40,069 nt of DNA, from the IMG/VR virus record IMGVR_UViG_2526164633_000045, positions 1 through 40,069 of that record; one strand, written 5' to 3'. The DNA comes from a virus. Taxonomy: Duplodnaviria; Heunggongvirae; Uroviricota; Caudoviricetes. How positions within the stretch are numbered: the stretch's first letter is position 1; each line of letters begins with the position of its first letter. This document shows positions 1-40,069 of this stretch, one piece after another. Made by a program: the position numbers and the translations under genes. The notes beneath the pieces were generated by a model, which searched no databases, had not been told where the DNA came from, and worked only from the letters and a program-made list of their open reading frames with translations.

Positions 1-9780: not shown

Positions 9781-11199
9781 TTATGTTACACGAATAGAAA
9801 GGCCTGATAATGTGACAGGACCTTTTGCAATAACCCTGAATTTAAATCCAATGAGGCGTCTAACTCGACCAACCTTTCGCCATAAAACGCGATTGTCATA
9901 TACAAATGGTTTTTGTAATACGACCATTTGCTCACGACCGTAACTAATTCCATCTGTAGTGGCTGATATAAATATTTTATCTATTCTATCACACACGCCG
10001 CCCGATGTTTCTAATTCAAGGTCATTTATTAAAGCGTTATCTGCCTTTATTAGAGGGGAATATAAAATATGCTCTTGTTGTTTTTCGTATTGTGAAGATA
10101 TATCGAATTGCAATTTCCCGGTCACGGACTCCAGCTTATCGCCGCACGTTATCTGATTGCCTTCGTAAATGAAGTCGATAGCGCGGTACACATCGTCATA
10201 CAGGCCAGTTTTCAACACACACCATTGCGGACCATTGGCGCTTGAAGATGCGTCGTACACGAGAACATGGCGCGGAAGGTGGATAATCAGCAACTCATGA
10301 GCATCAAACCGCAGCGATTCCATCACACCATCAGCCAGTTCATCAGCAGTGTAGGAGCGGAGGATTTTCTCAATGCTCGCGCTGGCGATTGGTGATGCCT
10401 GACCTGAGCCGATGATGTATACAGACGGCGCACCCGTTGCCGGATTGCTGATGAACGCATACGAATCAGCAAACGGCGTTTTGCAGTAAGTTCCGGCAAT
10501 GCCTTTCTGCACCATCAGCGATGGCTGTGCGACATACAAAGCGGCACCAACAGTGGTTGCACCAGTCAAGGAAAAATATTCAATCGTCGATGAACCAAAG
10601 CAGACGATGAAGTCTCGCCATGTTCCGATGCCGATGATGCCGTCAGGCTGCGATTCTGCGCGATATTGTGCGCTGTATCTGTCAGGGTGCGATTCGTCTT
10701 CAAGGTCAGTGATAAACCATGAATCAGTGCCGTCTTTTGACCACGCATAACGCCCGCGTAAGCGCGTAATGTCACGAACAGAACCTAACTCATACTGCGT
10801 GAATCCGCTGTCTGTAGGCCAGTTTGAGACTCTTTTAACCGTGCCATCATAACGATACTCGACCAGTTGGCCATTAACGCCTACAGCCTGAGATGTCCGA
10901 CCATGCGCCATTGATACACGACCACTTCCGGCAACATCACCGACTTCACTTTCTCCTTTGTACAGCTTGCCGCCACACACGCGATAAACAGCACTCTGCG
11001 CCATGTTGTACTCAACTCCGCGCGATACGCCGTTCACATCAGAACGTTTGGCAATGCCCGGGAATGAGCGAAGATATCCGCTGCTGTTCAGGATTTCTTT
11101 GGGTGTAGCCAACATATTCACTGGCAGATAGTCGATATAGTCGGCGTTTCTAAAGTCTTTGCCGACACCTTTCATAAGCGGAAGTTGCTGAATCGGCAT
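9781..11199 (-). CDS. Tail hub / tail accessory protein (P22 gp10-like)
   Basis: 472 aa beginning MPIQQLPLMKGVGKDFRNADYIDYLPVNMLATPKEILNSSGYLRSFPGI, essentially colinear with P22 gp10. Confidence 0.92.
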   Translation of the reverse strand: MPIQQLPLMKGVGKDFRNADYIDYLPVNMLATPKEILNSSGYLRSFPGIAKRSDVNGVSRGVEYNMAQSAVYRVCGGKLYKGESEVGDVAGSGRVSMAHGRTSQAVGVNGQLVEYRYDGTVKRVSNWPTDSGFTQYELGSVRDITRLRGRYAWSKDGTDSWFITDLEDESHPDRYSAQYRAESQPDGIIGIGTWRDFIVCFGSSTIEYFSLTGATTVGAALYVAQPSLMVQKGIAGTYCKTPFADSYAFISNPATGAPSVYIIGSGQASPIASASIEKILRSYTADELADGVMESLRFDAHELLIIHLPRHVLVYDASSSANGPQWCVLKTGLYDDVYRAIDFIYEGNQITCGDKLESVTGKLQFDISSQYEKQQEHILYSPLIKADNALINDLELETSGGVCDRIDKIFISATTDGISYGREQMVVLQKPFVYDNRVLWRKVGRVRRLIGFKFRVIAKGPVTLSGLSIRVT

Positions 11200-11208
11200 T
11201 TATTCACC

Positions 11209-11670
11209 TCACGTACTCGGATCATCTTTCTCGATGTAAAACAGATTCCCCGTAAACGCGCTTTTGTTACCACTACCGCGAGGCATGTCATTTCGCCGCT
11301 CAAGTGGTGGTATTTTGGTTAAAGCGATACAGATTGTCTGATATGCACTGTCAGCAGCGGTAAGGAGAGCGTCTGACGGCTGAATGACGTTATCCATGCA
11401 CACTTGCACAGCGAGTTTCAAAGCGACGCCATCATTTGCCCATGCAGGGATACCTGAATCATCGTCAGGTAACGGCATGATGCCGTTTTCTGTATCAGCA
11501 AACTGATACCCAAGCTCGATACCTTTAGCCTGCCATGCTGCCATCATGTCTTCGAGGTCATTAATGGCATCTTCAATTGCCTGAGGGTCAGCATCTGTCA
11601 ACGTGGCATTGGAATACAGCCCAGCTTTTCGTAAAGCCTTAAGAACGAGATCACCCTTCGTTTTCGCCAT
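11209..11670 (-). CDS. Head completion / tail adaptor protein (P22 gp4-like)
   Basis: 153 aa, MAKTKGDLVLKALRKAGLYSNATLTDADPQAIEDAINDLEDMMAAWQ resembles P22 gp4 N-terminus; position between coat and gp10. Confidence 0.85.
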   Translation of the reverse strand: MAKTKGDLVLKALRKAGLYSNATLTDADPQAIEDAINDLEDMMAAWQAKGIELGYQFADTENGIMPLPDDDSGIPAWANDGVALKLAVQVCMDNVIQPSDALLTAADSAYQTICIALTKIPPLERRNDMPRGSGNKSAFTGNLFYIEKDDPST

Positions 11671-11839
11671 CTTCTTCCGCCTTAGCCACTTTTTGCTTCG
11701 TTGCGGTTTCTTCAGGGGTTTTTACCCAGCCTTTTTTCAGGTGAGATTTAACTTCTTCGTCATCAACAATGATGTAATCGACAGCAAACTGACCACAGGT
11801 GATCATGTTGCCCGACTTATAGAGCATTGTTCGTGCCAT
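11651..11839 (-). CDS. Small hypothetical protein between coat and gp4 genes
   Basis: 62 aa from ATG at 11839 (MARTMLYKSGNMITCGQFAVDYIIVDDEEV...), GGGAGAAGACA RBS-like upstream; the track ORF carries a spurious N-terminal extension. Confidence 0.5.
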   Translation of the reverse strand: MARTMLYKSGNMITCGQFAVDYIIVDDEEVKSHLKKGWVKTPEETATKQKVAKAEEDGENEG

Positions 11840-11880
11840 TGTCTTCTCCCAATAAAAATGGGGCCGAAGCCCCACCAAAA

Positions 11881-13134
11881 TTACTGCCCGGCAATAACGA
11901 TGCCCGTATATTCAGGAACAAGTACAGAGCAACCGTACAGAGTGGTGAAACGAGCAGTGGTTACGCCTTTGATGTGGTCGAAGGCGTAAGACATGATCAG
12001 CGTAGCGCCCTGCTCGGTGGTTGCTGTCATTACCTGTGGACCCTGACCAGTCGGGAACGCCAGTTTGCCGTACATCAGCTCAACAGAACCATCAGCCCAG
12101 AACAGGTTAGCAGGTGCTGCGTTCTTGTTGAGAATGGTGATTGCTGCTGATGCTGCCGGTTTGGCATCGACGTTTGCATATGGACGACTCGCAACATCGG
12201 TATTTTCAACAGGGAGAATCTTTGGAGAGATTGTTACGGTAGTTCCGCTAACAGCCAGAACACGGAATACCTGCGGTTGCCCGGTGGTATCTTTTGTGAT
12301 CTGGTGTACGGAATTCACACCGGCAATGGTGAACGCATCACCAACCTGCAAGCCAGATGCAGATACCGTAATAGTCCCCTGTCGGTTATCAACTGGCATA
12401 CCATTTGAATCTTTCGCTTCAACCTTGTGTTCAGGTTGGCCTGATACTGTCAAGGATTCAGCGCTTCCTTTCGGTAATCGACCAGAAATATCGGTCTTGT
12501 AGCTATCAAAGGAAGCAACCGGAGGGATCTGCGCTTTTTCGTATGCTGTCAGGGTTGCGCCCTGAGCGTAGGCACGGTGACCAAGCTCGCCAGCAAGGTC
12601 TTTGTAGTTGAAGGGGTTCCAGAAAGAGCGACGGTTGATACCCTGCGGTACACCAATCGCCGTCATGGTGGCATCAATACCTGCCGCACAGTTCCACAAA
12701 TCACGGCCCTGTGAACCTGTGGTTGAGTCAGCCATCGTGATCACGTTAGTAGCACGCTGCGTGACCATGGAAATCAGGTCAGAGTCAATCTGTGCAGCAA
12801 GGCGCATACCTGCGGCTCGACCAGCTTCAGTTTTATGTTCCGGGTCACGCATTTCACGCGCATCCAGAGTGTACAGAATGTTTTTCGGCTCCTTGAACAC
12901 AGAAGGAACAAGGCGCTGAACCAGTGCTGTTGGCGTTTTGCCGCTGAGGTCTAGGCCTTCCTCAATATTCATGTGGTAATGCTGCGGACGATACAGAACA
13001 TCACCTGCTCGCTGCATTGCTGTATCACCGGGACGGAATTTTTTAGCGTTACGGGAAACTACGCAGGCGGCCTCAAAGCCTTCAACGTAGTTTTCGAACA
13101 TGATTTCAAGGTCTTTTGCTAATTGGTTAGCCAT
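11881..13134 (-). CDS. Major capsid (coat) protein
   Basis: 417 aa ORF between scaffold and gp4-like genes, size and position of P22-like coat protein. Confidence 0.8.
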   Translation of the reverse strand: MANQLAKDLEIMFENYVEGFEAACVVSRNAKKFRPGDTAMQRAGDVLYRPQHYHMNIEEGLDLSGKTPTALVQRLVPSVFKEPKNILYTLDAREMRDPEHKTEAGRAAGMRLAAQIDSDLISMVTQRATNVITMADSTTGSQGRDLWNCAAGIDATMTAIGVPQGINRRSFWNPFNYKDLAGELGHRAYAQGATLTAYEKAQIPPVASFDSYKTDISGRLPKGSAESLTVSGQPEHKVEAKDSNGMPVDNRQGTITVSASGLQVGDAFTIAGVNSVHQITKDTTGQPQVFRVLAVSGTTVTISPKILPVENTDVASRPYANVDAKPAASAAITILNKNAAPANLFWADGSVELMYGKLAFPTGQGPQVMTATTEQGATLIMSYAFDHIKGVTTARFTTLYGCSVLVPEYTGIVIAGQ

Positions 13135-13136
13135 GC

Positions 13137-14045
13137 TTAATGCTCCGATAGGTTATTTTTTGCCTTTTTAGCGGCGAAATACGGCGTCCAGTCACCAGTT
13201 TCCAGCGCCTTGGCTTTCAATTTGCCGAGGTTGTTGATTACTGCGCCGTTGCTCCCCTTAACTGTCGGGGTTGTGGCTGCCGTGGTTTTTGCTTTTGGCA
13301 TGATTCTGGCCTTCGATTCGATACGTTCCAGCAGACGACCAATTGCTACGGGGTTGGTAGCTTCTGCCAGTTGCTTGCGCAGTTCAGCGTTGCGACCGAG
13401 TGCCAGAACAACGATTTCCGGCTTCTCTGACTCAAACAGGATCGCGTTTTGTGTCTCGATGGGGATTTCCTCGAGTACGGCCTGTTCTGCTTCCTGATAG
13501 CCAGGAACTTTGAGAGCCTTAACACGTTGCTGATATTTGGATAATCGCTCTTGATAGGCAGCCTGAAGCTCCTGCTCCTTCTGCTTGCGAGCCATCTCCT
13601 GTTGCTGGTACTTGCCGTTATCCTCTGCCCACTTAGCCATGCGTTGCTGGTAGATTTCTTCATCGAAACCGATGTCCTCATCATCCAGTTTTGGCATTCG
13701 CGGTGGTTGAGTGATTACCGGCTGCTGCTCGACGGGTTTCTGAGACTGACGCATCAGCTCTTTCAGCTCGCGGTCTTTCTCTTTAATCGTCTTGCGCAGG
13801 TGTTTTACCAGTCCATGCTCTGCGCCATCTTCGCTGGTTGGCGAATCCAGCTTTTCGTCACCAAAGTAGAATTCCTGTTCTGATTCGTCGTCATCAGTTT
13901 CAGTAGCTTCCTCTGCATCATTGCCGGAGGACTCACTGCCATCTTCTGTTTCGACTTCTTCAGCCAGTTCGACATCATCAGGAATCTGCTCTGACGCGTC
14001 GGTTTCGATTTCAACTTCTGGTGTGTTTTCTGCCATCTGGTCCAT
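13137..14045 (-). CDS. Scaffolding protein
   Basis: 302 aa, highly acidic N-terminus, charged helical body, basic C-terminal helix-turn-helix-like tail; between portal and coat. Confidence 0.8.
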   Translation of the reverse strand: MDQMAENTPEVEIETDASEQIPDDVELAEEVETEDGSESSGNDAEEATETDDDESEQEFYFGDEKLDSPTSEDGAEHGLVKHLRKTIKEKDRELKELMRQSQKPVEQQPVITQPPRMPKLDDEDIGFDEEIYQQRMAKWAEDNGKYQQQEMARKQKEQELQAAYQERLSKYQQRVKALKVPGYQEAEQAVLEEIPIETQNAILFESEKPEIVVLALGRNAELRKQLAEATNPVAIGRLLERIESKARIMPKAKTTAATTPTVKGSNGAVINNLGKLKAKALETGDWTPYFAAKKAKNNLSEH

Positions 14046-14135
14046 TTGTTACCCCTGTTTACTCGATGTTCAGCCCATCGGAAGGCAATAGGGTGCCAGG
14101 CCTCATAAAGACAGCCATTGCACGTTATGGGTTAA

Positions 14136-16334
14136 TTACTGCTGTGGTTGTTGCTGAGTTGGTTTTTGCAGGATACTGCTGATGTCCATGCGCTGCGCAT
14201 GGCCCTGTGCCTGACTTTTCAGGACAAGCTCTGCATCAGCACGGGCATTGTCTCCTTGCTGTTGCTGGAACTGTCCTAGCAGTTTCAGAGCCTCGCGGAT
14301 ATCAGATTTCTGCTGGCTATCGGCAGATGCGAGGATTTTCACAACATTTGCCGCTGCAACCTGAGCATCAGTCTGTGCCTGGAATGCTTTAACCTGAATG
14401 GATGCCTGTTCGTTCTGCGCTTTCTGCAATTCAGCCTGACCAGCAAGAAGCTGACCTTGCGCAGCAACCATAGCCGGATCTGGCTGACTGGCCTGTTGTT
14501 GTTTCGCCTGCTCAACCATTTGCTGCTCTTCTGGCGTTCTCGGCTTGATAACTCCAGACAGAAGCAACTGATTGCGGTTGTATTCTTTAAGGTCGTCCAT
14601 CCCTTCGCCGTCCATATTGTCGAGAATCATCGACGATACAAGGTCGTGCTTCGGCGTTCCTGGTGGGATAAGTGCCAGCATGGAAAGTAACGACTTAACC
14701 GTTGCGTCACGGCGAGTAGCGAACGACTGACCGACATCGACAGTCACTTCATAGTTACCCTGCGAAAGGTCGTTAAGCGCGATAACCTGCCCTGTCTGAC
14801 GGTCAACCACTTCACCAGTCATCAGCGCCACGTCATCGCTGCCGTCCTCATTAACGATACGCATCGGCGTATCACTGCCATAGACTTCACGAGCCATAGA
14901 AAGCCACACGACGCCAGCGCGGCGCATGGATTTAGCCATATTGTCCATGTAGATATAGGACTGCGTGTCCATCCGGTTAAAGATGCTATCAACGGTATCG
15001 GTGGCGACGTTGCTCGGCATGTTCTCAAGCTGCGACGCACCTGTAATTTGCTGAATAGCCGTTCCGGTGTACTGCAATAGCCCGGCAAGAGCAGGAGGCA
15101 TTTGTGTCGGAGGTGTATAACTGCTGACCTGAGCCTGCGCAGTAATATCTCCGTTTTTGTTTTTCAGACTGACCATCGGCAGGAACGCCGGGCGCTTTTT
15201 GTTGCGCTCCGCCCAATGAGTGGCGAGAGGACCAGGAATCATGTCAACATCAACTACAGGAATGCCATCACCGCCAGCCTGAGTAGCGTTATCTGCAATC
15301 ATGGAAACCATCAGGTTCTCAAGACGCTGTGCATCCATCGCTTTTGCTGCGTGACCTTCGATTCGCTCCTGATTATCAACAAATGAGCGACGCCCATATA
15401 CCGGGATGAGAGGAATATGTTCGCCCGGAATACGCTTCGGTTCTTCCAGCCATTCAGCGCCAGACAGAAGACCGCAATAAACTCGGCGTTTCTTCACTGT
15501 CCGCTCACCAATCAGTTCGAATGCGCCATCGGTCAGCTCGTCGACAATATCTTTGATTTGATCTTCATCATAGATTGCCGTTTCTCCGCTAACAGGGTTA
15601 CGCCATGCTGTGAGCTTCACCTTCTCTATGCGAACTTCGTAGTAGCGTCCAACATAGATGGCATCGGGCGTTGACCAGTCATACTGAGTACCAGTGTCAT
15701 CACGAGAAAGGCTTGCCGCGATGGAATCAGGGTATTCAGCTTCGAACGCTTTAGGCGTCATGGAGAACATTTCCATAGCCCACATAGCATCAGAGCGGTC
15801 ATATTGCTTGCTGTCCTGATCGAAGAAGACGCATGTCGCTGGGTCGTAAACAGGGAGAAGGCTTATACGGCGTTGCTCGTTACTCGGATCCATTTCATCT
15901 TCGTAATCGGCACACATGCGGAAACAACCGAATCCGCCCGTTACAGCATCATCAAATGCGTTATCACACGCTTCACCACCGGATGTTTCCTGATAGTCAG
16001 CGCGGAATTTACCATTCATCTTTTCGGCTAACGCTTCCGATGCCTTATCGTCCTTCGGCCTGAATTTAACGCTGATGCGATTCTGTCGATACTCGCCAAT
16101 GATGCGATCACATTCACGGGCAATCTTATTCAGTTCAAAGCGCGGGTAATGCTCAAACCTGCCTTCATCAAATGAGTAACCAGCGTTTGTGCTGCCTTCC
16201 CACTGTGCGCCGGATACCCGGACGAAACGTTGAGCCTCAATAATCTGCTCACGCATATCCTGCGTTGCTGACCAGGCATTATCAAAGTTGCACAGCACCT
16301 TGCGATGCCAGTCAGTCATCTTTTTTTCTGCCAT
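14136..16334 (-). CDS. Portal protein (P22 gp1-like)
   Basis: 732 aa; extensive colinear similarity to P22 portal (e.g. ...RRVYCGLLSGAEWLEEPKRIPGEHIPLIPVYG..., C-terminal glutamine-rich barrel helix ...QAELQKAQNEQASIQ...). Confidence 0.95.
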   Translation of the reverse strand: MAEKKMTDWHRKVLCNFDNAWSATQDMREQIIEAQRFVRVSGAQWEGSTNAGYSFDEGRFEHYPRFELNKIARECDRIIGEYRQNRISVKFRPKDDKASEALAEKMNGKFRADYQETSGGEACDNAFDDAVTGGFGCFRMCADYEDEMDPSNEQRRISLLPVYDPATCVFFDQDSKQYDRSDAMWAMEMFSMTPKAFEAEYPDSIAASLSRDDTGTQYDWSTPDAIYVGRYYEVRIEKVKLTAWRNPVSGETAIYDEDQIKDIVDELTDGAFELIGERTVKKRRVYCGLLSGAEWLEEPKRIPGEHIPLIPVYGRRSFVDNQERIEGHAAKAMDAQRLENLMVSMIADNATQAGGDGIPVVDVDMIPGPLATHWAERNKKRPAFLPMVSLKNKNGDITAQAQVSSYTPPTQMPPALAGLLQYTGTAIQQITGASQLENMPSNVATDTVDSIFNRMDTQSYIYMDNMAKSMRRAGVVWLSMAREVYGSDTPMRIVNEDGSDDVALMTGEVVDRQTGQVIALNDLSQGNYEVTVDVGQSFATRRDATVKSLLSMLALIPPGTPKHDLVSSMILDNMDGEGMDDLKEYNRNQLLLSGVIKPRTPEEQQMVEQAKQQQASQPDPAMVAAQGQLLAGQAELQKAQNEQASIQVKAFQAQTDAQVAAANVVKILASADSQQKSDIREALKLLGQFQQQQGDNARADAELVLKSQAQGHAQRMDISSILQKPTQQQPQQ

Positions 16335-16335
16335 A

Positions 16336-17751
16336 TCAACCTACACCACAAGGAATTGAGTAACTGGAATAGTCGGGTTGCGCAGCCGACTCCGGGCAAT
16401 GCATACACATCATCAGCGCATCAGCCAGGTTAGGAGATGGAATACCGAGCTTCTGCTTCATTTCGACCTTAGTCATTAGCTCAAGCTTCCCGTTGTTATT
16501 GAATTTGCGCTGAATCTGCGTCAGTTCTGCAAACAGCTTCTCCAGCATCTTCTCGCCTATCGCTTCTTTGTCGAAACTCAGCATGTCGTCGGGGTCTGCA
16601 TACTCACCGTGAACAACCGCCCGATATGTCAGATACAGCCTATCAGCCAGTGCGTAATAGAATTGCGCTCGCTTATTGCGGAAAACATCGCCAATAGTGC
16701 GAACGTTGTCACCCTGTACGACTTCATCAGCCCATGCTCCGGCCTGATACGGCGCGTCTTCATCGAATGGCGATTCGCTGCCCTTGAACATCGTGGCGGT
16801 GATTTTCTTGCCGGAGAACGCTTCCGTTGTCTGTCTGCGTAGCCCTGCACCGACACCATCGCCATCCCACAGGTAATGATCAGCGCCGTCTTCAATCGCC
16901 AGCGAAGTAGCCCAGTCAGCACCCTCGTTGATGTCCATCAGCAGACCTTCGGCAATGCGCTTAACCACCGAACCGTGACGCGATGCATAACCTTTAGCAT
17001 CCGGTCCTGTATCTGACGGGTCATGCGCAGAGACAACAGCGCCTTTCGCCTTCCATCCGAGTTTCTTGTGCGCATCGGTTGCGGCTTCAAGCCATTCACG
17101 TTTGATGATTGCCATATCACTTGCGCTTACTGGCTCACCAAGCCAGATGTGACGATACAGTGTCGGATTTCTGCGTTTGCACTCTTCCATCTCCAGACGG
17201 AGAACTTCAGGAAAGTGCGGGTTGTCGGTGTAGTTCACCGTCAGCAGGCAAATATCATCGGGAGGATTTACAACGAATCGCTGATAGGTATCGTCGAGGA
17301 TGTTTTTCGGGTTAAAGCTCACCCATATTTCAGAGAACGGCTTACGGATGGTCGGTATCAGGATATCCCATGATTCCTTCGTTACCGCTTCCGCTTCTTC
17401 CACCCAGCAGATATCAATACCTTCGAGCGATTTAATCTTCGTCGGGTTGTTTTTTATGCCGTAGAACATGAATTCAGCATTCGTTCCGAGATGACGAATC
17501 ATTGAACGCTGAATTTCAAACTCAGCCGAATACCCTTCCCGCTCTATGGTGTCTTCAAGCAACCGGATTACCGAATCACTGATACTGTTTTGCAGTTCAC
17601 GAGCACAGAGGATGCGCACCGGCTGCCGACGCGCCGCTTCAACAAGCAGCCTCGCGATTGCCCATGACTTACCGCTACCTCGACCGCCTTTGGCGACTTT
17701 GTAGCGATGCGCCTCAATGAACGGTTCAAAGATAGGATTAATCGAGGTCAT
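16336..17751 (-). CDS. Terminase large subunit
   Basis: 471 aa; Walker A-like KGGRGSGKSW near N-terminus; directly upstream of portal. Confidence 0.92.
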   Translation of the reverse strand: MTSINPIFEPFIEAHRYKVAKGGRGSGKSWAIARLLVEAARRQPVRILCARELQNSISDSVIRLLEDTIEREGYSAEFEIQRSMIRHLGTNAEFMFYGIKNNPTKIKSLEGIDICWVEEAEAVTKESWDILIPTIRKPFSEIWVSFNPKNILDDTYQRFVVNPPDDICLLTVNYTDNPHFPEVLRLEMEECKRRNPTLYRHIWLGEPVSASDMAIIKREWLEAATDAHKKLGWKAKGAVVSAHDPSDTGPDAKGYASRHGSVVKRIAEGLLMDINEGADWATSLAIEDGADHYLWDGDGVGAGLRRQTTEAFSGKKITATMFKGSESPFDEDAPYQAGAWADEVVQGDNVRTIGDVFRNKRAQFYYALADRLYLTYRAVVHGEYADPDDMLSFDKEAIGEKMLEKLFAELTQIQRKFNNNGKLELMTKVEMKQKLGIPSPNLADALMMCMHCPESAAQPDYSSYSIPCGVG

Positions 17752-18176
17752 TTTCCGAATAGAGTGCTCATCGGTGATGTTTCAATCTGAATTGCGCCGC
17801 CGTCCTTACCGACAAGCTCGTTAGTTACCTTGTCGCCATACTTACGGGGATTCATTCGGGCCAGCGCCCATTTGCGGGTATCAACGCGAAGTCTTGCCTT
17901 TGCCACCTCAGCAGCATCTGGAATCGCATTGTCAGCAATTTCGAATATCTCTTCGAAAATAGAATCAGCTCGTGCCTCAGTTGCCTTCGCGTACTTGTCG
18001 CGAAAATCCTCATGCTTTGCCAACCAGCGGAAAACAGTGGACTTATCCGGCATACCAGGACGCTTACATACTTTCAGCAAACTTTCGCCAGAAGAAAGCA
18101 ACGAGCAGATATCGTCAGCCACCTCCGGCATATAATCAGAGGGGCGACCAGCTTTTGGTTCAGTCGCCATATTCAT
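17748..18176 (-). CDS. Terminase small subunit
   Basis: 142 aa; N-terminal HTH-like segment (GRPSDYMPEVADDICSLLSSGESLLKVCKRPGMPDKSTVFRWL), overlaps terL start (ATGA). Confidence 0.85.
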   Translation of the reverse strand: MNMATEPKAGRPSDYMPEVADDICSLLSSGESLLKVCKRPGMPDKSTVFRWLAKHEDFRDKYAKATEARADSIFEEIFEIADNAIPDAAEVAKARLRVDTRKWALARMNPRKYGDKVTNELVGKDGGAIQIETSPMSTLFGK

Positions 18177-18193
18177 CTCACTTAGTTGTTATT

Positions 18194-18373
18194 TCAGGCT
18201 GAGGACTCTTTCGCGCCTTCAATCAGTGACTGCTTCAGCAATTCGAGTGTGCCAATCGCCTCGCATAAACTGATTTCACCATCGTAATCATGGATGACGC
18301 TTTCCAGCCTCTCGTATAGCTCTTGAGTAATTGGGAATTTCTTCTCCTTACCAAGATCAACGACGCTTGTCAT
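18194..18373 (-). CDS. Small hypothetical protein (59 aa) upstream of terS
   Basis: Hand-translated: MTSVVDLGKEKKFPITQELYERLESVIHDYDGEISLCEAIGTLELLKQSLIEGAKESSA; below the track's length cut-off; coordinates hand-read. Confidence 0.4.
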   Translation of the reverse strand: MTSVVDLGKEKKFPITQELYERLESVIHDYDGEISLCEAIGTLELLKQSLIEGAKESSA

Positions 18374-18382
18374 AGAGGATTC

Positions 18383-18670
18383 CTATAATTTTGAATATCC
18401 AGACTCAAATACCTCAGCAGGAGAATATGATTCATATCCATCCTCATAGACAACGTAATAGCCTCCAGACATTGGTCGGTGCTTACAGATATATTCCGCG
18501 CTAACATCAAATGCTGCGTATTTCTTATCATCCGGATGAATAATTGCCCCATAACTAGAAGAGCCAGACTTACCAGGCTGATCTGGGTTTGGCTTATGTT
18601 CTATAGAGCCAATCTTCAGGGCGCGAACTTTTTTGTGGCACTGGTATCTCGGCATTTCTTGTTCAGTCAT
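18383..18670 (-). CDS. Hypothetical phage protein
   Basis: 95-aa ORF in the moron block between lysis genes and terS; no confident family assignment. Confidence 0.5.
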   Translation of the reverse strand: MTEQEMPRYQCHKKVRALKIGSIEHKPNPDQPGKSGSSSYGAIIHPDDKKYAAFDVSAEYICKHRPMSGGYYVVYEDGYESYSPAEVFESGYSKL

Positions 18671-18673
18671 CTC

Positions 18674-18916
18674 TTACACTCCGGTAGTGAACAGGTCTAA
18701 CGCTTCCTTCGATTTACGCACCGCTTCGATAGTGCGGGTCGTGATATCTGAATTAGCGCCACCTGACTGGAAGTGAATTTTGAATAGCTCAAGCTTCAGT
18801 TCGTCAGTGCCAATGAATTGAAATGCTTCTTCTGCGGCTGCGTTCTGGTTCATGACCAGTTTGTAAATCTCTAACTGGAATTTCTGTTCTTCAGTCATGG
18901 GAATAATCTCTGCCAT
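18674..18916 (-). CDS. Hypothetical phage protein
   Basis: 80-aa ORF, same block; ATG start. Confidence 0.5.
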   Translation of the reverse strand: MAEIIPMTEEQKFQLEIYKLVMNQNAAAEEAFQFIGTDELKLELFKIHFQSGGANSDITTRTIEAVRKSKEALDLFTTGV

Positions 18917-19019
18917 TGTTGGCTCCGTTTATCCGTTAAAAGGGATATCAGTTAAGTTATCCCGTGTAGGGTATAAGCCATTGTCAAAGCCACTCTGTAG
19001 GGAATGGCTTTTGTAATAA

Positions 19020-19400
19020 CTACTGTTCGCTTAGCTTCTGCTTCAGCAAGTAACCTTCGAGCATCCAGATTTTGTTTACAGCATTCTGCCGAGCAATCTT
19101 CCGACCAATTTCTGCATCAAAGTTTCCCTGGCTTGCACAGGCACTCTCTCCGGTGACGGTGAAGCCATTCTTCAGCACCAGTACGCAGAAAGTGAGCAAC
19201 TTCAATGGTGATAAATCACGATCGCCTTCCTCTGGTTTTTCCCTGCCACAATATTCGTTGCTGGAAATGGCACCATTTCGTCCATCATAAGCAGTAAAGT
19301 AATGCTCGCTTTTAATCACGTCTTCGATGTGCTGCGGGGTGATTCGCGGTTCCGTTTTGCCTTTCTCAACGATTTCTTTTTCGATTTGCTGGTCGTTCAT
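19020..19400 (-). CDS. Conserved hypothetical phage protein
   Basis: 126-aa ORF starting MNDQQIEKEIVEKG; no confident family assignment. Confidence 0.55.
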   Translation of the reverse strand: MNDQQIEKEIVEKGKTEPRITPQHIEDVIKSEHYFTAYDGRNGAISSNEYCGREKPEEGDRDLSPLKLLTFCVLVLKNGFTVTGESACASQGNFDAEIGRKIARQNAVNKIWMLEGYLLKQKLSEQ

Positions 19401-19631
19401 AATTATGACCCTGTGGAGTGGTTGCTTGATTAGGATGTCTTTCCATCAGTCCGCCACCACAAAGAATCTTTTTTGCCATAAGGCAGGAGGTTCATCTTTC
19501 AGTGGCTGCCAGTGTTATTTCCCCACTTACTGGCTTGGGTTGTTTCGCTGTACTGCCGTTAATTAGTGACCAGAAATTAACTCCGGTTTCATTATCAAGC
19601 CCACCCGTAGATAGGCTTTGTAATGACATCT

Positions 19632-20156
19632 TCAATTAATCAGCAGTTCAGGCTGTGTCACCTGCAAGATGTATTCATGCTCGACAGCCAGGACGCGCTT
19701 CTCTTTCTTCCGTTCGTTCATTAACCGACTGCCGATCGTACCTTTCAGCTTTGAGCGTGTTTCTTTGATGGCGTAGCGGTGCTGCATTTCTTCGCCAATT
19801 GCCATGCGGCGGCTCAGTTGCTCTGCCATCCAGTTGAATGCTGCGATATAGCTCTCCTTGATTGCCGCAGCAGCTTTCCCGGTGAACCCCATCACAACCA
19901 TGATCCAGCCATCTTTCGTCAGGCTGTACATCGGGCGAACCTTGCCCTGCTCATCGATATAATCAGCCGACGCAAAATTGCGTTGGCTAAACTCACGTGA
20001 GCAATCAGCCTTAACCTGCTCGATTTTCCTGAGAACATCACCGTGTCGCTTGCCGAAGTACTTGGCAATTTTTCTGGATGTGGTAACGACCTCTCCGTTT
20101 TTGGCTTGCACCATTTCTCGGAAGTCGAAGGCTGGAATAACTGAATGATTATTCAT
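19632..20156 (-). CDS. rha: Rha-family phage regulatory protein (antirepressor-like)
   Basis: From MNNHSVIPAFDFREMVQAKNGEVVTTSRKIAKYFGKRHGDVLRKIEQV (Rha N-terminal domain pattern); start refined to ATG 20156. Confidence 0.75.
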   Translation of the reverse strand: MNNHSVIPAFDFREMVQAKNGEVVTTSRKIAKYFGKRHGDVLRKIEQVKADCSREFSQRNFASADYIDEQGKVRPMYSLTKDGWIMVVMGFTGKAAAAIKESYIAAFNWMAEQLSRRMAIGEEMQHRYAIKETRSKLKGTIGSRLMNERKKEKRVLAVEHEYILQVTQPELLIN

Positions 20157-20297
20157 AGCGTCTTTACCTTTTAGAAAGTGAGCCTGTCTCACAGAAAAGC
20201 CGCCCGAGAGAGGTCGCCACCTATAACGGCATTTCTCAGGCTCGCTTACTGAAAGGCTCTCGTTAATATGCGCGTGAGATGCGCGTTTACTGCGGAC

Positions 20298-20324
20298 ATA
20301 AAAAAGCCCCGCTTTTCGCGAGGC
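20298..20324 (-). terminator. Intrinsic terminator downstream of Rz
   Basis: Minus-strand stem GCCUCGC/GCGGGGC (one G-U) with GAAAA loop followed by UUUUUUAU. Confidence 0.7.
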
Positions 20325-20356
20325 TCATTAAATGGACTTTGTGGTTTGCAAAAAAA

Positions 20357-20794
20357 TTATTTCAGGCACTGAGTCCTGATGTACTCCTGCAGGTAGTTAA
20401 CCTGCGCGGTTATCCTGTCGATTCCACTTCGGAGACGGTAATAATTGAGTTCAGCATCTGCTGTAAGTCTTGGGCTTTCTCCATCGCCCATGCTGCTGGC
20501 TCCGGTCGTTGACTTTGCACAGGTGGCGGCGACTTGCAGGCGCTTACGACCAGCAGAAACATCAGCACGGAGACTTTCGATAGTCGCGTTAGCATCAGCA
20601 AGCTCCTTTGTGTATCTGGCGTCGAGTTCTGCTACATCACGTTGACGCTTCTGCATATCAGCGATGATGGATGTGGCTTTATCGCGCTGCTCTTTGTAGG
20701 TCATGGCGTTATCACGGTAATGATTAACAGCCCATGACAGGCAGACGATGATGCAGATAACCAGAGCGGAGATAATCGCGGTTACTCTGCTCAT
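20357..20794 (-). CDS. Rz: Spanin, inner-membrane subunit Rz
   Basis: [30 protein letters not shown]... closely matches lambda Rz. Confidence 0.95.
20410..20601 (-). CDS. Rz1: Spanin, outer-membrane lipoprotein subunit Rz1 (embedded in Rz, +1 frame)
   Basis: Embedded ORF with signal peptide and lipobox (LLVVSAC) followed by proline-rich segment, as in lambda Rz1. Exact start uncertain. Confidence 0.8.
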
Positions 20795-21267
20795 ACCTCA
20801 ATCTCTCTGACCGTTCCGCCTGCTTCTTTGAATTTTGCAATCAGGTTGTCAGCCTTATGCTCGAACTGACCATAACCAGCGCCCGGCAGTGAAGCCCAGA
20901 TATTGCTGCAACGGTCAATTGCCTGACGAATATCACCGCGATCAATCATCGGTAAAGCGCCACGCTCCTTAATCTGCTGCAGCGCAACAGCGTCCTGGCT
21001 TTTTGGAGAGAAGTCTTTCAGGCCAAGCTGATTACGGTAGACATCCCACCAACGGGAAAGAAGCTGGTAACGTCCAGCGGCTGTTGATTTGAGTTTTGGG
21101 TTTAGCGTGACCAGTTTGCGAGGGTGATCGGAGTAATCGGTAAATAGCTCTCCGCCTACAATGACGTCATAACCATGATTTCTGGTTTTCTGACGTCCGT
21201 TATCAGTTCCCTCCGACCACGCCAGCATATCGAGGAACGCCTTACGTTGATTATTGATTTCCACCAT
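20791..21267 (-). CDS. R: Endolysin (lambda R-type lytic transglycosylase)
   Basis: 158 aa, [49 protein letters not shown]... nearly identical in pattern to lambda R. Confidence 0.95.
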
Positions 21268-21574
21268 CTTCTACTCCGGCTTTTTTAGCAGCGAAGCGTT
21301 TGATAAGCGAACCAATCGAGTCAGTACCGATGTAGCCGATGAACACGCTCGTTATATAAGCGAGATTGCTACTTAGTCCGGCGAAGTCGAGAAGGTCACG
21401 AATGAACCAGGCGATAATGGCGCACATCGTTGCGTCGATTACTGTTTTTGTAAACGCACCGCCATTATATCTGCCGCGAAGGTACGCCATTGCAAACGCA
21501 AGGATTGCCCCGATGCCTTGTTCCTTTGCCGCGAGAATGGCGGCTAACAGGTCATGTTTTTCTGGCATCTTCAT
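21251..21574 (-). CDS. S: Holin (lambda S-type, class I) with dual-start motif
   Basis: 107 aa, [39 protein letters not shown]...; Met1-Lys2-Met3 dual start as in lambda S107/S105. Confidence 0.95.
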
Positions 21575-21816
21575 GTCTTACCCCCAATAAGGGGATTTGC
21601 TCTATTTAATTAGGAATAAGGTCGATTACTGATAGAACAAATCCAGGCTACTGTGTTTAGTAATCAGATTTGTTCGTGACCGATATGCACGGGCAAAACG
21701 GCAGGAGGTTGTTAGCGCAGCCTCCTGCCACCCGCTTTCACGAAGATCATGTGTAGAAGGCCGCAGCGTAACTATCACTGATGAGTTCAGGATAGCCAGT
21801 GGCTACGGCTCAGTTA

Positions 21817-21892
21817 TGGTGCTGGTTAACGGACTTGAACCGCTACCCATTCGCTTACAAGGCGACTGCTCTACCATTGGAGCTAAACCAGC
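21817..21892 (-). tRNA. Candidate tRNA, anticodon TGT (Thr) by manual folding
   Basis: Minus-strand 76-nt sequence GCTGGTTTAGCTCCAATGGTAGAGCAGTCGCCTTGTAAGCGAATGGGTAGCGGTTCAAGTCCGTTAACCAGCACCA: perfect 7-bp acceptor stem, D-arm GCTC/GAGC with GG, T-arm AGCGG-TTCAAGT-CCGTT, anticodon loop CTTGTAA (one G-A mismatch at the base of the anticodon stem), encoded CCA. Confidence 0.65.
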
Positions 21893-21897
21893 ATATT

Positions 21898-21972
21898 TGG
21901 CGGGACAGCGTGGACTCGAACCACGATAAGAAGGTTAACAGCCTTCCGTAATGACCTTTATACGACTGACCC
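21898..21972 (-). tRNA. Candidate tRNA, anticodon GTT (Asn) by manual folding; some non-canonical pairs
   Basis: Minus-strand ~75 nt GGGTCAGTCGTATAAAGGTCATTACGGAAGGCTGTTAACCTTCTTATCGTGGTTCGAGTCCACGCTGTCCCGCCA: perfect anticodon stem GAAGG/CCTTC with loop CTGTTAA, perfect T-arm CGTGG-TTCGAGT-CCACG, acceptor stem with one U-U mismatch, weak D-stem. Could be a degenerate or pseudo tRNA. Confidence 0.5.
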
Positions 21973-22018
21973 AAATAAAAAAAGCCACCGTTGCAACTTA
22001 AGAGTCACTAACGGCAGC
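21973..22018 (-). terminator. Intrinsic terminator immediately downstream of the late promoter (tR'-like)
   Basis: Minus-strand GCUGCCGUU...AACGGUGGC 9-bp stem (two G-U) followed by UUUUUUUAUUU; lies between the Q stop and the first tRNA. Confidence 0.65.
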
Positions 22019-22028
22019 TTACCTTCTA

Positions 22029-22058
22029 ATTATGGCTAAATGGATAATTGCATGTCAA
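22029..22058 (-). promoter_or_regulatory. Candidate late promoter pR' (sigma70-like) overlapping the 3' end of Q
   Basis: Minus-strand TTGACA - 18 nt - CATAAT, with predicted start a few nt before the terminator hairpin; arrangement (Q, promoter, terminator, downstream late genes) matches lambdoid Q-dependent late control. Confidence 0.6.
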
Positions 22059-22554
22059 GGCTTTTAACAGCAACATGCTTAACTTTCTCAACACGTTTAC
22101 GCATTTTGAAAGCATTTTGCATTGGCTGGTACAAAACAAATAACGACGCTTTCAGGATGTCGTCAATTTCGTTTCTACAGGTTGCCATTGAAGGTTTTCT
22201 CCATCCCTCGCCACTACGCCCACACATCTTGCGTGGCTTTGCAGTCGCGTGATAGTAGGATGCAATTGCTCGCTTAGATGAACCATGAGCGTAGTAGCTG
22301 AGGAGGATGCCAAAGGCTCTCTTGTCAATGTACATGACGGAATCGACGACCTGAGAAATCAACATTCCATCATCATCATTACACATTGGCCTTGTCATAA
22401 CTCTTCCCGGCTCTACGCTCTCCATGAACTTCGCTATTACGCTGCTCATACGCTTTTCCAGACGACCTGAATAAACCCATGCGCCCCACAGTTCAAGCCA
22501 GCCATTCAGCCACTCATGCTGTTCTTTGGTGAGGTTTAGTTCTCTTATGCCCAC
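22036..22554 (-). CDS. Q: Late-gene antiterminator Q-like protein
   Basis: 172-aa ORF immediately upstream of the pR'/terminator/lysis region and downstream of the lambda-like phosphatase, i.e. the canonical Q position; Cys/His-containing C-terminal half. Family assignment is by position and general resemblance, not alignment. Confidence 0.65.
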
Positions 22555-23216
22555 GCGCCTTCTCCCTGTACCTGAATCAATGTGAGATTTCCGCAGAACA
22601 CTGCGCCGGTATCGATATACATCTGGTTGGCAAATTTGAGTGGTTTCACTGCTGGCGTATGACCAAAGATGAACGTGTCAGCGCCTTTAATTTCTTTCAC
22701 GATCCCGTCTTGTGAGTTGCTGATTCGTTTGCGGTTCCAGATTACCTGCTGATGATCAACTGGCTTTCCAAACTCGTATTCGTCAAAGGGATAATCGGCG
22801 TGGCAGATAACATATTTTTTATCTTTGCTCACCAGTTCGATGATTAACGGAAGTTCTTCTGCTTTATGGGCAAGAGCTTTAGCCAGAATTTCTTTGTCGT
22901 AATCGAGATTAAAGAACCAGCCACCGCCATTAAGCAGCCAGTGATTGACGTTTCCACGCTCTGATAAGCCATCAATCATCATTTGCTCATGGTTTCCACG
23001 TACAGCTCTGAACCAGGGGAATGTGATTAATTCCAGACATTCGACGTTCTCTGTACCGCGATCAACCAAATCGCCCACCGAGATAAGCAGGTCTTTTTTG
23101 GTGTCGAATCCTATCGTCTCCAGTTTTTTCATCAGGTTCGTGTAGCATCCGTGCAGATCGCCAACTACCCAAATATTTCGGTATTTGCTGCCATCAATTC
23201 TTTCGTAGATATTCAT
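22545..23216 (-). CDS. Serine/threonine protein phosphatase (lambda ORF221 / NinI-like)
   Basis: 223 aa, ...[27 protein letters not shown]...[21 protein letters not shown]...[11 protein letters not shown]...: metallophosphatase motifs (GDLHG, GDLVDRG, GNHE) in lambda PPase arrangement. Confidence 0.92.
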
Positions 23217-23815
23217 GCAACCTCACTTCTGCTGTTTCGCAGTTTTTTAAGTTTCTGTTGATACTCCGCCTTGATGGCCCTGCACTCTTCGACAGTCCAG
23301 CGATAGCGGTTATGGTTTGATTCGATTTCCTCTACTGCTTCCTGCCCGATGCGGCTAATCAGTTCGACGCGATACGGAACGAGATTTCCGCTTTTGTGCT
23401 GGTTGCACACCACGCATTGCTTGTGAATATTGCGTTCATCAAATCGGAGTTGAGGTGCCGCAGCAGTTGTCCGGTAATGTCCGGCATCCCACTGAGCAGA
23501 CGTGAGCGTTCCGCACGAGATACATGGTAAGTCGCGGTCTCTTTCTCTGATGAAGGCGTTTACGGCTTGTTGGGCTTGTTTAATCCAGTAACTGCGGGGC
23601 TTTAAGGCGAGTTTTCGAATCTTCAGTTTATCTTTCTGTTTCTGCTCCTCTCGTCGTAGTTTCTTCTCTGCTGCTTTTTCCGCTTTTTCGCGTTCTTTAC
23701 TTCGTCGTTCGAGTGCTATCTTGGTTCCACAAATCTCATTACACCAATATTGATTTTGATATTTTGGTATAAACCATTCATTGCAACATTTACATTTCCT
23801 TCGATAGATTCGCAT
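23213..23815 (-). CDS. ninG: NinG (Rap) recombination-promoting endonuclease
   Basis: From [15 protein letters not shown]...[24 protein letters not shown]...[30 protein letters not shown]...[15 protein letters not shown] matches lambda NinG; start refined to ATG 23815 with AAGGAG RBS (track ORF extends to 23875 without ATG support). Confidence 0.9.
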
Positions 23816-24356
23816 AAGTGCTCCTTTCGTTGCCGGAAAAATCACCGTAATACTTATCTCGGGCTTCTTCAGCAACTAGTACCGCTAACTCCAGATCATC
23901 AAAGCATCCGAAGTGTTTACTCTTGCCATGGAATCCTAGCCTAACATTCCATTTTTTCTGTCGTTTGTGCCAAGTAACCCCTCTGCAACCTGATTTGCTA
24001 TTCTTTCGGATCCTTATATTTCTTGAATTTTCTATTGGCAGGCATTCTCTTAAATTTTCTGGCCTATTGTCGGTCCTAATTCCATTAACGTGGTCAATTT
24101 GACCAGCAGGCCAACGATTATGAGTTATGTAAAAAACTAAGACGTGAGTTTTATATCTACGCCCATCTATCATGATCATTGAATAACCGTTGGAATCAAA
24201 AGTTCCAGCAACACTATTTAATGCTATCCTTCCCTGAGTGGGAACTTTCCATCTAAATACCCCGGTAGATTTATCGAAACTTAGTAACTCAAATATCCTT
24301 TTAACAGTTAAATCTTCTCTTTTACGGTTACATCGTCTTCGCGCTGGTTTAGCCAT
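23790..24356 (-). CDS. Free-standing HNH homing endonuclease with AP2-like DNA-binding domain, inserted at the 5' end of ninG
   Basis: 188 aa; HNH motif ([24 protein letters not shown]) plus AP2-like segment ([50 protein letters not shown]); AT-rich; first residues MAKPARRRC resemble a NinG N-terminus; 3' end overlaps ninG start. Confidence 0.8.
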
Positions 24357-24561
24357 CGTCTTCTTCCTCGTACATTGAGCTATTCGGATCGCTCATCAGT
24401 TCTGCGCAGCAATCGGAGCACACGTGAACTTCCAGCACATGCAGCTTCTGACCGCAGTTAGCGCACGTTAAAGCTCGCTCGACGCTTTCTTGTTCGTAAC
24501 TTCGATTTGGGTCAATCACCTTGTATTCCTCGCACGATGTCTTAGCCACCGGATATCCCAC
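24349..24561 (-). CDS. ninF: NinF
   Basis: ...[47 protein letters not shown] matches lambda NinF. Confidence 0.85.
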
Positions 24562-24698
24562 AGGTGAGCCGTGTAGTTGAAGGTTTTTACGTCAGATTCT
24601 TTTGGGATTGGCTTGCGTTTATTTCTGGATCGCTTCGTTGGAAGGTATTTGCAGTTTTCGCAGATGATGTCGGTGATACTTCGTCGCTGTCGTCTCAT
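24516..24698 (-). CDS. ninE: NinE
   Basis: From [53 protein letters not shown] matches lambda NinE; start refined to residue 31 of the track ORF. Confidence 0.85.
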
Positions 24699-25222
24699 GC
24701 CGCCCTCCTGACGCCCCGCCCGATCGCCATCAATGCCGCTTTGGATACGGTAGTAAACATCCGTCGAGGACTGATGAACGGTCGCCAAATCAGCAGCATG
24801 GAGCCTTTACTGTTTCCCTTCTTCTCCAGCCCTGTCGATGGTTCGATAAAATTAATCCGTCCATCAGTGATAATGCGAACTTCGTCGACACTCTCCAGAG
24901 CCTTGCTGAACCATCCGACTGACATATCCTCTGGCACAAGCATAACTACCGTCTGTCGCTGTTGTATGCACTGCTCAGCGGCTTTTTCCACCCACGGCCT
25001 GATATTGCTGTACGGTGGGTTATTCCAGATTGCACCGTGGCTTATCCACTCAGAATTTAGCGCGTCGTCAGCCTCAGTTAGCCAGTGAGCGCACAGAGCG
25101 TTTTTGTCGCTCGCAGCTGAATCCAGCCAGAATCCAAACTCAATATCCAGCGCATCAAAAAGCCAGAGCGGCGTTTGCCAGCAGTCCTTGTCGTGTGCTG
25201 GCGTATTTGATTTGATAGTCAT
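24695..25222 (-). CDS. Phage DNA N-6-adenine methyltransferase (Dam-like)
   Basis: ...[26 protein letters not shown]...[21 protein letters not shown]... (NPPY catalytic motif); start refined to ATG 25222 overlapping ninB stop (ATGA). Confidence 0.75.
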
Positions 25223-25665
25223 GCAGCCTTCCCTTTTCGTTGTGACCATTCATACTCTCGCCGGGAGTCATCACTCCACCGCACGTTGCGCTCTGAGCCG
25301 AACCAGAACATGATTTCGATAAGCTCAGTCATGCTGGCCTTTCGCATTTTGCTGGTACGCACGCCAAGCATGACAACGCCACCGTCGATACCAGGCGCAC
25401 TTCTTTGCTCCAGTTTTTTGGTCTTAAGCCACAGGGCAGTGAACAGGTCTTTCCAGTCTTCCGGCGCCAGCCGTTGACCATGCCATAGCACCTGACGCGA
25501 AACATCGTTCAGCATCGGCCACATGCGGTCATTCTGCGCTTTGCTGCGCTTGGGTTCTTTAACGTGGACTTCGTGGGGTGACTTGTCGTCGATGGGTAGT
25601 GAGAGAATGGCGTCTATGGCGTTATTTCTGATTGCTTCGTTGCGAAGCAGAAAGGTTTGCTTCAT
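25219..25665 (-). CDS. ninB: NinB (Orf-family recombination mediator)
   Basis: From MKQTFLLRNEAIRNNAIDAILSLP...QNDRMWPMLNDVSRQVLWHGQRL...ELIEIMFWFGSERNVRWSD resembles lambda NinB; start refined to residue 35 of the track ORF. Confidence 0.75.
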   Translation of the reverse strand: MKQTFLLRNEAIRNNAIDAILSLPIDDKSPHEVHVKEPKRSKAQNDRMWPMLNDVSRQVLWHGQRLAPEDWKDLFTALWLKTKKLEQRSAPGIDGGVVMLGVRTSKMRKASMTELIEIMFWFGSERNVRWSDDSRREYEWSQRKGKAA

Positions 25666-25858
25666 CTCCTGCTCTCCGGTTCCATTTTTCAGTAGCCGCA
25701 GCAACTGATGGTGCCCATGCCACCCTGGCTTCACAGAGGTCACATTCTGCATAGCCCCACACATCAATATTTATTCCGGCCTCAACCCACAGACGAGCAT
25801 TACCGCCGCAAAACGGACATTCTTTTAGCTTTGGCTGGGTTAATGATAGGTCGCTCAT
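25622..25858 (-). CDS. Lar-like small zinc-finger protein (restriction alleviation family), tentative
   Basis: From MSDLSLTQPKLKECPFCGGNARLWVEAGINIDVWGYAECDLCEARVAW...: CxxC...CxxC pattern typical of Lar-family proteins; GAAGGAG RBS; track ORF carries a spurious 69-aa extension. Confidence 0.5.
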   Translation of the reverse strand: MSDLSLTQPKLKECPFCGGNARLWVEAGINIDVWGYAECDLCEARVAWAPSVAAATEKWNRRAGDEANLSASQRSNQK

Positions 25859-25868
25859 GCTCACTCCT

Positions 25869-26084
25869 TCACTTAAAATCCAGACTCCGGATAATTCTGT
25901 TGCGCTGAAACTCATTGTTGAGTTTGAACAACCGTCGAAGAACACGGTCACGCGGATAGCGTCGTGCGGCAGGTGAATGCTCATACAACTCATCAAGCGG
26001 CAAACTGGACGATGAACGATACCGATACCAACGCACCAACTCTTCACGAAAATTAGCCCTGACAAGCTCAGCTATCGTACTCAT
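25869..26084 (-). CDS. Hypothetical protein (71 aa)
   Basis: ATG preceded by GAGGAGG RBS; basic, Arg-rich sequence. Confidence 0.55.
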   Translation of the reverse strand: MSTIAELVRANFREELVRWYRYRSSSSLPLDELYEHSPAARRYPRDRVLRRLFKLNNEFQRNRIIRSLDFK

Positions 26085-26216
26085 TTCTTAAAACCTCCTC
26101 AAACGCATTCTGACGCATTTTTCATTCTCGCTGCTTATCGGTATACCTTGCACGTGCTTACCTCACCACAGAGCGATTGTGATGCCTTAAAAGCGATTTA
26201 TTGAAGTGATATTTGC

Positions 26217-26510
26217 TTAATCGAAATTCTTTTCTTTGATTCCTGCGGCCCTGATGGCTTTCATTACTGCAATTACCGTTTTGTCACGCCCATCCTCATA
26301 ACCCATCGCATAAGCACCTTCTTCACCATCTTTCCAAAGGTCGTCATTCGATTCGGGCCAGTCGATATCCAGTTCAATAGCAGAGCGCGATGCCTGCCAT
26401 ATCACCCAGGCAAACTCTTTTAATTCATCGTCTCCCGTGAACTGGCTTTTGTCTTTTGACCACCAGTTTTCAAACTGTCGGTAGCTATCGTTCACTTCCC
26501 TCTCCCCCAA
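26217..26510 (-). CDS. Hypothetical acidic protein, start uncertain
   Basis: Track ORF begins at a TTG inside the upstream terminator U-tract; a GTG 5 codons in is preceded by GGGGGAGAGGG. Trp/Asp-rich sequence, no family assignment. Confidence 0.45.
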   Translation of the reverse strand: MGEREVNDSYRQFENWWSKDKSQFTGDDELKEFAWVIWQASRSAIELDIDWPESNDDLWKDGEEGAYAMGYEDGRDKTVIAVMKAIRAAGIKEKNFD

Positions 26511-26541
26511 ATAAAAAGGCCTGCGATTACAGCAGGCCTGT
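26510..26541 (-). terminator. Intrinsic terminator in the nin region (tR2-like position)
   Basis: Minus-strand GGCCUGCUGUAAUCGCAGGCC hairpin followed by UUUUUAUUU, downstream of the replication genes. Confidence 0.65.
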
Positions 26542-26564
26542 TATTAACTCAGTGATGTAGATGG

Positions 26565-26834
26565 TCATTGCTTCATCTCCCTTTCCATTTCATCAATGTC
26601 AACGTCATCAGGAAGATGGGAGCAATACGCCGCTATACCATGATGATTTATCTCATACCCTTTGAACGTTACCATCTGGCGCGTAATCTCAACTTCGTTC
26701 AGGAATCCGCCATCGCATAACTGCCTGGCTATTTTCGATTTGGTCTGGATTATTGGTAGTGCCTGTTCTTTCAAAGCGTATGATATTTGCGCATCCCATG
26801 CCTTTTCGAGAATGGCTAATTGTTTTTTATTCAT
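26565..26834 (-). CDS. Hypothetical protein (89 aa)
   Basis: ATG start overlapping helicase stop; no family assignment. Confidence 0.5.
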   Translation of the reverse strand: MNKKQLAILEKAWDAQISYALKEQALPIIQTKSKIARQLCDGGFLNEVEITRQMVTFKGYEINHHGIAAYCSHLPDDVDIDEMEREMKQ

Positions 26835-28270
26835 CAGAATCCTCCTTTCTTCTTGGACTGCGGTTCCTCGCGTTCACGTCGGCGCATTTCAGCAGACTGT
26901 TGGTCTGTGTCATAAATAGCGCCATTTGCCTGAATGCAATACACCGTGCCGGTATTGCCATGACGATTGAGACGAAGGATTAGTTCGGTTTCACCAGGTG
27001 GAACACTGTCATCAAAAGCACCTTCACGATGGATCCCCACCCAATAATCGCAATCCTGTTCAATCTGCCCTGTATCTCGTGAGTCACTTGGTAATGGGCG
27101 TTTATTGGTTCGGCTTTCCAGTGCGCGGTTAAGTTGCGTCAGAAGCACAACAACGCAATCAAGCTCTTTGGCAAGGTTCTTCAGTCCTTTGGTGATCATG
27201 CCGTAAGCAAGGTCGTTGCGATCGGCCTTCTCAGCGGTCATTAGTGTCAGGTAATCGACCAGAATCATGCCAACACATCCTTTTTCTCGCTTGATTCGAC
27301 GGCTTTCGCTGACGATTTGAGCCAGAGATAATCCCGGCGTGTCGTCGATGTAAAGCATGTCGATTTCACTCAAGCGATTGGCTGTTTCGATCGCCCTGTT
27401 GAAGTCACTATCGTAATCACCCTGATAGCCGTCATCGGCGTCATTTGTCGCCGGAAGGTAAAAAATATTCGGGTTAACACCAGACTTCTGCCCTACCAGT
27501 TTTTCCAGTATCTGATCACCTGGCATTTCAAGGCTGAACATCAGAGCGGGCTTTTTCTCATGCACTGCGCAATTGATTGCCATCTGGCTGTATAGCGTCG
27601 TTTTCCCCATCTTAGGGCGAGCGCCAATGACAAACAGAGAGCCTTTCACCAGACCTTTCGGTGACAGCATCCTGTCCAGCGATGGGATCCCTGTGCTCAT
27701 TCCCCGTTGTTCGCCTGATGGGTCAAATCGCTTCTCAAGGTCGCTAACCCAGTCTTCCATGACCTCGCCAAATGAGCGAAGGCCGCGACGCGATCCGGTT
27801 TTTGCATGGTCTGTCAGTTGCGTGAAAATCGCCTGAATAGCTTCGTACTTCTGCGTCGCAGTCATTCCGTTGCGGGAATAGAGCAATTCCGTCGCTTCAG
27901 TCATGCGGTTGATGGCGTAGCGTTCCATTGCGGTTTCACGAACCTGCATTGCATAGGCAACGATGTTTGCTGCGCTTGGCGTGTTCTTTGCGATCTCAGC
28001 GATATAAGCAAAACCGCCAACAGACACCGTTAACGATTTACGCTCCAGTTCATCGAAAAGCGTCAGGCCATCTACTGGCTTTTGCTCCCGGTGCATTCTG
28101 GTTATTTCTTCGAAAAGGATTTTGTGTGGTCGGCTGTAAAATGAATCAGGCTTCAGCATCGCCAGAACTTTCTGGACGCGCTCACTGCTGTCATCATCCA
28201 GAAGCAATCCACCAATCACCGCCTGCTCTGCCTCGATGCTATGGGGCGGCGCATAAAAATTATCGGTCAT
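26834..28270 (-). CDS. Replicative DNA helicase (DnaB family; P22 gene 12-like)
   Basis: From [27 protein letters not shown]... (DnaB N-terminal signature), Walker A GARPKMGKTT, ...VDYLTLM...; start refined to ATG 28270, overlapping the upstream gene stop. Confidence 0.92.
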   Translation of the reverse strand: MTDNFYAPPHSIEAEQAVIGGLLLDDDSSERVQKVLAMLKPDSFYSRPHKILFEEITRMHREQKPVDGLTLFDELERKSLTVSVGGFAYIAEIAKNTPSAANIVAYAMQVRETAMERYAINRMTEATELLYSRNGMTATQKYEAIQAIFTQLTDHAKTGSRRGLRSFGEVMEDWVSDLEKRFDPSGEQRGMSTGIPSLDRMLSPKGLVKGSLFVIGARPKMGKTTLYSQMAINCAVHEKKPALMFSLEMPGDQILEKLVGQKSGVNPNIFYLPATNDADDGYQGDYDSDFNRAIETANRLSEIDMLYIDDTPGLSLAQIVSESRRIKREKGCVGMILVDYLTLMTAEKADRNDLAYGMITKGLKNLAKELDCVVVLLTQLNRALESRTNKRPLPSDSRDTGQIEQDCDYWVGIHREGAFDDSVPPGETELILRLNRHGNTGTVYCIQANGAIYDTDQQSAEMRRREREEPQSKKKGGF

Positions 28271-29159
28271 CGTGTTCACCCTCACGAACTTTCAGGTAGG
28301 TATTATCGTTAAGCAGGAAATCAAATCCCTTTTTGTGCCAGATAGTTCCGCGTTGATGGTTTGGACGCTCTTCGAACATCCATCGGCAATTTTCGCCTAC
28401 GTAGCTCAAATAATTTCTCCAGTCCTGCATCGTGAACCCATGCCCGTCAAGCTGGCGTGTTATCACTCCGGCTTTGCGCCAGAACGTTCGGATCTGGTTT
28501 TTACGCTTGTCATTCAGTGCGCGGATTCTTGGCGCTTCAGGAAGGATTTCGTGGTAAGCATCGACAACATCCTGACAGCTGACGGAAGGTTTTTTCTTGT
28601 CAGACTTTTTGTCTGCTGTGGCACTCTCTAATACGTCAGTATTAGAGATAATATTATTATATTCTTTATCTGTGGTAATTTGCTGGTAATCTGCTGGTAC
28701 AGTATTGCTTGCATGCATTGGTATTGCTGGCTTTGAGGTGGTAATTTGCTGGTAATCTGCTGGTACAAAATTTGACTGATAATCGTCATATTTCTCTACC
28801 GAGAAAACTGAGAATTTACCGTGTGAAACCCAGTCAATCATGCCGAGTTTTTTGAACTTTCTAAGCAGGTACTGAACGCGATCTGGTTTGAGTCCTGTTT
28901 CAAACGCCAGAGAGTTTCTACCGCCAAGTAGCTTCCCTCTGCCTACCAGAATTTCTCCTGCGTCAGTCATTACATACTCAGGCGTATGCTTTGCTTTGAG
29001 GATTAAGTGAACCCACAGATGCGCTGCTTCTGCGTCCTTGTAAAACGGCACATCCATAATTTTACGGTGCAGCAAGGCATACCCCTTACCGCTGCTTTGA
29101 TGCGGTTGTTGTAGCCTTCTGGCCTCTCTGGCTTCGGCTAGATTAGATATGTTACTCAT
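28260..29159 (-). CDS. Replication initiator (lambda O / P22 gene 18-like) containing the origin iterons
   Basis: 299 aa; position between cII and the helicase; internal duplicated peptide [10 protein letters not shown] encoded by DNA iterons. Confidence 0.8.
28646..28766. repeat. Candidate replication origin: AT-rich tract plus two copies of a ~29-bp unit, each holding two GGTAAT(T/C)TGCTGG iterons
   Basis: TGGTAATTTGCTGGTAATCTGCTGGTACA occurs twice (~28673-28701 and ~28738-28766) within the O-like gene, preceded by ATAATATTATTATATTCTTTATC; mirrors lambda ori lying inside O. Confidence 0.65.
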
Positions 29160-29298
29160 GACCTTTCTCCTTCTGCATCAGCTTCACTTTTTCCAACTCA
29201 GCCCGGAATCGACAAGGCTGCTTGAAGCTGGACAGGAAGCGATCACGTAGTATGTGTTTGTGAATTTTGTCCTGGTAAGGACTGAGTTGTTTTGTCAT
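29152..29298 (-). CDS. Possible small ORF (48 aa) between cII and the O-like gene
   Basis: Hand-read ATG with GGAG RBS; stop overlaps the O-like start. Overlaps the candidate pO promoter, so it could be non-coding. Confidence 0.3.
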
Positions 29299-29299
29299 A

Positions 29300-29385
29300 A
29301 TGACTCCTGTGGATTGATCCAGTCTTTCTACATCAGGCCTCGAAGAATTCGCCGTTCTTCGGGGCTTTTTCTTTTGTCAGGATTC
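29300..29385 (+). ncRNA. Candidate OOP-like antisense RNA overlapping the 3' end of cII
   Basis: Plus-strand hairpin CGAAGAA-loop-TTCTTCG followed by GGGCTTTTTCTTTT lies antisense inside the last codons of cII; a CATAAT -10-like hexamer sits ~80 nt upstream (~29296). Geometry matches lambda pO/oop. Confidence 0.45.
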
Positions 29386-29611
29386 TGGCTACTTTCTTAG
29401 CCAGTTCCGCCAACTCCTCGTCTTCAACACCCCATTCAAGAACAGCCAGAAGCATTCCCATTTTGGGGATGAAGCTATCTTTCCATCGCGAAATTTGCGA
29501 TTCATTAATCCCTAACGCGTCGGCAACCTTTCGCTGACCACGTACAGCAATTCGATTCAGGATGTTGCTTGTAATTGCATTCGCTTTCTTGCGAGTACTT
29601 GTAAGTTGCAT
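29333..29611 (-). CDS. cII: CII transcriptional activator
   Basis: From [62 protein letters not shown] matches lambda CII (helix-turn-helix ...KSQISRWK...LLAVLEWGV); start refined. Confidence 0.9.
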
Positions 29612-29669
29612 ATGTAAGTATTTCCTTAACAAATAAGAAGTTATGCGCATCAAATTATGCGCGTTGTAT

Positions 29670-29712
29670 TCCCGCATTTCGGCGGGAATGATGACCATGA
29701 CTGTTAAAGAGC
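29670..29712 (-). promoter_or_regulatory. nutR-like site: boxA (GCTCTTTAACA) plus boxB hairpin (TCCCGCCGAAATGCGGGA)
   Basis: Minus-strand boxA consensus followed ~14 nt later by a 6-bp-stem hairpin, immediately downstream of cro; identical boxA and boxB copies occur upstream of N on the plus strand. Confidence 0.75.
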
Positions 29713-29719
29713 GGTGTTA

Positions 29720-29914
29720 CTATTTGTTTTTCTTGTTGCTTGGGAAAGGACGAACTTCCTCTCCAATCACACTGCCATCAGGCTTTACCGTAACCATGAT
29801 GTTACGGCCTGCCAGAATGGCCTTGCTGATAGCGCACTGGATTACACCAAAGTCACTGGCTGCTTTAGCCTGTCCATGGATTTTGGCGTAATCGGCAAGT
29901 GTCATTCGAATCAT
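29720..29914 (-). CDS. cro: Cro repressor
   Basis: [62 protein letters not shown] parallels lambda Cro; start taken at the ATG with GGAGAG RBS (track ORF starts at an upstream GTG). Confidence 0.9.
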
Positions 29915-29944
29915 ATGCACTCTCCGTTATTAACCATGAACAAA

Positions 29945-30009
29945 GAATACTACAGGTATTCAAAGCAATCAATACTCAGGGTATTTTTAGTTTAAGTACC
30001 TTAGCTATT
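29945..30009. promoter_or_regulatory. OR operator cluster (three AATACnnnnnGTATT-type sites) with divergent pR/pRM
   Basis: GAATACtacagGTATTC (~29945-29961), AATACtcaggGTATT (~29971-29985), AGTACcttagCTATT (~29995-30009); centre spacing ~24-25 bp. Candidate pR on minus strand TTGATT-17-TATTCT overlapping sites 1 and 2; candidate weak pRM TAGAAT -10 just upstream of the cI ATG. Confidence 0.7.
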
Positions 30010-30020
30010 AGAATTAAGCT

Positions 30021-30737
30021 ATGGAAAATAAAAAATCACTGACGACAGAACAGCTCGAAGACGCTAAGCGGCTTAAGGCTTTGTATGAGTCAAAAAAGAA
30101 AGAATTGGGAATAACCCAATACTCAATCGCTGATGAACTGGGTATCACCCAAGGAGCGGTAGGGCATTATCTTAATGGCAGAAACGCGCTAAACGTTGAG
30201 GTCGCATCTGGTTTTGCACGTTTGTTGCAAGTCTCAATTGCTGATTTTAGCCAGTCAATTGCTGCCAAGGTTGCAGAACAGGCAGAAAGCCTTAAGAGCG
30301 ATGCCAACGTAAGGTATGCAGGGGAATACAGAGCAGGAAAGAGGTATCCGGTGTTAAGCAGTATCCAGGCTGGCTCGTGGTGTGAAGCATGCGAACCATA
30401 CACCATTAAAGACATAGATGTTTGGCTTGAGTCTGACGCGCATATTCAAGGTAATGCGTTCTGGCTTAAAGTGGAAGGTGATTCAATGACGGCACCGGTT
30501 GGGTTAAGCATTCCAGAGGGAACATTCGTTCTTTTCGATACCGGAAGGGAGGCGATCAACGGCAGCTTGGTCATAGCAAAACTTTCTGACTCTAACGAAG
30601 CAACATTCAAGAAGCTGATAATCGACGGCGGAAATAAATACCTCAAGGGACTTAATCCTGCATGGCCTCTCGTGCCAATCAATGGAAACTGCAAGATTAT
30701 AGGCGTTGCAATTGAGACAAAACTAAGGCTGGTTTGA
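30021..30737 (+). CDS. cI: CI repressor (LexA-like S24 autopeptidase family)
   Basis: 238 aa; N-terminal HTH (...LGITQYSIADELGITQGAVGHYLNG...), Ala-Gly cleavage site, Ser/Lys C-terminal domain (...EGDSMTAP...TFKKLI...); colinear with lambda CI; no RBS, consistent with a leaderless pRM transcript. Confidence 0.93.
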   Translation: MENKKSLTTEQLEDAKRLKALYESKKKELGITQYSIADELGITQGAVGHYLNGRNALNVEVASGFARLLQVSIADFSQSIAAKVAEQAESLKSDANVRYAGEYRAGKRYPVLSSIQAGSWCEACEPYTIKDIDVWLESDAHIQGNAFWLKVEGDSMTAPVGLSIPEGTFVLFDTGREAINGSLVIAKLSDSNEATFKKLIIDGGNKYLKGLNPAWPLVPINGNCKIIGVAIETKLRLV

Positions 30738-30754
30738 TCACGCAAGGGGCGATT

Positions 30755-31123
30755 ATGGTTGGAACCGCTATAGCAAGCTTTTTTGGGATGTTGGCAATCT
30801 CGACAATTTACGGCTTAGCGCATGCTTTTATTGCGAAATCTCTATCAGAAAAAATAAGCCAGGCTTGGGCGCATAGATCAGCTCGTTTCATGATTCTGGT
30901 GATCATAGCAATACAAGGGATATCTGCATTTATCCTCTATGGATCAAGCTTATACCTATTGTATCAAGGCGCGACATTTACGCCTTACACCAGTGATTAC
31001 GGAACTCTATACGATGGTAGTGAAGACATCACTGTGGCTTGGATCGTCTTTGGTTTATCTATGGCCGTGTCTGTTGTAGCAGACATCATTAAGGTAATTC
31101 TCGTCTTAACCTTCGCTGACTAA
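30755..31123 (+). CDS. Small inner-membrane protein co-transcribed with cI (rex-position accessory gene)
   Basis: 122 aa from ATG 30755 (AAGGGG RBS); ~4 predicted TM segments (MVGTAIASFFGMLAISTIYGLAHAFIA..., FMILVIIAIQGISAFILYGSSLYLL..., VAWIVFGLSMAVSVVADIIKVILVL); no similarity to RexA/RexB noticed. Confidence 0.6.
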   Translation: MVGTAIASFFGMLAISTIYGLAHAFIAKSLSEKISQAWAHRSARFMILVIIAIQGISAFILYGSSLYLLYQGATFTPYTSDYGTLYDGSEDITVAWIVFGLSMAVSVVADIIKVILVLTFAD

Positions 31124-31209
31124 CCTATAATCCCGGCAGCAATAGCTATCGGGATCCACTTCACATATCCCGCATAAAAAGCACTGAACAAGCAGACACC
31201 GAAAAAATA

Positions 31210-31296
31210 AATATCCTTTGTATTCATTTGCTTATCATTATTTCACCAAAAATAAATACCTTGGGTATTTACACAATAAAATACCTACAGTATTCT
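31210..31296. promoter_or_regulatory. OL operator cluster and candidate pL promoter
   Basis: AATATcctttGTATT (~31210-31224), AATACcttggGTATT (~31255-31269), AATACctacaGTATT (~31280-31294); plus-strand TTTACA-17-TATTCT overlaps the last site and points toward N. Confidence 0.65.
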
Positions 31297-31342
31297 TTAG
31301 CCATCAGCAGGGCGCTGGAAGCCAAACGGAACAGATTGGCAG

Positions 31343-31383
31343 GCTCTTTAACATTGATGGGATTGTCCCGCCGAAATGCGGGA
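31343..31383 (+). promoter_or_regulatory. nutL-like site: boxA (GCTCTTTAACA) plus boxB hairpin (TCCCGCCGAAATGCGGGA)
   Basis: Same boxA and boxB sequences as the nutR candidate, located between pL and the N gene. Confidence 0.75.
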
Positions 31384-31490
31384 ACCAAAGAGTAGTTGGC
31401 TTTGGGGTGACGTGAAGTGCAGCTGCACGACGGCAACCGGAAGATAAGCACCCGGCGCGTCACCGCCAAAGTCAATCATCGGAGGTCAAC

Positions 31491-31763
31491 ATGACAGTAG
31501 TCATTACATATCTGGCTGACGATAACGCCAGAAATCGCCGCAGAGCACGCAGACAGGCTCAACGTGAACAGGCAATGCAAGAGCAGCGACTGGCACGAAA
31601 AATTGCGCTAAAGCTCTCTGGTTGCGTCAGAGCAGATAAAGCAGCATCACTCGGAAGCCTTTGCTGCAAGGAAGAAGATGAACGCAGTGGAAGTATTTGC
31701 CTGCCAAACGTAGCCATTTACGCGGCAGGATACCGGAAATCAAAACAACTGACAGCGAGGTAA
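31491..31763 (+). CDS. N: Antitermination protein N (P22 gp24-like)
   Basis: 90 aa; N-terminal arginine-rich motif (NARNRRRARRQAQREQ) and C-terminus ...LPNVAIYAAGYRKSKQLTAR closely resembling P22 gp24. Confidence 0.85.
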   Translation: MTVVITYLADDNARNRRRARRQAQREQAMQEQRLARKIALKLSGCVRADKAASLGSLCCKEEDERSGSICLPNVAIYAAGYRKSKQLTAR

Positions 31764-31766
31764 GTG

Positions 31767-31991
31767 ATGAATCAGACATACATTCCATCATGCTTGAGAA
31801 ATCTGCCAAAGCAGAAAGCAAAGCCCCGCAAGCAAGCCATAAAGGACGCTAAGGCAGAGGTTATTGATCAAGCAATACAATTGCTCAGGGAGGAGTTAAG
31901 AAGTGGCAAGCTCGAAGGAATGATGATGCCCTATCAGCGCGGATATCTATCGGCGATTAGTAAGTTGGAAGTATTGAAGAGTGAATTATGA
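31767..31991 (+). CDS. Hypothetical early protein (74 aa)
   Basis: ATG at 31767 with GAGG upstream; the track ORF begins at the preceding GTG. Confidence 0.5.
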   Translation: MNQTYIPSCLRNLPKQKAKPRKQAIKDAKAEVIDQAIQLLREELRSGKLEGMMMPYQRGYLSAISKLEVLKSEL

Positions 31992-32123
31992 ACTATCTGG
32001 AATTTCCGGATGGTTCATTGTTTTGGCAGCAAACCACTTATTTGAGGTGATGTATGGAAGAATAATTTGAAGAGTTCGAAGAGCATCCTCAGGATGTGAT
32101 GGAACAATACCAGGACTATCCGT

Positions 32124-32324
32124 ATGACTACGACTATTGATAAAAATCAATGGTGTGGACAATTCAAGCGATGCAATGGATGCAAGCTGCAATCGGAATG
32201 CATGGTTAAGCCTGAAGAAATGTTTCCTGTAATGGAAGATGGGAAATATGTCGATAAATGGGCAATACGAACGACGGCAATGATTGCCAGAGAACTTGGT
32301 AAACTGAACAACAAGGCTGCCTGA
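32124..32324 (+). CDS. ral: Ral-like restriction alleviation protein
   Basis: 66 aa, MTTTIDKNQWCGQFKRCNGCKLQSECMVKPEEMFPVMEDGKYVDKWAIRTTAMIARELGK...; matches my recollection of lambda Ral in size and sequence; stop codon sits in the loop of the downstream terminator. Confidence 0.75.
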   Translation: MTTTIDKNQWCGQFKRCNGCKLQSECMVKPEEMFPVMEDGKYVDKWAIRTTAMIARELGKLNNKAA

Positions 32325-32343
32325 TGGCGGCCTTTATTTTTGG
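32313..32343 (+). terminator. Intrinsic terminator after ral
   Basis: AAGGCTGCC-TGAT-GGCGGCCTT hairpin followed by TATTTTTGG. Confidence 0.75.
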
Positions 32344-32389
32344 CATAAACAACAGAATAAACACAGCACTGAATTATTTGAGGTGAGAT

Positions 32390-32860
32390 ATGACAAAATC
32401 ATGGAGCGTACCTTTTCCTGAATCAGAAACTGAACATGATGGAATGCCTGTTTTCTGGAGATTCCAAGCGACAGTTGAAGAAGATGGAATCAAAATATTC
32501 GCACTTCAATATATAGCTTTTCATCAGACAGATCATTATGCATGGTTGGTTCCTGCGCATTGGATTGTTAATTTTAAACCAGCACCAAATCAGTGGTTAC
32601 AGGAATGGAAACAAAGGAGAAATAGATATGCAATTAAGAAAGTAGCAAAAAATGCCGAAAGATCTTTTGCATTCCCGACGAAGAAACTTGCCATTGAAAG
32701 TTTATTGCGCCGGAAGAAGTACCATTTAATGAGAATCAAACAAGATTTGGCTGTTGTATCAACTCTTGTTGATGGGATGAAGAATATTGATACATCAATA
32801 CCAGATATTGAATATAACTTTGGACACAACCAAGAAACAGAAAATTGGGTGTTTTATTAG
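32390..32860 (+). CDS. Hypothetical soluble protein (156 aa), AT-rich moron at the sieB position
   Basis: ATG with GAGG upstream; visibly AT-rich coding sequence; bounded by intrinsic terminators on both sides; no recognisable family motifs. Confidence 0.6.
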   Translation: MTKSWSVPFPESETEHDGMPVFWRFQATVEEDGIKIFALQYIAFHQTDHYAWLVPAHWIVNFKPAPNQWLQEWKQRRNRYAIKKVAKNAERSFAFPTKKLAIESLLRRKKYHLMRIKQDLAVVSTLVDGMKNIDTSIPDIEYNFGHNQETENWVFY

Positions 32861-32964
32861 TACGAATAAGCACTGTGTATTCATTCCAACGAGTGAATAC
32901 ACGGAGCAATGTCGCTCGTAACTAAACAGGAGCCGACTTGTTCTGATTATTGGAAATCTTCTTT

Positions 32965-32992
32965 GCCCTCCAGTGTGAGGGCCTTTTTATAT
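32965..32992 (+). terminator. Intrinsic terminator after the 156-aa gene
   Basis: GCCCTC-CAGTGT-GAGGGC hairpin followed by CTTTTTATAT. Confidence 0.7.
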
Positions 32993-33054
32993 GCATACCA
33001 ATAACGCTTCACTCGAGGCGTTTTCGTTATGCAATCAAACAGAAGGAGCATCCT

Positions 33055-33225
33055 ATGCAACAGTTCGCTATTGCAGGGGCGGCATCGGTTCGCCCTTTCA
33101 ACCCGATTTTATCGGTACAGCATTCACGAAAAAATATTTTAACCGGAGCAGACTTTAAACAACCAAGAATGAAAAGCTTGCTCGAAAAGCTTTGGGATAT
33201 TTTGAAACAACAAGGCCGCCCATGA
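33055..33225 (+). CDS. cIII: CIII-like protein (FtsH inhibitor family), tentative
   Basis: 56 aa from MQQFAIAGAASV... with ...MKSLLEKLWDILKQQGRP resembling the lambda CIII N-terminus (MQYAIAG...) and amphipathic core (ESLLERITRKLRDGWKRLIDILNQPG); AAGGAG RBS. Confidence 0.6.
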   Translation: MQQFAIAGAASVRPFNPILSVQHSRKNILTGADFKQPRMKSLLEKLWDILKQQGRP

Positions 33226-33392
33226 GTTTTACAGATAACTGGTCAGACGAAGAATTCATTCGTCAGATGAAAGAATTAATCGGTAACGAAGGAGATATTC
33301 ATGTCACTTGCAACCACCGTGAAGGAGAGCAAGTTACAGAGACGCATGTACACGCAGCAGGCGTTAATGTATCGCCAGAAGGGAGATCGTGA
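33222..33392 (+). CDS. Hypothetical small protein (kil-position)
   Basis: 56 aa from ATG overlapping cIII stop (ATGA); MSFTDNWSDEEFIRQMKELIGNEGDIHVTCNHREGEQ... Confidence 0.5.
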   Translation: MSFTDNWSDEEFIRQMKELIGNEGDIHVTCNHREGEQVTETHVHAAGVNVSPEGRS

Positions 33393-33481
33393 AGGTGTTC
33401 GCGTATTTTTAAATGCGGCAAAGACTGAAGTATTAAATCAGCGTTATTTCCTTGGGCCATGTCCATTCTGAGAACAATCAT

Positions 33482-34087
33482 ATGAGCAAAGAATTTTACG
33501 CAAGACTGGCAGCTATTCAGGAAAATCTGAACGCGCCCAAGAATCAGTACAACTCATTCGGTAAATATAAATACAGAAGCTGCGAAGACATTCTTGAAGG
33601 CGTTAAGCCGTTACTGAATGGTCTGTTTTTATCAATCAGCGATGAAGTTGTGTTGATTGGTAATCGGTATTACGTGAAAGCCACGGCAACTATTACCGAT
33701 GGCGAAAACAGTCATACGGCAACCGCTCTTGCACGAGAGGAAGAAAGCAAGAAAGGAATGGATTCTGCACAAGTTACGGGAGCTACAAGCTCTTATGCAC
33801 GCAAGTATTGCCTCAATGGTTTGTTCGGCATTGATGATGCGAAAGATGCAGATACAGACGAGCATAAACATCAGCAGAACGCAGCAGCAAAGCAATCAAA
33901 ACCATCACCTACACCTGAACAGGTTCTAAAAGCATTCACTGACGCAGCATTGCAGAAAAACACCGTAGAAGAGCTTAAACAGGCGTTCGCCAAAGCGTGG
34001 AAGATGCTCGAAGGCACACCGGAGCAGCACAAAGCGCAGGACGTTTACAACATCAGACGAGACGAATTAGAAGGAGCGGCTGCTTAA
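33482..34087 (+). CDS. erf: Erf single-strand annealing recombinase
   Basis: From MSKEFYARLAAIQENLNAPKNQYNSFGKYKYRSCEDILEGVKPLLNGLFLSISDEVVLIGNRYYVKATATITDGENSH... nearly colinear with P22 Erf; start refined to ATG 33482. Confidence 0.93.
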   Translation: MSKEFYARLAAIQENLNAPKNQYNSFGKYKYRSCEDILEGVKPLLNGLFLSISDEVVLIGNRYYVKATATITDGENSHTATALAREEESKKGMDSAQVTGATSSYARKYCLNGLFGIDDAKDADTDEHKHQQNAAAKQSKPSPTPEQVLKAFTDAALQKNTVEELKQAFAKAWKMLEGTPEQHKAQDVYNIRRDELEGAAA

Positions 34088-34470
34088 TGGCACATTCGAT
34101 TACTGTAAGACTAAACAAGCCCGCAAGAGAGTTTCAGGCCGGGGAAAATATCGGATTCAACATCCGTGCTGGCGTTCAGTATTACGATCGCCAGACAAAA
34201 AAGAAAGAATGGACAAACTACAACGCCGTTGTATTTGCCAAGCCGGGAGCGCAAGCGGATTACTACCGTAGTGTTCTTGTTGAAGGTGGCATTGTAGAAA
34301 TTACCGGAGAAAACATCAGGGTTGATGTTTATCAGGGGCAAAATGGTCAATCAATCACTCTTGAATTACTGAATGCAAAGATTGGATTTGCAGCTTCAGG
34401 AAATGGCCCGCAGCAGCAAAGTAGTAACCAGCAGAACACCCCTGTATACGACGATTCCATCCCATTCTGA
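34087..34470 (+). CDS. Short phage single-stranded DNA-binding protein with SSB-type acidic C-terminal tail
   Basis: 127 aa from MAHSITVRLNKPAREFQAGENIGFNIRAGVQYYD... (OB-fold-like), Gly/Gln-rich linker and C-terminal ...PVYDDSIPF resembling the E. coli SSB tail (DDDIPF). Confidence 0.75.
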   Translation: MAHSITVRLNKPAREFQAGENIGFNIRAGVQYYDRQTKKKEWTNYNAVVFAKPGAQADYYRSVLVEGGIVEITGENIRVDVYQGQNGQSITLELLNAKIGFAASGNGPQQQSSNQQNTPVYDDSIPF

Positions 34471-34493
34471 TTTAGAAAAATAAGGATTTAATT

Positions 34494-34787
34494 ATGCCAG
34501 CGCCTCTGTATGGTGCGGATGACCCGCGCCGCTGTTCCGGCAATTCCGTATCGGAGGTGCTGGATAAATTCAGAAAAAACTACGCCCGGATAATGTCGCT
34601 ACCGCAGGAAACGAAAGAGGAAAAGGAATTTCGCCACTGTATATGGCTTGCAGAGAAAGAAGAGCGCGAGCGAATTTACCAGACATCAATCCGACCATTC
34701 CGCAAAGCCACATATACCCACTTCCCTGAAATTGACCCGCGCCTGCGTAATTACCGCTCACGCTATGGCGCTATCAGTAATGACTGA
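34494..34787 (+). CDS. Hypothetical early protein
   Basis: 97 aa, ATG with AAGGA RBS. Confidence 0.5.
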
Positions 34788-34797
34788 GGAATTTACC

Positions 34798-34965
34798 ATG
34801 AGAGGACTTGCATACAATCCCGGCATTCTTCCGGCAGAAATGATTATTCGCCAACGCGTAAAGACAATGCCATCGAGAGAGGAATTGCTTAAGAGAAATT
34901 CTTTTCCGTCAGTGAATCAAAACAAATATCTGAATGCGATGTTGCGTAAAGGAGGCAAGCAGTGA
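34798..34965 (+). CDS. Hypothetical early protein
   Basis: 55 aa from ATG with GAGGAA RBS ([19 protein letters not shown]...); track ORF extension lacks support. Confidence 0.45.
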
Positions 34966-35261
34966 GTGTATGTCTTATTGATAAACGTCGACGTGGGCAA
35001 CAAATACCATCTGTTGAAATGCCGAATCACACATGGTTTTGCGTACTTGATATCGATGGTATGGATACGTTGGTTGACACTCGTCATTACTGCGATACCG
35101 CAACAGCTACTCCGGCGAAAGCAAAGAAAATTGCTGCTCTGATAGAAAACTGGACTCCACCTGATGGTTGGTGCAATGGGAATGATCGAGATTGGCATGA
35201 AAAAATGAAGGGCTATATCTGCGATTTCTTACGTAAATGCAACGGATTCAGGGTGATGTGA
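34962..35261 (+). CDS. Hypothetical early protein (GTG start)
   Basis: 99 aa; GTG preceded by GGAGG at 7 nt; overlaps previous stop. Confidence 0.5.
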
Positions 35262-35262
35262 C

Positions 35263-35817
35263 ATGAACAAGATTGACTATCAGGCACTGCGTGCCAAGGC
35301 AGAAAAAGCAACGTGTGGTGAGTGGTCGCTCGAATATGGAGAGGAGAGATTTGATGCTGGTGATGCGCTAATTCATCGTGAAGTTGTTGGATATCTTCCC
35401 ATTTGCAGAATTGAAGGAGCGCATCCTGAAAGCGGTTTCGATGAAGATTTCCAGATGGAACAGCAGGCCAATGCTGAATTTATTGCTGCCTTTAATCCAA
35501 AGGTTGCTTTGGCACTGCTGGATGAACGGGAAAGAAACCAGCAATACATCAAACGCCGCGACCAGGAGAACGAGGATATTGCGCTAACGGTAGGGAAGCT
35601 GCGCGTTGAGCTTGAAGCAGAAAAACAGCGGGCAAAAGTTCTATTTATGGAAAATGCTCGGCTTAAGTCAGGCATAGCCGGTCTGATACACCTCGGTATT
35701 CGATATGCAGATGTTGAGGTCATGAAAATTGCTGGAGATGCCCAGCTTTCTACCCCATGCACTGACAGCATCATAAACAGCATTGCAACAGGCATTCGCA
35801 TCAAAGGAGGTGAGTAA
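35263..35817 (+). CDS. Ead/Ea22-like early protein
   Basis: 184 aa, MNKIDYQALRAKAEKATCGEWSLEYGEERFDAGDALIHREVVGYLPICRIEG... pattern typical of lambdoid Ead/Ea22-family proteins; coiled-coil centre. Confidence 0.6.
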   Translation: MNKIDYQALRAKAEKATCGEWSLEYGEERFDAGDALIHREVVGYLPICRIEGAHPESGFDEDFQMEQQANAEFIAAFNPKVALALLDERERNQQYIKRRDQENEDIALTVGKLRVELEAEKQRAKVLFMENARLKSGIAGLIHLGIRYADVEVMKIAGDAQLSTPCTDSIINSIATGIRIKGGE

Positions 35818-35993
35818 TGCGTGTGGCATGTATCGGCTTGTTACCGTACCCGACTCGTTTTTGGGCTTCTGCGCTAATTGCAAAGCCGCATGTCCTGATG
35901 GCTGACAACATCATCCCGGCACCAAAGCGCCGCCATACCGGTATTGCATCGGCACGACGAGCAGCAAAGAAACGCAGGAGAGCAAAACGATGA
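35817..35993 (+). CDS. Small basic hypothetical protein (58 aa)
   Basis: Hand-read ATG with AAGGAGG RBS; Arg/Lys-rich C-terminus; stop overlaps next start (ATGA). Confidence 0.4.
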   Translation: MRVACIGLLPYPTRFWASALIAKPHVLMADNIIPAPKRRHTGIASARRAAKKRRRAKR

Positions 35994-36178
35994 AAAACCG
36001 TAAAGCAAAGATTCTGTTAGTTCGTAGAAACGCTCCTGGCGTCTGGCAGTGGGTGAGACTCAGCAACCGACGGGTGGGGTTAATGAAACATTACGGGATG
36101 ATGGATTGTGGTTTTTGCAAAAAGCCCAGCGCGGCGCAAAACCGCTGGAAAAACCACTTGCGTACTAAAGGAGAGTGA
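35990..36178 (+). CDS. Hypothetical early protein
   Basis: 62 aa, translationally coupled to flanking genes. Confidence 0.45.
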   Translation: MKNRKAKILLVRRNAPGVWQWVRLSNRRVGLMKHYGMMDCGFCKKPSAAQNRWKNHLRTKGE

Positions 36179-36179
36179 T

Positions 36180-36389
36180 ATGGCTATTGCCGCAAGTTAC
36201 ACCATGCATCTCTATTGTGACTGCCGCCAGTGTACGGAAGGTGTATATCCAGTGCCAGACTTCGGAGAGTATATCGGCACGTCATGGGCTGGTTGTGCAA
36301 AAGAGGCGCGTAAGGATGGCTGGCGAATAAGCAAAGACAAAACACGTGCTTTTGCGCCTGGGCATAAAGTTTTGAGGATTAACAAATGA
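36180..36389 (+). CDS. Hypothetical Cys-rich early protein
   Basis: 69 aa from ATG with AAGGAG RBS (MAIAASYTMHLYCDCRQCTEGVYPVPDFGEYIG...). Confidence 0.5.
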   Translation: MAIAASYTMHLYCDCRQCTEGVYPVPDFGEYIGTSWAGCAKEARKDGWRISKDKTRAFAPGHKVLRINK

Positions 36390-36712
36390 CCACTATTACC
36401 AGAGAACAAGCTCTGAAAATTATTGAGGCAGCCGATGAGGTTATTAGTGCGCTTGCCGGAACTAACGAGGATGTTCACCCTGGTAGCGATAACATGCTAC
36501 GCCTGTGGGATGACCTGAATGACCGTTACGCGCCGCCGGAAGTTGTGCGTGAGCTGGCACGGATTGCGCTGGCATCGTTGGAAGCAAAACCAATAGGTGC
36601 TTCCACATTGCAGAACAGCAAGTTGACGGCACAAGTGACTACCTCAAGGATGGAGAATGGCCTATTGATAATGGGACAATTGAAGTATACGCCGCCCCTC
36701 CAGTGCCAGTAG
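36386..36712 (+). CDS. Hypothetical early protein
   Basis: 108 aa, ATGA overlap with previous gene. Confidence 0.5.
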   Translation: MTTITREQALKIIEAADEVISALAGTNEDVHPGSDNMLRLWDDLNDRYAPPEVVRELARIALASLEAKPIGASTLQNSKLTAQVTTSRMENGLLIMGQLKYTPPLQCQ

Positions 36713-37180
36713 TACCTGAAGAAAAACCAATGCCTAACCCTCTTAGCATGTACGCGGTCGATGCTGTTGCCGCTATTGCAGAGGTGAGAGGCTGGAACGC
36801 CTGCCGCGCCGCCATGCTTCATGGTGCCGAACCTGTAAGCCAAACTTACAAGTCACAACACACGCAGTTTGAACAAGTTGCTGACCTCTACGAAATGCAA
36901 TTTGATGACGGTCGCACTTGTGCCTTTCACACTGATGCGCAAAAGGCTGCGCAATGGCTTCAGGCATGCGACGGAAACAGGGTTCAGGAATACGTGAAGC
37001 TGGAGCGATTGCGTAATGCGCTATCGGGCAACTCTCCGGTAACTCCGGATGGTTGGGTTATGGTGCCGAAGGAACCAACTCAGGCCATGATTAAAGCGTG
37101 GCTATCAGAGATTGCTAACTTTCGCGGTCATGCTGCTGGTTACAGGGCTGCTCTTGAGGCAGCACCACAGGAGGTTAACC

Positions 37181-37188
<8 letters not shown>
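36703..37188 (+). CDS. Hypothetical early protein
   Basis: 161 aa; start may be the GTG at 36703 or the ATG 27 nt downstream. Confidence 0.5.
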
Positions 37189-39796
<2,608 letters not shown>

Positions 39797-39837
39797 GACA
39801 TAACCGATATTCGAATTGAAGAACTGAAAGAACACCA

Positions 39838-39863
39838 AGCCGCCTGATGGCGGTTTCTTTTTG
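39838..39863 (+). terminator. Intrinsic terminator upstream of the excisionase-like gene
   Basis: AAGCCGCC-TGAT-GGCGGTTT hairpin followed by CTTTTTG; shares the CCTGATGGCGG core with the ral terminator. Confidence 0.65.
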
Positions 39864-39877
39864 CCTGGAGAATTAAG

Positions 39878-40069
39878 ATGACCGATACCAGCCTGATTCC
39901 TGAGAAAGAAGTGATGAACAAGCTCGGTGTTTCATCACGTCAGACAATCTGGAACTATACCAAACGACACGGATTTCCGAAGCCAGTCAGAACCCACCCC
40001 AAATCATACCTTCGTGAAGCTGTTGAAGGGTGGATTCTTAACGGTGGCGTTAATCAGAAATGCTCCTGA
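39878..40069 (+). CDS. Excisionase / AlpA-like DNA-binding protein, 3'-partial at window edge
   Basis: ATG with GGAG RBS; ...EKEVMNKLGVSSRQTIWNYTKRHGFPKPVRTHPKSYLREAVEGWI... fits the AlpA/Xis winged-helix pattern; no stop before the window ends. Confidence 0.6.
   Translation: MTDTSLIPEKEVMNKLGVSSRQTIWNYTKRHGFPKPVRTHPKSYLREAVEGWILNGGVNQKCS

Follow-up and report, generated by a model that had tools for sequence, protein, structure and literature searches.

Several free-standing endonuclease genes of phage T4, i.e., those of SegF at gene 56, SegG at gene 32, and MobE, undergo intronless homing, a process in which flanking DNA is transferred along with the endonuclease gene. The Seg enzymes are of the GIY-YIG type, have translation starts of their own, and are encoded between genes, and the activity of the T4 enzymes has been shown. 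In Aeromonas phage Aeh1 the nrdA gene is reportedly split by mobE, an arrangement ascribed to Friedrich et al. 2007, and both halves are said to be made and to reassemble. The nin region of lambdoid phages is a mosaic that includes optional genes such as ninX/Y/Z, with boundaries at gene junctions.

The combination of HNH and AP2 domains is a recognised homing-endonuclease architecture (PMC10448857, citing Magnani et al. 2004; PMC5714182, group 2), and the 'IPA-HNH' genes of ICP1-like phages encode HNH-AP2 homing endonucleases (PMC10448857). A hidden HNH insertion, 'ShiLan', was described in an actinophage methylase gene (PMC11855218). The nuclease family and the mode of spread considered in this work are of already known kinds, and the gene analyzed here is annotated as HNH endonuclease in hundreds of genomes. 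A full-text literature search found no description of the chimeric ninG junction that is associated with it. The reading that we favor, with reasonable though not high confidence, is that the locus contains a free-standing HNH-AP2 homing cassette that is translated from a captured ninG start, and that brings a foreign ninG 5' end by which ninG is restored and carriers are probably protected from self-cleavage.

Junctions of the HNH-AP2 gene with ninG

The window, i.e., the whole stretch of 40,069 nucleotides that was analyzed, corresponds to a prophage of the P22/Sf6-like type whose early region is lambdoid. Its minus strand carries the late genes (including a P22-type portal, the terminase large subunit, and an Sf6-type small terminase), the lysis genes (holin and Rz), and the nin region, which in the direction of transcription encodes the Q antiterminator, NinB, a Dam methylase, NinE, NinF, the HNH-AP2 ORF, NinG, and a NinI-type phosphatase. 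A near-identical prophage with the same gene order by PGAP annotation is present in E. coli E2863, where the counterpart of the HNH-AP2 ORF is WP_001108084.1 (PGAP name 'HNH endonuclease'). The features of the window referred to below are as follows.

24349..24519, minus strand: ninF (Pfam NinF, E 1e-13; same extent in the PGAP annotation of the 100%-identical E2863 locus)
24328..24356, minus strand: captured ninG translation start (ATG + 8 codons + 2 nt, encoding MAKPARRRC)
23790..24356, minus strand: HNH-AP2 endonuclease ORF (188 aa, ATG start; ORF list, Pfam, and PHROG)
23732..24327, minus strand: cassette proper (596 nt without counterpart in lambda/434; BLAST boundaries)
23821..23826, minus strand: ribosome-binding site AAGGAG of the ninG restart (sequence reading; inside the HNH ORF)
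23732..23815, minus strand: imported, diverged ninG 5' end (84 nt, 28 codons; comparison with lambda)
23213..23815, minus strand: chimeric ninG (rap) (200 aa; Pfam NinG, BLAST against lambda/434)
9226-9759, minus strand: other HNH gene of the window (NUMOD4 + HNH_3 + HTH architecture, phrog_59)

As determined by BLAST and string comparison, the homology to phages lambda and 434 extends over ninF into ninG, of which it comprises the first 29 nt, and ends at window position 24328. The first 29 nt of the HNH-AP2 ORF (24356..24328, ATGGCTAAACCAGCGCGAAGACGATGTAA) are base-for-base those of the ninG start of both phages, and because the match runs on unbroken from the common ninF 3' end, it represents contiguous homology rather than a chance coincidence. 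This identity bore out in alignment the resemblance of MAKPARRRC to a NinG N terminus that a preliminary description of the locus had pointed out. The TAA that terminates ninF lies across codons 2-3 of the ORF starting at 24356 (ATGGCTAA). The captured 29 nt did not vary among 42 distinct locus sequences, and the matches in E. coli genomes lacking the HNH gene stopped precisely at the 24328 boundary (query 1-73).

At the other side, homology to lambda and 434 restarts at window position 23731 (TGTGGAACCAAGATAGC...) and extends with ~97% nucleotide identity to the ninG end. According to BLAST, the 596 nt in between (24327-23732) stand in place of 64 nt of lambda-type ninG (NC_001416 42461-42524), and the left junction of the cassette falls within ninG codon 10. 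The 596 nt hold HNH codons 10-188 together with a new ninG 5' end. The earlier proposal of an insertion within the first ninG codons holds for the position of the breakpoint, but the exchange of 64 nt for 596 nt makes the cassette a replacement of a ninG segment rather than a plain insertion. The GC content of the non-lambda segment is 37.6%, compared with about 50% in the flanks and 47% in the whole window, in agreement with the AT-rich character already attributed to the nuclease gene. Empty ninG alleles include a lambda type and a 933W type (MAKPARRKCKIC...).

No direct or inverted repeats beyond chance were found flanking the cassette and no transposase domain was detected by Pfam at the locus, and a transposon-type insertion or an insertion sequence was therefore ruled out. 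An intron was also ruled out because the search for intron-like RNA in the cassette region gave no Rfam match at E values up to 1. Pfam detected no intein domain at the locus, and the HNH-AP2 ORF is separate from the restarted ninG.

Domains, fold, and translation start of the HNH-AP2 protein

The 188-aa protein matched Pfam HNH_3 at residues 68-107 (E 4.2e-11; 42.7 bits versus a cut-off of 24.8) and phrog_99, 'HNH endonuclease', in PHROG (E 1.4e-71). The catalytic residues Asp-88, His-89, Asn-101, and Asn-110 (D88, H89, N101, and N110) were invariant over 14 homologues, and the natural variation in one allele included N101S, a change at a conserved position. An AlphaFold model of the protein (mean pLDDT 82.8) had as its top PDB fold match, in the N-terminal part, the HNH-type homing (nicking) endonuclease I-HmuI (1u3e), with a probability of 1.00 over 98 columns and an rmsd of 3.7 A at an E value of only 0.012. 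By its profile, its catalytic residues, and its fold, the protein is an HNH_3/I-HmuI-like His-Me finger nuclease.

The AP2 domain was sub-threshold in Pfam (22.2 bits versus a cut-off of 33.3), the sole match of a PDB sequence search was a weak one to the AP2 protein WRI1 (E 0.19), and precomputed PF00847 hits were present on several homologues. The C-terminal part of the model, a three-stranded sheet (residues 127-152) followed by a helix (residues 155-173), matched the AP2/ERF domain 1gcc (TM 0.67, rmsd 1.3 A) and also 5wx9 and 7et4, and judged by this modelled fold the protein carries a predicted AP2 DNA-binding domain at its C terminus. The original claim of an HNH endonuclease with an AP2-like domain between ninF and ninG was thus upheld, with HNH_3 above the threshold and AP2 recognized by fold but sub-threshold by sequence. 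The layout of the protein comprises residues 1-9, derived from ninG, the I-HmuI-like HNH module at about 17-115, and the AP2-type domain at about 122-173. The model predicts no secondary structure for residues 1-16 (pLDDT < 50 at 6-10), and residues 178-188, which overlap the new ninG start, form a low-confidence tail.

The protein shares with the described HNH-AP2 homing endonucleases an N-terminal HNH_3 module, a C-terminal AP2 domain, and its location in a free-standing low-GC phage ORF (PMC10448857, PMC5714182). However, the ninG cassette resides in a temperate lambdoid prophage, whereas those genes are found in virulent phage, and the ninG-lodged protein shows 47% identity or less to any other protein found and lacks its own start codon.

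With regard to this last feature, the first start codon encountered beyond the preceding in-frame stop is the ATG at 24356, and sequence reading revealed no further in-frame ATG, GTG, or TTG between this position and the conserved HNH N-terminal block. The block, L..LL.YD..TG.FRWK, is preceded by 1-8 residues in 13 homologues versus 16 residues here. The nuclease ORF is, as far as the reading frame tells, a gene without a start codon of its own that is fused in frame to the first nine ninG codons, which would restrict its translation to the original ninG initiation site. Since no promoter-like or terminator-like site was found in the cassette region, the nuclease gene would depend on the nin (delayed-early) operon for its transcription. 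Codon 16 is TTA, which differs from the start codon TTG at a single position, and it can only be speculated that residues 10-15 are a translated former leader.

When the protein was compared with 5.8 billion proteins, a single lineage of ~99% identity was retrieved, followed by sequences of at most 47% identity that occur in T5-like and T7-like phage contexts. No gene adjoining the nearest relatives, P0004 and P0007, matched NinG, and P0004, in T7-like surroundings, adjoins an endonuclease I gene. Among GTDB species representatives, the only match was a planctomycete protein of 39% identity. A donor of the cassette was found neither among the 5.8 billion proteins nor in phage records or GTDB species representatives. 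That all copies belong to one ~99% lineage, with only distant next relatives, counts against the favored reading.

The chimeric ninG and a proposed homing cycle for the cassette

The new ninG ATG is located at 23815-23813, with the AAGGAG sequence (23826-23821) 5 nt upstream, and the HNH ORF 3' end and the new ninG overlap by 26 nt. The restart of ninG at a new ATG with an AAGGAG within the 3' end of the nuclease gene had therefore been correctly recognized at the outset. The accompanying notion that the ninG start was re-created is right in that a new ribosome-binding site and ATG exist, but these were imported with a foreign 5' end. This 84-nt segment has a GC content of 28.6%; aligned with lambda, which requires indels, it is identical in 14 of 28 residues and in 52% of the nucleotides. 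All four Cys positions of the lambda N-terminal motif are retained in the new NinG (...WCNEIC). As the ninG 5' end brought by the cassette is complete as well as foreign, there are two RRxC motifs, a lambda-like one at the HNH N terminus and a foreign one in the new NinG.

A simple insertion after ninG codon 9, followed by the appearance of a de novo start codon and ribosome-binding site in situ, would account for the left junction within codon 10 and for the new translation signals. Nevertheless, the 84-nt segment at the new ninG start shows 52% identity to lambda, with indels and 29% GC, against ~97% identity in the rest of ninG, and the RRxC motif is duplicated. These data indicated that the ninG 5' end was imported rather than regenerated, and they make such a simple insertion very improbable. 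Composition suggests that the nuclease gene and the ninG 5' piece arrived together from an AT-rich donor.

The chimeric ninG is joined in frame to give a predicted full-length NinG, which matches Pfam NinG with an E value of 1.9e-83 over profile positions 5-192 of 193. To trace the new ninG 5' end, phage records were searched by tblastn, and the 100%-identity copies were found only adjoining the HNH gene, the remaining matches being at most 62.5% identical. The segment is present in 533 E. coli genomes versus 538 that contain the HNH gene, and when its 40-aa translated N terminus was compared with the 5.8 billion proteins, only partial E. coli NinG entries were retrieved. A diverged ninG 5' end without the HNH gene was not found in phage records, E. 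coli genomes, or the 5.8 billion proteins. Two partial matches, H210 and H230, were candidates for having the AT-rich ninG 5' end without the HNH gene and were discarded, as they contain IS2 / IS3-family insertions with the HNH gene still upstream.

From the sequence features of the locus we infer cleavage and homing by the HNH-AP2 protein, as well as its target site. The nuclease would recognize, and cut or nick, the lambda-type ninG 5' region that the cassette displaces, whereas the AT-rich foreign ninG 5' end would escape recognition and render the carriers immune to self-cleavage. A cut cassette-free phage or prophage would then be repaired from a cassette-bearing copy, with crossovers on the left in ninF/ninG(1-29) and on the right in ninG from 23731 onward, and the cassette would be transferred. 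As to the founding event, the nuclease gene would already have preceded a ninG homologue in the AT-rich donor; ninG, broken at codon 10, was probably joined to the nuclease gene 5' end by a repair that was one-sided or illegitimate, and a homologous crossover in ninG would have resolved the right side.

Such a cycle would resemble the intronless homing of T4 in that the gene adjoins its presumed target, the endonuclease allele is diverged there, and presence or absence varies among homologous phages. In contrast to the T4 Seg genes, the ORF of the ninG cassette starts inside the target gene, and the putative protected segment is a 28-codon foreign 5' end. As in Aeh1 nrdA/mobE, the endonuclease ORF lies within a coding sequence without intron or intein and the function of the host gene is presumably kept; however, ninG loses a nine-codon stub, which becomes fused to the nuclease, and the cassette resupplies the displaced part. 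The likeness to ShiLan consists in an HNH homing element lodged in a host ORF without a splicing element and with overlapping reading frames (PMC11855218). The two differ in that the ShiLan host gene reads through and its HNH gene is out of frame with its own GTG start (PMC11855218), whereas the ninG-lodged HNH gene is in frame with the host start and ninG restarts downstream.

Distribution and diversity of the cassette and other insertions

Of 5426 complete E. coli genomes, 538 contained the cassette, and an empty ninF-ninG junction was detected in 936 genomes (best match, 98.5% identical) with a synthetic query made of the window flanks and the 64 nt of lambda. In agreement with the earlier expectation, the nuclease gene is therefore not a conserved resident of the nin region. 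It was also found in the Stx1 phages AU6Stx1 and SH2026Stx1, in a Salmonella Infantis prophage, and in 56 IMG/VR contigs. The junctions of the cassette were the same in all 61 sampled loci that carry junction sequence (61/61). Immediately upstream of it there was either ninF (22 loci) or only the last ~17 nt of ninF (40 loci), the latter being typical of O157 and Stx1 phages; because it retains this ninF remnant, the second context derives from the first.

The cassette itself turned out to be less variable than the gene that it interrupts. Between the window and E2863 there were no differences over the 596 nt of the cassette (0/596) and 17 over 519 nt of the downstream ninG (17/519); with AU6Stx1, there were 1 difference in the cassette and 14 substitutions plus a 9-nt indel in ninG, and with Salmonella, 4 and 25 differences, respectively. 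Nucleotide diversity (pi) was calculated from 37 distinct colinear sequences, IS-disrupted loci being excluded. It was 0 in the captured 29 nt, 0.005 in the HNH part, and 0.002 in the new ninG 5' end, and it rose to 0.020 in the next 232 nt and 0.050 in the last 287 nt of ninG, i.e., the flanking ninG is 4-25 times more variable than the cassette. The 1-kb flanks of the cassette fell into at least 17 upstream and at least 11 downstream clusters, in 23 combinations. This pattern fits a single recent origin and a subsequent spread through many different ninG backgrounds, which could have occurred by homing or by ordinary recombination; a diversity that rises away from the cassette is also expected from homologous recombination around an insertion of single origin.

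The prevalence of the cassette has to be read with some care. Many of the sampled genomes among the 538 are O157:H7, and in the one O157:H7 genome examined the cassette lies within a degraded prophage, so that prevalence may reflect vertical inheritance more than spread. Among the matches listed, the ninG query matched 2-4 places in each O157:H7 genome. The extra matches may be HNH-free ninG copies beside the cassette and, if so, conversion in lysogens is not efficient.

The main competing explanation for these results is the ordinary mosaicism of the nin region, i.e., one illegitimate arrival followed by homologous recombination in the flanks, the nuclease being inactive or irrelevant to the spread. 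The copies of the cassette form a single near-clonal lineage, the O157:H7 copy examined sits in a decayed prophage, and the diversity gradient is equally compatible with this view and with homing. Moreover, the same ninF/ninG junction accommodates unrelated non-nuclease inserts in other prophages, namely a KilAC antirepressor and an 89-aa gene, which indicates that general nin-region mosaicism is able to place genes there. The cassette resembles the known mosaicism in its region, in its presence/absence behavior, and in sharing its junction with other inserts. However, those two inserts start exactly at the common ATG and leave ninG untouched, whereas the cassette has its boundaries inside ninG, breaks codon 10, and brings a compensating foreign ninG 5' end. 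In addition, the HNH ORF was intact in 60 of 61 copies, a single one being frameshifted, its catalytic residues are conserved, and its segregating sites (12 synonymous and 12 non-synonymous) gave a crude dN/dS of 0.27. Two other HNH_3 genes, one in the window and one in ninF elsewhere, likewise lie in or against their neighbors, that of the window together with a diverged AT-rich piece of the neighboring gene. Taken together, these observations make mosaicism alone a rather unlikely explanation.

The maintenance of an intact ORF and the link of its expression to the delayed-early nin operon would also be expected from a nuclease domesticated for competition or exclusion, which upon induction would cut the ninG region in competing lambdoid phages or in prophages of the same host cell. 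The biochemistry would then be as in homing, but selection would favor the advantage gained by the phage and not the spread of the cassette, and the two readings are not exclusive. Homing-endonuclease domains are indeed used in phage-satellite conflicts (PMC10448857). Nevertheless, selfish homing would account equally well for the tight association with a presumably resistant ninG 5' end and for the presence/absence polymorphism, and we regard domestication as improbable.

Returning to the homing cassette, its activity on lambda-type ninG, if it exists, would provide a simple temperate-phage model for intronless homing in which the target (lambda ninG/rap) and the recipient (lambda) are standard laboratory material. 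If the reading is true, a selfish nuclease can settle in a coding sequence by means of a stolen start codon and a resistant replacement part, and some of the mosaic boundaries that fall within genes of lambdoid phages, among them Stx phages and O157:H7 prophages, would then have a concrete mechanistic explanation. In annotation, the nuclease N terminus and the shortened NinG should be handled together, as a chimeric pair, and not as two ordinary genes.

The other HNH gene of the window (9226-9759) showed about 23-26% identity in local matches to the ninG-lodged HNH protein and belongs to a different PHROG. As had been anticipated, the two HNH genes of the prophage appear to be independent, since their domain architectures and PHROGs differ. 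Around the 9226-9759 gene, 864 nt (10099-9236) replace 316 nt of Sf6, and this replacement includes the AT-rich, diverged 3' end of the gp10 homologue, whose product is 98-100% identical to the Sf6 protein up to residue 350 and 60-76% identical beyond. The HNH gene and the gp10 3' end are of the same design as the ninG cassette, in mirrored orientation, which, together with the HNH-AP2 gene inside ninF of other prophages, suggests that such a 'patch-carrying' design may recur in lambdoid and P22-like phages and help to create mosaic gene boundaries. It is possible, and we propose it tentatively, that this constitutes a distinct lifestyle recurrent in these phages, in which a homing endonuclease inhabits a coding gene without intron or intein, usurps its start, and carries a cleavage-resistant copy of the displaced segment. 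The HNH-AP2 ORF found inside ninF of other E. coli prophages, a third HNH gene, lies about 110 nt upstream of the ninG junction and has 168 codons, 34% GC, and 35% identity to the 188-aa protein.

Occupants of the ninF/ninG junction

The ninF/ninG junction accommodates other genes in addition to the HNH gene of the window, as observed in two other prophages:

L069, 972-1241: an 89-amino acid hypothetical gene between ninF and ninG
L070, 972-1694: a 240-amino acid KilAC antirepressor gene between ninF and ninG

Both genes start at exactly the ATG that overlaps the ninF stop codon, and ninG restarts intact 3' of each of them. Therefore, the ninF/ninG junction is a general insertion hot spot.

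A different HNH-AP2 ORF was found within ninF itself in two E. coli prophages:

L068, 947-1365 (also L071): HNH-AP2 ORF, strains Z1323CEC0006 and Z1323CEC0005

This ORF of 168 codons, which begins MRNISNIDELRNKLSYDD..., has a GC content of 34%, shares 35% identity with the window protein and splits ninF. Although PGAP labels it as a partial pseudogene, the ORF reads through and is intact.

Among the nearest relatives of the window nuclease outside its own lineage is P0004, a protein of 44% identity encoded in a metagenome contig (L073, 1033-1927) directly 3' of the gene for endonuclease I, a junction resolvase, in a T7-like context. NinG/Rap is likewise a junction-specific nuclease, and this likeness of the neighbours of P0004 and of the window nuclease may be a coincidence.

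Altered copies of the cassette and a copy in a degraded prophage

The AT-rich, imported ninG 5' end has itself received insertion sequences in two E. coli genomes:

L006, 1261-2489: IS2 insertion
L007, 2618-3831: IS3-family insertion

The two elements are located about 41 and 63 nt, respectively, past the ATG of the imported 5' end, and both of them disrupt ninG. The HNH gene is also altered in some copies, carrying a 1-nt deletion and frameshift in the IMG/VR locus L064 (at the position equivalent to 24136 of the window) and, in one allele among the 61 loci sampled, an N101S substitution of a residue that does not vary among the aligned homologues. Both changes may be early signs of decay. 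In the single O157:H7 copy that was inspected (strain 3384; L072, 6460-7612), the cassette adjoins an IS30 remnant, and neither ninF nor replication genes were found upstream of the HNH ORF, which has remained intact despite the degraded state of the prophage.

Second HNH gene and other features of the window

The second HNH gene of the window is flanked by a gp10 homologue and the tail-needle gene (9226-10099, minus strand):

9226-9759, minus strand: HNH gene (NUMOD4, HNH_3 and HTH; phrog_59)

Comparison with Sf6 revealed that 316 nt of that phage are replaced in the window by 864 nt (10099-9236; 31-40% GC). The 3' end of the gp10 homologue is part of this replacement and has diverged. The encoded protein shows 60-76% identity to its Sf6 counterpart in this replaced end versus 98-100% over the rest.

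Downstream of ninG, a NinI-type phosphatase gene follows directly in the window (23207-23216), an arrangement shared with phage 434; in lambda and in the otherwise near-identical prophage of E. coli E2863, ninH lies between the two genes.

An IS21-family element is also present in the window:

37399-39200, minus strand: IstB-like ATPase gene (E value 7.7e-112) beside a transposase gene with an rve integrase-core domain

Follow-up and report, generated by a model that had tools for sequence, protein, structure and literature searches.

The stretch of DNA running from cII to N in the window, as we call the whole 40,069-nt tailed-phage sequence analysed here, is in our estimate, at a probability of roughly 0.9, an HK620-type immunity region from a lambdoid (P22-like) prophage; by analogy it most likely operates as lambda's does. 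Positions 29303-31763 align with phage HK620 (AF335538) as a single ungapped piece of 2,461 bp at 98.3% nucleotide identity, with a few point differences across the region, the same genes (cII, cro, cI, hkaS and N), and operator and nut sequences that are the same in the alignment. The sequence elements described below, their confinement to this region, and the homology of the oop block and of all four regulators are direct observations.

An HK620-type region in the window

Much of this region was already on record. Almost all of its sites have been marked in the HK620 GenBank record since 2001, with nutR, nutL, pR, pL, OR1-3 and OL1-2 labelled at the same bases as here and labels also given to OL3, pRE and tR1, whereas oop and pRM carry no annotation there. 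Those labels are computational assignments, given as 'putative'. Coliphage HK620 was reportedly described by Clark et al. in 2001 (J Mol Biol 311:657). The region is present in 146 of 5,426 complete E. coli genomes (~3%), and two isolated phages, phi296 and phi367, carry it at 100% identity; both are deposited as complete genomes with K514 as the listed host. Outside the region the window is a different mosaic from HK620, and any single phage record covers at most 45% of it. Every functional label proposed in a first-pass annotation, made from the sequence alone, agrees with the homology evidence and with the HK620 annotation. A literature search for experimental work on HK620-type CI, Cro or N found none, and an Rfam search of the whole window at gathering thresholds returned two tRNAs only, with no family over boxB or oop.

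Remnants of the N module can be found, as in mEp213, whose copy has decayed to a boxB with a stem-breaking change, an insertion and no boxA. It is nonetheless highly improbable that the region described here is a decayed, non-functional prophage remnant whose sites are merely fossils, as its open reading frames are all intact, nutL and nutR are both perfect, and the sequence is identical to that of phi296 and phi367 and 98.3% identical to that of phage HK620.

The cI–cro switch and its operators

The genes, promoters and operators of the switch are as follows.

29720..29914, minus strand: cro, 64 aa (Pfam Cro PF09048, E = 4e-26)
30021..30737, plus strand: cI repressor, 238 aa (HTH_3 and Peptidase_S24, Pfam)
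30755..31123, plus strand: hkaS, membrane protein (HK620 annotation; phrog_6534, a family without assigned function)
29944..29972, minus strand: pR, -35 TTGATT at 29972-29967, 17-nt spacer, -10 TATTCT at 29949-29944 (read from the sequence; HK620 annotation)
29986..30014, plus strand: putative pRM, -35 TTTAGT at 29986-29991, -10 TAGAAT at 30009-30014 (sequence and lambda pRM geometry)
31268..31296, plus strand: pL, TTTACA-17-TATTCT (promoter scan, HK620 annotation)
29945..29961, no strand: OR1, GAATACTACAGGTATTC (motif and profile scan, HK620 annotation)
29970..29986, no strand: OR2, CAATACTCAGGGTATTT (motif and profile scan, HK620 annotation, related contigs)
29994..30010, no strand: OR3, weak, AAGTACCTTAGCTATTA (profile rank 9 of ~40,000; HK620 annotation)
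31209..31225, no strand: OL3 of the first-pass annotation, weak, AAATATCCTTTGTATTC (profile rank 5)
31254..31270, no strand: OL2, AAATACCTTGGGTATTT (motif and profile scan, HK620 annotation)
31279..31295, no strand: OL1, AAATACCTACAGTATTC (motif and profile scan, HK620 annotation)

Full-length CI shares 43% identity with lambda CI, and Cro shares 63% with lambda Cro. The two genes diverge around a common control region, with cI encoding both a helix-turn-helix and an S24 self-cleaving domain, which is the arrangement of a lambda-type switch. Gene order and the divergent pRM/pR layout are shared with lambda, but hkaS, co-oriented with cI and 3' of it, takes the place that rexAB has in lambda; a PADLOC search gave no match for hkaS. 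Both early promoters use the -10 hexamer TATTCT in overlap with an operator, as had been proposed from inspection, and pR, with a consensus score of 8/12, falls slightly under the scanner threshold. The position of pRM here was taken from the geometry of lambda pRM, which yields a leaderless cI mRNA; the putative -35 abuts OR2, and transcription would begin on the first base of the cI start codon, so that this mRNA too would lack a leader.

The operator motif AATACN5GTATT, allowing one mismatch, has five matches in 40 kb, all within 29946-29985 or 31210-31294 beside cI (1.06 expected by chance; five or more in 0 of 100 shuffles). The ~40,000 positions of the window were also ranked with a profile derived from the four perfect sites, and scanning found no comparable density of the motif elsewhere; the operator family is confined to the flanks of cI. 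Across related contigs, operator substitutions are restricted to the central 5-nt spacer: OR1 carries its sole substitution there, those in OL2 are likewise confined to it, and OR3, which has two mismatches to the motif, is invariant. Three related 17-bp pseudo-palindromes lie on each side of cI and overlap pR, pRM and pL. Their centre-to-centre distances are 25 bp (OR1-OR2), 24 bp (OR2-OR3), 25 bp (OL1-OL2) and 45 bp (OL2-OL3), against 24, 23, 24 and 20 bp for the same pairs in lambda. The earlier proposal of three operators per side with lambda-like spacing therefore stands for all six sites but, as to spacing, for five of them, OL3 being the exception. With lambda the region shares, OL3 excepted, tripartite operators of 17 bp that lie 24-25 bp from one another and overlap promoters, whereas the half-site differs (AATACC here, TATCACC in lambda), as does the OL3-OL2 distance.

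This departure bears on a conflict with the HK620 record, which places OL3 at 31232-31248, a segment without operator similarity, and labels the palindrome at 31209-31225 'tIMM'. The palindrome would on that account be the terminator of the cI-hkaS transcript and 31232-31248 the real OL3, an assignment that has the HK620 annotation behind it and also the distance of 31209-31225 from OL2 (45 bp, against 20 bp for lambda OL3). We regard it as quite unlikely. Folded as RNA, 31209-31225 reaches only -0.6 kcal/mol (z = +0.45), 116 of 200 shuffles fold as well or better, and the segment fails the terminator scan; on folding energy the 'tIMM' hairpin is ruled out as a terminator. As an operator, by contrast with 31232-31248, which scores -35 bits at rank 26,765 and includes those intergenic positions that vary most among related contigs, 31209-31225 is the best match to the profile in the window outside the training sites and is unchanged in 25 distinct related sequences. 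Terminator scanning and RNA folding gave no credible intrinsic terminator for the cI-hkaS transcript. Assigning OL3 to 31209-31225 corrects one label of the HK620 record. Phage Fostie, whose CI N-terminal domain is 68% identical, was of no help as a comparison for OL3, since its operators are of the AGTACN5GTACT type in another arrangement. A 35-aa hydrophobic reading frame (31120-31227, minus strand) with its ATG abutting OL3 was considered as a hidden gene and rejected, since roughly one in four related contigs has a frameshift in it and the point changes observed alter the amino acid.

The binding, activation and antitermination steps proposed here and below are each modelled on lambda. CI dimers would bind the 17-bp operators through the half-site (A/G)AATACC, and CI at OR2, centred at about -43, would activate the leaderless pRM. 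Because the -10 hexamers of pR and pL overlap OR1 and OL1 and their -35 hexamers overlap OR2 and OL2, bound CI would silence both early operons, and the weak OR3 and OL3 would provide negative autoregulation. The S24 domain of CI would permit RecA-stimulated self-cleavage, and after induction pR would drive the minus-strand genes cro, cII and those for replication, while pL would drive N on the plus strand.

The cII gene and an oop-like antisense unit

Downstream of cro, the following features concern cII.

29333..29611, minus strand: cII, 92 aa (Pfam Phage_CII PF05269, E = 1e-42; HK620 cII)
29565..29578, plus strand: perfect TTGC-N6-TTGC in the cII 5' end, candidate CII site of pRE (sequence; CII site annotated in mEpX2)
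29293..29301, plus strand: pO-like promoter, extended -10 TGTCATAAT (aligned without difference to the lambda pO -10 block)
29309..29372, plus strand: oop-like antisense RNA, ~64 nt (lambda oop 5' end homology; start placed from lambda +1)

The candidate CII site differs in position from that of the HK620 record, which puts the CII/pRE site at 29588-29611. TTGC-N6-TTGC occurs four times in the window where 3.6 are expected, which is chance level, and the motif therefore cannot alone place pRE.

The promoter of the antisense unit has no recognisable -35; a block of TTTGTCATAATGACTCCTGT-GAT-GATCCAGT is common to the unit and to lambda pO/oop in the alignment, and a 33-nt block that includes the pO -10 is conserved in 23 lambdoid phages, HK620 among them (PMC3349717). 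This conserved pO -10 and oop 5' block lies between cII and the replication genes, antisense to cII. The predicted RNA overlaps the final ~40 nt of cII in antisense and folds at -28.8 kcal/mol (z = -4.3) into two hairpins, as in lambda oop; it ends in an intrinsic terminator within the cII 3' end, a 14-bp stem at 29335-29367 followed on the plus strand by the T-run TTTCTTTT (to 29376), and would be a short transcript complementary to cII mRNA. The alignment establishes the unit as genuinely homologous to lambda pO/oop, and the terminator together with the lambda homology bears out the suggestion of a hairpin-terminated, oop-resembling antisense unit over the cII 3' end. The unit lies outside 29670-31383, the interval to which the first-pass annotation referred. 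The homologous pO/oop 5' block is shared with lambda, from which the surroundings differ in that a small DUF2740 reading frame lies between oop and O, and a DnaB-type helicase is found here where lambda has P. In the lysogenic choice, CII would act at pRE and the short oop-like antisense RNA would limit cII expression.

The nut sites and N–boxB specificity

The antitermination elements of the two early transcripts are listed below.

29670..29713, minus strand: nutR, boxA CGCTCTTTAACA at 29713-29702, 14-nt spacer, boxB UCCCGC-CGAAAU-GCGGGA at 29687-29670 (motif scan, fold, HK620)
29645..29662, minus strand: candidate tR1 hairpin GCGCAU-N6-AUGCGC, then a U-rich tail (fold -9.4 kcal/mol, z = -2.1; HK620 tR1)
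31343..31383, plus strand: nutL, boxA GCTCTTTAACA at 31343-31353, 12-nt spacer, boxB at 31366-31383 (motif scan, fold, HK620)
31395..31476, plus strand: long N-leader hairpin between nutL and the N start (fold -44 kcal/mol, z = -4.1)
31491..31763, plus strand: N antiterminator, 90 aa (Pfam N_peptide PF25694, E = 5e-15; phrog_271; HK620 N)

The boxA GCTCTTTAACA is exact at 29702-29712 (minus) and 31343-31353 (plus) and is absent elsewhere in the 40-kb window even at one mismatch; the 18-nt boxB TCCCGCCGAAATGCGGGA is exact at 29670-29687 (minus) and 31366-31383 (plus), with no other match in the window at up to three mismatches (0.02 expected by chance). Exact boxA and boxB each occurring exactly twice in 40 kb upholds the claim of matching nutL and nutR sites with identical boxB. 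Each early transcript has a CGCTCTTTA-like boxA and then boxB before its first terminator: nutR follows cro on the minus strand, with the candidate tR1 directly downstream, and nutL follows pL on the plus strand, a boxA-spacer-boxB arrangement after both cro and pL that lambda shares. The lambda N leader carries an RNase III-processed stem between nutL and N; the hairpin at 31395-31476 occupies that position and may have the same role. N itself begins 195 bp past the pL -10 as the small, basic first gene of the pL operon, and the arginine-rich motif attributed to it is present at residues 11-27 (DNARNRRRARRQAQREQ; core NARNRRRARR at residues 12-21), alongside the PF25694 match. By analogy with lambda, this motif would bind boxB and, with Nus factors on boxA, allow polymerase to read through tR1 and tL.

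The boxB is predicted to fold into a stem of 6 bp, extended to 8 bp in nutR, and a 6-nt loop, CGAAAU. This agrees with the initial observation that the loop differs from the lambda and P22 pentaloops, and the predicted hexaloop resembles that of phage 21 rather than a GNRA-like pentaloop of the lambda/P22 subclass. The boxB of phage 21 is a CUAACC hexaloop (PMC12550061), and its complex with N is described there from PDB 1NYB (Cilley & Williamson 2003); a hexaloop boxB is hence not unprecedented. As far as that description goes, in both hexaloops a pyrimidine-pyrimidine mismatch encloses a GNRA-like core of 4 nt (C-UAAC-C in phage 21, C-GAAA-U here), but the stem and loop sequences differ, the core being canonical GNRA here and UAAC there. 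Phage 21 also shares boxA GCTCTTTAACA, and the C-terminal 54 residues of N are ~93% identical to those of a phage 21-type Stx phage, whereas the N motif is GTAKSRYKARRAELIAERR there and DNARNRRRARRQAQREQ here. Lambda differs in both partners, with a GAAAA pentaloop in place of C-GAAA-U and another N motif, the N proteins being otherwise unalignable.

The loop CGAAAT is kept in 199 of 201 boxB sites in IMG/VR contigs, and the N genes found downstream of the same nutL (81 of 120 IMG/VR contigs) all keep DNARNRR(R/K)A(R/K)R while showing three types of C-terminus. In a phage that carries the phage 21 motif, boxB is of the CUAACC type, yet boxA and the N C-terminus are unchanged. The N motif and boxB are therefore inherited and swapped as a pair, independently of boxA, the N C-terminus and the cI/cro cassette, and this joint exchange between phages supports a distinct N specificity as a candidate. 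Whether the HK620-type N motif (DNARNRRRARRQAQ) and the C.U-flanked GAAA hexaloop constitute a fourth N-boxB class, orthogonal to those of lambda, P22 and phage 21, we consider evenly balanced; on that reading, a lambda/P22-like peptide would read a phage 21-like hexaloop. A PDB sequence search with N gave no match even at E = 10, and full-text literature searches with the boxB sequence or the N motif came back empty.

Recognition may instead not be distinct at all. The N motif belongs to the lambda/P22 type (A-x-x-R-R-R-x-R-R), aligning to lambda N at RRxRRAxxQAQ, and the lambda and P22 boxB pentaloops fold GNRA-like, a GAAA core being a canonical GNRA sequence (PMC12550061), so that if the GAAA core here adopts the same fold, lambda or P22 N could cross-react. 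This seems rather unlikely to us: a C.U mismatch closes the loop, the stem sequence is unlike that of either lambda or P22, the loop hardly varies and always accompanies the same N motif, and in phage 21-type relatives motif and boxB are replaced together, as expected of a specificity pair.

With 98% identity to HK620, whose public record marks almost all of the sites, the region is an ordinary one, a textbook lambdoid switch that carries little weight as a discovery. The HK620-type N-boxB pair is abundant, occurring in more than 120 IMG/VR contigs, and should the fourth-class reading prove true, it would offer a candidate additional orthogonal RNA-tethering pair beside the lambda, P22 and phage 21 toolkit.

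Layout of the immunity region

Across 29290-31770 the immunity region carries the gene order of lambda, turned round with respect to the way the lambda map is usually drawn, and its CI and Cro proteins are 43% and 63% identical to those of lambda. Its elements are as follows.

Elements of the immunity region, in window coordinates
within 29290-31770, + strand: oop-like unit, first element of the stretch
29333-29611, - strand: cII (Pfam PF05269)
29670-29713, - strand: nutR
29720-29914, - strand: cro (Pfam PF09048)
between cro and cI: control region, 106 bp
30021-30737, + strand: cI (Pfam HTH_3 and Peptidase_S24)
30755-31123, + strand: hkaS, membrane-protein gene
between hkaS and nutL: second control region
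31343-31383, + strand: nutL
31491-31763, + strand: N (Pfam PF25694)

The stretch 29303-31763 aligns to coliphage HK620 at 98.3% identity in a single ungapped piece and matches phages phi296 and phi367 at 100%. The region is common: of 5,426 E. coli genomes that are complete, 146 contain 80% or more of its length. Elsewhere the window is a different mosaic, of P22-like/HK620/Sf6 type. The HK620 record (AF335538) already marks pRE, the CII site, tR1, nutR, pR, OR1-3, tIMM, OL1-3, pL and nutL, and once 27802 is added to the locus coordinates to give window positions, they coincide base for base with the features of our first-pass annotation, with the exception of OL3. Annotation of boxA at both sites is also found in the mEpX2 record. 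The first-pass observation is confirmed by our analysis, and its interpretation is supported.

Several neighboring features deserve mention. Directly 3' of cI on the + strand, in the position that rexAB has in lambda, hkaS encodes a 122-aa multi-pass membrane protein (phrog_6534, function unknown) that gave no match in a PADLOC search; the gene may function in exclusion or conversion when expressed from the prophage. A 48-aa DUF2740 ORF (hkaW, HK022 gp53-like; 29152-29298, -) separates oop from the O-like replication gene, and its start codon and ribosome-binding site lie in sequence that starts gene O in lambda; the label "tail protein" given by PHROGs and the phi296 record is implausible at such a position. 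The automatic annotation of phi296 (PV189400) also places a 65-aa ORF (3419-3616, window 31218-31415) across pL, OL and nutL and a second protein-coding call (2077-2196) that covers the start of cro and some of OR, both almost certainly spurious calls on regulatory DNA. Two adjacent tRNA genes (21820-21972, -; Rfam 61.5 and 55.3 bits) occupy the late-regulatory part of the prophage.

Operators, promoters and the position of OL3

With at most one mismatch, AATACN5GTATT has five sites in the whole window (1.06 expected), all adjoining cI. When the ~40,000 window positions were ranked by a half-site profile trained on the four perfect operator sites, the proposed OL3 (31209-31225) was fifth, the best site after the four training sites, and OR3 (29994-30010) was ninth. 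Because of these matches and ranks, the operator motif can be regarded as specific to the immunity region rather than recurring at similar density elsewhere in the window. The two early promoters, pR (TTGATT-17-TATTCT) and pL (TTTACA-17-TATTCT, from a promoter scan), are built alike, with the -10 inside operator 1 and the -35 touching operator 2, and the proposed sharing of an operator-overlapping TATTCT hexamer is seen in both. The proposal of three operators per side at lambda-like spacing is only partly right: centre spacings of 25, 24 and 25 bp (OR1-OR2, OR2-OR3, OL1-OL2) compare with 24, 23 and 24 bp in lambda, whereas OL2-OL3 spans 45 bp against 20. Substitutions among 25 distinct related sequences are confined, in all operators, to the central 5-nt spacer, a pattern that fits recognition through the half-sites. 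Fostie (PP925832; 2420-2490 and 3255-3335), a phage of different architecture that shares 68% identity with the window in the N-terminal domain of CI, has operators of the related type AGTACN5GTACT and shows a small half-site specificity shift within this repressor lineage.

The HK620 record instead places OL3 at window 31232-31248 (TTATCATTATTTCACCA) and labels the A/T-rich palindrome of the proposed OL3 as a terminator, tIMM (window 31205-31235). Scored with the operator profile, the former site shows no likeness (-35 bits, rank 26,765), and it includes the most variable positions among the 25 related sequences. The tIMM hairpin, folded as RNA, reaches -0.6 kcal/mol, a value that shuffled sequences equal, and this speaks against a terminator. 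The palindrome is invariant among the same relatives, an invariance that is not significant alone because overall variation is low. Since the recorded OL3 lacks operator likeness, the tIMM fold is weak and the palindrome is invariant, we favor 31209-31225 as the better candidate for OL3. No credible intrinsic terminator was found for the cI-hkaS transcript. A 35-aa hydrophobic ORF (31120-31227, -), convergent with hkaS and with its ATG abutting OL3, is probably not a gene, because it is frameshifted in about one quarter of related contigs and its observed point changes are non-synonymous.

Apart from the individually evidenced sequence elements, the steps of the switch are modeled on lambda. 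CI on OR1/OR2 and OL1/OL2 would block pR and pL, and CI on OR2 would contact RNA polymerase at a putative pRM (-10 TAGAAT at 30009-30014, weak -35 TTTAGT abutting OR2). Transcription from the putative pRM would begin at the A of the ATG of cI; as no Shine-Dalgarno sequence is present, this predicts a cI mRNA that lacks a leader, like that of lambda. The putative pRM also overlaps OR3, through which high levels of CI would repress it. Cleavage of CI would lead to production of Cro and N, and N, binding boxB of both transcripts together with Nus factors at boxA, would permit readthrough of the left terminators and of a tR1 candidate, a hairpin at 29645-29662 on the pR transcript. CII would act at pRE, and oop would counteract cII.

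The oop-like unit and candidate CII sites

The hairpin-terminated antisense unit over the cII 3' end, which falls outside the interval covered by the first-pass annotation (29670-31383), does resemble oop. A terminator scan identified a 14-bp G+C-rich stem at 29335-29367 (+) with a T-run after it, and the upstream block TTTGTCATAATGACTCCTGTGGATTGATCCAGT matches the lambda pO -10 and first oop bases at nearly every position. If started at 29309, the position homologous to lambda +1, the predicted RNA would be ~64 nt long, complementary to the last ~40 nt of cII, and folded into two hairpins (-28.8 kcal/mol, z = -4.3), as is lambda oop (-28.5 kcal/mol, z = -4.3). This upstream 33-nt block, first noted by Clark et al. 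between HK620 and lambda, already served Hayes et al. (2012) as the basis for aligning the oop sequences of 23 lambdoid phages, HK620 included (PMC3349717). The CII-binding repeats of pRE have two competing candidates.

Candidate CII sites of pRE
29565-29578: perfect TTGC-N6-TTGC, 33-46 nt inside cII, so annotated in mEpX2
29588-29611: imperfect, at the very start of cII, from the HK620 record

A further TTGC-N6-TTGC lies just 3' of N (31818-31831, -), and this motif occurs at chance frequency in the window.

The nut sites and a proposed N-boxB specificity pair

As proposed, boxA and an identical boxB lie downstream of both pL and cro, in two exact pairs that are the only ones in the window. 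Exact copies of boxA (GCTCTTTAACA) stand at 29702-29712 (-) and 31343-31353 (+), and allowing one mismatch adds none in the window; exact copies of the 18-nt boxB stand at 29670-29687 (-) and 31366-31383 (+), and allowing three adds none (0.02 expected). boxB is predicted to form a stem of 6 bp (8 bp in nutR) that closes on the loop CGAAAU, whose six nucleotides set it apart, as had been noted, from the lambda and P22 pentaloops. A hexaloop boxB is already known from phage 21 (CUAACC), in which a C.C pair encloses a GNRA-like UAAC core (PMC12550061, on PDB 1NYB); in the window the loop reads C-GAAA-U, with C.U enclosing a GNRA sequence of canonical form. In the window N, the arginine-rich motif conforms to the pattern A-x-x-R-R-R-x-R-R of lambda and P22. 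A leader hairpin in the interval from nutL to the start codon of N (31395-31476, +; -44 kcal/mol, z = -4.1), partly conserved in a phage 21-type relative, matches the position of the lambda N-leader stem, which contains an RNase III site and is processed there.

The Stx1 phage phiSTEC801 has the same upstream sequence and boxA as the window and an N C-terminus ~93% identical, together with a boxB (UCUCAAC-CUAACC-GUUGAGA) and N motif (GTAKSRYKARRAELIAERR) of phage 21 type. phiSTEC801 provides a natural swap of motif and boxB, and in its alignment with the window the differences cluster in two islands, one at boxB and one covering the initial ~33 codons of N. An IMG/VR scan with boxA, a variable spacer, a stem fixed by the query (CCCGC/GCGGG) and a free loop returned at least 120 contigs, many of them near-duplicates. 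Among the matches listed, 199 of the 201 sites carry the loop CGAAAT, the boxA-boxB spacer varies, and DNARNRR(R/K)A(R/K)R is kept in every downstream N, with C-termini of HK620, phage 21 or P22 type (including mEpX2). Across these listed matches nutL and nutR lie ~1,120 to 2,960 bp apart, with several discrete classes of distance, and one N/nut specificity module has therefore been combined with several different cI/cro cassettes. These data support a model in which the arginine-rich motif and boxB would act as a specificity pair, one that may be orthogonal to those of lambda, P22 and phage 21. Phage mEp213 (NC_019720; 3126-3141 and 3501-3773) has its own N beside its cI and a second, intact HK620-type N (94% identical) farther down the pL operon, preceded by a window-type leader hairpin and a boxB with a stem-breaking G-to-T change; upstream, boxA is absent and there is an unrelated ~250-bp insertion, and the second N looks like an orphaned N module.

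In all essentials this immunity region is already known and is ordinary for a lambdoid prophage, and the small residue of novelty lies in the corrected OL3 and in a possible further N-boxB class.

Follow-up and report, generated by a model that had tools for sequence, protein, structure and literature searches.

HkaS, a predicted membrane protein encoded behind the HK620-type cI repressor, is a candidate phage exclusion factor

Introduction

What does the single gene that lies between the cI repressor and the N antiterminator of an HK620-type prophage do for its lysogen? In lambda, this slot holds rexA and rexB. In HK106, whose cI is 99.2% identical to that of lambda, the slot is yet occupied by hicA, hicB and one further ORF. 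Huey carries there a 134-aa ORF with an N-terminal hydrophobic stretch and no Pfam match; ENT1, whose cI C-terminal domain is 85% identical to that of the prophage studied here, carries two unrelated ORFs, and nothing is annotated at this place in mEp213. The slot is thus a variable accessory cargo site. The same slot of the Salmonella prophage BTP1 contains bstA, an abortive infection gene, and the interval between cI and N has been termed a hotspot of mosaic diversity (PMC8585504). According to these slot contents and to the BstA paper, the premise from which we started, namely that lysogen-expressed defence genes such as bstA and rexAB reside at this site, holds, and the field is already aware of it (PMC8585504).

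The DNA analysed here, hereafter the window, is a stretch of 40,069 nucleotides (IMG/VR record IMGVR_UViG_2526164633_000045). It corresponds to a P22-like prophage. Its virion genes share about 96% identity with their counterparts in CUS-3, Kapi1 and Sf101. An earlier note on this DNA had pointed to an unrecognised membrane protein with four transmembrane segments in the rex position, co-transcribed with cI, and had proposed it as a new determinant of abortive infection or superinfection exclusion. We examined the locus, its relatives and the encoded protein, and we weighed this proposal against other possible roles.

Results

An immunity region with a single gene in the rex position

The coordinates of the features are collected in Table 1. 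The reading frame proposed for the slot was verified from its ATG to its TAA, and so were its ribosome binding site and its position relative to cI: the TGA stop codon of cI occupies 30735-30737 and the ATG starts 18 nt later, leaving a gap of 17 nt. The upstream gene encodes a cI-type repressor, with a DNA-binding HTH_3 domain (Pfam, E = 8e-10) and an autocleavage Peptidase_S24 domain (E = 5e-24); it belongs to PHROG 4 (transcriptional repressor) and is 99% identical to the cI protein of HK620.

Table 1. Features of the immunity region of the window and predicted segments of the HkaS protein
Feature	Position	Strand	Basis or remark
cro	29720-29920	-	divergent to cI
OR cluster	29946..29985	.	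exact AATAC-N5-GTATT at 29946-29960 and 29971-29985
cI repressor (238 aa), first gene of the immunity operon	30021..30737	+	Pfam, PHROG 4, identity to HK620
hkaS Shine-Dalgarno AAGGGG	30744..30749	+	sequence; 5 nt 5' of ATG
hkaS	30755..31123	+	122 codons, ATG 30755 to TAA 31121-31123
RNA hairpin	31130..31155	+	RNA fold; 7 nt 3' of hkaS stop
OL cluster and pL	31210..31296	+	motif search, promoter scan, HK620 annotation
N antiterminator, first gene of the pL operon, on the far side of the slot	31491..31763	+	N_peptide, E = 5e-15; PHROG 271
HkaS predicted TM1	residues ~2-27		
HkaS cytoplasmic loop	residues 28-44		predicted; basic, amphipathic helix 31-38
HkaS predicted TM2	residues ~45-73		
HkaS periplasmic loop	residues 74-93		predicted; acidic, short beta-hairpin
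HkaS predicted TM3	residues ~94-121		

The operators were searched with the AATAC-N5-GTATT motif, one mismatch being allowed. Five sites were found in the 40-kb window (29946, 29971, 31210, 31255 and 31280), all of them flanking the pair formed by cI and the slot gene, for a chance expectation of about 1.06; at least five sites were obtained in 0 of 100 shuffled sequences. The OR cluster lies between cro and cI, and a third operator, OR3, can be placed at about 29994-30010 by transfer of the HK620 annotation at 99% identity. On the other side, the operator-like sites of OL span 31210-31224 (with one mismatch), 31255-31269 and 31280-31294, and the promoter scan identified a pL-like promoter at 31268-31296, with a -35 box TTTACA (31268-31273) separated by 17 nt from a -10 box TATTCT (31291-31296). 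This OL/pL cluster is kept in the divergent loci described below. Operators and neighbours are those of a lambdoid immunity region; the slot gene is therefore located inside this region, upstream of OL/pL and at the place of rexA and rexB in lambda, as the earlier note had it.

We then considered how the gene, named hkaS for reasons given in the next section, may be expressed. The promoter and terminator scans detected no promoter-like or terminator-like site in the 17-nt gap behind cI, and a hairpin is found only after the hkaS stop codon, which argues for the co-transcription of both genes from pRM that had been supposed. The hairpin consists of an outer stem of 7 bp and an inner stem of 3 bp, with no U-tract, and RNA folding of the 31100-31300 segment gave a z-score of -3.5. 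Hairpins of differing sequence also occur about 10-25 nt past the hkaS stop in three divergent loci (L003, L007 and L009), and the segments made of the stop codon plus 75 nt fold at -15 to -19.5 kcal/mol in the window and in these three loci. The terminator scan returned no canonical intrinsic terminator after hkaS, and a canonical U-tract is absent from every divergent locus. The hairpin likely constitutes the 3' end, or a stabiliser, of a cI-hkaS transcript; in the HK620 record, tIMM is placed slightly farther downstream. We count hkaS among the accessory genes that occupy the cI-N slot and are expressed in lysogens, and we infer that it is itself so expressed.

Other candidate elements of the region were also considered. 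A small RNA, svsR, has been reported at the 3' end of cI in another prophage (PMC12803456). The Rfam scan of the window returned two tRNAs only, with no small RNA in the immunity region and no evident counterpart of svsR. A hydrophobic minus-strand ORF of 35 aa (31120-31227) was examined as a possible small toxin or partner and set aside, since the divergent loci do not keep it and no family matched it. A TTG start at 30734, which would extend the protein to 129 aa, was rejected because the ATG and its Shine-Dalgarno sequence are conserved and the divergent homologues all start with M-[VI]-G.

The slot gene is hkaS of coliphage HK620

The protein encoded in the window is the HkaS protein of coliphage HK620 (AAK28867): the two are 99.2% identical and of equal length, and their genes occupy corresponding sites between cI and OL. 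It is also a member of PHROG 6534, a group of unknown function (E = 2.4e-79, residues 1-122 aligned on profile positions 1-122). The gene that had been called unrecognised was already described in 2001; it is annotated as "unknown" in the HK620 record, and the E. coli copies appear in RefSeq (WP_000233126) as a "hypothetical protein". Thus, hkaS has been catalogued since 2001 without assigned function, and a full-text search of the literature, with the original HK620 paper outside its scope, found no functional study, phenotype, expression or localisation data for it.

The whole 2.1-kb block comprising cro, cI, hkaS and N is 98.9% identical to HK620 and 100% identical to phi296 and phi367. Window and HK620 differ in their virion genes, those of the window resembling CUS-3, Kapi1 and Sf101 instead, and show no substantial difference in hkaS itself. 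The gene is further present in HK630, HK140, mEpX2, HZ41, HF4s, 611R6 and two Stx2c phages. Its carriers include P22-like podoviruses, lambda-like siphoviruses and Stx-type podoviruses.

hkaS is constrained and diverges faster than cI

Homologues of hkaS down to 52% identity have exactly 122 codons preceded by an AAGGA-type Shine-Dalgarno sequence; AAGGA, the equivalent of the site of the window, is retained in all the divergent loci (intergenic regions of L003, L007 and L009). The dN/dS ratio was calculated between the window and L009, the sole pair with unsaturated synonymous sites, and amounted to 0.135 for hkaS and 0.029 for cI. Their dS values were close to each other (0.69 for hkaS, 0.76 for cI), indicating a shared history. 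Judged by these ratios, hkaS is under purifying selection and changes about four times faster than cI. Protein identities to the window are 86-95% for cI, 79-92% for Cro, 52-83% for HkaS and 18-36% for N. Among the 146 E. coli copies of each gene, identity to the window is at least 99% for 141 copies of cI and 66 of hkaS. The hkaS frame is intact in each of the best 80 viral contigs of IMG/VR that encode it (80/80 loci). In a few of the copies in databases, the N-terminal part is frameshifted, and one of these prophages has a broken cI gene as well.

HkaS is predicted to span the membrane three times

Kyte-Doolittle analysis revealed three hydrophobic stretches in every homologue, at residues ~1-28, 40-73 and 89-122, instead of the four transmembrane segments counted earlier. 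The AlphaFold2 model of HkaS (pLDDT 92, pTM 0.79) and that of a 52%-identical homologue, P0012 (pLDDT 83), have the same layout, with three long helices (2-29, 41-73 and 89-121), a short helix at 31-38 and a beta-hairpin at ~78-86. The loop between the first two predicted transmembrane helices contains four K/R and one acidic residue, whereas the loop between the last two contains four D/E and no K/R. Following the positive-inside rule, these charges place the N-terminus outside and the C-terminus inside, with the first loop in the cytoplasm and the second in the periplasm. [quoted passage not shown]

Several positions are invariant among the homologues. Among them, Q54 lies in helix 2, and D110 and K113 lie in helix 3; the cytoplasmic loop further carries an invariant LS-KI-Q-W-H--ARF motif, and the protein ends with eight unvarying residues, ILVLTFAD, which form a hydrophobic tail. 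When only five divergent sequences are compared, as was done here segment by segment, the proportion of invariant positions is lowest in the periplasmic loop (20%) and highest in the cytoplasmic loop (53%) and in helix 3 (45%). Such a loop, and the faster evolution noted above, are usual for small membrane proteins too.

HkaS forms a small family found in prophage immunity regions

A word-indexed search of 5.8 billion proteins retrieved 12 HkaS clusters, with identical architecture in all of them. An exhaustive HMM profile search of 1.84 billion representatives returned two proteins, both of the HkaS family: one represents a cluster at full length, the other is a fragment of 44 residues. The family thus comprises two 50%-identity clusters among these 1.84 billion proteins. 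No above-threshold match was found in Pfam, for the HkaS of the window or for other family members, or in NCBIfam for the HkaS of the window; the matches below threshold were hydrophobic ones only, such as Cation_ATPase_C (17.6 bits for a cut-off of 27.3). The PHROGs gave no meaningful E-value beyond 6534, PADLOC-DB 2.0 gave no match at E <= 10 for the HkaS of the window or for any of 7 family members, a profile search of the PDB sequences gave 0 matches, and the fold searches returned generic helix bundles only. Neither profile nor structure searches brought out a clear housekeeping homologue, and no homology to regulators, protease modulators or host envelope proteins was found.

Exclusion proteins were compared directly. 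The HkaS family profile aligned to lambda RexB with an hhalign probability of 0.7%, and no Pfam RexB match was obtained at E <= 1. For P22 SieA the hhalign probability was 0.3%, two other SieA sequence types being covered through the PHROG scan only. In Pfam and the PHROGs, with E <= 1 as the limit, no holin, SieB or other lysis or exclusion family matched. The absence of resemblance to RexB, SieB and other named exclusion proteins that had been noticed by eye is thus borne out by these comparisons.

hkaS is strictly associated with one type of cI

Every hkaS homologue with a readable neighbourhood adjoins a cI gene of the same type (238-240 aa) directly on its 5' side, in Salmonella Mbandaka, in a Hafnia-type variant found on metagenome contigs and on other metagenome contigs; at one locus cI is called at 210 aa. 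N follows on the 3' side in the readable loci, the short contig L011 ending before any downstream gene. In the window and in the divergent loci read, no second gene is present between hkaS and OL. The flanking replication and recombination genes vary from one hkaS locus to another.

The same association holds at larger scale. In all the loci with upstream sequence among the best 80 of IMG/VR (79/79), an intact HK620-type cI lies directly in front of hkaS, at a distance of 17-19 nt, which extends to related prophages the slot occupancy seen in the window. In these best 80 loci, a block of at least 90% nucleotide identity runs from ~29255 (cII) to ~31700 (N), with 5-45% sharing outside. A count over 5426 complete E. 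coli genomes placed each of cI and hkaS in 146 genomes and at 147 sites, all chromosomal. The linkage persists through saturated synonymous divergence in the Salmonella, Hafnia and metagenome lineages. Every context found for the HkaS family is a prophage immunity region, a restriction to phages that speaks against a housekeeping role or a function taken over from the host.

Discussion

The position of hkaS is what suggests an exclusion or abortive-infection function, and a phage-blocking role is plausible from its sequence context. We ranked four readings of the data, in the order membrane exclusion, a role in the life cycle or in host physiology, abortive infection, and no function, and we reserved part of the probability for functions outside these four. 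Our best explanation, which we put forward tentatively, is that HkaS could be a lysogen-expressed inner-membrane exclusion protein that acts alone, in the manner of SieA or Imm. According to this model, the immunity operon (pRM/pRE) of HK620-type lambdoid prophages would begin with cI and end with its second gene, hkaS. The latter would be transcribed together with cI, and HkaS would be made continuously throughout lysogeny. The protein would sit in the cytoplasmic membrane as a 122-aa three-helix protein and would by itself protect the lysogen from incoming phages. The step blocked would most probably be the delivery of the genome across the inner membrane, and the outcome would be superinfection exclusion as with P22 SieA or T4 Imm, not a triggered suicide.

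Several features favour exclusion at the membrane: a slot given to variable accessory genes, presumed expression from the repressor operon, a small predicted membrane protein with no partner gene, a family confined to immunity regions and fast evolution. The absence of a RexA-like sensor beside hkaS makes a self-contained membrane function likelier than a sensor-gated channel, and the periplasmic loop, being the least conserved segment, fits a surface that faces changing phage parts. A block of genome entry at the inner membrane is the commonest role among characterised lone-acting prophage proteins of similar shape, and T4 Imm is another such genome-entry blocker. In the case of SieA, escape mutations map to ejection proteins. 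HkaS and SieA are both small proteins of P22-like phages, with three predicted transmembrane helices, and HkaS would, like SieA, be expressed from the prophage; SieA works without a phage-encoded partner, and hkaS has no partner gene. P22 SieA (162-164 aa, three predicted transmembrane domains, inner membrane) is alone sufficient for blocking DNA delivery (PMC10883804). However, the two proteins have no sequence relationship, SieA is about 40 residues longer, and sieA has its own promoter beside the ejection-protein genes whereas hkaS lies in the cI operon; the function of SieA is demonstrated, that of HkaS proposed. As the carriers of hkaS span P22-like, lambda-like and Stx-type phages, no obvious class of target emerges.

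It seems quite possible that HkaS represents a new single-gene family of membrane-embedded anti-phage proteins, expressed from the repressor operon and unrelated to the exclusion and defence proteins described so far, with members in prophages of Salmonella and Hafnia as well; the novelty would then concern the function and not the gene. If HkaS excludes phages, it would constitute a small defence consisting of one protein whose fold is unexplored, and a third mechanistic class for the cI-N slot besides RexAB and BstA. About 2.7% of the complete E. coli genomes (approximately 1 in 37), including STEC and ETEC, would harbour it, as would Stx-type phages, and it would be relevant to the host range of phages used in therapy and to competition among prophages. 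If it has no exclusion role, hkaS would be another conserved phage ORF without assigned function. The strict one-to-one tie with a single type of repressor is out of the ordinary for cargo of this slot, and its study could reveal a coupling between immunity and exclusion. In a bolder version of our proposal, the unbroken linkage would reflect precisely such a coupling.

The fact that hkaS never parted from its cI, though defence cargo usually turns over, would fit equally well a role tied to immunity. HkaS may then serve the life cycle of the prophage, in the establishment, maintenance or induction of lysogeny, or the lysogenic conversion of host envelope physiology, a reading that we consider rather unlikely. 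One example of a route would be an action on membrane proteases or stability factors, as described for RexB on ClpP substrates. This reading stays alive because the association with the HK620-type cI is unbroken, from the identical counts in E. coli and the constant 17-19 nt spacing in IMG/VR to the lineages in which synonymous sites are saturated; by contrast, the lambda-type cI exchanged its cargo while its protein sequence stayed 99.2% identical, as seen in HK106. Moreover, conservation of the HkaS protein is highest in the loop on the cytoplasmic side and in the invariant tail at the C-terminus, which suggests a conserved intracellular partner, and by analogy with lambda hkaS would also be made from pRE when lysogeny is established. 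However, tight physical linkage within the non-recombining block from OR to OL accounts for co-inheritance without any coupling. Other immunity groups manage without such a gene, the slot of mEp213 being empty, and the searches brought no homology to the regulators, protease modulators or envelope proteins through which HkaS might act.

A more doubtful reading is that HkaS is an abortive-infection effector, a latent membrane permeabiliser of the RexB or holin kind, and that infection would trigger depolarisation or lysis before progeny are made. RexB, a protein with four helices, excludes T4 rII and other phages with a loss of membrane potential. HkaS shares with RexB its slot and its operon position, both being small polytopic inner-membrane proteins, by prediction for HkaS, encoded downstream of cI and upstream of OL/pL and presumably expressed from pRM in the lysogen. 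Yet the sequences are unrelated, RexB has 144 aa whereas HkaS has 122 aa with three predicted helices, and rexB has rexA as a partner whereas hkaS has neither a RexA-like sensor nor any second gene beside it. Class I holins such as lambda S105 span the membrane three times in an N-out/C-in orientation, and this predicted topology is the only likeness of HkaS to them; the invariant polar or charged residues Q54, D110 and K113, being intrahelical, could line an oligomeric pore. However, HkaS has no match to the holin families, its gene is part of the immunity operon and not of a lysis cassette, and the protein ends with the hydrophobic ILVLTFAD instead of the charged C-terminal tail typical of holins. 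An ungated pore-former made constitutively would also be costly, and yet the gene is intact in all of the best 80 IMG/VR loci. That the slot can carry abortive-infection genes is shown by bstA, a single lysogen-expressed defence gene of the P22-like prophage BTP1 that, like hkaS, immediately follows the repressor gene (PMC8585504). BstA localises to phage DNA replication sites (PMC8585504), whereas HkaS is a small predicted integral membrane protein and has no PADLOC match.

The view that hkaS is a chance or decaying frame in the spacer between cI and OL has very little left to commend it: the window holds spurious ORFs of similar length elsewhere, and the frameshifted copies mentioned above, one of them beside a broken cI, could be taken as signs of decay, but this reading is effectively refuted by conservation, with a low dN/dS ratio, a length of 122 codons and a Shine-Dalgarno sequence kept despite saturated synonymous sites, an intact frame throughout the best 80 IMG/VR loci, and confident, concordant AlphaFold2 models for two homologues that are 52% identical.

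Linkage of hkaS to the repressor gene

The HK620-type cI and hkaS (window 30021-31123 for the two), the latter encoding the predicted three-helix membrane protein HkaS, are paired one-to-one in E. coli genomes, each being present at 147 places in 146 genomes. This unusually stable link contrasts with the lambda-type cI, whose cargo is exchanged in HK106: there the repressor is 99.2% identical, yet rexAB has been swapped for hicAB and one ORF. Some database copies of hkaS (P0006, P0007 and P0009) carry a frameshift and have their first helix replaced. In E. coli ET151 (1768-2868), the cI gene beside a frameshifted hkaS is itself frameshifted, which indicates that in defective prophages the immunity module decays as a unit and that hkaS is not lost selectively. 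The last eight residues of HkaS, ILVLTFAD (115-122; window 31097-31120), and the third-helix residues D110 and K113 are invariant in homologues down to 52% overall identity. Such invariance despite overall divergence suggests that a contact in the cytoplasm or within the membrane has been conserved.

Different cargo was found between cI and OL/N in other phages. The repressor of Enterobacter phage ENT1 is 85% identical to the window cI in its C-terminal domain, whereas its N-terminal domain is unrelated (27%), which points to recombination within cI. It is accompanied by a CxxC-rich ORF of 127 aa and by a 109-aa coiled-coil ORF with a hydrophobic C-terminal tail and a weak XhlA-like match. The slot gene of phage Huey, which overlaps the repressor stop, encodes a protein opening with a hydrophobic, signal-like stretch; no Pfam match was obtained, though the record calls it PagP-like, and this ORF is a further uncharacterised cargo.

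Features of the prophage and of related loci (window positions unless a phage is named)
Feature	Position	Strand	Basis or context
O-acetyltransferase-like ORF	284-1066	+	PHROG 3333, profile positions 111-366 of 372
Tailspike-sized ORF	1107-3092	-	size; adjoins O-acetyltransferase-like ORF
tRNA-Thr (tgt) and tRNA-Asn (gtt), phage-borne	21817-21972	-	late-regulatory/lysis region
35-aa ORF MNTKDIYFFGVCLFSAFYAGYVKWIPIAIAAGIIG	31120-31227	-	reading frame
Operator-like site AATATCCTTTGTATT	31210-31224	.	motif match, one mismatch
pL-operon ORF directly after N	31764-31991	+	PHROG 5305, no assigned function
ral	32124-32324		between the two pL-operon ORFs
Second pL-operon ORF after N	32390-32860	+	PHROG 1636, no assigned function
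IS21-family pair	37399-39200	-	early-left arm; transposase and ATPase
istB/DnaC-like ATPase	37399-38181	-	IS21-family pair
istA-like transposase	38178-39200	-	IS21-family pair
ENT1 repressor and slot ORFs	L017 1941-3386		sequence comparison
Huey slot gene, 134 aa	L015 2609-3013		record annotation

Sequences downstream of hkaS

The operator-like site, separated by 45 bp from the next operator, is conserved in every divergent locus. In the HK620 record these bases are annotated as the terminator tIMM, with OL3 located at what corresponds to 31232-31248; both published assignments may therefore need revision. The strongly hydrophobic 35-aa ORF converges on hkaS, the stop codons of the two overlapping, and contains the predicted post-hkaS hairpin. 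The ORF lacks a good Shine-Dalgarno sequence and matches no family, and since its frame is not kept in the divergent loci compared (L003, L007 and L009), it is probably a chance ORF.

Other features of the prophage

Neither of the two pL-operon ORFs matches Pfam. The O-acetyltransferase-like ORF is probably an O-antigen-modifying conversion gene; because its profile is covered only from position 111, it may be truncated at the N terminus or its start wrongly called. The prophage may be disrupted at the IS21-family pair.
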